From Eledone cirrhosa (lineage: Eukaryota): a DNA stretch of 64,000 nt. Below the pieces are notes generated by a model. It ran no database searches, was not told the DNA's origin, and saw nothing but the letters and a program-made list of their open reading frames with translations. The translations under genes and the position numbers were made by a program. The stretch is from the NCBI GenBank assembly GCA_964016885.1, contig OZ024740.1, positions 338,520,001 through 338,584,000 of the forward strand, in the 5' to 3' direction. Below, piece by piece: positions 1 through 64,000 of this stretch. Positions within the stretch are counted from its first letter, which is position 1. Every line of letters starts with the position of its first letter.

Positions 1-399
1 TTAAATTGAATTAGTATTGTACATATATTTATAAATATGTAGATATGTATGTGTGTATATTTGCCTGAATGTGTGTGAGTGTTTGTTTGTCTTTATATCT
101 GTATGGATGACATTGTGCACCTTGGCTCCTTTTCAACCACTAAACTCATTTTCATATTGATTTATTGCACTAAACTAAACCCCACCGCAACAAACTCTCA
201 CTTCTCCACCCACATCTCTAGTAATCACCCAAATTTTATTTTGGCAATATTCCCATCTCACTCCTCCCAGGCCATACACACTTCCACACCAAATAAAATA
301 TTGACCACTACCATTCATTCTTAACATTTCTCCTCTTCTAGACCCATCGCATCTACTTCTTCATAGTAAGCAGATTTAGATACTTGAGCTATATATAAA

Positions 400-620
400 G
401 GCACATGACCTAGTGGTTAGGGTGTTGGACTTACGGTCATAATGATGTGGGTGGAGTTCAGGAGCAAAACACTTCATTTCCCTTTGCTCTTGTATACTCA
501 GCGGAAAAATGAGTACCAGTAGTAGCAGGGGGTTTAATACTGTGATGGACTGACATCCTGTCTAATAGTGAGTCTAGTATTCTCAGTGATCATCGAAACT
601 GGGATAAGCACCAGCCTAAT
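400..620 (+). mobile_element. Degenerate tRNA-derived SINE
   Basis: A-box-like 'gacctagtggttagggtgttggac' head; body resembles the copy at 12470-12710(-). Confidence 0.55.
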
Positions 621-626
621 GACGTT

Positions 627-730
627 TTCATGCATAACCAGTGGTTTGGTAGATGTAAATAGGCCATAACTCTTTAGATGTGTTAAATGAGTTAGACATG
701 TTTACATCTATGAAACCACTGGTTATGCAT
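627..730. repeat. About 100-bp imperfect palindrome
   Basis: atgcataaccagtggttt...gaaaccactggttatgcat, with inner tagatgtaaa/tttacatcta and taactc/gagtta. Confidence 0.7.
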
Positions 731-774
731 AAATATATAAAACTGTTAATACAAATATACACACACATATCATC

Positions 775-1030
775 ATTATCATCATCATCATCTTCGTTTA
801 ACGTCCATCTTCCACGCTAGCATGGGTTAGACGAGAGTTGTCCTACTTGAGTCAAGGTTGGTCGGGTGACCGTGTCTCGCTCATATAGGACTATCTGGCA
901 GGTTTTCTACGGCTGGATGCCCTTCCTAACACCAACCACATTTACAGTGCGGAACTGGGAACTTTTTACCGTGTTACCTACACGACCACATTACAGCGTG
1001 GACTGTGTCTTTTCTCGTGACACCTACACG
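775..1030 (-). mobile_element. SINE/RTE-type 3' end with (TGA)n tail (family B)
   Basis: (cat)n tail plus 'ggctggatgcccttcctaacaccaacc', shared with 16825-17262, 25441-25826 and 55865-56090. Confidence 0.7.
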
Positions 1031-1214
1031 ATCTCGATCTCGATCTCATTATCTCATTAATTTGGACTGGATGTTGTGGTACCAACTTTACAGAGAGAGG
1101 GTGGTGTTGGTGGCGGTGGGAGGATGGGGTAGTGGATTGGGGTGTATATTTGGTTAAGAGGTACCTACTGACTAGGTTTCGCTTTGTACATAGGCAAGGC
1201 GGGTCTTCTATATT

Positions 1215-1635
1215 ACTGCGTAGTGCCAAAGATCTTGGTCCAGTGACATTGTGTTAGAGAGGTGTAAGGTCGGAATTTATCAGATCGTCCCAGGTATTTC
1301 TGGGTCTACCTACTCCGTAACTACCATCAATTTTGATCGCCCTGCACTTTTTTATACAGCTGTCGTCTTTCATGCGCATCACGTGGCCATACCAACGTAG
1401 TCTTCTCTCGAGTAACAGCATCTGATCCCTCTTATTCCTAATTTCTCACTTAGTTCATTTATACTTTGCCGTTCACGTATATTACTATTACACATCCAAC
1501 GGAGCATGCATGCTTCGTTCCTTTCCAGGTCATCTGCACGCAATGCCCATGTCTGCAGAGGACCTGCGTAGACTGGAAAGGAACGAAGCATGCATGCTCC
1601 GTTGGATGTGAAATAGTAATATACGTGAATGGCAA
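1215..1635 (-). pseudogene. RTE-clade LINE ORF2 3' fragment with a small internal inversion
   Basis: Translation ERNEACMLRWMC...LSEKLGIRGIRC resembles 26838-27230; 1460-1535 is inverted at 1560-1634. Confidence 0.75.
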
Positions 1636-1654
1636 AGTATAAATGAACTAAGTG

Positions 1655-1687
<33 letters not shown>

Positions 1688-1727
1688 AAAGAATACTTTT
1701 AATCTATACACAACAATATCAATCATA

Positions 1728-1759
<32 letters not shown>

Positions 1760-1951
1760 TATATAATATGTATACCTATATATATGAGCAAATTATTGTC
1801 CGCTGATCTGCCTATCCTCATAATCTGACAGACCATCTAACCGATGAAGCATGGAAAATAGATATTAAATATGATGAAGATGATGATATATACCCACACA
1901 CACATATATATATACATATATGCATACATGCGTAAACACACACACTCATAT

Positions 1952-1988
<37 letters not shown>

Positions 1989-4787
1989 CATACATATATA
2001 TATGCATATACATAAACATATAATGTAAATCAGCATACAATGGAAGAAAACAAAGTTGATCACTGAGTATTGAACTCAAAATGCCAAAGAAGGAAAGGAA
2101 AGTAAATACACAGGACATTTACTCCAATGCTCAACTAAGTCTGCAATATTGATTTGTAATGTTTATTTTCTTCACAAGAATGTGTTAGTCTCATGTTAGA
2201 GTGTTTGATTGAGTATGGTGCAATATGACAGCCACTATATGTTGTATCCAGATTTCTGTATGGTTTGCTTTGATATGTCTGCCAGTTTAAGTAGTGATCA
2301 TAATGGCAGGAAGACAAGATATAACACTGAATGACAAATAGAAAACAACTCTGAAATCAATGCAAGAGCTTTCACATTGTTGCTTGACCTGCTAGACATA
2401 GCAATCTGCGTAATCCCTTTTGTATCACATACTACTGGTTTTTAAAAGAAGCAAAAGTATAAAAAGAGGTTGATTGTCAGATTGGAACAAGGAAGCAATG
2501 GTTTCATTGTTTTTTGTCTGTTGTTAATACTATCTGCCTGTTGCAATGCTTATCAGAAGGACATGGCATTTGAACTCAGAAGTCACAGAGTTGGATCAGA
2601 TACCATATAACATCCCATCCAACTCTTTAACAATTCTGCTGCCAATCCATCATTCTAGATACTTTATTTATCAATCCAAAAGAATGAAATGCAAACTTGA
2701 TTATGGCAGTACTTGAGTGTAGGGAGCTAGAACATGCAACAAAACATTTAATCTAACAACCTAATCACCATTTGTCAGTTTTCATGATGGGTAATTAATT
2801 AGATCAACGAAACTAATTACTCAGAAAATTGACATGTAATTAGCTGAGTATTTCACTGAGACATGTAACTCTTCATATAATTCTGATGCTGAATTAATGC
2901 AATGCAATAATTGACAAGGTTGAACCATTGGATTACAGATATAATCTGACGGGCTTCCACACAGTTTCTGTTAACCAAGTTTTCTCACAAGGCTTGAGTC
3001 ACTTTGATGGTATGGTAAAAGATATATACACAATATACGATGCAGTGAAATCAAATACAAAGAAATCGTTAACCATTCAGCCATGCCAGTTTATGGACAT
3101 TGAGTAATGTACACCAAGATACATTTAGTTTGAAGCAAAATACAACAGTATCAGTCTATTATCATGTTTACTTAAGCAGAATAGACCTGGGATTAAACAA
3201 CAACAGAAGCAGTATTATCAACTGGAGCCAATGTGGAAGGCTCTATGTGATCATTCAACCTGCTAGAAATAGTAGCCAAATCTCTCTCAAACTCTCCTTT
3301 TTCCTAATGAGAAAAAGAACAAAATATATGATAATGTAAACATCAAAAGAATTGAAAGGCCTTCGAAAATATGTCAGCTCAATCAAAGCTGACCTAGGTC
3401 AACAATTCTCTATACATAAATGTAGTTTCCACTGCAAGGCTTACTGAGTAAGTGGCTTCTACTATAGTCTTGGGTTCACCAATCCCTTTGACAGTGAAAT
3501 TTGGAAGAGAGAAATTGTATGAAACTTAATCATATATACGTGAATATGCATATATCCACATGTCTGTATTTATGTTGCTCTTTATTCATCATATTATATC
3601 ATCATCATCATCGCCCATTAACGTCTATTTTCCATGTTTGAATGGGTTTCACAGGGGCTGAGAAACTTTTCAGTCTGAAAAACCACTATTCAGCTAAAAA
3701 ATTAATAATTAAACTTGGAGCTGAATAATTTATTATAAACAAAAATACATAGAAAAGGTACAAATTTGGCTCGCATTTTTCTTCAATGTGTTTTGTTTTA
3801 AATCTTATCAGAAATTGGTTTAATGTCTGTAATAAAAAAAAAAAAAAAAAATCTCAGAGCATCTCAGAGCTACTTGATATAGACTAAAGTAACAGGTTGC
3901 TAACCGCTGACATAGAAGTTCTCTCCTTGGCTGAAGTGAGATTCCTAGTTTCATATATATGTAATATGTAGCACTATTGTTCTTGCATAGAAGTTCTCTC
4001 TTTGGTTCAAGCAAGATTTCCAATTTCATATCGATGCACAACTATTGTTGTTACATTTGCAGTGACAGTTCTAAAGCTTCTTTACTTTTGTTTAACACTT
4101 TTGTTATATTTCTGATGAAATATTCTGCATATGTGTTTTAATAAATTTGGAAATAATTCAAACTTTTGGTGTAATTTAATAAAATAACTAACGTTTCATT
4201 AGTATAGTGATATTTTGGATATTACTTAACAAAAATTTCTTAAATAAAATTATAATGGAAAGGTCTTAAAAATATAAGTATAAACATTTAAAAATAGACC
4301 GTTTTCTATCATAAAACCAGGGGCAGTTTCTGGCTGGTTGTTTCAGATACATTCTGTGTTCAAGACTTGTCATGGTCAACTTTGTCTAATATCTTTTTAT
4401 GGCAGGGGCCAGCAACAGTTGGACCTCAAATTTTTATATGTAAGACGTAATATGCATGTGGACTATAGGCAGAACTTTAAAAAGAAAGATCAAATGTTGG
4501 CCATTACAAAAAGAAATTGCCGATCCCTGCTATAGGGTTGATCAAATAAAATAGCAGGCAAGTTGATTTCTATTCCTATAATGTCTTAGATGTGAATAAA
4601 TTTACAATACAAGACCAAGAAGTCATCTATTTTTCGATACAATCCACACATTTTTGCACACGTTACATTAAACTTATCGATAAATTTTTGGCCCTTTTAC
4701 AATATATGCATTACACAACACCCACACACTGTGTATCAGAAGTCAATCCATGTTTTATAGAATATATATAATATTTATAAATATATA

Positions 4788-4833
<46 letters not shown>

Positions 4834-7800
4834 ATATATATATATATATACAATTTGTCATTAAACTCAGAACTGAAGTATAAACAACAACAATAATAAC
4901 CCTGAAAAAAAAATTCTCAAAGGAATAAAAAAAAACCCAATAAAGTAATATCGTAATAATTTTCTGAATCTCATCAATTTTATCTCTGGCTATGTTGAGG
5001 AGGAGATTTTTCCAGATAATGGGATTACGAAGAATAATCATAGTCTCAACTATTAGGTAAATTCATTTCTTTAATATTACATGCATGAAAGGGTACCATT
5101 GAAAGTCTCCAATGATTGCTAAAATGATCAATAAACCTAAAAAGAAAAAAATTACCAATCACTAATCAATACTTGCAACCATATTGTGTTTGTGTTTCTC
5201 AATCTATTTCCCTCCATTTCTTTGCCAATGGCAAAATTTCCAAATTTTCTCCAGAATATTCTTCGACATGTTCTCATTTTCTCTCTCACTTTCTCTTTCT
5301 TTTTTTGTTTGTTTGTTATTCTATCCATATTCAGTTTTGTTGGTTATTTACTCATGAGCAAGGTCTGTGACCGAATCAATGAAAATCTGCAAATATATGT
5401 GTACAGTAGCTGTTTAAAAATATAAGTGTACAGTAGGAAAGGAAAAGGAAGGACCCTTAACTCCTAATAGAATTATAAGGGTGCTGTCCTGACATATAGC
5501 CAATTTCTTCCAGAGAGGAGGGTAGAAAAGAATTAGTCACAGTACTAAACTGGTACCCTATTTATTGTCTTTGAAAGGATGAAAAGCAAAGTTGACTGCA
5601 GTGGGAGTTGAACTCAGAGTACGGTGAATCAGAACAAATACTGAAACCCTAATGACTGCCACTTTGCTGGCTTAAGGTGTATAGTAGTTACTTACCTGGA
5701 AATATCTATAAAGTGACTAAAAATAAAGATACAGGCATTTATTTCATTTATTTTTACTGTTTAGCCAGCAAGGGAAGGGTCATGTTCCCTTGATTCCAAT
5801 TCAAGGCTTCTGAGACTGGTGAAAAGGAGGATGGAAGATATACTCAAACTAAAGACCTCGCCCTAATATTTGCAACAGAGTTGACTTCACTAAAGTCACC
5901 ACACAGTGGGATTTGACCTTAAAACACAAAGTCAGAACTGATGCCACAAAGAATCTCTAAAATACTCTAAAAATTCCATAAATCTGATATTTTATTTTAT
6001 CAATCCCTAAAGTATCTAGTAGCTTAAAATATACAGATATAGTATATTTATTATTTACAAACATACAGGTATATTGTGAATATTGCATCTCTGCTGAAAC
6101 CTGAGGTGAATGTTCCAGGTAGTTAGAAGAAATTCCTGCTCATGAAATTAACATGCAATCCACTGAGCATTTCACAGATGCATGCACTTTTGATGTAGTT
6201 CTCAGGGAGAATTAGTATGACATAGATATAGTAGCTGTTTATATACATTTGGATACAGTGACTGAATATATGATAATATAAGGGTGCAGTTGTTGTCTGC
6301 TAATAATATTGTGATGTAGGAATTAATCTTGTTGAATGATTATTATAGGAAATTGCCAGACTACATGTTGTCATGTATTTAGTTCTGTCCTCTCAGGAAT
6401 CGCAATTCAAATTTCAGTAGGATTGACTTTGCTATTTATCCACATTGCATTGAAATTCACTCCCAGCAACTCGAACATGTCTATAAATTTCTAAGGTAAC
6501 CCAATTTCTATTGAGACTCCTTACTGCCATATTTTACAATTTCTAGATGCAGGCATATAGCCGAGAAGTTAAGAAGCTCACTTTGCAATCATGGTGTCCC
6601 AGGTTTGATACAATTGTAAACATTATGAGCAAATGTCTTTAATATAGCATTGAGCTGCCTCAAGCTTTGTGAGTGTAATTTGGTTGACAGAAACTGTTTG
6701 GAGGCTCTTCAGGTGGATTATGCCCATAATTCAAAGATCCAGTCATATCACATATTGAGTCATGCTGATTTGACATGAGAAATACATTAAGGTTATACAT
6801 GACTGTGGAATATTCAACCAGTTACTCATGAGTTGGCTCTCCAGTTATTGGAATGACTGAATGCTCCTTGTCAAAACTGATGGAGGATCCATCATTTTAC
6901 AAACCACCCCATCCCATTCTTACCTAGACCTTTCTTTCTCCACAACCACTCATACAAAAACCCTTCATCACCTTTCCGCAATTCATATATTTCTGTTGTC
7001 ATTGTAGTTGATATTTTGACTTTGAGATCAAGTCTCTCAAACATGTTGTGTTGCTAAGTCTAATCTATCAACAACACTCTCTATCTGTCTCACATCCACT
7101 CACTTATCAATCACATTCACTTTCCCCTTACTTAGCCCCTTGCTATACAACTGTTCCGCTATACTATCATTGCAAATTCTTATATCAGCCAGATCCCACT
7201 ACTCCCCAAACCCATCTTCCTCTAACCTTTATCCTTCCCCTTTAGACGTGTAAAACTTCTGAACATCAGCATCTTTGTCCTGAGCCACACTCAACAGTAT
7301 ATCTTTATATTCTTCTCCACTGATGCAGTACCCTTCATCTTCAGTATCATAACTATATGTGATCCCAAATTGACTGTCCAAGAGAAAAGTGATAGTGTTA
7401 AATGGAGTGACAGATTAAGTTTACCACCCAAATGGGTCATGATTTAAACTTAGAACAAACAGATCCAGAACAAATACTAGAAGAACCCCTAGTCCAATGT
7501 TCTAATGATTTTGTCAGTCCACCACATATGAGTGGTGCTTTATTACCAACCTTGAATGGATGTAAGGCAAAGTTGACCCTTATGAAACTTGAACTTAGAA
7601 AACAAGTTGCTGAAATAATTACCAAGATGCTAGTGATTCTTCCAATTCACTACCTATATACAGATGAAAAAATGTTTATGTGTGGAGTTTATGTTCTATG
7701 CTAAGGCTATTATTATGAGGCAAGCTTAGAAATACTTCTGTAAGAAAAGTTCTTTGCATGACATAGACCATTACTGAGGTAATAAGAAGTTTATTTGTGG

Positions 7801-10559
7801 TTTATTGTGATTTATTATGGAGGTAAGTAATTTCTTTGTATCTTTTTAGTGCAGCTTTTATCACTGATTTGGGGAAAGTGTTTTGTTGGTGGAGTCATAA
7901 GTATGTTACTTGGAATTGCTATTGAGAAGTTTAGCATAATGTGTCTGTTGTTGGAACTGCTGGTGATGTAATTTATTTTGTATAGTATTTTACAGCTTTC
8001 ATGGTTTATGTTGGATATGTAATGTTATGTTTGCCAGTTTCCTGCTTTGTCTTGATTTATTTTCTTATTATTTCCTTCTTTCATTGTTTCATGTTGAGTT
8101 TTGTTTGAGGTTGACTACTTTGGTTTTATAGTTAGGGGTTTTAATTTTTATGTATCTACAATTATATTTGTTTAATGCAGTGCCATTGAGATTACACAGG
8201 GTGTTGATTGAATTTTGGGACCCAAACCTGACATTTGTATAAGAAATGGAAATACATAAAATCAACGATAAAAAATACACCATATATGTGTGTGTATATA
8301 TATATATATATATATGTCTGAAACTTTTTAAAATCTACACACTCAAACATACAATGTATATATCATGTTGCTACAATAAGAATTTCATTTTCTCATCACA
8401 AGTTGAAGGGCTTTAACCCCACATTTGTTCTTGTAAATAATTATCGCACCAAGGTTTCTCATACATTTAATCCTGTATGTATTTTGTACATATAAGCTGA
8501 ACACTTATATAATTATATTCTAAAAGTAAATTATTAAAATATCATTATTATATTTAATTCCTTTCATGTGTCAGCAATCAACAGCAACTAAAGGGTGTCT
8601 CTTATACAAACTGTAAATTTAATAAGGTTTTCCAGTTTGTATGATTGTTTATATATCCAGTAATCCTGATGTATATGTCAATCCTAGACTCCAAAACCTT
8701 TAATATGCTCAACACCATTACCATCATTATTGATTGCATGGATCCATGACTACATAAAATAATACAATAAAATACATTTTGCTCATCCAGGTTTTTGATT
8801 TATATATAATTAGTTTGTATTGTCTATTTTTTATATCATGTTTACTGATTTATTTATTTACTTATATTTATTTTCGTACATGCCTCATACGGATTCTATG
8901 TAGGGTTTGATAATCTAAAAGCTTTGGGGTTTCCTGATTTAATGTAAGAACGTCATGGTTTACATCTTTGACTGTGATGTTGAATTGAATAAACATTGAT
9001 TGTTTCCTGGTGGAAATGATTTATTTCCTTAAGCTTGAGAAAGTCGTTTTGTTTTATTTGTTGATGTGGATTGTACTCAGAACCAGCACCTAGTTATTTA
9101 GTGCTCTCTGCTAGTTCCACAATTTGTACTTTCTTCTCCCAGTCATGCATCCCATTCTCCCAGTATTGCTGTAGTAGTGAGTAAATGAAGATCCTCTATC
9201 GCTTTAAACAATGGGCATTCAGTTCTTCGATCAACTGAATATCTGACTTATGAATTAACATGTAAGTGGTTGAGTATTCAACAAACATGCATAACACTTA
9301 ACAAAATTCTCTGTTAGAATTTGTGTGGTCCAATATGTAACAAGACTGGACTGCTGAATTAGAAGAACAATCCATCTGATGGGCTTTTGCACAGTTTCTA
9401 TCCACCCAATTTCTCTCACACCTTTTGAAGCAAGGCTCTTTTAAAGACACTTGCTCAAGATGCCACACAATAGGATCAAACCTGAGATCATATAAATGAG
9501 AAGTGAATTTCTTAATCACTCAACTATACCTCTGTTCACAGTGATTAGATAATCATCAAGTAAATGAACATGTTGAGGTCTATGCTTTGCTTATGAGTTC
9601 AGAATAAAACCTAAGCATGCCTGAGTTGTCTCCTGTACTTGCTAGGAAAATTATATTTGTATTTAGTTATTGATTAATATTGTATGTTTTTCCTCCTACT
9701 CCATAATTGATTCCTGCATCAAATATGTTAATAATAACTTAGCTATTGTTTTTAATGCAGATAAAGTCTCAGAATCATTTAAGCTTGAAACAATTCTATT
9801 TCCTGTGCCAGCCAATGTACAATCTTGTACATTTATAGCCATTCCCTGGAGCATAATTTAAAAGCCATTATCACTTTACTGTAGTCTAAGTATTGGACAT
9901 TAAATGAGAAAGCATTCTGAATTTCTTACGTGAGAATTTTCTTCAACTCATTTTACTTTGTTCATTAAATTTCTGATATTTAATATGGGGAATGCTTTAC
10001 AAGAAGTTTATTAGCTAGTGTTATTTAAAACACCATCTGTTTCCTCTCATTATTTATTATAAGACTTTTTTTCTTGTCTTTCTATATCTTAAAATGTTTG
10101 GTTAAATGTGTGCCATAACTTCTCATCAATCATCTACACAGACTGGCTGGTCTAATTTCTGAAGATAAATTAGTTTCAAGATTTTACCCATTTTACTATA
10201 TATTTACCCCTACCAACTACAGGAGTAGTGAAAAGATTTTCTACATAGTAATAATATATCACCCTTCACATCAAAACAAAATTATTTTTACAATCTACCA
10301 GCATTAATATCCTCATCATCACATTGACATTTAACATGATGTTCAGAAAGACCTTATCACAAGCACTGAACAAAACATTGTTGGAGCCCACACACTATTT
10401 TTATTTCACTTTCTTTTTATGGTGTTTAGCTACCATAGAAGGGACAATCTCAATGTCAAAAGAAGCTATAGCAATAATATTTTCTACAGTTCTAATTAAT
10501 ACTTATTAATGTCTGAAAAATATACTAGAGAAATTTATTGATTTGATTAATACTGTATG

Positions 10560-11265
10560 AGAGACAAACCTATGACTATTTTTTGAATTCCATATGTCTA
10601 ACACCCATGGACATGCTTACAAAATCAGAAAACAGCACAACTTTTGGAAACATATTTTCACACTTGCTGAAGCATGGAACAAACTACCTGGATCAGTTGT
10701 TAGCTGTCAAGACACTGTATCCTTCAAAACAGCTATGCTTCCCCAAATCCACCAACACTACACCTCATATTCTCCCTCCATACACATGCATGCATGTGTG
10801 TGTATATATATATCATGACTCATACATTGTTCATTTTCCTGACATTTGTACATTATTCTACAGTGTGGTCTGAAAGTCGTGTCACCCCTTGTCACATATT
10901 GTTTTAATTTTCATTATTTTTTGTTTTAATAACACAATATATAATAATAACAATATAATTTTCTATTTCAGAGCTCCTACAGTTTGGAAGAGAGGCTGCT
11001 TGCAAGTGTATGGACACATGATCGTGTGCATTCTGGCAAGAACATGGAGGATGTGCGACATGACTTCACTACAAGATTCGGCAAACCAATTCCTCCGAAG
11101 AGGACGATACTGCAATGGGAACATGAACTGTTTCTCATTACTTTTTGGTAGGGGGTGACAAGACTTTCAGACCACTCTGTATGTACTATACATGCACCTT
11201 TGATGAGTTGTAGTGCATCTGAGCACTGTACACAATAATTTTCATTATTTTTATTATTATTTTAT
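10560..11265 (+). mobile_element. CR1-type LINE 3' end, interrupted by a mariner-type element
   Basis: THGHAYKIRKQH...IFTL-AEAWNKLPGSVVS...SFK matches the CR1 ORF2 C-terminal pattern; 3' UTR resumes after 11181 and ends in (att)n. Confidence 0.75.
10861..11179 (+). mobile_element. Internally deleted Tc1/mariner element
   Basis: TA TSD; about 28-bp TIRs (cagtgtggtctgaaagtcgtgtcacccc / ggggtgacaagactttcagaccactctg); internal frame SYSLEERLLASVWTHDR...DFTTRFGKPIPPKRTILQWE resembles a transposase N-terminal HTH. Confidence 0.85.
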
Positions 11266-12469
11266 TTGATACCAGCAGGTAAAAGTTTTATGAAACATAT
11301 ATAATGTTTCTCTGTACTAAATGCTGGTACTTGAAAATTTATAAGTAACTTATAAGTTTATTCATGTTCCAAATCATGACTGTTTGAAGGAAAAACTGGA
11401 AATCCTGGAGCAGGATTGAAAAAGTATTAAGTGTGCAATTGGCAGATTGCTTGGTGGTGGTATAATCAAAGACAAATTGTTGACTGGAGATAGAATGAGA
11501 GTAGGAAAGGTTACAGAGATGGAGTATAAGTAGTTAATGTTAAGAAGACTACATGTTGAAGACTTCATTCAGCTTTAGATTGACTTCAGCTGAATGGCAA
11601 TTTCTAGTAGGTTGAATGACAATGTGTCCCTAACTTTTCAAGATGGTAGGTATAATTTGAGTGGGAATTTGGCTGCTATTTCTAACAACATAATTGATTA
11701 TAACCTAGAAGCAACGCTGCTTTGATGATGAAATCTTGTGTTTCTATGACAATATGAATGACTCAGTACTTATTTTCCTGACCCCAGAGGAAATATTTAG
11801 TTTCATACAAGGATTTGAACTGAGGCCAGTTCATAAATTCTGTAGAATATCCCGATATCACTGTTCTATAGAACCTGTCGCCTAGCTCTTGTTGAATCAG
11901 ACCTATGACTCAAAAGGCATTCCAGTCATGTCCATCCCATCTTTTCCTTAAATAGAGTGCACATAGGACTACATTATTTAATGTTTACTTTTTTAAGACA
12001 GAAAGCTGTTATTTCAAGTAGATTTGGCTATTAGTTCTAACAGATCTTTTGATCAGTTAAAGATGCCGTTGCTGACTTCAGTAGATCACAGAGCTAAAAA
12101 TCTTATGAGTAGATCACAGATAGGAATATATTGTCAATCTTGCTTGAGACAGTTGTAATGATTTATTACAAGGAAATAATGGTTGAGTGATATGATGAGC
12201 TGGTCATATATTTGTTGACAACATTAGCAATATAAGGGAAGAGAAATGGCAAATATAAGAAATCACAACAGCATCATATGATCGACTCAGCAAAAACATG
12301 CCATATCAACTTAAACAAAGTTTAAGTCATTCTCAAACATACTGGCTATTTAGACCAGTGCTTATCAAGCTATTTGCACCACATTGGCTTCTGTTAATCT
12401 GAAATCACTGTTGTATTAAACCCAGGGGTAGTCTTAGACTAAGTTTAAAGTCTCTTGCAAGCCAGGAGG

Positions 12470-12710
12470 CTCATCAGGCCAGTGCTTATCTCAGTTTCAT
12501 GGCATGAAGAGACTGAGAGTACAAGACTTCCCAACTGGACATGATGCCAGTCTATCACAGGTTTAAACCCTCAGCTGTTGCTGGTACTCATTTTCAGCTG
12601 AGTGTAGTGGAGCAACGTGAAATGAAGTGCTTTGCTCAAGAACACAACACACAACCCAGCCCAGGAATCGAACCCACAGCATTATGATCGTAAGTCCAAC
12701 ACCCTGGGGT
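12470..12710 (-). mobile_element. tRNA-derived SINE
   Basis: B-box (rc gggttcgattcc) and 'cttgagcaaagcacttcatttcacgttgctcc' body. Confidence 0.7.
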
Positions 12711-13864
12711 AGCCTGAGGCTGATTTAAAATTATCCCTGCACTATTCATATTAACACCTTCCTCTCTGATTTAGTTAAAATGATAAATTGTAAAACAACT
12801 CATACATTTATTGTATAAAACACATGAAGCATACCAGTTTGAGAACTAATCTCAAAATATGAAAAAATATTAAAATATAGCGAAAATGTTGGTTATTTAA
12901 CCCCCTCTAATATTTTATCATGATTTTTTTTTTGTAAACCATTGGATTTGTTATGCTTTGAACTATAAGGATTCAGAATTTACAAAACGAAAATTATTTA
13001 GAATAAGATTTGCAACAGTAGTAATTCTATTTCATATATAAAAACATTTTGTTTACATTTGAATTACATAGATATATTTCCTTCACATTTAAACTTGTAT
13101 AAATATATATTTTGCTCACATTTGAAAGTATTGATTTGTTCCACTTTTTTGAAAATTGAAAAGGTTTTTTTTGAGGGGGTTTCAATTTATTTAAGATAAA
13201 AATGTAATTATAATCATAAGTGAAATATATCTATGCTTTTAAGGATAGAACTAGAAATGTTTTCTTTACACAGATGTTTTAGTCAGCGATCAAAATTATT
13301 TGATTAAACCTGTATTTAATGCACAACAATACATGAGAAAATTCACAGACAATAAACTTTCAGAAACAACAACAGCAAAAACAATAATAATGGTTATCAA
13401 ATTTAGACACAAGGTCAGCAATACTGGAGACAATACAAAGATGAAAAACAATGCAGTAATCATTATAATAAATGGGAAAATTAGGGAATGACTTGAGAAG
13501 ATAATATAGAAATCATATGGGATAATATGAGATTACTCTCAAGCTATACACAGATAATTTGATATCGATTTACTTTTATTTGCTGTTAATCTGAATGCAA
13601 TTGCAAATTGCAGGCAGGTAAGGTGAATCAGTGGGGGAGGGGGAGAGCAATCTGAAATCACTACACCATTTTCGTTGGTGTTAAGCAAGTGAGACCACAA
13701 AATTCCTCCCAGGATGGAATGCTAAGCTGTCACAATGTTAACTCCCAGTTAATGTTGTTAGTGCCCATTTCACCTGATTGAACTAGAGTAAGAGGAAATG
13801 AAGTGCATTGTTCAAGAACATGACATGCTGCTCAGTCTGAGATTCAAACCAATAACCTTATAAT

Positions 13865-14055
13865 AATTGTTTCTACTTTTGGTACAATGCCAGCAATTAT
13901 CCCAGTGCATTGCTTGTACTTTATTTTATCAACCCTGTAAGGATGAAAGGCAAAGTTAACCTCAGTGGGATTTGAGCTCAGACATTAAAGGGCTGTAACT
14001 CTTTGCTGCAAAGCATGGCATCTAACCCTCTACCAATACTGCCAATCCACCACCG
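13865..14055 (-). mobile_element. tRNA-derived SINE family A
   Basis: 'aaggatgaaaggcaaagttaacctc..gggatttga.ctcaga' shared by more than 10 copies in the window. Confidence 0.8.
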
Positions 14056-14697
14056 TATAATAATGAACTCAAATCCCTAATCAGTAGGCCATATTCCTTA
14101 ACCAACTTAAACAAAATTAACTAGAACGGTTTCTTGGAGTTCTTAACAAAATAGCACTTAGTCTTTCGTTTGCTACAAACATTTGATTGAGGCTTCAGAA
14201 ACAAACTGCGTAGAATGATATTCCAAGAGACTGTTGCAAAGAATACATCACTTTACTCTAAAGATTATTTTAGAGTAGAGAGGATCAATACATCATTATT
14301 TAAAAATAGCTATTTCAATCAAACAGATTTCTTGTTGAGTACCATCTCTGCTGAAGAGGATCTCATAACAACCAACTCAAAATCAAACAGCATTCACGGC
14401 CGACCATATCATTATTGATATAATGTGAAACATTAAGATGGTGTGGAAGGTTTGTGACAAATCATGAATACTCTATAGATCATCAACCACCACTGCAGAA
14501 TATTAACAAGCATTATAGAATATCATCTACATTACAGACAGAATGTTAACATATACATATATGCAGGCATAGCTCTATATATGTTTAAGAAGACTGCTTC
14601 ATAATTATATGGTTGCAGATTCAATCCCACAGTATGGGACCTTGGCCAAATGTTTTCTACTATAGCCTTTGGTTGACCAAAACATTGTGTGCATGTG

Positions 14698-14768
<71 letters not shown>

Positions 14769-14821
14769 CTATATATATGTATATATAATCATCATCATCA
14801 TTTACGTTTTAACATCCACTT

Positions 14822-15235
14822 TAACAAGGTGTGCATATGGTCCCACGCACGAACTATACGGTCGTTATATTGACGACTGTATCGGTGCCACAACTCTCAC
14901 CCGGGTACAGCTCAACTCCTTTCTCTCTTTCCTCTGCTCCTTTCATCCCTCCCTCCACTTCACCACCTCCATCTTCACCATCTCCATTCACTTCTTGGAC
15001 ATCTCCGTCGCCATCAACCACTCCCATCATTCACTCACCACCTTCACTTTCTTCAAACCTACTGATTCCCACTCCCACCTCAACTTTACCTCCTCCCACC
15101 CCACTCACTCCAAACACTCCATTCCCTACTCCCAAATTCTCTGGATCCACTGCCTTTGCAGCTGAGATGCGGACTTTGAAACCCAGGCCCTTTCTCTGGT
15201 CCGTCCTTTCACCCAGAGGGGTTTGAAATCTCCAC
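14822..15235 (+). pseudogene. PLE reverse transcriptase fragment (motif 5 to thumb)
   Basis: YGRYIDDCIG...FHPSLHFT...FLDI...KPTDSHSHLNFTSSHP...SIPYSQ is the typical PLE RT/thumb pattern. Confidence 0.85.
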
Positions 15236-16507
15236 TCTTCTTCCTTTAGCTCCCGACTGACACCAATATCTACTACCAACCATCACCCACCCCTACCTAC
15301 CACTAACATCACTAACCTATCTACTCCATCTCCTCTTGCCTTCTCCCCACCCTGTCACCGTTTAATCCACTAACTCCATACCACACACCCTACCCAACCT
15401 TTACACCACAACAACACACGCAATTACACCCTAAACACACACACACACACACACCACTATATATGCTCCCATATGTGTATGCACACATCAGAATAGCGAT
15501 CGACAGAAATCCCCACATCATGTCCACTATGTTTTCTACACACACATACATATAGCTCCACACACACATACACATGCTACTCTCAGCCACCTCCGGCTAT
15601 AGACACCTCTCTGTCTACACAGCTAACTACCTCTGACGCACACATAGTAGCACGACCGCTCTAGCCCACCTTATTCTGTTTTGTTGGCAATACCGCTTCC
15701 CCTCCCTCTCACATATTGTCCTGCCATCACCACCCCTCCTCCTACTCTTTCTACTTGACCACTTCCAGTTGCACATGCCACACTGCCATTTCACTTCCTC
15801 ATCCTCATTTTTCTCTTCCCAAGACTGGGATTTTACCTCACATTGAAATCTACCCACTGTACCCTCGGTTTTTTATCATCTGTACACACACACACAAACA
15901 TAGACACACCCAGACACGTGCACTGTTTCCACTCACACACAAAACTACACACCTTACACAAACCCACGTCACCTACAAACATACCACACACCCGCTTCTT
16001 TTAACCACACACACATACGCTCATCTACACATACACTTCACCCCACACTGCCTCCGGATTTGATACGTTCTCAACCCATCCGGCCCCCTCCATTCACACA
16101 CACACATATAGAGACTATACACGCATAGTTATATACTCCACCCAACTCACACACACATTTTTTTCAAAACCGACATTCACGTACATACGCTTCCTTCCAG
16201 ACTCTCACCCTTACATCCACACACACACTTACATCTATACTTACGCACACACACCTTACCTTCCACCATCCCCACCCAGACTGATTTTCTTGCTCCCCAC
16301 CCTTTCTCTTCTCCTCTCCATCTCCATCCACCCCTATACATACTACCACACCCTTGCCATCCCAGAACCTGTACACCCCTCCCACCCCCTTTATTTTCCT
16401 TTTTTTTTAAATTCTGTTTTTATTTATTTTTATTTTTCCCTTCTCCTCGTGTTCTAGTTAACTTCCCTCCTTACTATCTTCCTTACTCTCTCTTGGAGTT
16501 TCTCTCA

Positions 16508-16546
16508 ACTTTCCTGATGAAGGACTTATTTGCGAAACATCGGAAC
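16508..16546 (+). ncRNA. Degenerate minimal HHR in the presumed PLE 3' region
   Basis: tttc CTGATGA aggacttatttgc GAAA ca TC ggaa; stem II eroded. Confidence 0.45.
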
Positions 16547-16824
16547 CTCCTCCATCTCCCTAATACAACTATATACAACTGGCTCCTGCTTTTGTATGTG
16601 AAAGGTAAACAGAAATAACACAATTGATGCAGTATGTGGAATATATTAGTTTAATGCTTGAAATAGCAGCAAAAGGGTCTTAATGTTTTGGACACCAGTC
16701 CTTCATCAAAAGGAAGAATGAGAAATTAGAAAGATTGAAGGGATGGGCAGGGCGGAATTGGAAAAAAATGTTTTTAGAGAAAAATAACAGGTCCATTTAT
16801 GTTGCTATCTCTTGATATATATAT

Positions 16825-17262
16825 ATCATCATCATCGCCGTTTTACATCCGTTCTTCCATGCTAGCATGGGTTAGACGGGTTGTCCTGTTGTGGGCAGTC
16901 TCCAACGGCTGACCTTGTCTTGCTCATATGGGAACTGATTCTGGCTTGATTTCTACAGCTGGATGCCCTTCCTAACACCAACCTCATTTACAGTGAGTGC
17001 TGGGTGTTTTTTTCCGTGGCGCCTACACATCCACTTTACAGTGTGGGCTGGGTGCTTTTTTTGCCGTGGTACCTCGACGACCACTTTGCAGTTGAATGAT
17101 AGGGACTCCAGTCCTATCATCTCATTTCTACAGCTGAGTAAACTGGAGCAATGTGAAATAAAGTGTCTTGCTCAAGGAAACAACACATCACCCGGTCTGA
17201 GAATTGAACTCACAACCTTTCAATTGCAAGCCCAATGCTCTAACCACTAAGCCATGCGCCTT
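16825..17262 (-). mobile_element. Full-length SINE family B (tRNA head plus TGA tail)
   Basis: Near-identical to 25441-25826(+); A box tggcttagtggttagagc, B box agttcaattc. Confidence 0.85.
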
Positions 17263-17739
17263 CACTCAACTAGCAATAACCACACCATGTGTTTGTTTGT
17301 GGGTGTATGTATGTATATATCTGTGTGTTTATGCATTTCCATGTTGTTGTTTATGCCATGTCATTTTATGTCCTGTAACTTAAAGGTTTGATGGATCAAG
17401 TAAACTTTTGAAGGCAGTGCCCCAGCATCGTCGCAGGCCTAATTCAAAGAACAAAATAGTTGTAGACCAAAGTTTGAATCTTGAAAAAGTATAAAATTCT
17501 TTATAGAATAATATCAACTTTTAAAAATAACATATATTCTATAGTACAACCTTAAATCAAACTTCCCTTCTTGTTGGTAGTATTTGCTCCATGGAGATTA
17601 GTCTAGTTATGTGACACAAATATTGATGTTAAAAGTAATCAAGCAGAATATGACTTCCACTGAGAAGCCAAGTGATTTGGAAAGAATACTAATGAGACAA
17701 AGTGATTAACTTCTGTTTTCTGTCACTTCTTTACAAGGT

Positions 17740-18030
17740 GACAAATTGGCAGGCTTGTTTGACCATAGGACAAAATACATTGTGGTATTTGCTCCAGTTC
17801 TCATCTTTCTAAGTTCAAATCCCATCAAAGTCAACTTTTTCCTCTTATCCTATTGAGGTTGATAAAATAAAGTATTCATCCTGTATGAAGGTTTGGTGGC
17901 ATTATTAAAGCATTGGTTCAAATCCCGCTGAGGTTAACTTTGCCTTTCATCCTTACGTGGTCGATAAAATAAAGTACCAGTAATGTACTGATTAATTGCT
18001 GGCCTTGTGCTAAAAGTAGAAACCATTATT
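17740..18030 (+). mobile_element. Nested SINE family A copies
   Basis: gttcaaatcccgctgaggttaactttgcc...gcctgtgctaaaagtagaaac-like tail. Confidence 0.7.
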
Positions 18031-18619
18031 AAAGCATTGGATATGATGTTTTCTGATATTTGTTCTGGTTCTTTGAGTTGTAAGTTCAAATCTGACAATA
18101 GCCTACATGGGTGGCATATTCTATGGACCCCTATTTGTGGAGTTCACTAAATTCTCTCAATCTGTCTCTCAGATTGGGGACACTTGGCAGAGTTCACTCA
18201 GTTGCAAGCATTTAAGCCATGTCTTCATGGCCTGGAAAGGGCCATAGGAACTGTCCTTCCTTCCCTGACTAAACTGTAAAAGAAAAAATATCCTCCACAG
18301 CATGACATTCATAGAGCAGCCAAGTGATTTTAATAAAATGCAAGTCATCTTTATAAACTGTTGCAACCCTTGATTTGTTAATATGTTGAGCTGTTTGATT
18401 TGAATAGAATCCTAATGAGACAATATGATTAAAGTCTATTTGCTTTTTATTTCATCCTTATAAACTGCTGAAACCTCTGGTCATTTAACCAGTTGATCTA
18501 TATGATCTGTATGATCAGTTGATCTGTTTTTCTAGCTGAGATTCTACACTTGGGTGCAATTTGAACTTGTAAACTTAGAAAGACATCTTGACATGTAACA
18601 GTGTTGTTAGTTATTCTCT

Positions 18620-18815
18620 AATAATTCTTTCTACTTTAGGCACAAGTCAGCAACTTTGAAGGGAAAGGGAAAGTCAATTAAATCGACCCTAATGCATTAC
18701 TAGTGCTTTATTTTATTGGCCCCAAAAGGATGAAAACAAAGTTAACCTCGGTGGGATTTGAACTCAGAATGTAAAGGACCGTAACTATGCTGCAAAGCAT
18801 GTTGTCTGATGCTTT
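18620..18815 (-). mobile_element. SINE family A
   Basis: Same diagnostic motif as 13865-14055. Confidence 0.75.
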
Positions 18816-19519
18816 AATGATAGCAACTGCAACATTGAAGACCGTTTACGTTAGCATACAGATAGAGAGAGAGAGAGTGGTGAGACGGAAGATGCATTGA
18901 AATCAATGTAATCCTGGCTGTTGTTTGATTTAATTGAACTATAAGAGATGAAAGGCATAGTGTATCCCACTGGGGTTTGAACACAAAATGTAGGTATGTG
19001 AAAACTAAATCTTGCAAAGTATTTTATCAGTCATTTTACTGTTTCTTTCACCACCATCACAACTACCTCTACAACAACAGCAACATCTTTTTCAATTGTA
19101 ATACCAACAATTACTGCCGACTCTACAGAAACTTCTCTAACAATAACTGTAATAACAATCACTAGAGTTATGGAAAGTAACAATATAAGCTACTGTAACA
19201 ACAAATATATTAGCAACACTAACAGCAAAATTCATAACTCTGAGAGCAATGACTTCTACAGCAGCAACAATAACAACTATTATAACTACTGTTATTATTA
19301 TGAGAAAAACAACTGCAACAACTACAACAACTCCTATACTACTACATCTAAGAAATAGCAGAAGAGGATGAAGAGGAGGTGGATAAGAAGGAGGAGGATA
19401 AAGAGGGGGATAAAGAGGGGGGGGGGGTAAGAAGGAGAGGAATCATGAGTCAGGGGAGGAGACTTTTAAAAAAAAGTGGCTCCATCCAAATTTCAAATGC
19501 ACTGAACAATGTAAATAGT

Positions 19520-19630
19520 AAAGCAGCAACAGTAACATCAACAGTAGTAATAACAGCAGCAGCAGCAGCAACAACAACAATAACAGCAGCAGCAGCAGCA
19601 ACAACAACAATAACAGCAGCAGCAGCAAAG
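19520..19630. repeat. (CAG/CAA) trinucleotide repeat
   Basis: Directly visible. Confidence 0.9.
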
Positions 19631-19799
19631 TGAAAGTGATTGTTTAACTGAAGTTTTGCTATAATGATCTATTTAACTTGCCACTGTAAATTGAATTGTC
19701 AAAAGTCTTCTTATTCACCTTAGTTAATTTGACAGGCAAGAAATGGATAGCAAACAACGTTCTTATGTAGAGGAGAAAAGTGCTTATAGTCAAGGTAAT

Positions 19800-22180
19800 G
19801 GTTGTGGTGGTGGTGTGGTATAGTGGTGGTGGTGGTGGTGTGGTATGGTGGTGGTGGGGGAAAGATTTGGTGTGGTATGGTGGTAGAGGTGGTGGTGGTG
19901 TGGTATGGTGGTGGTGGTGGTGGGGGAGAGATGTGGTGTGGTATGGTGGTAGAGGTGGTGGTGGGGGGGGGGGATGTGGTGTGGTATGGTGGTAGAGGTG
20001 GTGGTGGTGTGGTATGGTGGTGGTGGTGGTGTGGTATGGTGGTGGTGGTGGGGGAGAGATGTGGTGTGGTATGGTGGTAGAGGTGGTGGTGGTGTGGTAT
20101 GGTGGTGGTGATGTGGTGGTGTGGTATGGTGGTAGAGGTGGTGGTGGTGTGGTGGTGGTGTGGTATGGTGGTAGAGGTGGTGGTGGTGTGGTATGGTGGT
20201 AGAGGTGGTGGTGGTGTGGTATGGTGGTAGAGGTAGTGGTGGTGGCTGTGAGGTGCTAGTGGTGGTGTGGTATGGTGGTAGAGGTAATGGTGGAAAGATG
20301 TGGTGGTGGTTGTGATATGCTAGTGGTGGTGTGGTATGGTGATAGAGGTAGTGGTGGTGGTTGTGATATGCTAGTGGTGGTGTGGTATGGTGGTAGAGGT
20401 AGTGGTGGTGGTTCTGATATGCTAGTGGTGGTGTGGTATGGTGGTAGAGGTAGTGGTGGTGGTTGTGATATGCTAGTGGTGGTGTGGTATGGTGGTAGAG
20501 GTAGTGGTGGTGGTTGTGATATGCTAGTGGTGGTGTGGTATGGTGGTAGAGGTAGTGGTGGTGGTTGTGATATGCTAGTGGTGGTGTGGTATGGTGGTAG
20601 AGGTAGTGCTGGTGGTTGTGATATGCTAGTGGTGGTGTGGTATGGTGGTAGAGGTAGTGCTGGTGGTTCTGATATGCTAGTGGTGGTGTGGTATGGTGGT
20701 AGAGGTAGTGCTGGTGGTTCTGATATGCTAGTGGTGGTGTGGTATGGTGGTAGAGGTAGTGCTGGTGGTTGTGATATGCTAGTGGTGGTGTGGTATGGTG
20801 GTAGAGGTAGTGCTGGTGGTTCTGATATGCTAGTGGTGGTGTGGTATGGTGGTAGAGGTAGTGGTGGAAAGATGTGGTGGTGGTGTAGTATAGAGGTAGA
20901 GGTAGTGGTGGAAAGATGTGATGTGGTATGGTGGTGGTGATGTGCTAGTGGCGGTATGGTATGGTGGTAGAGTTGGTGGTTGTGTGGTGAAGTACTAGTG
21001 ATAGTGGAATGATGTGGTGTGGAGTGGTGGTGGTGGCAGTGATGGTGATGGTAATGTTGATGATGGTGGTGGAGGTGATGTTGGTAATGGTGGTTTTGGT
21101 TGTGGTAATGGTGGTGGTAGAAAGATGTGGTATGGTATGGTGGTGGAGGTGATAGTTGTGTGGTGATGTACTATTGGTGATGGAAAGTTGTGGTGTGGAA
21201 TGGTGGTGGTGTGGTGCAGTGGTCTGATATTTTAGTTGTGGACTGTAGTAGTGTGGTAGCAATGTGGTTGTGGTGGTAGTGGTGGTGGTGGTGGTAGTAG
21301 TGGTGGTGGTGTTAGTGGTGGTGGTGGTGGTGGTGTTAGTGGTGGTAGTAGTGGTGGTGGTGGTGTTAGTGGTAGTGGTGGTGGTGGTAGTACTGGTGGT
21401 GGTAGTGGTGGTGGTAGTGGTGGTGGTGGTGGTAGTGGTAGTGGTGGTGGTGGTGGTAGTGGTGGTGGTGGTAGTAGTGGTAGTAGTGGTGGTGGAACTA
21501 TGTCTTGTGCTGATATTGTAGTGGAATGATGGTTTAGTTGTGGTGTGGTGGTATGGTAGTGGTGTGGTGTCAGTAAGATTGTGTTGGGGGTGATGGTGAT
21601 GTAGTGGTATGGTGGTCTAATGTGGTGGTATGGTAGGGGTGTACTTGGCAGTTATGTGGGGTGGCAGTAAGATTATTTTGGGGTGATGTAGTGGTATGGT
21701 GGTCTAGTGTGGTGGTATGGTAGTGGTGTGGTGGCAGTTATGTGGGGTGGTAGTAAGATTGTGTTGGGGCGATGGTGATGTAGTGGTATGGTGGTCTAGA
21801 AATGCAATAGTGTGGTGGTATGGTAGGGTGGTGTTGATAGTCTTTAGTCATATAGTTACGGGTTGGTGTAGTAGTGTAGTAGTGTAGTCCTATGATGGTT
21901 AGGTCATTTGATGTGTTGAAATAGTGACTGTGTAATGGTATGGTGGTGTTGTGGTGTCATAGTTGTGTAATGGTGTGTTGCAGCAGTTGTGTGAGGTGGT
22001 TTGGTGATGATGGTAGTGTAGTAGTGGTGATGTAACAATGATTGTGTATAGTAATGGTAGTGAAGTACTGATGATGGATATGTGGTGGTTTGGTGATGAT
22101 AGTGTATAAGGGTGCTGGTGGTGATAATGGTAGTGTGATGGTGGTGTAGTGGTAATGATAATAGAGTAGTGATGTGGTAC
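19800..22180. repeat. (GGT)n-derived low-complexity satellite containing a 51-bp minisatellite (about 20300-20870, about 11 copies)
   Basis: Unit gatatgctagtggtggtgtggtatggtggtagaggtagtggtggtggttgt starts at 20314 and 20365, and so on. Confidence 0.9.
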
Positions 22181-22232
22181 ACCATTTATTCAATGTGGCC
22201 TTCCTTTTTTTCAGACATTATATGATTTGAGG

Positions 22233-22412
22233 GGTTGGCAGTATCGGTAGAGCGTCAGACGCCATGCTTTCCAGCATAGTTACGTCCCTTTACTGATTGA
22301 GTTCAGATCCCGCCGAGGTTAACTTTGCCTATCATCCTTTCGGGATCGATAAAATAAAGTACCAGTGATGTACTGGGTAATTGCTGGTCTTGTGCCAAAA
22401 GTAGAAACAATT
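22233..22412 (+). mobile_element. SINE family A
   Basis: ttggcagtatcggtagagcg A box; gagttcagatccc B box. Confidence 0.85.
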
Positions 22413-22718
22413 ATATGATTTGAGGGAACTTCACTCCTATTTCTATCAAGTAATGTGACTACATAGAGTCCTTCATTGGTGTGTGTCAATTATAGTAAAG
22501 GGGGAACATGTAGTGAGAAAATTGTGTTCCAATAAATTTTATAAAATCTGTGTGAGGGTGGTTAATCTGGTTCCTTCTGTTTCACTTTGGTGAGAGAAAA
22601 AGAGCTTATATCTAGTTTATTTTACCTACAAAGACTAAAGCACTGCTGTTATATCAGTTTTTAAATGTTACCTAAATTATAAAATATAAATTCTTATATT
22701 ATAAATTTCACCCCCTCC

Positions 22719-23475
<757 letters not shown>

Positions 23476-23489
23476 TATATATATATATA

Positions 23490-23765
23490 GTTATGTAATA
23501 AACAACATAAGATAATTATTTCATTTACCAGTGGTTTCTGAAAGCAGATATATCTGTTTTCAGTCATGAGAATGAATAAAACATGGTGTTTTTATTAAAT
23601 ATTTAATAAAAACACCATGTTTTATTCATTCTGACGGATTGAAAACAGATATATCTGCTTTCAAGAAACCACTGGTAAATGAAATAATTATCTTATGTTG
23701 TTTATTACATGGCTAATAAGCTCTGTAACCTACATAGAGCACTCTTTTTTCCTGTACCTTTCCGA
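23490..23765. mobile_element. Foldback element (about 110-bp arms), each arm carrying a mutated HHR
   Basis: Centre ttaaatatttaa; + arm ttcatt CTGACGG attgaaa..tttcaa GAAA ccactgg TA aatgaa (23625-23683); - arm core reads CTCATGA. Confidence 0.7.
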
Positions 23766-23787
23766 TATATATATATATATATATATA

Positions 23788-23901
23788 TAAAATGGAATAG
23801 AATGAAATGAAATTTCATTTCTCACTCTTAGTACAGCACTTACTTAAATGTAAGTATGTATGTATACGTACATACATATATGCATACAGACGTACAGTAG
23901 C

Positions 23902-23962
<61 letters not shown>

Positions 23963-24400
23963 CAGGCACACATATATATATATATATGTACGTATCAGTT
24001 TAGCGGACATTTATTATAATGTCCGCTTTGTCCGTTTGTAAACAAACGGACAGCCTGATTTATGCCGTACGGTGTTAAGGCAACCACGTCACCTTTTTGT
24101 TCAACACTGACACAGGAACGATGTACTAGTTTCAAGCTTGTTAGCTATCGTCAGCACCGTATACCCTTCTGCCAGATGGTTGAACGTTCGAAAGTATATA
24201 CTTTCTTTATGAAAATTAACGGCTGAGCAGCCTAATTTGCATATCGAGTGAGTTCAGTCGGCCAGGCGCACCGAAAACGATAAAATGGAATAGAATGAAA
24301 TGAAATTTCATTTCTCACTCTTAGTACGGCACTTACTTAAATGTAAGTATGTATGTATACGTACATACATATATGCATACAGACGTACAGTAGCATGTAT
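23788..24400 (-). mobile_element. Retrozyme-like element, about 493-nt unit with about 120-bp terminal redundancy
   Basis: taaaatggaatag... at 23788 and 24281; HHR inside; (TA)n flanks. Confidence 0.8.
24119..24159 (-). ncRNA. Minimal type I HHR
   Basis: rc: cggtg CTGACGA t-agct(aaca)agct-t GAAA ctag TA catcg. Confidence 0.85.
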
Positions 24401-24420
24401 ATATATATATATATATATAT

Positions 24421-25188
24421 ATAAGATCAAAAGATGGTTAAAGGAGTTCCATGTATTTTATTATGCGCATTTCAAAAACAAACATCATCATGCAATAATA
24501 TTTGTGTTTTCATCAGATAAAACAGGAGAACATGATATGAAGGCTAAAAACACTTGTGGATAGTGCAGTTTTAAATCAACATATGAAAAGTGGTTTTAGA
24601 TTGATGTGTGATATTGGGAAAAATATTTTATTTAGAGAGGGGGGGGGGTGGAAAGGATGAAAAAGGGGAGGAGATGAGAGGGAGAGATGGGTGATAGAGA
24701 GAAAGAGATAGTTTTTATAACTGAGAGAAGATATATTGTTTTACATAGAGAGGTTGAAAACCGTTGGAAGATAATGTATAAATTAAAAGAATTTGAAAAT
24801 TAACGAAGGGAAAGATATGTACGAGGAAAAAATATTTTATTTAGGGAGGGGGTGGGGTGGAAAGGATGAAAAAAGGGGGAGGAGATGAGAGTGAAGGTGG
24901 AGAGGGAGAGATGGGTGATAGAGAGAAAGAGATAGTTTTTATAACTGAGAAAAGATATATTGTTTTACATAGAGAGGTTGAGAACCGTTGGAAGATAATG
25001 TATAAATTAAAAGAATTTGAAAATTAACGAAGGGAAAAATATTTACGAGGAAAGAGAGGGAGTTTATGTATGAAGATGTTTAACCATCTTTTGATCTTAT
25101 ATTATGTATACTCCAGTCCTACAAACTGTAGAGTGCTTCTTATCCGATATCTGCATTGCTTTATTGTACTACAATAAAACTCACCTCC

Positions 25189-25190
<2 letters not shown>
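24421..25190 (-). mobile_element. HHR-bearing non-coding element with internal about 220-bp duplication and 22-bp inverted end
   Basis: ataagatcaaaagatggttaaa is inverted at about 25079; direct repeats at about 24620-24830 and 24830-25050. Confidence 0.7.
24454..24524 (-). ncRNA. Type I HHR
   Basis: rc: tgttttat CTGATGA aaacacaaatatt...atgtttgttttt GAAA tgcgca TA ataaaata. Confidence 0.8.
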
Positions 25191-25232
<42 letters not shown>

Positions 25233-25383
25233 CAAGCACACATATATATATGTACGTATCAGTTTAGCTAACATTTATTATAATGTCCGCTTTGTCAGTT
25301 TTGTAAACAAACGGACAGCCTGATTTATGCCGTACGGTGTTAAGGCAACCACGTCACCTTTTTGTTCAACACTGACACAGGAA

Positions 25384-25424
25384 CGATGTACTAGTTTCAA
25401 GCTTGTTAGCTATCGTCAGCACCG
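25384..25424 (-). ncRNA. Minimal HHR in a truncated second copy (25229-25424) of the 23788 family
   Basis: Same sequence as 24119-24159; the copy ends exactly at stem I, followed by (TA)n. Confidence 0.85.
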
Positions 25425-25440
25425 ATATATATATATATAT

Positions 25441-25826
25441 GAAGGCCCATGGCTTAGTGGTTAGAGCATTGGGCTTGCAATCGAAAGCTTGGGAGTTCAA
25501 TTCTCAGACTGGGTGATGTGTTGTTTCCTTGAGCAAGACACTTTATTTCACATTGCTCCAGTTTACTCAGCTGTAGAAATGAGATAATAGGGATGGCATC
25601 CCTATCATTCCACTGCAAAGTGGTAGTGGAGGTGCGACGGCAAAAAAGCACCCAGCCCACACTGTAAAATGGACGTGTAGGCGCCACAGAAAAAAAGCAC
25701 CCAGCACTCACTGTAAATGAGGTTGGTGTTAGGAAGGGCATCCAGCTGTAGAAATCAAGCCAGAATCAGTTCCGTCCCACCCTTGCAAGCAGGGAAAAGC
25801 GGACATAAAATGATGATGATGATGAT
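25441..25826 (+). mobile_element. Full-length SINE family B
   Basis: A and B boxes plus (tga)n tail. Confidence 0.85.
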
Positions 25827-25899
25827 ATGAAGGCAGACAAGTCAGTGGGACCATGGGGGGGGGGGTAGTTACTGGGATGGTAGGTGTCACACCCAATGA

Positions 25900-27355
25900 T
25901 TGGTGTAGCATCATCATTGTCAACTGTTACATGGGTAAAGGAGATGTATTAGATAAAGAGAAATTTAAAGGTATCATTGATAGACCAGGTCACGAGAGTT
26001 ACAGAATGAGTAATTGCACAGGCGATTAGAGACCAAATTAACCTAAATGAGATGCAGCTCAGATTCATGAGGCAACTTCAAAAGAAATACCTAGTTAAAA
26101 GTAAGACCCTCTACTAACATTTGAAAGATTCCGCTCCATAAACTGATGGGCTCTTAGAAAATTGGGGGTAGATAAGTAGCTTGTGGGGGTGGTACAAGGG
26201 AGCAGTTAGCAAGTTTAGAATAAACTATTTTTATAGTGAGGAATTTAATGTGCAATTTGGGTCTATTAGGGTCTGTTTTTAGCCCTCTCTTGTTTATTAT
26301 TGTCCTGCAGGCTATAATGGAAGAGTTTAAGACTGGCTGCCCAATAGAACTCCTATATGTCTATGATCTAACCCACATAGTCAAATCTATAGCAGAATTA
26401 GAGAAGAAATTCCTGACCTGGAATCTTAAAGTCAACTTGGCAAAGACTAAAGTCCTAGTAAGTAGAAAGAAAAACAGGAACCTGATCCATCCAGGGATAT
26501 GGCCTCACTTTGTGTGCAGAAAAGGAGTGGGTAGAAATTACATCCTTTTTCCAAAATACAAACTATGAGTACACAAGAAATGTAGCAGGTTAACAAAGAA
26601 TGTAGGTTATTTATGTGGTTGAAACACAGGAGTAGTAAGCAGCAACAGCTCACAGGAAACAAACTCTACTAAATGCTTTGAGAGCACTGTAGAAGTAATG
26701 GATAAGTTCTGTTACATGAGTGGGAAAATTAGTACTGGCAGTGGATGTCCTGAAAATACAGTAGCCAGAGTGAGAAGGGGATAGAAAATATCCACGGAGC
26801 TACGACCGCTGCTAAACACAAAGCCTTTTCCTTCAAAATGATAGACAGATTGTATGATGCTTGTGTACGAAAAGCAATGCTGCATGGAAGTGTGACTTGG
26901 GCACTGTGTGTAGAGAACATGCAAAGATTGGAAAGAAATAAAGCTTGCATGCTTCAGTGGATGAGTAATAGAAGTATGCATGAATGGCAAAGCACCAATG
27001 AACTGAAAGAAAAACTTCGCATAAGTGGTGTCAGATGTTGTGTGCAACAGAAGAGAATGTGGTGGTATGGACATGTGATGAGCATGGAGGATGACAACTG
27101 TATAAAATGGTGCTGGGCGCTCAGAGTTGACGGAAGCTATGGAAGAGGTAGACCTAGGAAAGCTTGGAATGAAGTGATAAAAACTAAGTTTGTGCAATTA
27201 AACCTCAGAAAGGAGATGATACAGGATTGAGATCTCTGGTGTTATGCTATACTGCAGAAGACTTGCCTTCCCATGTGCACAGGATGAAACAAAAATATAG
27301 AGGACACTAATCTGCAACAATATAACCTGACAACTCGTTACACAATAATGATGAT
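25900..27355 (+). pseudogene. Decayed RTE-clade LINE (RT to 3' end)
   Basis: GSVFSPLLFIIV..ELLYVYDL..LKVNLAKTKV; RLYDACVRKAMLHGS.TW...WYGHV...GRGRPRK. Confidence 0.85.
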
Positions 27356-28069
27356 ATATATATAGTTTAGTTGGAAAATGTAACAACTTATAGTTCAAAT
27401 CCCTTTATTCTTTCTTACGACTGTTTTGATGTACTGAAATGTAATTGTAAATATCAATAACAATTTACAGTTTAATTAATTAAATCAACAAACATGGAAA
27501 TTACATTTCACAAATCTCTTCAGGAAATATATTTTAGTTTGGGGGAATAAATGTCCCACTTCCCAGGTAGGCATATAATAAGTAAATTACAGACAAAAAG
27601 CGAAAGAGAGTTTTAAAACTAAATGTGAGAGATACATAGCAAGACAGAGAAGAACATTAATGTCTAGCATCATGCAACGTGATTTAAGCAACAAAAATGT
27701 CTAGTGTGTAGAGGATATAAGTCCACACGTTGTAATTACAATTAATGTATGCAAATACAAGTATAATATACTTGCAAAATGCTAACACGCCATAGCGTGT
27801 TCATTTGAATGTGCAAAGTATTTTTTTCAAATACGGCTTAACAGCAGTATTAGATGAGACACCATTTATGGTGGTACAACGTTATTATGGATGGTACATG
27901 AAAAGTTCAATCACAAACTTGGCCAATGGATGTTGTGTGTTAAGAATATATATGAGTTGGAGTGACAATGTTAAAACTATTTCCGATTTTCAATTCAATA
28001 AATTTAGACTATACTTACTTATTAAAAGGCACTCAGATAGATTACATTTTATACTAAGAGAGGGAGTGA

Positions 28070-28275
28070 ATCACGTGGCAAGTGAGCTTGAATCAATCAA
28101 TTTTATATTAATAAAAGAATGAAGGTGGGAGTAACAACGTGATTTGAAACCAATGTAAGCTTTAGTGCCATTAGGTGTATAAACAGTACCCTGATATACT
28201 ATGTTAGATATATATGCGTGTGGAATGGAACTCAGCATACAATACTTAACATAAAAGGACTCACCCACACGCAAC
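28070..28275 (-). pseudogene. Decayed PLE GIY-YIG endonuclease fragment
   Basis: NIVYQGTV...KAYIG..FKSRCYSHLHSF. Confidence 0.55.
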
Positions 28276-28342
28276 CTAAACGAGATATTACATAAATATT
28301 AGATAAAAGAAAATTCATGTCATCTCCAGAGAGGAGTATGTG

Positions 28343-28399
<57 letters not shown>

Positions 28400-28402
<3 letters not shown>

Positions 28403-29135
28403 CCTTTTTAACTTATGTTTATAGCTCTGGTATCTTCTTCAGTTCCATGGAGCGCTTGTCAGCACAATATGGAAGTTGCGTTTCGCTAATTTCTACCCGC
28501 CGAAATGCGATTCTCGCTAAATTATATTTGTATTAATCTCCCAAGTCAAGCGATTAACCAGTTAATTTTATTTGGCTTTTTAGTTATTCTATTGACTGAT
28601 TGATCGCTTAAGTTTATTTTAAAACGACTCGGTAGAGAGCTTAATTCGTTTTGTGCGGTTTTTGCAATAACTACACATGCTGAATTCACTGGCTAAAATA
28701 GGGGTTTTCTCCCCTTAGATTCTCGCATGTGCTTTCATAACCTGCAAGAGTCTGCCGACAGAAGAACAAAAATCCGTTGAGAAAGCGATGCCTTGTTCGG
28801 TCTCTATACCAAAAGCTTATTTTTATAAGCAGACAGTATTATTGATTTAGGCGTTGCAGAAACCCACTTTCGGAGTATTCCATCTTCCAAGGAGGGTCCG
28901 GGTAAATATCACAATCATATCTCATTTTGTTTGACCCGTTTTAGCTTGTTCGCTTTTTTTGGCTATGGTGGTTAATGGCTTCTTAACCATCGTCTCAGCG
29001 TGTATGATCTTTTAAACTTATGTTTATAGCTCTGGTATCTTCTTCAGTTCCATGGAGCGCTTGTCAGCACAATATGGAAGTTGCGTTTCGCTAATTTCTA
29101 CCCGCCGAAATGCGTTTCTCGCTAAATTATATTTA
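28400..29135. mobile_element. (TA)n-flanked non-coding element, about 605-nt unit with about 130-bp terminal direct repeat
   Basis: acttatgtttatagctc... at 28411 and 29016. Confidence 0.75.
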
Positions 29136-29145
29136 TATATATATA

Positions 29146-31321
29146 TTAGAAAGTGAGGTTTTTTTTTACAAAATGAAAAATAACAGAGGTGTCCTACACA
29201 AGTGAAAGTATAAGGAAAAAAGATGGAGGGTCTGTGGTTTTTCTCACATCTGGTTAGTTTTTGAATGTTACTTGTTTTATATGGAAAAAAGTGGCAGGTT
29301 TTTAGAGAAGTAATTTGATTGGTTGGTGAATAAGTATAATAAATTTCGCGCCAGTTCGCGTTACATAGTTCTTAAAACAATGGGGGGGGGGGGTCTCAGC
29401 TTGTTTTTCCCTATATGAGTGAAGTTTGGTTAGTTGATGCAAACACGTGAATAAGCACATCAGCTTTCGCGCCAGTTTGTGTTTGAATTTCTTTTTACTT
29501 AAAAAAAAGTGGCTCACGAAGGCTTTTTTTTAAAATATGTAATTTGATTGGTTATAAATGAAATTATGAGTGTCACGTGAACAAGTACATTAAATTTTGC
29601 GCCCGTATTTTGGAATTTTTTTATAGCCATTTAGAGAATTTTATGCCAAACAGAAGATAATGGTCAAGAAAAAAGGGATGGAGAGAGTTGTTCTAAGTAT
29701 GACTAATGCGCTGAAATGTAATTTGATTGGTTATAAATGAAATTATGACTGTCACGTGAACAGGTTCCTTAAATTACGCGCCCGTATTTGGGAATTTATT
29801 TTGTAGCCTTTTAGAGAATTTTGTGCCAAACAAAAGATAATGGTCAAGAGAAATGGGATGGGGAGAATTGTTCTGGTTCAGTGAATATGGCTGGTTCACT
29901 GGGGTGTCAGAATTCAGACTTTCTATTGAAATAAAGAATATAGAGATATGTATGTTTATTTGTGTGCTTGCTTGCGCGCGTGTGTGCGTGTGTGTGTGTA
30001 GGAAGAGGATTCTATTAGTAGAAATGGGGGAGGGAGTTGTGTGTGTGTATGGGTGTTGTGTGTGTATGTGTGTGTGGGAGTATGGTTAGCAAGTTAGGAT
30101 GGAGAGAATATATTTTTTTTTGTGCGTGGGGGGGGGGGAGTATGGTTAGCATGCTAAGATGGAGAGAATATTTATATTTTGTGTGTGTGGGTGTGTAGGA
30201 AAATGATTCCGTTAATAGAATTGCGGGAGGGAGTTATGTGTGTGTGGGGTGTGTGGTTAGCATGTTAAGGTGTTAGAGTATTAACGTATGTTAAGGTTTA
30301 TTTAGTTCTGGTTTTTATTTTCTAAAGTAGGTGTTATGTGTGTGTGTGTGTATGTATGTGTCTGTTTGGATGGTTAGCATGTTATGGTGTTGACATAATG
30401 TATATTAAATTATATTTAATGCTGGTCTATATTTTTGAATAAGCATATTTTCCTTATTTATTCGTATTTGTTCTGTTGTATTGTCAGCGCAAAGATACAA
30501 TGGGAAGACTTGGAATTTGGGTGTCTTATTACTTGTGCATATGTCTAGATGTGCACTTAGTGGTATCTGTCTCGTGGTTGGATCTCGTAATTGTTGGCGA
30601 TGAACTGTCATTCTCTTTCTGAGTGTGAGTTTAGTTTGTCCTATATAATCTTCATTGCATTCTTTAGATTTAATGGCATGAAGTAGATTTTTTGATGAGC
30701 AAGTGAAGGGATTTTTTACAGCAAAATTTTGTCCTTATTGAAATCTATACGTGTTGCCTTCAATGAGGTGAGTGCAGGTTCCACAATTAGGGCGATCACA
30801 TTTTTTGACAGTTGGTTGTGGGTTTGTGGTAGGTAATTTGGCATTGGTGAGTAATGTTTTCAGTGATTTTGGTTGTATTTTGCTTTTGATTATTTTGTGT
30901 GTTTCAAGGGCTTTTTTCATTCCTGGGTCTTGTTTCAATAGTGGGATGTTCTTGTGAATAGTGCTGTAAGCTTCCACATTTCTTGGGTTGTGCGTTGAGA
31001 TATATGATATTGGACGTACCTTGAATTTGTTTCTGTTTTCGTAATTCATCAATGCCTATTGCTTTAGCCCTTTCTATTCCATTATTTATTAGTAATGGTG
31101 GGTACTGTCTTTCGAGTAGAATTTCTTTAATTCTTGAAGTCTATTATTTCGCGTTTATTTCCATATAAAACAAGACCAACCAGATGTGAGAAAAACCACA
31201 GACCCTCCATCTCAACACTACTTTTGAAAAGCAGAAGAACTGCGAAACCGGTAAAGAAACCAAATAAATATATATATTTAAAAAAAAAGACTGCAGTTGC
31301 ATTTTTGATTTCATCTTTTTT

Positions 31322-31325
<4 letters not shown>
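29146..31325 (-). mobile_element. 5'-truncated PLE (GIY-YIG region, 3' region and inverted pLTR segment)
   Basis: 30405-31135(-): CDRPNCGTC...FTCSSKNLLHAI...YIGQT...RMTVHRQQ...H...E...I....PALN with stops; 31160-31325 is an inverted homolog of 29205-29290. Confidence 0.85.
31221..31256 (+). ncRNA. Minimal HHR with U3-A8 core
   Basis: ctt TTGAAAA gcag(aagaa)ctgc GAAA ccgg TA aag. Confidence 0.65.
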
Positions 31326-31369
<44 letters not shown>

Positions 31370-31372
<3 letters not shown>

Positions 31373-32015
31373 TTTCGTTTCTGAATTTGTTTAGCAAGAT
31401 TCTTTATCTGAAATCGTGTGTTGAAACCGATATTGTTATACTTTGGGAGGGTCATGTTGCCAATAAGAAACACACGCACCAGTTGCTTTCACTTCAATTT
31501 ATCATATATTTATAAATTTATAAATTTACAAATCTACAAATTTATAAATTTCTGGTTGGTTGGTTGGTTCCACAACCAGATAGTTGTTTATATATAGTCA
31601 TAGTCCTTTCGTCACACACTCTGTGACCTCTTCAGTGACTGGGGATTCCTTTCTTTGTTTCTGTGCCTTTCCTTTCTTCTATCCTACGCCATTTTGTTTC
31701 TGTGTGTGTGTTGTGTGCTCAGTTTGCGCATGCGCCACATCCGTGTGTCTGTGTGTGTTTGTGTGTGTGTGTTCATTTATCTATTTGTTTATTTATTTAT
31801 TTATTTATTGTTGGTTGGTTGTTTGTTCTATGTGTGTGTGTGTTTTCATTTTGTCCTGTGTGTGTTTTCATTTTGTCCTTAATTGTAAGTTGTGATGTTG
31901 CTGTTCCACTCATAATTTGTCAATTTATAAATTTATAAATATATAATAAATTGAAGTGAAAGCAACTGGTGCGTGTGTTTCTTATTGGCAACATGACCCT
32001 CCCAAAGTATAACTA
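31370..32015 (-). mobile_element. PLE pLTR-like element with about 90-bp inverted terminal segment
   Basis: 31436-31525 is inverted at 31922-32013; tail motif shared with the 50227 PLE. Confidence 0.8.
31596..31640 (-). ncRNA. Minimal HHR
   Basis: rc: agtca CTGAAGA g gtcaca(gagtg)tgtgac GAAA ggac TA tgact. Confidence 0.8.
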
Positions 32016-32050
32016 TATATATATTAATAAAATAGATGTTCTTTTGATCA

Positions 32051-32113
32051 ATTACATTTTGTTATACATATTTCGGATGTACAACAGTACGTCCTCATCA
32101 GACAAAATATAAT
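32051..32113 (-). ncRNA. Minimal HHR (family shared with the 34015-34310 foldback)
   Basis: rc: attatattttgt CTGATGA ggacgtac(tgtt)gtacatcc GAAA tatgta TA acaaaatgtaat. Confidence 0.85.
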
Positions 32114-32223
32114 GATACATGATATACCCTGAGATGTTAAATAGTTAAGATTTAATCTAGGTAGTGATTAACCTAAGAGAAAATTTAACATTTATACCCT
32201 AATAATGAGAAAATGCGAAAACG

Positions 32224-32347
<124 letters not shown>

Positions 32348-33049
32348 GGGTATCCCCCAAAAATCTATACACATTTTGATTACCTGTACAGGCAATATTT
32401 CTAAGAATGGTGTATATTGGGGGACACCCAATATATATATATATATATTTAATACAATAACAGAGATAGCTTAAAGCTAAACTCTGACTGGTAACCATCT
32501 CACTAAACAAACATTAGATTATATGTTAGTATAAACCCAATTTAAGTGTTTGGGGTACTAACTATATGTATTATGTGGAAAGCCAGTTGTATTATTTTAT
32601 GAGATATAATTAAAGTTACATTATATCTCTCTTTCCAAACAATTGTTTCAGTATAAGTTTTCTACAAATTAGGGGAATGTTTCCAGTTTATGTAGAAGCC
32701 TAACATATATTCATGTAAGAATATATTTAGGTGGGCGTTTATAAATCATCAGTGGAAGCCCATTAAACTTTGATATAAGAAAAAATTCTTACCGCAGTTA
32801 AAAATCGTGTCTGCTAAGCTGCTCCCTCACGCATCGAATGACCGCCAAATTTGAAATTCCAGCAGTTTTTGACCGAGGAAGTATTATAGCGTCACGAAGC
32901 GGGAAGGGGAGACAACCAATACACGAGAAAAGAAAAAATAATATTCACGCGGGTTGTATATATATATATATATTTATAAAACCATATTTATTTTATTATA
33001 CATATCTCAAGGGCAACCAAGGCAAATTATGGTGCGCTTATGTAACCTC

Positions 33050-33132
<83 letters not shown>

Positions 33133-33142
33133 GAGTAACCTC

Positions 33143-33186
<44 letters not shown>

Positions 33187-33218
33187 GACACACACACTTT
33201 GTTCCCGTTCAATTTTTC

Positions 33219-33257
<39 letters not shown>

Positions 33258-33263
<6 letters not shown>

Positions 33264-33966
33264 ATAAATTAACGGAGCCATAGACTCTCGCCATTCCCTG
33301 TTATTAATGTGCCCAAAGGAGCATATATGTCTACTTTGCCTTCCGTGGGCTATAGATTCCATACACTGGTGGTTTTTCCCAGTTTGACTGATGTCGCACC
33401 ATCTCTCTCTCTGGTGTGTTATCTTCTCTATATATTGTATTATAAATGGCTCGGTATTCCTTCTCCTCTGGGCACATTAATGACAGGGAATGGCGAGAGT
33501 CTATGACTCCGTTAATTTATCGTGATATTTCGCTCCTTATAATAGTATATTCTCTCCCTCTGTTTGGTTGAGCACATTTCTCTGAGTGGTTTGGGCTGCC
33601 CTTTCTAGCAGCTCATCCACTGGTTGTTGCCCTAGAAACGCTGTGAATTTTCTCTACCACGTGTGGCTGGACGGTCCCTTTAGATTCTCTTAGTGTTGTC
33701 TGAAATGTATAGCCTTACACACGCTGATGAACCATGGGTTAATCATTTCTCTCAACAACTTATTTGGTGAAACAGATCCTGTTGGATTTGTACGTGTGTG
33801 TTAGATAGTTATCAACGTACATATTTGCACTTTGATTTATACTTTTAATTATTGTGTGTCTACTTTGCCTTCCATGGGCTACAGATTCCATACACTGGTG
33901 GTTTTTCCCTGTTTGACTGATGGCGCACCATCTCTCTCTCTGGTGTGTTATCATCTCTACATATTG

Positions 33967-33973
<7 letters not shown>
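33258..33973 (+). mobile_element. Retrozyme-like element, about 530-nt unit with 115-bp terminal redundancy and about 62-bp inverted 5' segment
   Basis: 33328-33443 repeats at 33857-33973; 33258-33321 is the inverse of 33463-33527; (TA)n on both sides. Confidence 0.85.
33716..33800 (+). ncRNA. Full type I HHR with stable stem III
   Basis: tacacacg CTGATGA acca..tggt GAAA cagatcc(tgtt)ggatttg TA cgtgtgtg. Confidence 0.9.
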
Positions 33974-34014
<41 letters not shown>

Positions 34015-34019
<5 letters not shown>

Positions 34020-34310
34020 TATTAATAAAATAGATCTTCTTTTGATCAATTACATTTTATTATACATATTTCGGATGTACAACAGTACGTCCTCATCAGA
34101 CAAAATATAATGATACATGACATACCCTGAGATGTTAAATGGTTAAGATTTAATCAATGACTACCTTGATTAAATCTTAACCATTTAACATCTCAGGGTA
34201 TGTCATGTATCATTATATTTTGTCTGATGAGGACGTACTGTTGTACATCCGAAATATGTATAATAAAATGTAATTGATCAAAAGAACATCTATTTTATTA
34301 ATACTTATAT
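34015..34310. mobile_element. Near-perfect foldback (about 143-bp arms) with HHRs at 34049-34111(-) and 34212-34274(+)
   Basis: Arms meet at about 34158-34167; HHR fold as at 32051. Confidence 0.88.
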
Positions 34311-34417
34311 TAATAACTCCTGAAAATTATTTTTTCGTTGAGTGCTTCCAATATGCTGTAAAAAATCATTCTTTGACATAATCATTGAATATTGTTTAAC
34401 AATTTAATACTTATATA

Positions 34418-34616
34418 TAAAAACCACAGACCCTCCATCTCAACTCACCTTTTGAAAAGCAGAAGAACTGCGAAACCGGTAAAGGAACCAAATAAATATA
34501 TATATTTTTTTAAAAAATAAGACTTCAGTTGCATTTTCGATTTCATCTCTTTTTCTTTATACTTTCACTCGTGTAGGACATCTCGGTTATTTTTCATTTT
34601 GTAAAAAAAACCTCAC

Positions 34617-34622
<6 letters not shown>
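34418..34622 (+). mobile_element. pLTR fragment of the 29146 PLE family, with U3-A8 HHR at 34448-34485
   Basis: cctt TTGAAAA gcag(aagaa)ctgc GAAA ccgg TA aagg. Confidence 0.78.
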
Positions 34623-34696
<74 letters not shown>

Positions 34697-34960
34697 TCGT
34701 TTCAGTATCACATTCTAATAAATGGAACGTGTCTTTGTGTTTCTGCACTTTTTTTATCCTTGTAAACCAGAGGTTCTCAAAGTGGGCGCTACTCTCCGGT
34801 TAGCGTTGAAAAGGTCTAGTGGCGCTGGGGCTTAAGGGGTGTTGTCGGGGGTGGTAGAGATGATACGATAGTATATTAAATATCAAAGGATACATATATA
34901 TAAATATAGTAAATTAAAATATATATATTTAATTATACATAGTATATATTATTTATTGTG

Positions 34961-35325
34961 GATTGGCAGTATGGGTAGAAGGTCGGACGCCATGCATAGA
35001 GTTACGGCCCTTTACGGTCTGAGTTCAAATCCCGCCGAGGTTAACTTTGGCTTTTATCCTTACGGGGTAGATTAAATATAGTACCAGTAATGTACTAGGG
35101 TAATTGCTGGCCTTGTGCCAAAAGTAGAAACAATTATATATAAATTAATTGTTTCTACTTTAGGCACAAGGCCAGCAAATACCCAGTACATTACTGGTAC
35201 TTTATTTTATCGACCCCGTAAGGATGAAAGGCAAAGTTAACCTCGGCGGGATTTGAACTCAGACTGTAAAGGGATGTAACTATGCTAAAAAGCATGGCGT
35301 CCAACCCTCTACCGATACTGCCAAT
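34961..35325. mobile_element. Tail-to-tail pair of family A SINEs, possibly inside a degenerate hAT-like MITE (about 34768-35432)
   Basis: 34961-35135(+) and 35147-35325(-); MITE ends cagaggttctcaaa / tttgagaa. Confidence 0.75.
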
Positions 35326-35699
35326 TTTATTTATTATATATTGTTTACAATTTATATGTAGGCAGGTCACTCTGGAAATAGGGGTGGAGGGCCCTGAGTG
35401 AGGCGGAGGCCCAAAACGTTTGAGAATATGTAGTGTAATCACTTATTAGTTATCATCATACTAACATCCCTACGTCGTGCAGTCAATTTTTATAAAGCCA
35501 TATAGTAATTGTTACTTCCAGAGGTGTTAGATTCAAATTAACTACTTACAAATACAAACTTAATATTTAAATGAAAAGCTAATTGAATAATATCAGTAGA
35601 CGAATCTCCAGCCTCTCAGCAAATAAATAAATCTTCGATATAGTGAACATCATTTATAATCGTTTTAAGGTCTTATATATATACATGCTTAAAATACTT

Positions 35700-36212
35700 A
35701 TTTCTACTTTAAGCACAAGGAAATTTGAAATGGAGGGGAAAGTCGATTAAATCGATTCGAATGCATTACTGGTGCTTCATGTTATCGACCCCATAAGGAT
35801 GAAAGGCAAAGCTAACCGCGGCAGGATTCGAACTCAGAACGTAAAGGGCTATAACTCTATGCCGCTAATCCTGTTACCCGATGCTCTGCCGAATCTGCTA
35901 ATCCACCGCCCTAAAGCACATATGTATTACAATATTAGAATTAATGGATTCAAAGAAAAGAGCGCAGATATCCCCCACCAAACTATATCTAATATTGGTT
36001 TCTGATTCAGGCACAAGGCCAACAATTTTATGGAAGGGGAAAGTCGATTAAATCGACTCAGTGCATTACTGGTACTTTATTTTAATGACATCGTAAGGAT
36101 GAAAACAAAGCTAACCTCGGCGGGATTTGAAATCAGAACGAAAGGGGATGTGAACTTTTTGCCATAAAGCATGCTGTCCGACGCTCCAACCGATACTGCC
36201 AATCCGCCGCCT
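35700..36212 (-). mobile_element. Two family A SINE copies
   Basis: 35700-35910 and 35995-36212 both carry the diagnostic motif. Confidence 0.75.
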
Positions 36213-36354
36213 TTCTTGCACCTAATATATAGGCGCTGAGCTGGCCAGCCGCAGGTCTGAACCCCGCGAGTTGGAGTGGCTTTTCCAGCGTGTCTCCCCT
36301 GCCGTCCTCCGGGGAAACGCCTTCTCCATCCTGTCCGCCGGGGCTGTGCGGGTG

Positions 36355-36800
36355 TGTGCACTATCATATACATGTTTAACAGAATTTTGTTTGATGCTTC
36401 TAGTTATTTTCATAGGACTTGATATGAAGAAGAGACATCATAACATCATCTGGTTCACACCTTTTTCTTTCAATGTTAAGCCAAATATTTCTAAAAGCCT
36501 CCTAGTTTTAATAGAGCATGTGGGGGCCTCATCGCGTAACATTCCATATTTAAGTATGTGCACTATCATATACATGTTTAACAGAATTTTGTTTGGTGCT
36601 TCTAGTCATTGTCGTAGGACTTGATATGAAGAAGAGACATCACAACATCATATGGTTCACACCTTTTTCTTTCAATGTTAAGACAAATATTGCTAAAAGC
36701 CTCCTAGTTTTAATAGAGCAGCAATTCTCAATCAACCACCATTACAGGAAATTATTTAATAGAAGCAGTTTTAAAATGAGTTAAAGCTGTTTTCTGAAAA
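36355..36800 (+). pseudogene. Decayed PLE linker fragment, tandemly duplicated (about 165 bp)
   Basis: KRHHNIIWFTPFSFNVKTNIAKSLLVLIEQQFSINHHYRKLFNRSSFKMS matches the 'NIIWFNPP...NVKTNIG' PLE pattern. Confidence 0.7.
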
Positions 36801-37370
36801 TTAAAATCTTACAACTTATAAGCCAATTAAATTAACTAAGGCTAATTTCACATGTAGACACAAATGCCTGGCCTCTTAAATCCCAAGAGGTTTCATTTTT
36901 CTTATCAACGCAGACGTCACATGATATCAATGTATGATACGAGCTTGCCATTCAGAGATGTCTGTTACCCCACCCTACGTAGTAACATCTTTGTTATTGT
37001 CAATGTTGTTAAATATGTAATGCAAATAAATATGACGTGATTCAAAGTTATTCTTTACTAGAATAATCTCAACATGTATTTAAAAAAATACTTTTATCAT
37101 ACAATGAAAATGAAAATAGATTTTTTTGTAGGATATGAAAGACTACAATATATTGAAAAAAAAACGATGATATTGTATATTATACGAATAAATATGTAAA
37201 TATATAACTATAGCTATAGACACACATACACATACATAAACACATACGGATGCATAGATACACAAATATATTTATTTATAAACACCACACAACCACACAC
37301 ACACACACACATATATATATTTACATACAGTGTACTATTGTAAGTGTAAGTAATGATGATGAAATATATA

Positions 37371-37416
<46 letters not shown>

Positions 37417-37581
37417 GGGGGGGGGGGTACAATATTTAAACGATATACAAAAAAAATCTTTCTCATATATCAAGTTCAGAAACTACTAGTATTATGTACA
37501 TATACATAGAACAACAAGCAATAAATGTAATATATATATATATGTTATATATATATATATATATATATATATGTTTATATA

Positions 37582-37863
37582 GTTATACTTGGGGACGGTG
37601 ATATTGTTGTAATTATATTGCCAGAAATAATAACAGAACACACTCACTGTTTGGTTGCTTTTCGCGTCTGTATCTTTTATATCTCCATAGTTAATTTATT
37701 TGGCAATCAGTGTTTATCATTGATTGACCAACGGTTAAAAATACAAATATAAATATATATATATAGTCTATCAAAGTTCTTTCGTTGCACATCTGCAACA
37801 TCATCAGTGGTACTATTATCATGTTGCCTCTTATTGTATTGTAATGTTTACGCCATTTTTATT

Positions 37864-37894
<31 letters not shown>

Positions 37895-38522
37895 TTTTTG
37901 TCTCCGTCTCTGCGCATGAGTTTGCGTGTGTGTATAATGTTTGGTGTGTGTGTTCGCCTTTGAATGTATGTGTTTTGGTTTTTGTATTATATCTTTGTTT
38001 ACTAGTGTGTGTTTATATGTGTTTGCTGTTATTGTACTTGTGTATTTATTTATTTATTTATTTATTTATATTTCCCTTAAGTCAGTATTGTTTGTTTTGG
38101 GTATGGTTGTTGTTGTTATTCGATTCGTTTTTTCTTTTTAACTTTGGTTTTCTAAGCTCTATTTCACTTGCTTCTCTGATTTGCCTACTTGTTGGGTCAT
38201 TTCTATGTTTAGATATTATTTTAATTTCTATGCTGTCTATATTACCGTCGTGTTGTTGTCTGGCATGTTCGTATAGTAGTGAACCGTTTTTTTTTCATCC
38301 TTTTAATTCACCCAGTGGTGGTCTATTCTTTCTCATATGCTTCGAACTGCCAACAACTTCTAAGCGTCTAACAATGACATACCACCCTTGCATGGGCACT
38401 GCAAAGACCATAAAACAACCGAAGACCCGACGACAGGACATCCAACAAGACCTGTATGCGGAGCCAATTTTGCTAGCAACTACAGGATCACCTACTTTCT
38501 CTCGATGGTTATACGCCCCATA
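37582..38522 (-). mobile_element. Truncated copy of the 50227 PLE family with an inverted RT piece
   Basis: 38090-38330 is similar to 50790-51015 (EN C-terminus); 38388-38520(+) GHCKDHK...PTRPVCGA...RITYFLSMVIRP is an N-terminal PLE RT motif; HHR core at about 37763-37816(-). Confidence 0.85.
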
Positions 38523-38573
<51 letters not shown>

Positions 38574-38616
38574 TAGCGAGGTTTTTTATATGAAATCGTG
38601 TGTCGAAACAGATATT

Positions 38617-40535
38617 GGGTTTGTGTGCGATTACATGCATATGCATCATCACCATTTAACGTCTATTTTACATGTTTTCATGGGTTGAAAGTGCTGTCAT
38701 GTTGTAGGGCTAGACAATGTAGATGACCACACCCTGCTCATACATTCCATTTTGGCAAGTTTTCTACGGCGAGATGCCCTTCTTAACGTCAACCACTTCA
38801 GCATTTACGGAGTTCGATTTATCCTGGCCTCAGCACTACCACTTATCGACACTAGGGCACTTGTGCCATCCATGGCCAGACTGGGAAGTCATTGATGGGC
38901 GTAAGGAAGGTACCTGCTGCTTGCCAACGGAAATGAGTAAGAGGGAGGTGACCTGACCTGCATAGAAGAGAGGATGAGAGGGAGAGGTGGGCATAAAGAG
39001 TATGAGCGAAGTGACATCTTTAACCAGGCTAGGAAAGCAGGATGACAGTGAGGTTATATATATATATATGTGTGTTTCTCCGTCAGGATGACAAGAAGGT
39101 TGTATGATGCCAGTGTGAGAATTGCAATTCTACATGGAAAGAAATAAGGCGAGCATGCTTTAATCCATGTGTAATTTTAGTATACATGAAAGACAAAGAT
39201 CACTGAACTAAAAGAAAAGCTGAACATAAGAGGGGTTAGATGCAGTAAATAAGAGAGAATGCTGCCCTGGAATGAAGGATTACTGCTGCATAAGATAGTG
39301 TACCGCACTCAAAGGTGATGGAAGAGGGAGAGCCACGAAAACTTGGGATGATGTGTATCAAGACTGACGTCATGCAGCTGCACCTATCAATGGAGTTGTC
39401 ACAGGACTGAGTCGAATGGCAATATGTATTACTACAAAAGACTTACTTTACGACATGAGAGAGACGATATGCAAGCAGAAAGGTGTAATGACTTTTGTTG
39501 TATTTTTCATGTCCCATTCTCATCTCTCACTTTTTATTCCTCCACCCCCACCAAGACTTCCCTCTTATTCACATCCCCGATTCTTCTCCCCCACCCCACC
39601 CCATGCCAATATGGAAAGGCAGATGTACCTCCTGCAGGGTATTGATAGAGGTCGCCCGCTCAATCCTTCATTTCAAGACTACACTCATGATCTACCACTT
39701 ACTCCTTTTACTCATATCCCTGATTCTCCCTTCCTTGGCCAATCTTGCAAGAAAGAAAAGAAGGACACCCCCTCATCAATGAACCTCCAGGCATCACTCT
39801 CTTTAAGGCTACGTCTTTCTCATTCCCACCATCAGAAAGCAACATGTAGCTATTCACACACACAGTCATCTCTCCACCTTCATCAATGCTCTCCCAGTTC
39901 AGCTACGGATGTCACAATGTCACTAAGCCTCTTTAAGGCTCTCTCTCTCTCACACCGCTCCCTAGGCAGGCCAAGTCTCTCTTTCTCTCTCACTCTCTCC
40001 ACCTCTCTCGCATTCTCACTCTCTCTTTCCCCCTCTCTCTCCCCTCCCCCTCTCCCTTACGTCATCCCTTGGCAAGGAGCATATATCTTCTATCCCACCT
40101 CACTGTCATCCTGCTTTCCTAGCCTGGTTAAAGATGTCACTTCGCTCATACTCTTTATGCCCACCTCTCCCTCTCATTCTCTCTTCTATGCAGGTCAGGT
40201 CACCTCCCTCTTACTCATTTCCGTTGGCAAGCAGCAGGTGCCTTCCTTACGCCCATCAATGACTTCCCAGTCTGGGCATGGATGGCACAAGTGCCCTAGT
40301 GTCGATAAGTGGTAGTGCTGAGGCCAGGATAAATCGAACTCCGTAAATGCTGAAGTCGTTGACGTTAAGAAGGGCCTCCCGCCGTAGAAACCTTGCCAAA
40401 ATGGAATGTATGAGCAGGGTGTTGTCATCTACTTTGTCTAGCCCTACAACATGACACCACTTTCAACCCATGAAAACATGGAAAATAGACGTTAAATGGT
40501 GATGATGCATATGCATGTAAACCCACACAAACCCA
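38617..40535. repeat. About 435-bp inverted duplication (38617-39053 / 40097-40535) around an RTE 3' remnant (about 39070-39470)
   Basis: Mirror ORFs 38723-38956(+) and 40195-40428(-) are near-identical. Confidence 0.85.
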
Positions 40536-40548
40536 TTTATTGTGTGTC

Positions 40549-40615
<67 letters not shown>

Positions 40616-40619
<4 letters not shown>

Positions 40620-41354
40620 AACATGGGGAGAAGAATACTGCATGGTTGCACATGGATTACATATTATAAAATTAGTCCCTCATCAGTGATTTGCCAACGA
40701 TCATTGGTATTTCATCGCATTAAAAATCATATACCTCAGGTTAGTGCGAGCAATAACTAAAATAAGCTATCGGGACAAGTGAAACGCGTAAAGCGAGTGA
40801 GACAAGTAAACAACATAGGAGGAAAAGCTCACCGAAGATGGGAAGAAAAACAAGCAACATGGTTATTCGATCAGCATAAGCTGGGTGAATTTCATGAGCG
40901 CTCAGCAAACAGACCTTTCGCTGTGAAGGGGATGTGAGAAAGAAAGAATCCCTCTCCTAGCGAACGGGAGGAAGTGAGAAGGGGAGAAACAGAGAGTGAG
41001 TGAGTGGAAGTGCGAGGAGGAGGTCAGTCGAGAGAAAGTGTTAACTGACAGAGAGGACGAAAGAAGGTAAGAGAAACAGAGAGAACAGGGGAGCAGTAAG
41101 AGAGAAAGAGAGAAACAGATAATCGCAGTTTAGGTAAATATATGAAAAACATGGGGAGAAGAATACTGCATGGTTGCACATGGATTACATATAAAATTAG
41201 TCCCTCATCAGTGATTTGCCAACGATCATTGGTATTTCATCACATTAAAAATCATATACCTCAGGTTGGTGCGAGCAATAACTAAAATAAGCTATTGGGA
41301 CAAGTGAAACGCGTAAAGCGAGTGAGACAAGTAAACAACATAGGAGGAAAAGCT
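40616..41354. mobile_element. Non-coding element, 528-nt unit with about 210-bp terminal direct repeat, (TA)n at left
   Basis: gaaaaacatgggg at 40616 and 41144; CTGATGA on - strand but no clean GAAA partner. Confidence 0.75.
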
Positions 41355-41418
41355 AAAATCTGTGTGTGTGTGTTTGTATATTTATATATACATACATACG
41401 TATATACATATACATATC

Positions 41419-41486
<68 letters not shown>

Positions 41487-41774
41487 CAAATAACGAAACG
41501 AAATTAAATTTCGTTTCGTTTGTAACTCACTTTTGTATGACTGACGCTTAAACAATTAAGTTAAAAATGTACATCCACATATGTATACTGAAATACTAGT
41601 ATGCATATGAATACACACACGTATACATATGTAGATGTACCAAATTTTTCACTGGTCACTTTACTGTGAGTGTCCAGCTATTATGTATGTAAACACACAG
41701 ACAAACCGATTTTTAGAGTCATACTGGTTCTTGAGGAAACACCTTTCCTCTATTCTCCAGAAAGCCAGACAAGG

Positions 41775-41819
41775 AATATTGAACTAGTTTCGTTGTTGTT
41801 ACAACTCATCAGCAGTATT
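41775..41819 (-). ncRNA. Minimal HHR (monomer 1)
   Basis: rc: aatactg CTGATGA gttgt(aaca)acaac GAAA ctag TT caatatt. Confidence 0.85.
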
Positions 41820-42240
41820 TACCTATCTTCCGGCCTTTCTGGAGAATCGTAAAAGCACATATCGTTATATGCTTTTTCTATGAAAATTAGTAGTGGGCAG
41901 ACTAATTTGCATAGAGCGTGAGTACGTACCGGTTCAACGGAGACGATAAAAACAAATAACGAAACGAAATTAAATTTCGTTTCGTTTGTAACTCACTTTT
42001 GTATGACTGACGCTTAAACAATTAAGTTAAAAATGTACATCCACATATGTATACTGAAATACTAGTATGCATATGAATACACACGCGTATACATATGTAG
42101 ATGTACCAAGTTTTTCACTGGTCACTTTACTGTGAGTGTCCAGCTATTATGTATGTAAACACACAGACAAACCGGTTTTTAGAGTCATACTGGTTTTTGA
42201 GGAAACACCTTTCCTCTATTCTCCAGAAAGCTAGACAAGG

Positions 42241-42285
42241 AATATTGAACTAGTTTCGTTGTTGTTACAACTCATCAGCAATATT
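42241..42285 (-). ncRNA. Minimal HHR (monomer 2), perfect 7-bp stem I
   Basis: rc: aatattg CTGATGA gttgt(aaca)acaac GAAA ctag TT caatatt. Confidence 0.9.
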
Positions 42286-42700
42286 TACCTATCTTCCGGC
42301 CTTTCTGGAGAATCGTAAAAGCACATATCGTTATATGCTTTTGCTATGAAAATTAGTAGTGGGCAGACTAATTTGCATAGAGCGTGAGTACGTACCGGTT
42401 CAACGGAGACGATAAAAACAAATAACGAAACGAAATTAAATTTCGTTTCGTTTGTAACTCACTTTTGTATGACTGACGCTTAAACAATTAAGTTAAACAA
42501 AAGTGAGTTACAGTCATACAAAAGTGAGTTACAAACGGAACGAAATTTAATTTCGTTTCGTTATTTGTTTTTATCGTCTCCGTTGAACCGGTACGTACTC
42601 ACGCTCTATGCAAATTAGTCAGCCCACTACTAATTTTCATAGAAAAAGCATATAACGATATGTGCTTTTACGATTCTCCAGAAAGGCCGGAAGATAGGTA

Positions 42701-42745
42701 AATATTGCTGATGAGTTGTAACAACAACGAAACTAGTTCAATATT
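42701..42745 (+). ncRNA. Minimal HHR (inverted copy)
   Basis: aatattg CTGATGA gttgtaacaacaac GAAA ctag TT caatatt. Confidence 0.9.
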
Positions 42746-42836
42746 CCTTGTCTGGCTTTCTGGAGAATAGAGGAAAGGTGTTTCCTCAAAAACCAGTATG
42801 ACTCTAAAAACCGGTTTGTCTGTGTGTTTTAACTTA

Positions 42837-42866
<30 letters not shown>

Positions 42867-42868
<2 letters not shown>

Positions 42869-43923
42869 ATAATCTATAAAGCTCAGCGTGTGGTCATGCT
42901 CCTTTCTTATAGAAATCTACGATATAGAATTTCTTCAATTGAAATTTACAATTCAGTATTCGAAATAGCTTCGATTGCGTCTTGGCACAGATAATTTTTT
43001 CAATTTCACCCACAATTACGCAGAAAATAGATAAAACTCAATATTTTACGATTTTTCTCTGTCATTTAAACTGCTAAACACTTTCCACTACCATTCAAAA
43101 TCTATACAACTTCATACTTTCTGCTACTTTCTCTTTCCAAGCTTGATGGTGATACTGTCCGTTTTACTCTCTCATATCATCTGCTTCTTATTACATTTCA
43201 TATGAAACGACAATTATTCAAAAGCAACAGATACATTTATTCAACAACAAGCGATAAATATTTTTTAAAACCTCTTTTCCAAACGCTTACAAACACACAC
43301 TCACTTCAACAACAACAACAACAACAACAATCTGCCTTTTATAGATAATGATAAACAATAATATCCTCTATGAGGTCACTAAACCTGCTAGAAACAGCAG
43401 CTAACTCTCCCCCATACCACACCCTCCCTACTGTCTTAAATTTAGAAAACATATCTTCTATGAGGTCACTAAACCTGCTAGAAACAGCAGCTAACTCTCC
43501 CCCATATCACACCACTCCCTACTGTCTTAAATTTAGAAAACACATATCCTCTATGAGGTCACTAAACCTGCTAGAAACAACAGCTAACTCTCCCTCATAT
43601 CACAACCCTCCCTACTGTCTTAAATTTAGAAAGCACACAGACAACCATGCAGAACAACTTCATCGCAGCTCTGTTGTTCGGCTGGCATCGTCTACGCGCG
43701 TGTTGCGCAAGTACTGTGAAACAATACATTTCAACACTTTTTTGCACAGAGATAATATCCATAGGCGAAACTACAATTGTCACTGCTGGCGCAGCTCCTG
43801 CTTCCAGGTCTGCAATTCATTCACCCAGTGCCTGGCAGACAAAAAAGTGCTGCCATAAAATGGGTGGTGCAACCTAACTTTGATAACTTACTGACCCCGA
43901 GCAACGCCGGGCTTTAATGCTAG
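42867..43923 (+). mobile_element. Non-autonomous Helitron
   Basis: 5' TC after A; 3' hairpin cccgagcaacgccggg, then CTAG before T; three about 88-bp internal repeats at 43362-43634. Confidence 0.75.
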
Positions 43924-44713
43924 TATATATATATATATATATACATTTTTTGTGTGTATACATTTATTTATATATACATGTATACATATGTGAGTGTGCG
44001 TCTATATTTGTTTACATACACATATACATACATAGATGCTTTCAATAAACTTTTACACTTTATTCAACTCTTTATATCCTTCAAAACATTTTTATAATTA
44101 TAAATTTTTCGACTTTCTTGTCATAAAAACATTATTTTATATACCTCAAGCTAATTCTAGTCAATATCAATTTTGTAACTCTTCATATTTATTTGCATTA
44201 CAGTATTATGTACGTTACTCATAAATTTTGCCTTGCAAAACATTTCCAATGCTAGAGGCTTTGTTTTTATTTATTTTCTAACTGTAAAACTAATCCGATC
44301 ATCACACATACGTCATAAACCTCCTACATACATTTACAAATACAATTAAAAATTTAACTATGATTCCGTATTCATATAGCTGAATGTCTTTTTCTTTATA
44401 TCGTGTACTGATTTCACCCTTTCTCCGACTTTTTCTATTTGCCTGTTTTCTTCTCCTCCTCTTCTGGAATAGTCTAACACACATGCACCTGCTCACACAC
44501 ATATATCGTTTCATACATGTTAAATAAAATTGTATAATGGCGGTGTCCCAGCATGGCCTTAGCCTGTCGGCTGGAACATGTAATAGAATAATAGAATATA
44601 TAATAATATACAAGACGTGATCAAAGTAATGTATTTTTATTTATAAAGCAATACAAGTGAAGCAACACATTGTCTTGGTAAAGGCCTTTATAGAAACGAT
44701 AAACACAATGCTG

Positions 44714-44906
44714 TAGACCTGCCAACTTCTAAAAACTGAAACTGGGAGTTCCATGAAAAAAATGCCTCTAAACGGGGAGCAATGAGGCAAAATGGGGAAA
44801 TTTAACTAATGAAAGCTATACCCATTTTCACAAGAGAAGACATCTCTCACCCACTCCAAAGTGGATGGGAGATCTCTCTGTCGGACGGGGAGAGTTGACA
44901 GGTCTG
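44714..44906. mobile_element. MITE with agacctgccaact / agttgacaggtct TIRs
   Basis: Imperfect 13-bp TIR. Confidence 0.55.
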
Positions 44907-44929
44907 ACGTTGGTCCAAATTTAGACAAA

Positions 44930-45560
44930 TTAAGGAAGGTCATCGTTGACAATTTCAGTACCTCTGAGCTTAGCCAATAACTCAATTATAGATGACTTCT
45001 TCGATGTTATATTGAATATCACAATTAACTTATATAAAGCGTTTAATAAACCCTATAAAAAAACTCTCTTATATTAACATAGGATCAATACATTACCCTC
45101 TAGTTAGTGCCGGATTTACCATTGTGCTTGGGGCCCCATCTTCCTGTCAAGAAATGTATTTATACCGGGCCTACCTCCTTCAGGATCCCATGACTTAACT
45201 AGCACAAGGCCTCATTAGTCCTAAATCCGGCACTGACTCTAATAATTGTTTCTACTATTGGCACAAGGCCAGCAATTACCCAGTACATTACTGGTACTTT
45301 ATTTTATCGACCCCGTAAGGATGAAAGGCAAAGTTAACCTCGGCGGTATTTGAACTCAGAAATGGCAAGGGTCGTAACTCTATGCGTAAAAGCATGGCGT
45401 CCGACCCTCTACCGATACTGCCAATTCAGGCACTGACTCGTATAATGTTTAAGAACTTCATCAATAAGATTAAACAACAGGACTTTCAATCTAGCCTCTA
45501 GTAAGGAAATATTTGATAAGGTAAAGTCCCTCTAACAATATATTACTGGCAAACGAATTC
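44930..45560 (+). pseudogene. Decayed PLE RT-thumb fragment interrupted by a MITE (45105-45236) and a SINE A (45243-45425, -)
   Basis: DFFDVILNIT..YKAFNKP...; MITE TIR agtgccggattta/taaatccggcact; SINE TSD ggcactgactc. Confidence 0.6.
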
Positions 45561-47601
45561 AAACAGAAAATTACCTATTCACCGTAACCCCACCAAACAC
45601 ATACACACACACATATATATATATATACACATACACAAACACACTCACCCACATACACAAACACACACATACACACACATACACACAACAATTAGGTACC
45701 ATAATATATGCTTCACACTCATTTGAAATTGTATCTATTTGTATACATATGTAAATGTACACGAATACGTTTATACAGTTTATTTATACTAAAATTAATA
45801 ATTCATACTCCACTTATTCATACAAATATTACCATATATTGGCTCTAGTCTTAACTACAATTTCTTCACGTGGTGTCCCTTCTTCTACTTCTTCTTAGCA
45901 CTTTGGGAATTTAGATTCAGAATATTCCATCTCCTAAATGGACATTCCTAGTAGGCCCATTACTCTCCCAGTGGTCTTTTTGTGGGCTCAATAATGTTAG
46001 ATAGTTACAGATCAAGTACTGAGTTCATTCGATCTGTTAATAGGTTTTGTATTTATTTTGCTTAGTTTCTAGCAAACCTGCTAACTAGCTTAGCCTAATG
46101 ATGATGCTGGGTTAGTCCCCATTGAGCTGACCATGCATATATATATGCATGCAATTTCACCAACCAAAATCAAAGTTATGTATATCCACTGCTGGATAGC
46201 AAATAAAATATAAACGAAAGTACAAGTGTGTATTTTCGTTTATAATTTATTTTAATATGGCGTCCCTAGCATGGAATTTGGTAAAGGACATCATCAACAG
46301 AGTGTTGTTGATGTTCTTCACCAAATTCTATGCTACATCTTTCATATACTTCTTGAACCAACGCAATAGCCCAGTACCTGAGTTTCAAGAAGAAATTTGA
46401 TGAAAGCACGTTCTTCGAATTTGTCAGTTATCGTAGAATGTGCAAAATTGTTCTAACACATTACAACATTGTGTACATGTGGACGGATAGCTTGAAATTT
46501 CTTCGCAGACTGTCAGCTGCACATTTATTTCTGTTGAACAATAAAATCATACTTTTAAGCTCCTACATTTGTTGGTTAATTAGATATTGTTATGAGTTAA
46601 CATGTTGTACATAAAATATGACATTCTGTCTGTTTTGACAGTGAGCAGCCTGCTCTTTAAATTATCGTTCAAGTAGCTGCGCATTCCACAGACATGTGTA
46701 TCGATAACGCAGTTCTCAGGAAGATGAAGCATGAAACAGAAAGTGACAAAACTGATCCTTCGAATTACAGGTATAACTCATTTTTGCCAGCTGAATGGAC
46801 TGGAGCAACGAGAAATATAGTTTCTTGCCCAAGGAAGCAACTCGTCGCCGGGAATCGAACTCACGATCTTGCAATCATGAGATCAAACCTTAAGCATTAA
46901 GACATAAATACATGCATACATAAATACATGGTGGCTGCCAACTCGTTTTCGAGTACGGCCACTACTTTATATCCATGTAGGAGAACCCCTACCGATGCGC
47001 TGAACGAGTGTCACTTTTTAGTCCAGCCAGCAACTTGAAAACTCTGGTACAAACGCTACACTTGTGACAATTATTGACACATAGTGCTGGGCCCATGGTA
47101 CCATGTGACGACAAGTTCAGAGAGATCTCCAGATATAAAGTAACGCCTGTGCCATGAAGCTTTTATAGTGAGCAAAGGCACTGCACAAAGCCAGACCCAC
47201 TCTCTTAACCAAGATGATATTTACCAAAAAGAAGAACAAGTCAACATCATTGGATACCATCAGAGTTGCAGGTGTTATATCAGAGTTGTCCTTCTCCTAG
47301 AATTCTACCTTGACAAAGGCTAAGGGGTAATCTCTCCCGGTGATTTTGGATGGCCATTGACTCTTAAGAGCACCTTTGCTCTTTGACAGGTTTTGTTTTT
47401 AGTCCTGCAGGATGTTCAAAGTCACCCTTCTCACCAAGAAACCTTGGTGGGGTGGCCAGTTTAGTCGCTAACGATAAATACATAAATACATACATACATA
47501 AATACATACATACATATATGTGTACATATATACATGCATACATACATATATACATGCATGCATACATACTTACACAGACACACACGCACAACACATATAT
47601 G

Positions 47602-47689
<88 letters not shown>

Positions 47690-48249
47690 ACATATACAAT
47701 TATATATACATACATCGTTGCCACTGATAACCTTCGTGTCACTGTTTAGGTGTGAACATAGTTGTGTGCATTCAGGCCAATGCATGGTGAGGCTGCCTCT
47801 CCTGGAACACATGGCCACATATGTGCAGAATGTTGAGGTCTGCCTTTGTGTGATGTTAACCTTTTTGTTCACAGTGAGAAATTGCTTGAATCGTGCACTG
47901 ACTCTATCAACTGTGGTTCAAAATTTTCCACGAGAGCAAGCTATGGTAGATGGTCAGAATATTGAACGAGGAAGTCACCAAGCGAGCGAATGGCACCAGC
48001 CTCGAAACGTTGATCACAAAGGCTCAGTTGCGATGTGTTGATCTCTTAGTATGTATACCAGACATTTGTATGTATGTATGGTCCTGTAATTCCTGACAGA
48101 GTCATAGGAGCGCCATATTGAAATACGGAGTTTCTTGGACATTTTAAGTCGAGCGGAGCCCATCTCTCTTCAGGCCTGAGTACAGCAGATTTCTTCCAGA
48201 GAAAGATAGAAAGTGAGAGAGAGGAAGGGAGAAAGAGATGTAAAGGAAG

Positions 48250-48410
48250 AATCGACCCCAGTACAATAGTAATACTTTTTTTATCGACCTCGAAAGGATG
48301 AAAAGCAAAGTGGACCTCGGAGGGATTTGAACTCAGAGAGCAGACAGCTGGAACGAATAACATAAATCATTCTATCCGACGTTCTAACGACACTGCCTAT
48401 TCGCTGCCTA
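48250..48410 (-). mobile_element. SINE family A-related
   Basis: aaaggatgaaaagcaaagtggacctcggagggatttgaactcaga. Confidence 0.7.
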
Positions 48411-49163
48411 CCAGACATTTACATTCCCAAATATTTTACTCTGAGGTGGAGTCGAGAACTTGATGTTAGCGTAGTCGGAAAAAACATACCGTGATCAACT
48501 GAAACTATTGCTCAAACTATATAGCATTACCCACGCCCAATAGGAAGAGGCTTAGAGACGCTCTTTAAGCAATATGCATACATTCATACATTCATGTTCG
48601 TGTAAAATATGGGATGTCTTTCTGTCACACCCTATACATAAATGTGTGTGTATGTGTGTGTGTGTGTGTGTGTGTGTATTCATGTCTGTGTCTATGTTTA
48701 TAGGTTTAGAGTTTATGCCCCTTAACATAGAGGTTCGACAAACAGAGACCAACAACATAAGTATTAGACATGAAAAGAAAATAAGCACTGGCGTCAATAT
48801 GATTGACTAAATTTTACTTCAATGTGATGCCCCAGCATATGCGCAATCTGATAGGTGACACTAGTGAAAGAATAAAGAATACATTTATATAGTGAGAATG
48901 AGTTGGCTTATACGTGTGTGTGTGGAGAGGTGTGGTTAAGTGAATATATGTTTGTGTCAGTGTACGTGTATTTGTCTGTCTTTTTATATATAAATCGATG
49001 CTTTCATTGATATGAAAACAACTATATAGTCTGAGAGACATTTGATAAGTGTGTGTAGAACCAGTTAACAACGTAATGTTGCAATTATCTCTGGTTTCAT
49101 GAAATATGAAATTGGAGTGATGGAAGCGATACACTACATGACATTATACAATTTCACACACAC

Positions 49164-50226
<1,063 letters not shown>

Positions 50227-50229
<3 letters not shown>

Positions 50230-52180
50230 ATACTTGGGGAGGGTCATATTTGCGTAATATTGCCAGAATTAATAACAGAACACACTCACTGTTTGGTTGG
50301 TTTTCGCTTCTCGCTGTCTTTTATTATATCTGCGATCTAACTTATTCGGTCCTCAATGTTGCCATTGACTGACCGGCGGTCAAAAATAATACAGATACAA
50401 TATAGACACAAACACATATATATATATATAGTTTACATAATTTACATAAATCTTTCGTTGCACATCTGCAACATCGTCAGTGGTGTTATATTCATTGTTC
50501 CTCCTGTTGTGTTGTATGTCTACGCCATTTTTTATTCAGTCTGTCTATATATTTATTTATTTATTTGCTTGTTTGTTAATCTTATTTTATTTTGTCTTCT
50601 TTGCGCATGCGTTTGCGTGTGTGTATAGTGTTATGTGTGATGTGTGACTAGTGTGTATAGTGTTGTGTCTGCTGGGTGACTAGTGTGTGTTTATGTGCTT
50701 GTTGTTATTGTGCTTGTGTATGTATTTATTTATCTTATTTTATTTAATTTTATTTACTTATTTATACTTCTCTTAGGTCAGTGTTGTTTGTTTGGGTGTT
50801 GTTGTTGTTCCACTCATTCTTTCTGTTTAGCTTTGGTCTTCTAATTTCTATTTCACTGGCCTCTCTGATTTGCCTATCTGCTGGGTCATTCCTATGTTTA
50901 GATATTATTCTAATTTCTATGTTGTCTATGTTACCGTCATGTTGTTGTCTAGCATGTTCGTATAGTACTGACCCGTTTTTTCGTCCTTTTAGTTCCCCCC
51001 AGTGTTGGTCTATCCTTTCACCTATGCTACGAGCTGTCTCACCTATGTATGTTTTTGTCATGTTTCTGCAAGTACCCTCTGTACATCTTATGCTATAGAC
51101 TACGTTTCTAGTTTTACAGTTTATCCGGGGGTTCACCTTACATATGATACACTTCCTATTGGTACAGTGGGTTTTCTTAAAAGGGTAGGTTTTGCTGATC
51201 AGGGATTTTATGGTGGTTCCTGGCTTTTCTACCACCTTTATTTTTAAGTGGGTCTTTCTCAGGGCCTTTCTACACTGGTTAGCTAATTTCCCTCCAGGGG
51301 TGGCGTCCACAAACATGACACTCTGATATCTCTGGTTGTCGTACCATGATGTGGCCTTCCCTATCTTATGTCTAGCCCTATCTAAGCTATTCCATGATTT
51401 GCTCCTGTATAGTGGGCAGATTCCTTTCATGTCCAGTTCTATGAGGGTCTTATACTTTTCCATGGCTCCTTCGTATACTCTGACTCTGTCTCTTTGGTTG
51501 TAGCCAGAGAACTGCATGCGGTTGATGAAGTGTTGGATGTGTCCTTCCATTTCTGTTGGGTCGCACATGCTGGACACATTCTTCATCACTCGTACCAAAT
51601 CTGCGATCAGAATATTAAACTTAGCACTACTGGACATTACTGAGTTTTTGAGTATCAGGTATTTGGAGGCCATGGGTTTAGCATAGTGTGAGTGGAGAAT
51701 TTGGGCTCTCTCGTCTATAGTGTTAATCCAGAGTTCTGTGACTAATACAGGTAGTCTATTGTTAGGGTGTTTGGAAGGGAAGTCTATAGTTACAGTTATA
51801 CTCTGGTGTATGGAATTAGCTATCTGCTGGATGCTTTCCATCGTGCTACGTTCTAAATCAAACTTGTTAGTGCTCTCTAGTGGGGGTGTTCTTATAACTA
51901 TATTGATATCATCTACATAACGAGAGTACATGATGAGGTCTATGGAGCTTTCATTAAGGAGATCTTTAAGTCTCCTTTCCCACCATACCATGAAAAGGTT
52001 AGCAACATCACCAGCTATGCTGACGCCGATGGCTGCTCCCTCATTTTGGGTGTAGATTTTCTCATTGAACTTAAATATGTGGCCCTTTAGGGTAGTTTTG
52101 ATACTAGCCCCTATTGCATGTGCGACCATTTTTCTTACCTGATCAGTGTTTTGGGGGGTCCGTATGGCTTTGGTCCACCC
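50227..52180 (-). mobile_element. 5'-truncated Penelope-like retroelement inserted in (TA)n
   Basis: RT-EN ORF, then about 535-bp 3' region with HHR core at about 50443-50485 (CTGACGA t gttgca/tgcaac GAAA); (TA)n on both sides. Confidence 0.92.
50762..52129 (-). CDS. PLE RT (motifs 4-7, thumb), Cys-rich linker and C-terminal GIY-YIG endonuclease; N-terminally truncated
   Basis: QNEGAAIG, RYVDD, LPVL, C-x4-CxxC-x7-C, NVVYSIRC...YIGETARSIGERIDQH...H...H...E...LN; the frame stays open upstream to about 52180. Confidence 0.92.
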   Translation of the reverse strand: MVAHAIGASIKTTLKGHIFKFNEKIYTQNEGAAIGVSIAGDVANLFMVWWERRLKDLLNESSIDLIMYSRYVDDINIVIRTPPLESTNKFDLERSTMESIQQIANSIHQSITVTIDFPSKHPNNRLPVLVTELWINTIDERAQILHSHYAKPMASKYLILKNSVMSSSAKFNILIADLVRVMKNVSSMCDPTEMEGHIQHFINRMQFSGYNQRDRVRVYEGAMEKYKTLIELDMKGICPLYRSKSWNSLDRARHKIGKATSWYDNQRYQSVMFVDATPGGKLANQCRKALRKTHLKIKVVEKPGTTIKSLISKTYPFKKTHCTNRKCIICKVNPRINCKTRNVVYSIRCTEGTCRNMTKTYIGETARSIGERIDQHWGELKGRKNGSVLYEHARQQHDGNIDNIEIRIISKHRNDPADRQIREASEIEIRRPKLNRKNEWNNNNTQTNNTDLREV

Positions 52181-52185
52181 AATAA

Positions 52186-52271
<86 letters not shown>

Positions 52272-52279
52272 TTATACAT

Positions 52280-53824
52280 ATTTATTAAAATAACAGATTA
52301 ATTTTAAGCAAAGAATCGCTGCTTTCGCCCTTAACGAGATCTTCTGAAACTACAAAAATCAATCTGTAAATGCAGAAGTAAATATTTCAAAACACTTTGC
52401 AACCGACGGAAGACAGGAAAGAGGATACTTTGGTTCGTGGAGACGTTCTCTGGCAAAGAACGGGAAAAAAACGAAGATAATACGTCATTATATGGGGCGT
52501 GAGAATAATTACACGCAAAGACAAAATATCATCTACTATATAAATTGAAAGTGGTCGGACGTTGTATATGTAGGTGTAGTCGGATAAACGTCGAAACGGC
52601 TTGGTGGAATGTAGCGAAAACTTCCACAGTTATGCAGAATGACCCGAGGAGGCGTTGGGTCGACTTTCAAGCTACAAGCTTCCATGGTTACGGAGAAAAT
52701 CGATGAAACAGGAATTTCCCATTCAAATTGAACTGAGAGTAATCTGTGAACGCAGAAGCAAATATTTCGAAAAACGTTGCAACCGAAGGAAAACAGGAAG
52801 ACGATATTTTGGTTCGTGAAGACGTTCCCTGGCAATAAACGGAAAAAAAGCGAGGATAATGCGTCGTTATGTGGAAGTAAAGAACAATTTCATGCAAAGA
52901 CAAGACCAAGTTTATGGTATAAATGGAGTCGTTAGACTAATATATTTAAAATAACAGAATGATTTCCAACCCTGGAGTTTAAGAATGATGTAAATTAAAT
53001 TGAAAACGAAAATGACAGAGGTTATTAAAAGTAAAAGTAAATAGTGAAGATTTAAGCCAATACATACGTATGCCCCGACGGACATACACATACATATGCA
53101 CACACAACTACCTCCCACACACACACACGCACGTACGCACGTACGCACGCGCGCGCGTATGTATAAACCTTATGCATTTCTACAGTATTTCCAAACTTAA
53201 GACATAGGTTACTTATGTACTCCGGATGGTCATGGGCACTTTCATTTTTCCAGACATTGATTATAGCGCCTCCTGGCAGATAATCCCCTTTACCCACTTC
53301 CTTGTAGTCGACTTAAGCACTGCAGTGCAATGCAACAAAACGTCATAACTTCTGGAGTTCGCAACCGATTTTCACAAAACTTGACACATGGGCTACGTTT
53401 GTCCTCCAGATGAATGTGAACTCTCATAATTGGCACATATTGAGTAGGGGACTCCTGGGGGCAGGAACCCTCTTTTGGAAAAAGCCGATGATTTTGTAAA
53501 AGTATGGTTTTCGAAGCAGCACTGAAGTATTGACATAAATGGTATACACAACTGCTATTTAATACCCGAGCAACGACTGGTACCTCTGCTAGTATTATAT
53601 ATACTGGTACATGTGTATATGGTTATGTGTCTACGTGAGTTTGGCGTTTGTGTGTGTATGCGGGTTTGCACGTATATAGGGTGTGTGTACTTTGTATTTT
53701 GGTTGACGTACGTTTAGCAAACATATGTGTTTTTACATGTAGGTATGTGTGCGCGCGCGTTATATACGTATTTATGTGTGTATATTTATATACGGTTATA
53801 TAATTATATGTATACGAGCGCACG

Positions 53825-53870
<46 letters not shown>

Positions 53871-54560
53871 ATATATGTTTTATGTGTATTTGGTGTATAC
53901 GTTCGTATGTGTGCGGGTACAGGCGTTGCGTGCGTTTTTGTATGTGTGCGCGTGTTTTTTTGTGTACGTGTCTGTATTTGCATACCTATGGCGGGTGTTT
54001 TCGCGTATGCATGTGTATGTACGTATATGGATGCGTGCATGTATATATTTAATTATTGTTGATTTCAATAACCTCTGTAATTTATTTACATTATTCTTAA
54101 CTCTGAAGCCGAGAATCATTCGGTTTCCTAAATAGTATTTTAGTCTACGACTTCAGTTATACCATAAACGTAGTTTTGTCTTTGCGCGTAATTGTTCTCA
54201 TCGCTCCACATAATGACGTATTATCGTCGTTTTTTTCGTTCATTGCCAGGGAACGTCTTCACGAACCACCTAATTAGTCTACGACTTCATTTATACCATA
54301 AACGTGGTTTTGTCTTTTCGTGTAATTGTTTTCACCGCTCCAAATAATGACGTATTATCTTCGTTTTTTTCCCGTTCTTTGCCAGGGAACGTATCTACGA
54401 ACCAAAGTATCGTCTTCCTGTCTTCCTTCGGTTGCAACGTTTTTTAAAATATTTACTTCTGCGTTTACAGATTGATTTTTTTAGTTTCAGAAGATCCCGT
54501 TAAGGGTGAAAGCAACGAATCTTTGCTTAAAATTTAATCTGTTATTTTAATAAATATTTG
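52280..54560. repeat. Repeat family in diverged direct (52280-52530, 52735-52980) and inverted (54120-54560) copies; end fragment also at 63938-64000
   Basis: tttattaaaataacagattaaattttaagc...gttcgtggagacgttc versus its reverse complement at 54300-54556. Confidence 0.7.
53330..53592 (+). mobile_element. Helitron-like 3' portion
   Basis: acccgagcaacgactggt...gCTAGt resembles the 43896-43923 end. Confidence 0.55.
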
Positions 54561-54642
54561 CTCTACGGTTCTTATATATTTGATATATATTTATCCTTAT
54601 CGAGCCCTCTTTGGATTTTAGTCTTCAAATTTATTATTATTA

Positions 54643-54716
<74 letters not shown>

Positions 54717-54832
54717 GCACTTCCCCAAAATGGGCAAAAGACATAATGATTCCTCTAAAAAAAACCTTGACTCAGTTTCTTCCTTTTCTTACTCTCGTCT
54801 ATCATTTTATATTTTATTTTTTCTCTCATTCT

Positions 54833-54880
54833 ATCTTCTGATGATGAACTAACGTCCGAAACATTAAAACTCTTTTCCTA
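54833..54880 (+). ncRNA. Degenerate minimal HHR
   Basis: CTGATGA t gaac(taac)gtcc GAAA cat TA; related decayed copy at about 16675-16715(-). Confidence 0.4.
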
Positions 54881-55864
54881 CTATGTCAAGCGTTTAACTA
54901 ATATATATTTTCATTGTAATGTATCATTTCCCTGTTTTTATTCGTTTACTTTTCTAAATATTACATGTGCAATGTACAGTAGCAAAGAGTGTGAGTTCAA
55001 TCCTTGATTGCAAAGCCATATACATAAGCATATTGTTCTATAAACACACCCAACCAGTCCTATAAATATGCTGTCTCTCTTGTTCGCTCTAGGTCTTGTA
55101 AATGAACGACAGGTTAAGAGTCATTTCAGAGAATATGGACAAATGACAGTCAAGAGAACTATATTCGATATTACTGAAAGGAATGAGATGTGCATCAGCA
55201 CACGTGAAGGTCAAACCCACACCTTTTGTTCACCAGACAACGTAGGAATGTGCACTCAGCTGGAATGATTTGTGTCATATGGTGTATTCTATTATCAGTT
55301 TTATCCTAAGATCAGTCTATGATCGCTTGCCTTCGTGAAGTCGGACAAATCATATTACCCAGAAAACCGATACAGTTAGAGGCCTATTCAAGTGTTTAAG
55401 AAGATTGTATATGTGGTAGATACGGCAAAGTAAAGACTATTGCACAAGAATGTCCAACAATATTCTACACGGAAGGAGGCAGCAAATCATGGCCAGGACT
55501 GCTTTGTCAGACGAGGCATGGCAGGGGGTTTTCTGGCTGGAGTGGGTGATTAGGAGAGCACAGCAGACCTAGAATCGACAAAACAACCAGAAATCATCCA
55601 TCAGGAAGAGTGGTTTTAAGCCGGACATCCTACGCCATTCCAGTTCAACAAAGCAGCTGATTTTGATTGAACTCACCATGCCATTTGAAAGTTGAATATA
55701 AGAAGCATTTCAAAACCGAAATATACGCCAGTTTGATCAACAGCCAATTGTCGTGTCAAAGTTCTCGCTATAAAAGTTGGAACAGAAGTTTTGTGAGCAA
55801 ATCTGACTAGAATGTCATGAGACAACACCCAGTCTCTTGGAAGATTAGGACCATACATATACAT

Positions 55865-56860
55865 ATGATGATGATGATCATCATCATCACCATCGTTTAA
55901 CGCCCATTTTCCACGTTAGCATGGGTTAGACGAGTTATCCCGCTGGGAGTCAAGCCATATCATATGACTGTGTCTTACTCATACAGAATTGATTTTAGCT
56001 TGGTTTCTACGGATTGATGACCTTCCTAACGCCAACCACATTTAGAATGTATAATGGGTCCGTTATCGTGGCACCAAAACGATCACTTTACATTTGTGGA
56101 CTAGGGGTTAGGTGGGGGAGGTGCGTAGGGTTTGGAGAGGTAGCTATGGGTGGCGGACTTATCTGGTGAAGGTTGGGATGTAGGGACGTGAGTGGAGAGT
56201 GTGGTGATAGGACGGGGGAGGTGTATGGAAGAAGAAGGGGAAGGTAGAGGAAGTGGTGCATACTAGATTCCGCCCGTGCACATGGGTAGGTGGGTTTTCT
56301 GTATTACTGCATAATGCCAAAGATCTCGATCCTGTGTTATCGCCTTTGGGAGATGCAATTGTGCAAGGTCAGCTTTTATCATCTCGTCCCATTTGCTGTC
56401 CTCGTATGTATTTGGTATGTATTTGAAAGTAAGGTCTTTTAATATACCCCACGCTGGTTCTGAAAAACAGGCTGAGGTAGAGTGGCAACGTGGTGCGTGG
56501 GAAACTGGATAGAAGAAAGCGGCCACCTCATAAGCCCAAGAACAAAAAATATAAGGACTGTCGTAAAGAGTGACTTATACATGCTTGCATCGATACTGCA
56601 ACATGGGAAACTGATACCACTGATAGAAGTAACTGGGAAGGAAAGATTCTGACAAGGAAAAATCTGACAAGGGAAAATTGTTTTTGAGTCATCTTCATCT
56701 CGGGTGCAACATCAGATATTTAAAGAGGATATCAGAAAGTGTTTTGCTGTGGAATTACCATAACAAACTAGGGATGTCCATGATTTAACATGCGAAATCT
56801 GTAACAGAATTTGCTTCAGCCAGGCAGATAAGAAACGACATCTACACAGTCATGAATATA
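55865..56860. mobile_element. Family B/RTE 3' remnants (-) and a second RTE-like 3' fragment (+, about 56400-56860)
   Basis: (cat)n tail; RWDEMIKADL..DRDLW; downstream CEICNRICFS..HLHSH zinc-finger-like tail. Confidence 0.55.
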
Positions 56861-57759
56861 GATATGTTCAGCTTTTTTAGGAGTTAGGTTATCCTTGGTA
56901 AGATTATTTATAATGTAAAATTGATGAGGTATATTTTAAACTTCCAAATTTCTACAAAAATCGCAGGTGAGAGAATTTATCCTTTTATGCAAATTATTCA
57001 AATTTTTAACTACTTTCTTTTGCAACATCATGCTAAGTTATTACATTCAAATATCTAGCTTCATTAACATTTTTAATTTAATGTTTAACATTTTAGAATT
57101 AAAATTTTATTTCAAATTCAAATATCTTAATATGTTTACATTTTGAAATAATTCTCATAAACATTCACACCCACAGAAGGCAATATTCCCTCGATTAATT
57201 TTTTTTTGTCCATCTTTAAAATAATCTAAATGAAATCGTATTCTGTTTCAATAAAATCTACATTTGAAAATACATTCCAAGAAAATGAACTAATATCATA
57301 GTTAGCGGTAGCACTAATATAAAATGATTCATACGAAATCATATACGATATGTATAATAAACATATGTAATTCTCGCAAAAACTGTTTTAAGCTGTGATC
57401 ATGTAACAGTAGAGATGTGAGAATGACAGACACAAGTGTTTTATCACACAGTCACTGTGATAGCTGTGACATGATCACTGCTTAAAACAGTCATATCAAG
57501 ATATATATTTTTATTATACACAATTACATTGTATATATCTCCGTAAACACCTCTATTATGTGTACTAAAACATGAGAAAACAACTATAAAAAAATTATTT
57601 AAATACGATCAATCATAAATTATCTACAATTTACTAAACAATACCACACGCTTCTACACAAACAAGCCCTCCCACTTTTGCGTTTCTTTTCCTATCTTCT
57701 TGAATGACTTACACAAAGACAAGTATATAATGGTTTCTGATGTATGCATAAAGCCAACG

Positions 57760-57925
57760 ATTTTAGTTGAGGGGGGCATTAAATCAACCCCAGTGCGTTA
57801 CTAGTGCTTTATTTTATCAAACTCGTAAGAATGAAAGGCGAAGCTGACCTCAGCGGGATTTGAGCTCAGGGCGTTAAGGCTTTAAACTCTATGTCGCAAA
57901 ACATCTTGTCCGGCAATCTACTGAT
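57760..57925 (-). mobile_element. SINE family A
   Basis: Diagnostic motif present. Confidence 0.65.
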
Positions 57926-58171
57926 ACAACAAAATAAAACGAAAGCCGAAAAGACGTTTATTTTACTGCTTGAAGATTTGCCAACTAATTGAAATACATG
58001 CACATCTACTGCAAACAACAATTTATTAAAATGCTTTACTGAATTGCATATGTATTTGAATTTATTCCTCCGACTGTTTGCTATAAAATTCCATTGCACT
58101 CATGTCAGCTAAATTTTCCGTTCCTTGTCCTTTTCTCTGGCATACAATTTCACTCTAACCACAGTTTATTT

Positions 58172-58262
<91 letters not shown>

Positions 58263-58607
58263 TGGCGGACTGGCCAGGTTGCCCAATGGCAAGTGGGCTC
58301 CAGGGGGCTCACTATAGCATTGCAAGAGCCCACAGTAGCATTGCAGGGCCTAGTGTAGTATTTTAGGGGCCAATGCTTTGCTTTAAAAAAATACCTGAAA
58401 TCTAAGAGAAAGGATAAAATAAAAAAATAAAATAAAACAATTAAGCAAAGCATTTGGTCAACCAATTCCCAGGGAATTACTAGAAACCAAAATATGCGAT
58501 AGTGCAAATAGCTGGAATCAGTGGTTGTACATTCTATTAAATCTAAAGCTTAGTGTATTCATTCATGCATGCAAACATACATATATAGATACAGACACAC
58601 AAGCATA

Positions 58608-58679
<72 letters not shown>

Positions 58680-59235
58680 CACCATCACACCGCTATTAGC
58701 TGTCAAACGGCTAACTGATCACTAGATCATAAATCTCTTAACATCTCTTTCACCCTCTCCCCCTGAAACATCAACCCCATTAAGACAAGACAATCAGCAA
58801 AACATTTACCACACACATTTGTCAAACCTTCACCATTGACCCTTAGCCCTTAAATCTCATACTAGTATCTCCCAATTAATCTCTAATTTATTGCTTTTTC
58901 TTTTATCTGTCACTACATCAGACTCTCTACACGTATCTATGTATGTTTCGAATATGACTTTCATATTAGCACTAAACCCACCACAGAATCCTTATACGAA
59001 CACTTACTCACCACCACTATCATATTCTTTACTTACATGCTCTCACTTATCCTTATTTCTTTATATGTTTCCACTTTCTTACCTTTTTACTGCATCTTTT
59101 TTCTTATCTTTTACTTTTTACTTTTTATATCTGTAACTTCTCTACCTATTTATCATATATATTTTATTATTGACGTTATTGTTTTGATTATACGCTATTT
59201 CTCTCTATATACCTTGCCTTGAGTGAATTGTTTTT

Positions 59236-59346
59236 GTATTCTGAGGAGTTGATCAGAGGTAAATAATGTAATGGAGATCGAGTGACGCAACTTCGAGCGA
59301 ATAACGACCTCTAGACTCACCTGATCAATGAAACAATTGTCAATAC
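59236..59346 (+). ncRNA. Type I HHR with long branched stem II, inside a (TA)n-flanked element (about 58680-59563)
   Basis: gtatt CTGAGGA gttgatcag...ctgatcaat GAAA caattg TC aatac. Confidence 0.88.
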
Positions 59347-59560
59347 CTGAAATAAAGCCCCTTGTTGAACAGCCAACCATGTTACTCTTCATTCTTTCAC
59401 TATTATTTCTCCAAGTATAACCTGCATAGGATTACCGCGAACTCGTTGGCTAACTATGGAAACATCTTGTTGAGTTAAACAAAGCCGTACGTTAAAACTA
59501 TCCACGACGCAGAGTACTCACAACCTCTAACTGGATTACCTATAACGATAACTTCTAACC

Positions 59561-59608
<48 letters not shown>

Positions 59609-59758
59609 CTGGAATTCTATAAGAATCCAGCTTCGATAATTTTCGGTGAAAGCAGGGGAGTACGTGGCTCTAATTAACACCAACCAGCGTGAAACAGGCT
59701 GTCAGCTTTTCTCCCTTCTTTCGCCGAAAAGAAGTAAGTGACATAATCACTACTTCTA

Positions 59759-59810
<52 letters not shown>

Positions 59811-60086
59811 CCATATTTACACACGAACTACTGATCATTTATAAGCTATCTATTTTTGAAGTTCTAGTTAAACTTTAATTAGTTACCTACATAGCTATGT
59901 GTGCTTACACACCTTTACAAATTATTCCCTGTGATTGTTTCATGTTTATTTTAGATATATATATATGTCAATCAATTTCTAGTTGATATAAAATGCTCGG
60001 ATCTATTCATTGGAATCTTGGAGCATATTCTACAGTGGATATGGCGCATGTCCTTCTGACATGACACCCTTAATTTAATTTAATTT

Positions 60087-60136
<50 letters not shown>

Positions 60137-60885
60137 GCCAATCATTGTAAGTTTGAATCTAACTGACATGCAAAAACATATATATAGGAATAAGGTAAGC
60201 CCAAATCATAGTAGATTCAAATATCAAAGAGAGAAAGATAGAGGGATTGATGAGGGGGGGGGGGACAGAAATGAAGCATGGATTACAGGTTAAAATATAG
60301 TCTAGATAGATGTGAAACAAAACGAGGACGTAGTTTATGGAACACCCAAATGATTTAGAAGTCACCTTAAGTAGGAGCAATAACATTAAGAAAGACATGA
60401 ACGACTCCGCAACACTTTGTTTAAAACATTTTGAAAGTAGGTTTATAAGTATGAATTTCCATAAGATTTTCGTAGTTCTCTCTGTGGCTTAGCGGTAGTT
60501 ACTAGAGACGATGGCGATCCTGGCCTTGTGTTTAATCCTGGTCAAGGTACATGAAACCTGTTTTAGTTTTTATTTTACAACCAATAGAAAAACAACTGAA
60601 ACGGTTTACCGTGAACCCTATCCTCGACACGGATCGAACTTCAGACCAGGATCACCACCATCTAGGCTGCCAAGACAGCTGCAAAAGTACAATGAAAATT
60701 AATAATTATAAACATACTTTCAAAATCAAAGTTTAAAAAATGTGGTGACGTTCAGTGCTTTCCTAGAGGTATTTGTCATATTTAGGGTCGACCTTATTAT
60801 TCCTATATGTATTTAACTGTTGAATTAATTTAATTTGATTATTTTAACAAACAAATAATGTATACACACATACACACACACACAC

Positions 60886-60931
<46 letters not shown>

Positions 60932-61393
60932 ACTCTCCCGTCGATATCCGACGTATGAGTGTCCAACAAAAGTTAAATGTGAGAAAGTGAACTGATGTTG
61001 AACTACGCACACAAAGTTTTGTTTTAAGGGGTGTAGGCTTGTGTAGGATCAACCAAACTTTTTGGAACTGACGACACATATCTTCGGTGCAAATGTTTGC
61101 CATGGAAAATACGACAGCCCCCAGCTTTTTATGGCTCAGAGTTTAACCTCTCCGTATATTTAAAAAAAAAAACTATTTGGATGAACGTTGACTCTGCTGA
61201 GTTCCTCCTCCCTTTGCCGGGTCTTGTATTTTATCCCGGAGGGTGTCCAAATATTACCCCCCTCACCAAGAAAACTTGGTGGGATTGCCGGTTTAGTCGC
61301 CGACAACCCAACCATGAGACAGGTTGTACTGGGTTACATATTACCAGCAGCGCTCGAAAGCGACCGTACATAATATACATATATATATATATA

Positions 61394-61995
61394 TGGGGAG
61401 GGTCATATTTGTGTAATAATATTAACAGAATTAATAACAGAACACACTCGCTGTTTCATAAGATTTTCGTAGTTGTCTCTGTGGCTTAGCGGTGGGTACT
61501 AGAGACGATGGAGATCCTGGCCTTGTGTTCAATCCTGGTCAAGAGATACATGAAAACTTTTTCAGTTTTTATTTTACAACCAATAGAAAAAAACTGAAAA
61601 GGTTTACCCGGAACCCTACACCCCGAGCTGGGTTGAACTTCAGATTAGGATCACCACCGTCTACGATTCCTCCAACTAGGCCACCGAGAGGGCTACGAAA
61701 GTGTAATGAAAATTGATAATTATAAACCTACTTTCAAAATCGAAGTTAAAAATATGTGGTGTCGTTCATGGCTTTCCTATAGCTATTAGTAATATTTAGG
61801 GTCTACTTCTGGTCATTATCGAAAGTCTCTGGATTTGGCAAAATACATAATATTTTTCCGCAAAAATTTGATTGCACTATTTAGTTTTCGAAAATGTTAT
61901 TTATTCATTATAAAAATTCAATGATAGCATTCTATATATAGGTGGGCCCCCTTCATCTCTTGGCAACCAATATTTTTAGACCCAGTCCGCTCCTG
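61394..61995 (-). mobile_element. Non-coding element with PLE-type tail and two inverted degenerate tRNA-like units; related copy at about 60455-60800
   Basis: Tail gggagggtcatatttg..aataacagaacacactc as at 50236; A/B boxes on both strands. Confidence 0.6.
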
Positions 61996-62012
61996 TATAT
62001 ATATATATATAT

Positions 62013-62098
<86 letters not shown>

Positions 62099-62139
62099 AG
62101 GAAGTTATAGTTCACTTGAAGCATTGTGTAATGAGGTAT

Positions 62140-62490
62140 AAACGTTTCTATATGTATAATAAAACCAAAACAGTGCAGGTATGGACATAGAATAAAGAAT
62201 GCAAATGCAAAAGATATTGTTGACAATTAGTCTTTTACCTTAGATTTATTTAAATGTCCTTAATTTTCGAGATAATATCTCTTCTTCAGCATGACTTGGC
62301 AAGCTATTTAGAACACTGGTTTAACCGCTTTACTTCCCCCCGAAAAAGAGATATCTCGAAAATTAAGGATATTTAAATAAATCTAAGGTAAAAGACTAAT
62401 TGTCAACAATATCTTTTGCATTTGCATTCTTTATTCTATGTCCATACCTGCATTGTTTTGGCTTTAGTATACATATACAAACATTTATAT
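62140..62490. mobile_element. Foldback element (about 140-bp arms) with degenerate HHR
   Basis: 62140-62283 versus 62346-62488; rc CTGAAGA a gagata/tatctc GAAA. Confidence 0.7.
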
Positions 62491-62573
62491 ATATATAAAT
62501 ACCATATTTATTTTTTGATACCCAGATTCCTGATGATTTCTAAAGAATGAAACAGTTCTAGTCCTGTAGAATC

Positions 62574-62890
<317 letters not shown>

Positions 62891-62903
62891 TTTTTTCTTT
62901 ATA

Positions 62904-62943
<40 letters not shown>

Positions 62944-63277
62944 AAAGTTCTATTTAAATTGTTGGGATACAACAAGCAAATATTTTTATAACTGATATAA
63001 AGCACTCGACAAATATTTGGAGTAGATATATGATATTAATAAATGGAAACTATATTTATAAAACCATATTTATTTCATTATATATATTTCAAGGATACCA
63101 AGTTAAATTATGGTATGCCTTCAAAATACAATATATAACAAGTAAGTATGTTTTGAAACAGTGAGCGAGTTTGAAATTAGAAAATATATAGCTTTCACCG
63201 TATTTTTTTTTAACTAAAGGAATTTTAGCTTGATAACGGGGTTTAGAACCCTCAGATAAATGGAAAAATATGAGTAT

Positions 63278-63348
63278 TGACGTACATGGGAGTCGAACCC
63301 ACATCGGTGGTTATCGCGACCACTGTGCTACCATTACACCAACACATC
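63278..63348 (-). ncRNA. tRNA-like cloverleaf (inverted copy)
   Basis: gatgtgt tg gtg(taatggtag)cac a gtggt(cgcgata)accac cgat gtggg(ttcgact)cccat gtacgtc a. Confidence 0.7.
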
Positions 63349-63523
63349 ACCCGTCTCTTTCCATTCAAATTAGAAACAAGCTAAAATTCCTTTAGTTAAA
63401 AAAAAATACGGTGAAAGCTATATATTTTCTAATTTCAAACTCGCTCACTGTTTCAAAACATACTTACTTGCCATTTAAACTCGCTAAGAATGTAGTTTCT
63501 AATTTGAATGGAAAGAGACGAGT

Positions 63524-63594
63524 GATGTGTTGGTGTAATGGTAGCACAGTGGTCGCGATAACCATAGATGTGGGTTCGACTCCCATGTACGTCA
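63524..63594 (+). ncRNA. tRNA-like cloverleaf with A and B boxes and T5 about 10 nt downstream
   Basis: 7-bp acceptor (3 GU), D, anticodon and T arms; loop CG-CGA-TA lacks U33. Confidence 0.72.
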
Positions 63595-63794
63595 ATACTC
63601 ACCTTTTTCCATTTATCTGAGGGTTCTAAACCCCGTTATCAAGCTAAAATATATAACAGTTTTATAAATAGACATTGACGTACCCTTTTAAAAAGTGACC
63701 GTTGCTTTTGGAGACCATCGGGATGGCCTCCAAAAGCAACGGTCACTTTTTAAAAGGGTACGTCAATGTCTATTTATAAAATTGTTATATATTG

Positions 63795-63859
63795 TATTTT
63801 GTCTGATGAAGGCATACCATAATTTAACTTGGTATCCTTGAAATATATATAATGAAATA
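63795..63859 (+). ncRNA. Minimal HHR in a multiply inverted element (about 63025-63900)
   Basis: tattttgt CTGATGA aggcatacca..tggtatcctt GAAA tatata TA atgaaata. Confidence 0.82.
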
Positions 63860-63898
63860 AATATGGTTTTATAAATATAGTTTCCATTTATTAATATC

Positions 63899-63939
<41 letters not shown>

Positions 63940-64000
63940 TAAATCTGTTATTTTAATAAATATTTGCTCTAGGGTTCTTATATATTTGATATATATTTAT

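What the first reader, a model, noticed from the sequence alone, without database searches (positions are those of the whole stretch)
33258..33973. About 530-nt terminally redundant element with a full, monomer-competent HHR
Seen: 8-bp stem I, 7-bp stem III hairpin, GUA site and a 30-nt loop II; 115-bp direct terminal redundancy and an inverted 5' piece. Unlike the neighbouring minimal HHRs it should not need dimerisation. Inference: about 1.2 turns of reverse transcription around a circular template, or a pLTR-only insertion.
Basis: partly seen in the sequence, partly recalled or inferred. Interest (0 to 1): 0.7.

Follow-up and report, generated by a model that had tools for sequence, protein, structure and literature searches.

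The report
Penelope-type retrozyme with long-stem hammerhead
This is one aged copy of an abundant, non-coding 529-base jumping repeat in an animal genome, of a known kind (a retrozyme): it carries a hammerhead motif predicted to cut its own RNA, with an unusually long third stem, and its back-to-back arms were likely pasted in by a Penelope-type retrotransposon enzyme.

Summary
There is a type I hammerhead at 33716-33800 (helix I 8 bp, helix III 7 bp, GUA cut after 33792; 0 of 300 shuffles match). A 117-nt direct repeat gives a 529-nt period, and a 66-nt inverted arm lies at the left end, all inside (TA)n. The element is non-coding and high-copy: over 1,300 contigs per run in one sample. It is a two-armed, head-to-head insertion whose two outer ends lie about 82 nt apart in the unit. 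One end is fixed across copies, inner junctions vary, and each end precedes a similar small stem motif. This is the Penelope 'tail' footprint, so the best reading is a non-LTR retrozyme mobilised by a Penelope-like enzyme. The 1.22-unit arm fits a circle or an uncleaved multimer equally well. Monomer activity is unproven: helix III is stable alone, but the '30-nt loop' is better read as an extended helix II, and this copy is predicted to misfold. Earlier scan notes describe the same kind of element in this genome many times. New member of a known kind; the long helix III is the only atypical trait.

The parts
33221..33259 (.). (TA)n tract, left half of the target site; no target-site duplication can be read
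33256..33321 (-). Short inverted arm, copy of 33463-33528; its 3' end faces outwards and abuts (TA)n with a 4-nt shared overlap
   Evidence: same end followed by (TA)n in 25, 22 and 25 contigs of three runs
33322..33327 (.). Head-to-head junction, 2-6 nt that fit neither arm cleanly
33328..33973 (+). Long arm, 646 nt = 1.22 units of 529 nt
33328..33444 (+). Direct repeat, first copy (117 nt)
   Evidence: 6 mismatches to second copy
33445..33526 (+). 'Tail' of about 82 nt between the unit positions of the two outer ends (inferred two reverse-transcription start sites)
   Evidence: tail concept from PMC11167929
33449..33500 (+). GCUC...NN-GAGU stem motif 1, starting about 5 nt past the long arm's end position
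   Evidence: weak inner helix, not the favoured fold in this copy
33532..33573 (+). GCUC...NN-GAGC stem motif 2, starting 4-6 nt past the inverted arm's end position
   Evidence: predicted pairing probability only 0.09-0.11 in this copy
33716..33800 (+). Type I hammerhead motif: helix I 8 bp, helix II 4 (+6) bp, helix III 7 bp; predicted cut between 33792 and 33793
33857..33973 (+). Direct repeat, second copy; 3' end of the long arm, running into (TA)n
33970..34017 (.). (TA)n tract, right half of the target site

Best explanation
This is a non-coding, high-copy 529-nt hammerhead repeat inserted as two head-to-head arms in (TA)n, likely a non-LTR retrozyme that was copied in by a borrowed Penelope-type reverse transcriptase/endonuclease. 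Shown: the unit, the hammerhead motif, the arms, the target, the abundance, one fixed outer end and variable inner junctions. Inferred: tandem copies are transcribed; the enzyme cuts both strands of a (TA)n tract; each 3' end primes copying of the same RNA at one of two internal start sites about 82 nt apart (181 and 263 nt downstream of the hammerhead cut site), each just upstream of a small bulged stem; one copy ran 1.22 units, the other 66 nt; repair joined them head to head. The template was more than unit length and intact at the cut site: a ligated circle or an uncleaved multimer, which I rate about even. The long helix III would let the family's hammerhead cut without a partner, but this copy has drifted (about 2.5% per arm) and may be slow or dead.
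For: Hammerhead beyond chance (0 of 300 shuffles). 529-nt period, no ORF, no protein or DNA match to other elements in the window. 1378, 1332 and 1461 contigs laid from three runs of one sample, covering 26 of 30 bins, plus 2 contigs from a second organism. In one search the best-supported loose end shown is (TA)n directly after 33528 (25, 22, 25 contigs), and 6 of 15 joints shown (19 in all) are opposite-strand joints at six different places. Both repeats share 8 letters that are the minority in those runs, and both arms share 2, so they come from one template variant. The only two sense-strand RCTC..NN-GAGY motifs of the unit start 4-6 nt past the two ends (0 of 20,000 shuffles). The neighbouring family shows the strict ACTC..GAGT form 6 nt past its own end (34310 vs 34316). 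Partial tandems, an inverted 5'-truncated copy, a tail and (TA)n targets are described for PLEs (PMC8557442 passages); two internal start sites and priming on both strands were shown in vitro (PMC11167929). Retrozymes are proposed as non-autonomous PLE derivatives (10.64898/2026.07.22.740005).
Against: No autonomous partner was identified; the window's RT/GIY-YIG ORF shares no detectable sequence with the element. Only one of the two ends is shown fixed across copies, from one sample. The 82-nt tail is longer than the 30-40 bp described. This copy has one hammerhead, not a tandem pair. The stem motif came from an earlier AI note and I widened it after seeing the sequence (the strict form has 0 hits in the element); neither stem is the favoured fold here. 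The active hammerhead fold is at most 0.14% of the predicted ensemble in 5 of 5 contexts. Rfam gives no hammerhead hit. No RNA evidence was obtained.
Confidence: 0.8

Rival explanations
1. Sub-case of the best reading: the template was a ligated 529-nt circular RNA and the RT ran 1.22 turns.
For: The long arm exceeds one unit and crosses the cut site. Retrozyme circles are shown in coral, mussel and axolotl (PMC7229834). The unit folds better than shuffles as a circle (z -2.3, 0 of 60). A stable helix III would favour processing to monomers.
Against: The antisense unit scores the same z (-2.3), so folding is not specific. A linear uncleaved multimer gives the same product, and hammerhead cleavage was not needed for insertion in vitro (PMC11167929). 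The two repeats differ at 6 of 117 sites in both directions, which is drift and carries no mark of a single circle.
Confidence: 0.4
2. pLTR-only insertion: a 5'-truncated partial tandem of an autonomous Penelope-like element, with no independent non-coding family.
For: Truncated partial tandems with an inverted piece are the usual PLE insertion (PMC8557442). The genome could not be searched for an ORF-bearing version.
Against: Sequence downstream of the hammerhead recurs only 529 nt upstream with no ORF between; an autonomous element would have a period of kilobases. None of the 19 loose ends shown (of 387) points to a common coding neighbour.
Confidence: 0.12
3. The inverted arm arose by fold-back (the cDNA 3' end primed on itself) rather than by a second priming from the target, or by later DNA rearrangement.
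For: The inverted piece duplicates sequence inside the long arm, and both carry the same minority letters.
Against: Its outer end is a family-wide fixed site abutting (TA)n and precedes the same stem motif as the other end, as expected for a start site and not for a random stop.
Confidence: 0.12
4. The hammerhead is a chance or non-functional match in an ordinary repeat.
For: No Rfam hit; predicted misfolding; 8 of 9 predicted Xenopus retrozymes did not cleave in vitro (10.64898/2026.07.22.740005).
Against: 0 of 300 shuffles. The one helix variant among 40 rows shown keeps pairing (C-G to U-G at 33779, 83-90% of depth), and none of those rows falls in the core (70 rows were not shown).
Confidence: 0.04

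Closest known systems
Metazoan non-LTR retrozymes (Cervera and de la Pena 2020, PMC7229834, parts 2-4 of 6 read, supplement not readable; Li, Clavereau and Pollet 2026, 10.64898/2026.07.22.740005, parts 1-3 of 5 read)
   Same: Non-coding unit with one type I hammerhead, GC 41%, high copy number, no PBS/PPT-type LTR layout seen; 529 nt lies within the 51-972 bp range of the 2026 survey. Monomer cleavage is already shown for coral (0.8/min) and mussel (0.1/min) units.
   Different: Helix III is 7 bp, against the usual 1-2 bp palindromic helix; helix II is extended; the unit is longer than the 150-450 bp of the 2020 paper; this copy is a 1.22-unit two-armed insertion, not an array; expression and circles not shown.
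Penelope-like element insertions and pLTR hammerheads (Cervera and de la Pena 2014, PMC4209133, parts 1-2 of 4; Craig et al. 2021, PMC8557442, passages; Frangieh et al. 2024, PMC11167929, parts 1-2 of 4)
   Same: Partial tandem, inverted 5'-truncated arm, one-sided tail, (TA)n target, hammerhead upstream of two insertion ends.
   Different: No RT/EN ORF; period 529 nt; tail about 82 nt rather than 30-40; animal PLE hammerheads are mostly minimal.
Type I hammerheads with long helix III in fungal and protist PLEs, bacteria and phages, mammals and chrysoviruses (PMC4209133; PMC13725137 passages)
   Same: Large helix III, helices I and II of varied size without recognisable loop contacts; the Serpula example cleaves as a monomer.
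   Different: Here in an invertebrate non-coding repeat; lacks G10.1-C11.1 in this copy; activity untested.

Membership tests
Type I hammerhead ribozyme | CUGANGA, GAAA and UH core with three helices, helix I open | tested here: met
   0 of 300 shuffles
Type I hammerhead ribozyme | G10.1-C11.1 pair at the base of helix II (highly conserved, not invariant) | tested here: not met
   A-U in this copy; some loose ends read C at 11.1 in other copies
Type I hammerhead ribozyme | Rfam hammerhead model match | tested here: not met
   the neighbouring cores within 31000-36500 were missed too
Type I hammerhead ribozyme | Active fold favoured; loop 1-loop 2 contacts | tested here: inconclusive
   active fold 2.8-6.2 kcal/mol above the minimum in 5 contexts; tertiary contacts and Mg not modelled; 3 of 8 other cores also scored low for helix II
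Type I hammerhead ribozyme | Self-cleavage at the predicted site | not testable with these tools
   needs in vitro transcription
Non-LTR retrozyme | Non-coding unit of a few hundred nt with one type I hammerhead | tested here: met
Non-LTR retrozyme | Many genomic copies | tested here: met
   over 1,300 contigs in each of three runs of one sample
Non-LTR retrozyme | Tandem units with two or more hammerheads somewhere in the family | tested here: inconclusive
   this copy has 1.22 units and one hammerhead; short contigs cannot show arrays; no genome held
Non-LTR retrozyme | Linear and circular unit-length RNA | not testable with these tools
   no RNA holder listed
Penelope-type insertion (non-autonomous) | Partial tandem plus inverted 5'-truncated arm | tested here: met
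   six further opposite-strand joints
Penelope-type insertion (non-autonomous) | Two fixed 3' ends separated by a tail | tested here: inconclusive
   33528 end fixed; 33444 end seen in this copy only; both precede a stem motif
Penelope-type insertion (non-autonomous) | AT-rich / (TA)n target | tested here: met
Autonomous Penelope-like element (pLTR fragment) | RT and GIY-YIG ORF between the repeats | tested here: not met
   no ORF in the unit; no tblastn match to the window's RT
LTR retrozyme (plant type) | Type III hammerhead in each of two LTRs | tested here: not met
   type I, single, outside the direct repeats

The most novel reading that the evidence does not exclude
The family is an animal retrozyme whose hammerhead has escaped the dimer requirement through a 7-bp helix III, so single transcripts are cut to 529-nt monomers and ligated into circles. 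A Penelope-type enzyme then copies one circle from both ends of a (TA)n break, starting at two sites marked by twin bulged stems. This would be a genomic record of circle-templated, two-ended Penelope insertion with a defined start signal, a route proposed in print but not shown in the papers I searched.
Probability: 0.3. Interest if true: 0.55.

Novelty: new member of a known kind. Interest (0 to 1): 0.3.

Why it matters
As it stands it adds a family to a known class and one more case that animal retrozymes ride on Penelope machinery. It is useful as a test substrate: a hammerhead with a self-sufficient helix III separates 'needs a dimer' from 'needs protein or a circle', and the two ends 82 nt apart with their stem motifs give concrete predictions for where a Penelope RT starts. 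I found no paper on cephalopod retrozymes in two searches (only PMC8557442 held the terms), but the scan's own notes have reported sister families in this genome many times.

Tried and rejected
No whole genome is held, so copy number, arrays and a partner ORF could not be surveyed. No second copy in the window by blastn or sensitive local alignment (best score 36, equal to the best shuffled control). Exact 20-mer scans of metagenome and viral contigs: 0 hits. Earlier-notes look-ups by place and sequence found nothing on this family. No RNA holder listed. A closer read-level view of the hammerhead and the 33444 end was not obtained, so family-wide covariation and the second fixed end stay open. 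Summed contig depth was not used to place ends: it dips at 33452-33479 where the model expects cover, and the tool warns it is no copy number. A second CUGA-like word inside the direct repeat (33387, 33916) is not a hammerhead: no GAAA partner, and the family majority lacks it. A pseudoknot between loop II (33753-60) and 33622-29 was dropped because the majority letters at 33626-27 break it (low depth). The decoy hairpin as a family-wide off switch is doubtful: the majority letter at 33739 breaks one of its pairs (and one pair of the helix II extension). No Pol III B box or AATAAA in the element. The ATG in helix II is followed by a stop after two codons. Only 1 of 40 shown variant rows falls in the 51 paired or core hammerhead positions against about 3.8 expected: not significant.

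Full report
Setting. The window is AT-rich animal DNA full of microsatellites and repeats, with no long genes. Earlier scan notes call the genome octopus-like; that label is theirs, agrees with my recollection of a short repeat seen here, and was not tested. No whole genome is held.

Observation. The sequence and a descriptor scan give a type I hammerhead on the + strand. Helix I has 8 bp (33716-23 with 33793-800), the core CUGAUGA lies at 33724-30, helix II has 4 bp around 30 nt, GAAA lies at 33769-72, helix III has 7 bp with a 4-nt loop, and the GUA site predicts a cut after 33792. In 300 dinucleotide shuffles of the window there was no hit with helices of at least 5, 3 and 5 bp (0.017 hits of any kind per shuffle). 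The scan gave 9 hits in the real window; the other 8 have a helix III of 1-2 bp. Rfam reported no hammerhead at the gathering score or at E<=10, and missed the neighbouring cores as well. The direct repeat is 33328-33444 = 33857-33973 (117 nt, 6 mismatches, period 529). The inverted piece 33256-33321 copies 33463-33528 (66 nt, 3 mismatches). Both flanks are (TA)n, 39 and 48 nt long.

Anatomy re-read. The element is two arms joined head to head, each with its 3' end facing a (TA)n tract. The long arm is 646 nt (1.22 units) and ends at the unit position of 33444. The short arm ends at the unit position of 33526-28. The two ends are about 82 nt apart, 181 and 263 nt downstream of the cut site. 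There is no ORF: within the element the longest stop-free frame that does not run into (TA)n is 77 codons, and six-frame translations find nothing elsewhere in the window.

Family evidence. One search listed 7 runs, 4 holding part of the stretch, none on record as RNA. I laid those 4. Three runs of one sample gave 1378, 1332 and 1461 contigs over 26 of 30 bins, with summed depths mostly of thousands to tens of thousands against about 5-13 for the single contigs listed. That suggests copies in the order of thousands, a rough figure, since the tool warns that depth is no copy number. A second organism gave 2 contigs of about 90% likeness. The best-supported loose end among 19 shown (387 in all) is (TA)n directly after 33528, in 25, 22 and 25 contigs: this end is fixed in the family. 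Six of 15 joints shown (19 in all) join opposite strands, at six different places, so other copies are also inverted and their inner junctions vary. Of 110 variant rows 40 were shown. At 8 positions both direct repeats carry the same minority letter, at 4 only one does; both arms share 2 minority letters. The arms therefore come from one template variant and have since drifted by 9 differences in 183 compared sites, about 2.5% per copy. Whether the 33444 end is fixed across copies was not seen: it is masked by the second repeat.

End signal. Two earlier AI notes (e1-8671399, e1-8804881) report a bulged stem, ACTC-hairpin-NN-GAGT, about six letters past both ends of elements tied to Hydra-clade PLEs. 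I tested this. The strict motif is absent from the element's sense strand. With the pattern widened to RCTC..NN-GAGY after I had seen the sequence, the unit has exactly two sense hits, at 33449 and 33532, 4-6 nt past the two ends. Of 20,000 shuffles none had both (0.5% per end). The loose motif is common otherwise (45 hits in the window, both strands). The neighbouring minimal-hammerhead family shows the strict motif at 34316, 6 nt past its end at 34310, an independent case. Against: the inner helices are only 1-2 bp and ViennaRNA does not favour these stems in this copy (0.09-0.11 for the second). The support is positional. I did not test the Hydra link; the window's RT has a CX4CxxC linker and CCHH-like residues by eye, which by PMC8557442 points to Neptune or Nematis rather than Hydra.

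Is the hammerhead monomer-competent? For: helix III folds alone at -9.0 kcal/mol, against 0.0 for two neighbours tested. The majority variant at 33779 keeps a U-G pair (83-90% of depth), and one loose end shows a further G-U to A-U change, so the long helix looks like a family trait. Against: the base of helix II is A-U, not the conserved G10.1-C11.1 (PMC4209133). The '30-nt loop' is better read as a 6-bp extension with a 16-nt loop (-22.6 vs -19.9 kcal/mol), and a decoy hairpin that buries CUGAUGA is slightly more stable (-23.2). The active fold is at most 0.14% of the ensemble in 5 of 5 contexts. Helix II probability was 0.00 here, at least 0.5 in 5 of 8 other cores and at most 0.03 in 3 of 8, so the measure is crude, and tertiary contacts are not modelled. 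Verdict: the architecture does not need a dimer; activity of this aged copy is doubtful and untested.

Mechanism. Purified Poseidon protein from Anolis cuts and extends both strands of AT-rich DNA and starts reverse transcription at two internal sites whose spacing is the genomic tail; hammerhead cleavage was not needed and unprocessed RNA was the main template (PMC11167929, parts 1-2 of 4). PLE insertions are partial tandems with an inverted 5'-truncated copy, a 30-40 bp tail and often (TA)n targets (PMC8557442, passages). The present insertion matches this point for point, apart from the longer tail. I infer two primings from one (TA)n break on a template longer than one unit and intact at the cut site. 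A circle and an uncleaved multimer both fit; one copy cannot separate them.

Comparison with what is known. Non-LTR retrozymes are non-coding tandem units with type I hammerheads, expressed as circles in coral, mussel and axolotl, with PLEs proposed as the mobiliser (PMC7229834, parts 2-4 of 6; supplement not readable, and it may show invertebrate hammerheads with longer helix III). A 2026 preprint ties them to pLTRs and reports cleavage in only 1 of 9 tested elements (10.64898/2026.07.22.740005, parts 1-3 of 5; supplements not seen). Type I hammerheads of eukaryotic retroelements usually have a short helix III; long ones are reported from bacteria, phages, fungi, mammals and chrysoviruses (PMC13725137 and PMC6155905, passages; PMC4209133, parts 1-2 of 4). 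It works like a Penelope-mobilised retrozyme. Membership is met for unit, motif, abundance and insertion footprint, and open for arrays, cleavage and circles. Searches for cephalopod or octopus retrozymes returned only PMC8557442, and a search on Penelope initiation stems only PMC11167929.

Verdict. Real, and largely explained: a new family of a known class, of a kind the scan has already noted repeatedly in this genome (310, 422, 445, 470-480 and 520-570-nt families). One of those notes (e1-8664355) may be the same or a sister family; I could not compare sequences. The long helix III is the one atypical feature. Interest 0.3.

Noticed in passing
window 41480-42841: Young two-armed 466-nt hammerhead repeat in (TA)n: left arm about 2.2 units, arms 98-99% identical, minimal hammerheads with palindromic CUAG helix III at 41812(-), 42278(-), 42708(+).
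   Followed up: partly
window 34008-34343 and 32008-32169: Second hammerhead family as a 298-nt palindrome with 2-bp helix III; the strict ACTC..TT-GAGT stem starts at 34316, 6 nt past the end of the opposite arm. A related core lies at 63803, with an ACTC/GAGT hairpin at 63004-63023.
   Followed up: partly
window 50765-52267 (-): Truncated Penelope-type ORF: RT (RVT_1, E 0.0009, below cut-off) followed by a zinc-finger-like linker and GIY-YIG-like end, with a hammerhead-like core at 50480(-); a 74% relative lies at 37531-38349.
   Followed up: partly
window 63278-63348 (-) and 63524-63594 (+): Two tRNA-like sequences in inverted orientation inside a larger palindrome (63222-63650), above the Rfam tRNA threshold; possibly tRNA-derived SINE heads.
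   Followed up: no
window 31430-32018: Element with 104-nt inverted ends and a hammerhead at 31635(-) with CUGAAGA core and 1-bp helix III.
   Followed up: no
window 23919-24163 and 25189-25429; 24516(-): Further hammerhead-like cores (CUGACGA with CUAG helix III; one with a long helix II) in other repeat families.
   Followed up: no
window 13847-14057, 17912-18034, 22232-22416, 34959-36212, 45237-45428, 57727-57927: Many copies of one short interspersed repeat, 74-93% alike, including a palindromic pair at 34962-35325.
   Followed up: no

What the first reader, a model, noticed from the sequence alone, without database searches (positions are those of the whole stretch)
41481..42840. Tandem 466-nt ORF-less monomers with one HHR each: candidate circular-RNA retrozyme
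Seen: exact 466-nt period, near-identical units, one HHR per unit with palindromic CUAG stem III, and a final inverted copy. Established: minimal HHRs with palindromic stem III cleave as dimers, which tandem copies allow. Inference: the array was reverse-transcribed from a circular or multimeric RNA, and minus-strand transcription would release a 466-nt monomer able to circularise.
Basis: partly seen in the sequence, partly recalled or inferred. Interest (0 to 1): 0.82.

Follow-up and report, generated by a model that had tools for sequence, protein, structure and literature searches.

The report
Two-armed hammerhead retrozyme insertion
A 466-base non-coding repeat carrying a predicted self-cutting hammerhead RNA sits here as two back-to-back arms inside a TA microsatellite; it is a new, likely octopus, member of the known animal retrozymes, and its recurring ends suggest that Penelope-type retrotransposon enzymes pasted it in, possibly from a small RNA circle that has not been shown.

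Summary
Observation confirmed. 41480-42497 is 2.18 copies of an ORF-less 466-nt unit (7 mismatches in 552 nt). An inverted arm follows (42511-42841) and both ends lie in (TA)n. Each unit has a type I hammerhead (GUU cut, CUAG-capped helix III). It is the canonical, not the minimal, form, and 6 of 11 pairs change on both sides against a sister family in this window. One public run holds about 1,000 contigs of the family. Their (TA)n-joined ends recur at unit positions 1, 70 and 75, the sites where this locus's two arms end, so ends are not randomly permuted. Partial tandem, head-to-head inversion, one-sided tail and (TA)n target are the published Penelope-like (PLE) footprint, and RT/GIY-YIG PLE remnants lie in the window. 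Verdict: new member of the non-LTR retrozymes, likely copied by a PLE enzyme. The left arm crosses two cut sites, so its template was a circle (about 0.5) or an uncut multimer (about 0.3). Cleavage, expression and circles are untested. This scan noted the same two-armed layout before, on other DNA of this and other genomes.

The parts
41377..41482 (.). Left (TA)n-rich target microsatellite
41480..41945 (-). Unit 1 (466 nt). [quoted passage not shown]
   Evidence: 12 X1 contigs have (TA)n before the same position; sister family starts at the homologous GAT^AAAA
41946..42411 (-). Unit 2 (466 nt), 7 private differences from unit 1
42412..42497 (-). Partial unit 3 (positions 1-86), 5'-truncated end of the left arm
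   Evidence: D4, 100% identical
42498..42510 (+). 13-nt restart patch at the head-to-head junction, duplicating part of the inverted arm's first 22 nt
   Evidence: (D10)
42511..42829 (+). Inverted arm, RNA sense on +, unit positions 64->1->466->212
42827..42841 (+). End of the inverted arm: jump over the long internal hairpin via TTT microhomology to positions 87->73; ends at the inferred second RT start site
   Evidence: X1 contigs have (TA)n before positions 70 (6 contigs) and 75 (2 contigs)
42841..42867 (.). Right (TA)n target microsatellite
41768..41827 (-). Type I hammerhead 1, predicted cut between 41782 and 41781; private helix I mismatch at 41815
42234..42293 (-). Type I hammerhead 2, predicted cut between 42248 and 42247; intact helix I
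42693..42752 (+). Type I hammerhead 3 in the inverted arm, predicted cut after 42738
41879..41913 (.). Inverted pair of octamer-like words (TATGAAAATTA ... TAATTTGCATA), invariant in the sister family; candidate internal promoter about 100-130 nt upstream (RNA sense) of the cut; also 42345-42379 and 42607-42641
   Evidence: function inferred, octamer label recalled
41492..41520 (.). 29-nt hairpin inside the 'tail' between the two recurrent ends; also 41958-41986, 42424-42452, 42534-42562
   Evidence: D7
23787..24423 (-). Sister family in the same window: 493-nt unit plus 144-nt terminal repeat (143/144 identical), hammerhead core 24154-24130 (GUA), also in (TA)n; fragment at 25189-25430
50762..52129 (-). 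PLE remnant: partial RT with C-terminal GIY-YIG-like end and a CX4CxxC linker, hammerhead core 50480-50453 just upstream of (TA)n; shows that the kind of helper enzyme exists in this genome, not that it is the helper

Best explanation
This is one young insertion of a multi-copy, ORF-less 466-nt repeat with a conserved type I hammerhead, laid down as two head-to-head arms in (TA)n; it was likely pasted by a borrowed Penelope-like (PLE) reverse transcriptase-endonuclease, probably from a circular monomer RNA that the hammerheads are predicted to release. Steps: (1, inferred) tandem arrays are transcribed on the hammerhead strand, possibly from the internal twin-octamer block. (2, predicted) Neighbouring hammerheads pair through ACUAGU into a 6-bp helix III and cut after GUU, giving a 466-nt monomer. 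(3, by analogy to coral, mussel and axolotl retrozymes) A host RtcB-type ligase closes it. (4, inferred) A PLE protein dimer nicks both strands of a (TA)n target and starts cDNA inside the RNA at two recurrent sites, position 1 on one strand and 70-75 on the other. (5, inferred) One primer ran 2.18 turns; the other skipped a long hairpin and stopped about 10 nt short of one turn, and the two 5' ends were joined with a 13-nt patch. Shown: anatomy, hammerhead conservation, multi-copy status, recurrent ends. Odds: retrozyme mobilised by a PLE about 0.82 (this plus the first rival); circle as the template about 0.5.
For: Anatomy. Hammerhead kept by selection: against the sister family 6 of 11 pairs change on both sides, loop 2 and the CUAG cap are invariant, 0/500 shuffles reach this (only 2 independent lineages). 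Monomer fold -150 kcal/mol, z -9.3, 0 of 100 shuffles. 1006 family contigs in run X1, whose flank contigs match the window with 0 differences over 587 and 388 nt. (TA)n loose ends at positions 1, 70, 75 in 12, 6 and 2 contigs. The sister family begins at the homologous site. PLE footprint as published: partial tandem, inverted 5'-truncated copy, tail on one end, (TA)n bias (PMC8557442 passages), mostly head-to-head (PMC3846280 passages); a purified PLE cuts and extends both strands of AT-rich DNA and starts at two internal RNA sites that bound the tail (PMC11167929 parts 1-2 of 4). One template: all three arms share the alleles at 41837 (39% in X1), 41841 (19%) and 41917 (55%); both direct units share an allele at position 204 that makes up under 0.1% of X1 depth; all 9 differences among arms are private. 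Inter-unit double hammerhead models 5.3 kcal/mol below two monomeric ones.
Against: No RNA data on cleavage or circles. The purified Anolis PLE used uncut RNA as its main substrate, and hammerhead mutants did not reduce insertion. Only 1 of 9 Xenopus retrozyme dimers cleaved in vitro. Both constrained hammerhead folds lie 12-18 kcal/mol above the unconstrained fold of the dimer transcript, and helix I is poorly populated (0.03-0.19) in the circle this locus would release. No similarity of the unit to the ends of the 3 PLE remnants in the window beyond one 21-nt match at E 0.036, so the helper is not identified. The tail here is about 70 nt against 30-40 nt in described PLEs. Only 7 of 43 loose-end rows were displayed.
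Confidence: 0.5

Rival explanations
1. Same non-autonomous, PLE-mobilised element, but the template is an uncut linear multimer from a homogeneous source array; the hammerhead trims RNA at another step and no circle is needed for transposition.
For: Uncut RNA was the dominant substrate of the Anolis PLE in vitro. A weak helix III lets multimers survive; axolotl has multimeric RNAs. A recently formed source array would also give identical units.
Against: The right arm stops about 10 nt short of one full turn and the left arm stops at position 86, both near the start zone, which a circle explains more simply (one locus only). Circles dominate in the retrozymes that were assayed.
Confidence: 0.32
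2. The unit is the pseudo-LTR of an autonomous PLE; this locus is a 5'-truncated, ORF-less remnant and not an independent family.
For: PLE pLTRs carry type I hammerheads and give the same tandem/inverted layout; 24 of 57 Xenopus retrozyme families match TEs, nearly all PLE ends.
Against: Complete units join head to tail with nothing between, here and in X4 and X5 contigs. In X1 the share of laid sequence running on unlike the unit is 0 and the best-supported loose ends are (TA)n (contigs are short). The hammerhead is the canonical form, not the PLE minimal form.
Confidence: 0.08
3. One unit inserted; the tandem and the inverted arm arose afterwards by DNA-level duplication and fold-back repair (a nascent satellite).
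For: The shared rare allele at position 204 could predate a local duplication; Li et al. propose local amplification.
Against: The right end coincides with a (TA)n-joined end used by independent copies, which repair would not reproduce; both ends sit in (TA)n.
Confidence: 0.07
4. An infectious, viroid-like RNA that moves between species, explaining why runs with 17 organism labels hold words of it.
For: 20 of 24 listed runs from 16 studies hold part of it; X4 holds a single closed 496-nt contig.
Against: X4 and X5 also hold the neighbouring high-copy repeat (45240-45425) at about 50 and 110 times the element's depth, against about 25-33 times in X1, as trace DNA of a related animal would. A tandem DNA array also assembles as a closed contig. 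No match in viral or metagenome contigs.
Confidence: 0.03

Closest known systems
Metazoan non-LTR retrozymes (Cervera & de la Pena 2020, PMC7229834; parts 2-4 of 6 and passages read, supplement not readable)
   Same: Short tandem, low-GC, non-coding units, one type I hammerhead each, strongly self-paired RNA, co-occurring with PLEs. Helix III as in axolotl HHR_Amex1 (one pair plus palindromic tetraloop, dimer-dependent).
   Different: 466 nt, slightly above their 150-450 bp; GUU cut site; likely cephalopod host ('cephalopod' 0 and 'inverted' 0 occurrences in the main text); expression and circles not shown here.
Retrozymes as non-autonomous PLE derivatives (Li, Clavereau & Pollet, bioRxiv 10.64898/2026.07.22.740005; parts 1-3 of 5 read, supplements closed)
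   Same: Meets their 'active' layout (two consecutive units with a complete hammerhead); size within their 51-972 bp.
   Different: Their evidence is co-occurrence and pLTR phylogeny, mostly in vertebrates. Here the link is the integration footprint; no pLTR homologue was found.
EN+ Penelope-like elements (PMC8557442, PMC3846280 passages; PMC11167929 parts 1-2 of 4)
   Same: Partial tandem, 5' truncation, head-to-head inverted copy, one-sided tail between two RT start sites, (TA)n/AT-rich target.
   Different: No RT or GIY-YIG ORF; tail about 70 nt; canonical rather than minimal hammerhead.
Newt satellite 2 (seen only as cited in PMC7229834 and PMC2220036)
   Same: Dimer-dependent hammerhead in a tandem unit; reported snRNA-type internal promoter, which the conserved octamer-like pair here may parallel.
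   Different: About 330 bp, vertebrate; no sequence comparison made; promoter function here untested.

Membership tests
Non-LTR retrozyme | Tandem repeat of a few hundred bp | tested here: met
   2.18 x 466 nt; head-to-tail continuity also in X4 and X5 contigs
Non-LTR retrozyme | Type I hammerhead in every unit | tested here: met
   unit 1 has one private helix I mismatch
Non-LTR retrozyme | No coding capacity, GC below 45-50% | tested here: met
   longest Met-started ORF 50 aa; GC 35.4%
Non-LTR retrozyme | Many genomic copies | tested here: met
   1006 contigs in X1; summed depth 1.2e5-6.9e5 over most of the unit against 5-7 for flank contigs; order 10^4 units, rough, since summed depth is no copy number
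Non-LTR retrozyme | Stable self-paired monomer RNA | tested here: met
   -150 kcal/mol, z -9.3; circular -146.7, opposite strand -130.5; prediction only
Non-LTR retrozyme | Lacks LTR, PBS and PPT | not tested
   No LTR layout is visible, but no PBS/PPT search was run
Non-LTR retrozyme | Self-cleavage of the transcript | not testable with these tools
   needs in vitro transcription
Non-LTR retrozyme | Accumulates as linear and circular monomer RNA | not testable with these tools
   needs RNA data; no usable RNA run was available
Non-LTR retrozyme | PLEs in the same genome | tested here: met
   RVT_1 (E 0.001) at 50762-52180 and GIY-YIG (E 1e-6) at 30405-30734; relatives of 798-2275 aa, one annotated RT plus GIY-YIG
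EN+ PLE insertion footprint | Partial tandem with head-to-head inverted 5' copy | tested here: met
EN+ PLE insertion footprint | Two recurrent 3' ends bounding a one-sided tail, AT-rich target | tested here: met
   ends at positions 1 and 73-75 here; 12, 6 and 2 X1 contigs at 1, 70, 75 (7 of 43 rows shown); tail longer than published
Autonomous PLE | RT plus GIY-YIG ORF inside the element | tested here: not met
Autonomous PLE | Unit homologous to a PLE pLTR | tested here: inconclusive
   compared only with 4 stretches of this window; at best 21-28 nt matches; no genome held
PLE minimal hammerhead (PMC4209133) | [quoted passage not shown] | tested here: not met
   CUGAUGA is followed directly by G10.1; 6-7 bp helix I
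Rfam Hammerhead_HH9 (RF02275) | Score at or above gathering (52 bits) | tested here: not met
   34-38 bits; nothing at gathering

The most novel reading that the evidence does not exclude
The locus is a direct record of twin-primed rolling-circle reverse transcription: a PLE dimer primed both strands of one cut (TA)n site on the same 466-nt RNA circle, at positions 1 and about 74; one enzyme ran 2.18 turns and the other halted 10 nt short of one turn where it met the start zone. Thousands of such insertions would then give a genome-wide read-out of how retrozyme circles are copied into DNA, with an snRNA-type twin-octamer promoter driving the circles in cephalopods.
Probability: 0.3. Interest if true: 0.65.

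Novelty: new member of a known kind. Interest (0 to 1): 0.42.

Why it matters
The papers that define animal retrozymes leave open which enzyme copies them and whether the circle is the template. This family is young and abundant and shows the complete PLE integration footprint with recurrent start sites, so both questions can be tested by counting arm ends and within-array haplotypes in an assembly, and in vitro with a PLE protein. I found no paper describing cephalopod retrozymes or head-to-head retrozyme insertions in the held library; unread supplements of PMC7229834 and of the 2026 preprint could contain them. The class itself is known, so the surprise is modest.

Tried and rejected
No genome is held for this window, so no direct copy census was possible. 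No RNA holder listed; this says nothing on expression. X8 (same organism label as X1, kind not on record) covers the inverted arm at depth about 240 with the neighbouring repeat about 5,600 times deeper; not used, since contig depth cannot rank expression. X23 (raw Hi-C reads of organism C, about 1 in 100 read) had 0 reads laid: no test. X4 held the whole unit but showed no cover of the same sequence (records are filtered); its depth ratio mixes two calls. The 'goes back 465' joint lies at my own seam in the permuted reference, so it is not evidence for a circle. Degenerate hammerhead pattern: 0 matches in metagenome and viral contigs. Rfam miRNA and sRNA hits are all below gathering and reflect the inverted repeat; rejected. 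My strict descriptor misses the sister-family hammerhead (U-U at the base of helix II) and the PLE ones; they were found by the looser scan. An assembly artefact was considered: units differ at 7 sites and the right end recurs in independent contigs, so rejected, although single private bases (e.g. 41815, absent from X1) may be errors. No target-site duplication can be read in (TA)n. The relative speed of GUU sites was not found; PMC3138052 only lists GUU as cleavable.

Full report
Observation. The period is exactly 466 nt from 41480 to 42497, with 7 mismatches in 552 comparable positions: two full units and 86 nt of a third. An inverted copy of 319 nt follows at 42511-42829. Between them is a 13-nt patch that repeats part of the inverted arm's start. 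After the inverted arm the sequence jumps, through three shared T, to unit positions 87->73 and then enters (TA)n. The left end also abuts (TA)n. The unit is 35.4% GC and its longest Met-started ORF is 50 aa.

Hammerhead. Each complete unit and the inverted arm carry CUGAUGA - helix II - GAAA - CUAG - UU, with the cleavage nucleotide at 41782, 42248 and 42738. My descriptor found 8 such motifs in the window, none in 50 window shuffles and none in 2000 unit shuffles. Rfam reports nothing at gathering but HH9 matches all three at E 7e-8 to 2e-6. The fold is the canonical metazoan type I hammerhead with a one-pair helix III capped by a palindrome, which PMC4209133 (passages) and PMC7229834 describe as weak alone and active as a dimer. 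It is not the minimal PLE form. ACUAGU gives a 6-bp inter-unit helix, and the double form models 5.3 kcal/mol below two monomeric forms, though both lie 12-18 kcal/mol above the unconstrained fold. GUU is listed as a cleavable triplet (PMC3138052 passages). A sister family at 23787-24423 (493-nt unit; BLAST E 1.5e-10) keeps loop 2, the internal loop of helix I and the CUAG cap while 6 of 11 pairs change on both sides (three rows, two independent lineages). The ribozyme fold has therefore been conserved across families. The monomer folds at -150 kcal/mol, z -9.3.

Other copies. No genome is held, so I laid 5 of 24 listed public runs. X1 holds the window's flank with 0 differences over 587 and 388 nt at depth 5-7, so it is DNA of the same species and may be the window's source. 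It yields 1006 contigs on one permuted unit at summed depth of about 1-7 x 10^5: of the order of 10^4 units, a rough figure because summed contig depth is no copy number. Among the 7 of 43 loose-end rows shown, (TA)n precedes unit positions 1 (12 contigs), 70 (6) and 75 (2). These are the two places where this locus's arms end (1 and 73-74). The sister family's left end lies at the homologous GAT^AAAA. So 3' ends are recurrent, not permuted at random, and no ORF junction appears among the rows shown. The best protein hit of the PLE remnant at 50762-52129 is from Octopus vulgaris (64%), so the host is likely a cephalopod.

One template. All three arms carry the same alleles at three sites that are polymorphic in X1 (39%, 19%, 55%). 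Both direct units share an allele at position 204 that is under 0.1% of X1 depth. The 7 differences between units and the 2 specific to the inverted arm are all private. The arms were thus identical when made, or nearly so. Because the left arm crosses two cut sites, a cleaved linear monomer could not template it without repeated switching: from position 1 it offers only 302 nt.

Mechanism. On the hammerhead strand the layout is: 3' end in (TA)n, partial tandem, 5' truncation, then a head-to-head inverted copy whose own 3' end lacks a terminal stretch of about 70 nt. This is the published PLE footprint: partial tandem, inverted 5'-truncated copy, tail on one end, microsatellite bias (PMC8557442 passages), mostly head-to-head (PMC3846280 passages). 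The purified Anolis PLE protein cuts and extends both strands of AT-rich DNA and starts cDNA at two internal RNA sites that bound the tail (PMC11167929 parts 1-2 of 4). PLE remnants with RT, GIY-YIG and a CX4CxxC linker lie in the window; that linker has been hypothesised to mediate (TA)n bias. I infer twin priming by a borrowed PLE dimer. For the template I favour the circle (0.5): circles are abundant in assayed retrozymes, and the right arm stops about 10 nt short of one turn. The uncut multimer is a close rival (0.32): uncut RNA was the main substrate of the Anolis enzyme, and 8 of 9 Xenopus dimers did not cleave. The helper family is not identified. A twin octamer-like block is invariant between the two families and may be an internal promoter, as reported for newt satellite 2 (second-hand); the octamer label is recalled and untested.

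Wide occurrence in runs. Twenty of 24 listed runs, under 17 organism labels, hold words of the element. X4 and X5 also hold the neighbouring high-copy repeat in roughly DNA-like proportion, so trace DNA of a related animal is the simpler reading than an infectious RNA.

Relation to known systems. It works like, and by all sequence-testable criteria is, a non-LTR retrozyme (PMC7229834; bioRxiv 10.64898/2026.07.22.740005, parts 1-3 of 5). Cleavage and circular RNA, two defining features, cannot be tested here. It is not an autonomous PLE. Searches for cephalopod retrozymes or head-to-head retrozyme insertions found no describing paper; the supplement of PMC7229834 could not be read and those of the preprint are closed. 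Earlier notes of this scan describe the same two-armed layout for 310-495-nt units elsewhere. I saw them after my own analysis; they are not independent support.

Verdict. Real feature, new member of a known kind. Its value is as a clean, countable test case for how retrozymes are copied. Interest 0.42; 0.65 if twin-primed rolling-circle copying is shown.

Noticed in passing
window 23787-24423 and 25189-25430: Sister retrozyme-like family: 493-nt unit with an internal (TA)n hairpin, hammerhead with GUA site and a U-U pair at the base of helix II, same left end and same twin-octamer block.
   Followed up: yes
window 50179-52129 (-) and 37531-38520: PLE remnant (RT, CX4CxxC linker, GIY-YIG-like end) and a related fragment; both end in (TA)n a few tens of bases after a hammerhead core (50480, 37807).
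   Followed up: partly
window 30405-31055 (-), hammerhead core 31635-31607: Second PLE remnant with a Pfam GIY-YIG hit (E 1e-6), in two frames-worth of pieces.
   Followed up: partly
window 34013-34310, 32015-32347, 63782-63935: Third hammerhead family (AUA site, 12-bp helix I, loop 3 UAUGUA); 34013-34310 is a 298-nt head-to-head palindrome with one hammerhead per arm. A further motif at 24516-24462 (-).
   Followed up: no
window 63222-63650: Inverted repeat holding two tRNA-like sequences (Rfam RF00005, 42-44 bits) at 63278-63348 (-) and 63524-63594 (+).
   Followed up: no
window 40607-41354: Directly left of the element, another (TA)n-flanked repeat with a 223-nt direct repeat about 525 nt apart; an inverted relative lies at 38516-39054. 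No canonical hammerhead core was found in it.
   Followed up: no
window 45240-45425: About 185-nt very high-copy repeat (SINE-like by size and abundance only), with many copies in the window and goes-back joints in X1 and X8.
   Followed up: partly
window 41620-42085, table 3: 5 of 13 listed variant sites are T>C on +, i.e. A>G on the hammerhead strand, as A-to-I editing of a double-stranded RNA template would leave; direction of change unknown.
   Followed up: no
window 43361-43637: Three copies of a 93-nt tandem repeat that is multi-copy in X1.
   Followed up: no
window 26224-27230: Decayed RT fragments of another non-LTR retroelement (RVT_1 E 3e-4).
   Followed up: no

Follow-up and report, generated by a model that had tools for sequence, protein, structure and literature searches.

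A tRNA-bearing tandem element inserted into a hammerhead-bearing fold-back element in Eledone cirrhosa

The window analysed here is a 64,000-nucleotide stretch of the Eledone cirrhosa genome (assembly GCA_964016885.1, contig OZ024740.1, positions 338,520,001 to 338,584,000, forward strand), and all coordinates are counted from its first letter. Near its right-hand end lie two tRNA-like cloverleaves in opposite orientation, both within a 512-bp two-armed insert (63139-63650) of a repeat family, here called T, which splits a separate fold-back element of a second family, P (Table 1). ARAGORN called both cloverleaves as tRNA-Ser(CGA), and both were recovered with Rfam model RF00005 (gathering score 29), at 44.3 bits (E 3.8e-6) for the plus-strand copy and 42.4 bits (E 1.3e-5) for the inverted copy. 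All four stems are paired in each, with three G-U pairs in the acceptor stem, and pair 27-43 is G27-U43 in the plus-strand cloverleaf and G27-C43 in the minus-strand one. In the former, an A box (63531-63541) and a B box (63576-63584) stand at tRNA spacing, the anticodon loop reads C-G-CGA-U-A, the variable region comprises 4 nt, and a T5 run (63605-63609) follows 10 nt past the cloverleaf. Folding energies of the two did not rise above those of shuffled sequences (z 0.40 and 0.10), a comparison that says little for an unmodified tRNA.

The initial annotation, made from the letters alone, had described this cloverleaf with its paired arms, A and B boxes and T5 run, as well as an inverted copy at 63278, and the ARAGORN calls, the RF00005 matches and the sequence bear out both. 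The odd anticodon loop that it had pointed to (G33, CGA and a short variable arm) is likewise present, G33 and CGA being typical of one subfamily only. Its view that the cloverleaf is not a decoding tRNA also holds: with G33 and U37, a 4-nt variable region and a pair 27-43 that is formed in 3 of 20 aligned copies, it lacks the U33, purine 37, long variable arm and stems intact across copies of a functional tRNA-Ser. The annotation made no mention of the two-armed insert that holds both cloverleaves and splits P.

Table 1 Features of the T and P elements in the window
Feature	Position	Strand	Evidence and remarks
tRNA-like cloverleaf, plus arm	63524-63594	+	ARAGORN, Rfam; D arm as in tRNA-Gln, A and B boxes
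tRNA-like cloverleaf, inverted copy in minus arm	63278-63348	-	ARAGORN, Rfam
T tail-bearing arm, 239 nt, 0.92 unit, 3' end at common tail end point	63139-63377	-	Alignment to T monomer
T tail, ~37 nt, AC-rich, monomer ~54-90	63139-63175	-	Clustering of outer ends
T tail-less arm, 274 nt, 1.06 units, early end at monomer ~11	63377-63650	+	Alignment to T monomer
T leader, 5' strand of predicted 17-19-bp helix around cloverleaf	63505-63523	+	Fold prediction
T trailer, 3' strand of that helix, contains T5 run 63605-63609	63597-63615	+	Sequence; fold prediction
Target duplication, left copy AATATATAACA	63130-63140	+	Repeat search; single in L004
Target duplication, right copy AATATATAACA	63648-63658	+	Repeat search; single in L004
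Family P fold-back element, ~460 bp, split here by T	62941-63899	.	Window = reference 1-205 + 192-456 of L004 (uninterrupted copy)
One-sided ~90-nt extension of P left arm	62941-63030	-	Comparison of P loci
P left-arm hammerhead	63031-63140	-	Compared with L004
P central hairpin, fold-back centre 63720/63721	63645-63796	.	Inverted-repeat and fold analysis
P right-arm type I hammerhead	63773-63882	+	Type I descriptor; fold

Family P is a ~360-bp palindrome, each arm of which contains a hammerhead, together with a ~90-bp one-sided extension, and it is sited between (TA)n tracts; this layout is drawn from top-scoring copies, and other layouts may exist. Most of 17 P loci have the extension on a single arm, and one (L014) has it on neither. 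In the right-arm hammerhead, the type I descriptor placed the CUGAUGA core at 63803-63809 and GAAA at 63840-63843; helix III is an 8-nt palindrome, helix II opens with an A-U pair and has one C-C mismatch, and cleavage is predicted after A63851 (H17). Judged by its sequence, the motif is a Penelope-like element (PLE)-type minimal type I hammerhead in its cores, helices and UH site. A hammerhead had been announced at 63795; the ribozyme motif is real, but that position falls in helix I, 8 nt ahead of the core. In the left-arm hammerhead, a 7-nt deletion after 63123 has removed most of the CUGAUGA core relative to the uninterrupted copy. Rfam at its gathering threshold left the P hammerhead uncalled, and is therefore a weak guide to ribozymes. 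Overall, P is a fold-back of two PLE-type ends of the ordinary sort.

Elsewhere the window has additional CUGANGA...GAAA motifs, which belong to several families, at 24154, 25419, 32101, 34099, 37807, 41812 and 42278 on the minus strand and at 34224 and 42708 on the plus strand, the inverted pair 34099/34224 being related to P (73% over 146 nt). A 501-aa open frame at 50762-52267 on the minus strand carries RT-like and GIY-YIG-like motifs by eye, had no match in Pfam, and is followed by a CUGACGA...GAAA hammerhead-like motif at 50480 on the same strand. Close copies of this region are present in several other loci, and it appears PLE-like, a fragment of another family.

The relationship between cloverleaf and hammerhead was examined genome-wide. 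A query spanning both (63500-63900) gave 2,494 candidates in the 3.0-Gb genome; among the 40 scored places, query bases 1-140 were matched at the window alone; at the remaining places the match is to the hammerhead part and, in nearly all of them, on both strands. A query from within the insert (63377-63645) gave 2,277 candidates, the best full-length matches being 94-97% identical and defining family T with its 259-nt unit. Among the copies sampled, the window was the sole case of co-occurrence: the cloverleaf pattern was found in 1 of 17 P loci, and a P core within 600 nt downstream of the cloverleaf in 1 of 74 sampled copies. Another hammerhead lies 259-518 nt downstream in four other rows (three loci) among the cloverleaf copies. 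In 2,995,841,428 bases, an exact 25-nt pattern spanning the join of T and P has a single match, and the 11-bp AATATATAACA, single in the uninterrupted P copy, is duplicated around T, this duplication being partly microhomology with the end of T. The unique junction, the independence of the two families and the flanking duplication together show that the apparent tRNA-hammerhead hybrid is a nested insertion of T within the left arm of an unrelated P element. The initial annotation had instead suggested the cloverleaf as the Pol III head of a possible SINE/retrozyme unit containing the hammerhead, which lies on the same strand 209 nt away, and such a unit has been published, the schistosome Sm-alpha, in which a hammerhead comes after a Pol III promoter (PMC6765202) and which is similar to tRNA-Gln-derived copies (PMC2770079); the junction, the two single co-occurrences and the target duplication make this extremely improbable here and rule it out as a family property, a chimeric read-through RNA at this one locus being possible. 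Independence of the cloverleaf from the hammerhead family is the very result that the annotation had named as refuting its idea. The flagged hybrid is an accident of nesting without a message of its own, and the tRNA-bearing family T matters more; what the window supplies is the proof of nesting, the subfamily structure of T and the counts of its break points.

Family T is built of tandem non-coding units of a few hundred nucleotides. A degenerate pattern of cloverleaf and trailer had at least 1,335 exact matches in the genome (control, 0), a figure taken as a lower bound and split between the strands as 357 and 978. Units range from 259 to 290 nt across the sampled subfamilies, all of which retain the cloverleaf and both boxes: T1 (259 nt) has the loop CGCGATA, T2 the loop CTGGATA, and T3 (289-290 nt) the loop CTGGATA with an altered acceptor end. 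The T5 run 10 nt after the cloverleaf is common to all of them, and a T4 run also stands ahead of the tail. Two opposed arms, diverging from a variable inner junction, were found in 22 of 24 T loci, although in one of the 22 (L054) the second arm is a 23-nt piece. Across these 24 loci the arms extend to as much as 2.5 units. Most T1 outer ends lie at monomer 87-94 or 45-55, and most lead into (TA)n; in the window copy they are at monomer 90 and, less typically, 11. The gap of ~37 nt between the two outer ends is AC-rich on the tRNA-sense strand, and in T3 the end clusters lie ~65 nt apart (173-175 versus 239). The two-armed tandem layout, the fixed outer ends ~37 nt apart and the (TA)n targets are therefore shown directly by the copies. 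A rise in read depth over the tail had raised the idea that the tail is shared with other families, but 60 tail-anchored loci proved to be 5'-truncated T copies. T is also present in assembled sequencing-run contigs, including those of a second organism (3 + 6 contigs), where one 278-nt contig holds cloverleaf and tail together.

The search for a hammerhead within T itself gave no descriptor match to type I in T1, T3, another T copy (L158) or the window insert (up to 1 core mismatch, both strands), and no exact CUGANGA core in T1 or T3 on either strand. The one-mismatch CTGAGGG of T1 and T2 is lost in T3 and L168, and no near-core is common to the subfamilies. In a multi-unit T locus, Rfam at E up to 10 returned tRNA-type and sub-threshold matches only. 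Hammerheads in a non-circularly permuted order (SGC/CSG) need a CUGANGA block C (PMC10085705), and the lack of a conserved core in T excludes the permuted forms that depend on it as well. A search for T copies devoid of the tRNA gave 0 matches in the genome.

Several other repeats accompany these elements. A 67-nt stretch present at 63934-64000 and 54528-54594 (95% alike) belongs to another repeat, which frequently adjoins (TA)n in the neighbourhood of T and P copies. At 61190-61370, a GC-rich segment with several short hairpins and no Rfam match is inserted beside (TA)n. The region 61455-61850 is an abundant distinct repeat, for which there were 2,509 candidates, the best of them 87-89% identical. 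It has long imperfect inverted arms ~67% alike and inward-facing tRNA-type A/B-box heads at ~61477-61550 (+) and 61620-61690 (-); ARAGORN with relaxed settings called tRNA-Arg(CCT) in 2 of 12 copies, and the repeat resembles a MITE whose arms carry SINE heads.

The tRNA domain of T was compared with the genome's own tRNA genes and among T copies. Positions 8-26, comprising the D arm and A box, are identical to tRNA-Gln at 17 of 18 nt, and identity elsewhere is 3/7 and 2/8 in the acceptor, 8/17 in the anticodon arm and 9/17 in the T arm. Approximately 29 tRNA-Gln genes and decayed copies are clustered at C1:168.21-168.28 Mb (L063-L091), among them variants with a CUA anticodon (L065 and L067). 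Position 33 is G in 12 and U in 19 of 31 sampled T copies, the latter mostly with GGA. Among the 20 aligned copies, a selection made to cover the subfamilies, eight, all of subfamily T3, do not form pairs 1-72 and 2-71; the youngest subfamily pairs 27-43, and most copies do not. None of 40 pairs of the cloverleaf or outer helix showed change on both sides in these copies, giving no sign of covariation. Prediction gives a high probability to an enclosing leader-trailer helix of 17-19 bp that has a 3-nt bulge at the discriminator; in that context the D and T arms reach a predicted pairing of only 0.3-0.4 (one copy), and the T-loop and D-loop elbow residues are intact in sequence. The T leader looks like an inverted copy of the trailer whose departures, three of them fixed and one polymorphic, put a leader G against a U; these would fit A-to-G RNA editing of the hairpin if the change ran in that direction.

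T has the insertion marks of a non-autonomous PLE, namely an inverted 5'-truncated copy beside a partial tandem, a one-sided tail of 30-40 nt and an AT-rich or (TA)n target with a short duplication. Published PLE insertions combine partial tandems with a neighbouring copy that is inverted and 5'-truncated, and they have a one-sided 30-40-bp tail and (TA)n targets (PMC8557442, PMC3846280). In vitro, two internal RT start sites in an AC-rich stem-loop bound the tail, and both target strands are extended (PMC11167929). The one-sided extension of P, at ~90 nt, departs from this in being longer than the published 30-40-nt tail. From the shared marks we consider it very likely that PLE enzymes drove the insertion of both T and P. 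The initial annotation had proposed PLE mobilisation; T bears the Penelope-like marks for it, but the single cloverleaf-plus-hammerhead element that was to be mobilised does not exist.

The genome is rich in GIY-YIG elements (10,597 candidates, 150 scored), and no sequence common to T was seen in 30 GIY-YIG loci drawn from these candidates. Inspection of the 60 tail-anchored loci showed no coding sequence joined to the T tail, and three T motifs were absent from published Naiad, Chlamys and Hydra consensus files, in which line breaks or strand could hide a match.

We propose that a PLE reverse transcriptase/GIY-YIG protein would nick AT-rich DNA and that tRNA-sense T RNA would then be copied from two start points on either side of the tail, giving back-to-back arms. 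As arms extend to 2.5 units, the template RNA would exceed one unit and be either a multimer or a circle. Copying would usually stall at the folded T arm and acceptor stem of the cloverleaf, a short palindrome (CATG/GTAC) could join the arms, and the tRNA part would act as an internal Pol III promoter, with an upstream unit driving downstream ones as proposed for Sm-alpha. Taken as a whole, a nested insertion with both families brought in by borrowed PLE enzymes and with the T tRNA as promoter is a probable account of the locus.

Variation among copies bears on the form of the template. Differences within one T insertion amount to 2.1-2.3%, against 2.6% between loci, and variation among young T copies is star-like, so that circle and array are not separable from the copies. 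Shared rare calls numbered 7 in 3,601 tandem site pairs, 6 of them from L046, and 16 in 6,979 cross-arm pairs, 11 of them from L046 and L058. In L046 (1496-2024), a pair of tandem units in one arm has two rare variants in common that the other arm does not show, and in L058 five rare variants are common to both arms, which hints at two templates in L046 and one in L058.

The points at which T copies break off were mapped in two tail-anchored sets, in which 76 of 82 mapped arms were kept, with outer ends at index 130-245. Of the arms reaching tRNA index 75, 39 of 57 end at index 55-75 (25 of 37 with one count per insertion), and the break-off rate there is ~10 times the per-base rate just downstream; this zone was picked after the data were seen, and its P value is therefore overstated. 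The mode falls at index 61-64, at the CATG/GTAC palindrome and a few bases 3' of A58 (index 56). Twelve arms reach tRNA +1, of which four end at -8..+12 and eight continue upstream, and a single-unit Pol III transcript was thus not the only template. In the older arm set, seven arms end at index 72-75. The modified base m1A58 is a block to reverse transcriptase. We infer that the enzyme stalls at the folded T arm or acceptor stem, perhaps at m1A58, and that the palindrome lets two cDNAs join. PLEs may, however, copy an antisense template (PMC3846280), in which case the stalling argument would reverse.

Three readings of the tRNA part were weighed. That it serves as the internal Pol III promoter of T, the likeliest of the three, strikes us as an evenly balanced proposition, to which the A and B boxes at tRNA spacing lend their weight. 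The boxes look steadier than the cloverleaf: they are retained in copies whose anticodon loop, pair 27-43 and top acceptor pairs differ, although one sample was picked by those same boxes, whose conservation is partly built into the search pattern. T runs terminate Pol III, and the T5 run 10 nt after the cloverleaf and the T4 run ahead of the tail should stop it, so the promoter model needs read-through of both; the eight of 12 arms that continue upstream of +1 also speak against it.

Less probable, though to be taken seriously, is the reading of the tRNA part as a passenger or folding aid, a captured tRNA or SINE head in an element that would be read through from host Pol II units and of which only the tail region matters to the PLE enzyme. 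Because so many arms stop at index 55-75, most copies are without most of the cloverleaf, and both the T runs between promoter and tail and the lack of covariation agree with this reading. The cloverleaf and both boxes are nevertheless kept in every sampled subfamily, and together with the tail in the contig from the second organism, no tRNA-less unit was found in the genome, and the youngest subfamily pairs 27-43.

An RNase P/RNase Z signal that replaces the hammerhead, with end cuts freeing the unit RNA and the enclosing helix aiding circle ligation, is unlikely. The intact elbow residues, the predicted leader-trailer helix with its bulge at the discriminator, the arms ending at -8..+12 and, in the older set, at index 72-75, and the presence of arms longer than one unit would all be in keeping with it. 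The genome-wide search for tRNA-less copies without a match, the top acceptor pairs broken in 8 of 20 copies, the low pairing of the D and T arms in context and the absence of covariation are not, and the processing signal offered as an option in the initial annotation thus went unsupported.

It is very improbable that the cloverleaf is a tRNA gene or pseudogene of the ordinary kind, or that T is a foldback or MITE amplified at the DNA level without an RNA step, despite the ARAGORN and Rfam tRNA calls and the insert's resemblance to inverted repeats: at least 1,335 copies lie inside a larger repeat, the window loop is without U33 and purine 37, the flanks of real tRNA-Gln genes are unrelated to T, and, in contrast to terminal inverted repeats, T has two dissimilar outer ends and an inversion point that varies by copy.

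More tentatively, T could be one of an undescribed class of Penelope-dependent, ribozyme-free elements, in which a tRNA domain, possibly with m1A58, would do the hammerhead's job (through Pol III and/or RNase P/Z and a circle) and would reliably stall the PLE reverse transcriptase; we hold this to be possible but rather doubtful. If true, thousands of genomic copies record the start and stop of a PLE reverse transcriptase.

Short retro-elements with tRNA-derived heads are known as SINEs, and the tRNA-derived SINEs are mobilised by LINEs. T resembles them as a short non-coding retro-element with tRNA-derived A and B boxes; unlike in these SINEs, its tRNA is internal to a permuted tandem, its copies are two-armed, and it is without a poly(A) or simple-repeat tail of its own. 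In its tandems, inverted 5'-truncated copy, tail, (TA)n targets and short target duplication, T is like the endonuclease-bearing PLEs and the non-autonomous derivatives of Chlamys, MRC1 among them (Craig et al. 2021, PMC8557442; PMC3846280; Frangieh et al. 2024, PMC11167929), and Naiads and most Chlamys, like T, are without a canonical hammerhead. In contrast to those PLEs, T has no ORF and carries a tRNA-derived domain, a feature that the cited portions of these papers do not describe for them.

As a small non-coding tandem unit, T is also comparable to metazoan non-LTR retrozymes, for which PLE-dependence has been proposed (PMC7229834; bioRxiv 10.64898/2026.07.22.740005), but their defining hammerhead is absent from it. 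P, for its part, shares with non-LTR retrozymes the minimal type I hammerhead and palindromic helix III, and differs, in the copies sampled, in being a fold-back pair of ends and not a head-to-tail array. In the schistosome elements Sm-alpha and Sj-alpha (PMC6765202, PMC2770079), a tRNA-derived Pol III promoter with similarity to tRNA-Gln stands in a tandem unit as in T, and for Sm-alpha an upstream unit has been proposed to transcribe downstream ones (PMC6765202), a parallel to the promoter model of T. Each Sm-alpha unit contains a hammerhead, whereas T has none, and the sections of these sources that cover Sm-alpha describe neither PLE-type inverted arms nor a tail. Had the hybrid first suggested for this window been real, it would have been a new member of the Sm-alpha kind; being without a hammerhead, T stands outside both the non-LTR retrozymes and Sm-alpha.

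A tRNA-bearing, hammerhead-free PLE derivative was not found described in the open-access literature searched, Repbase and Dfam lying outside this scope, and an octopus repeat annotation gives SINE and Penelope classes and, in the part of the source cited, no class of tRNA-bearing PLE derivatives (PMC13282606). PLE retrotransposition is poorly understood, and T provides a small natural substrate with two fixed starts and one strong stop. With these, both the hammerhead's role and the model of two starts put forward by Frangieh et al. can be put to the test.
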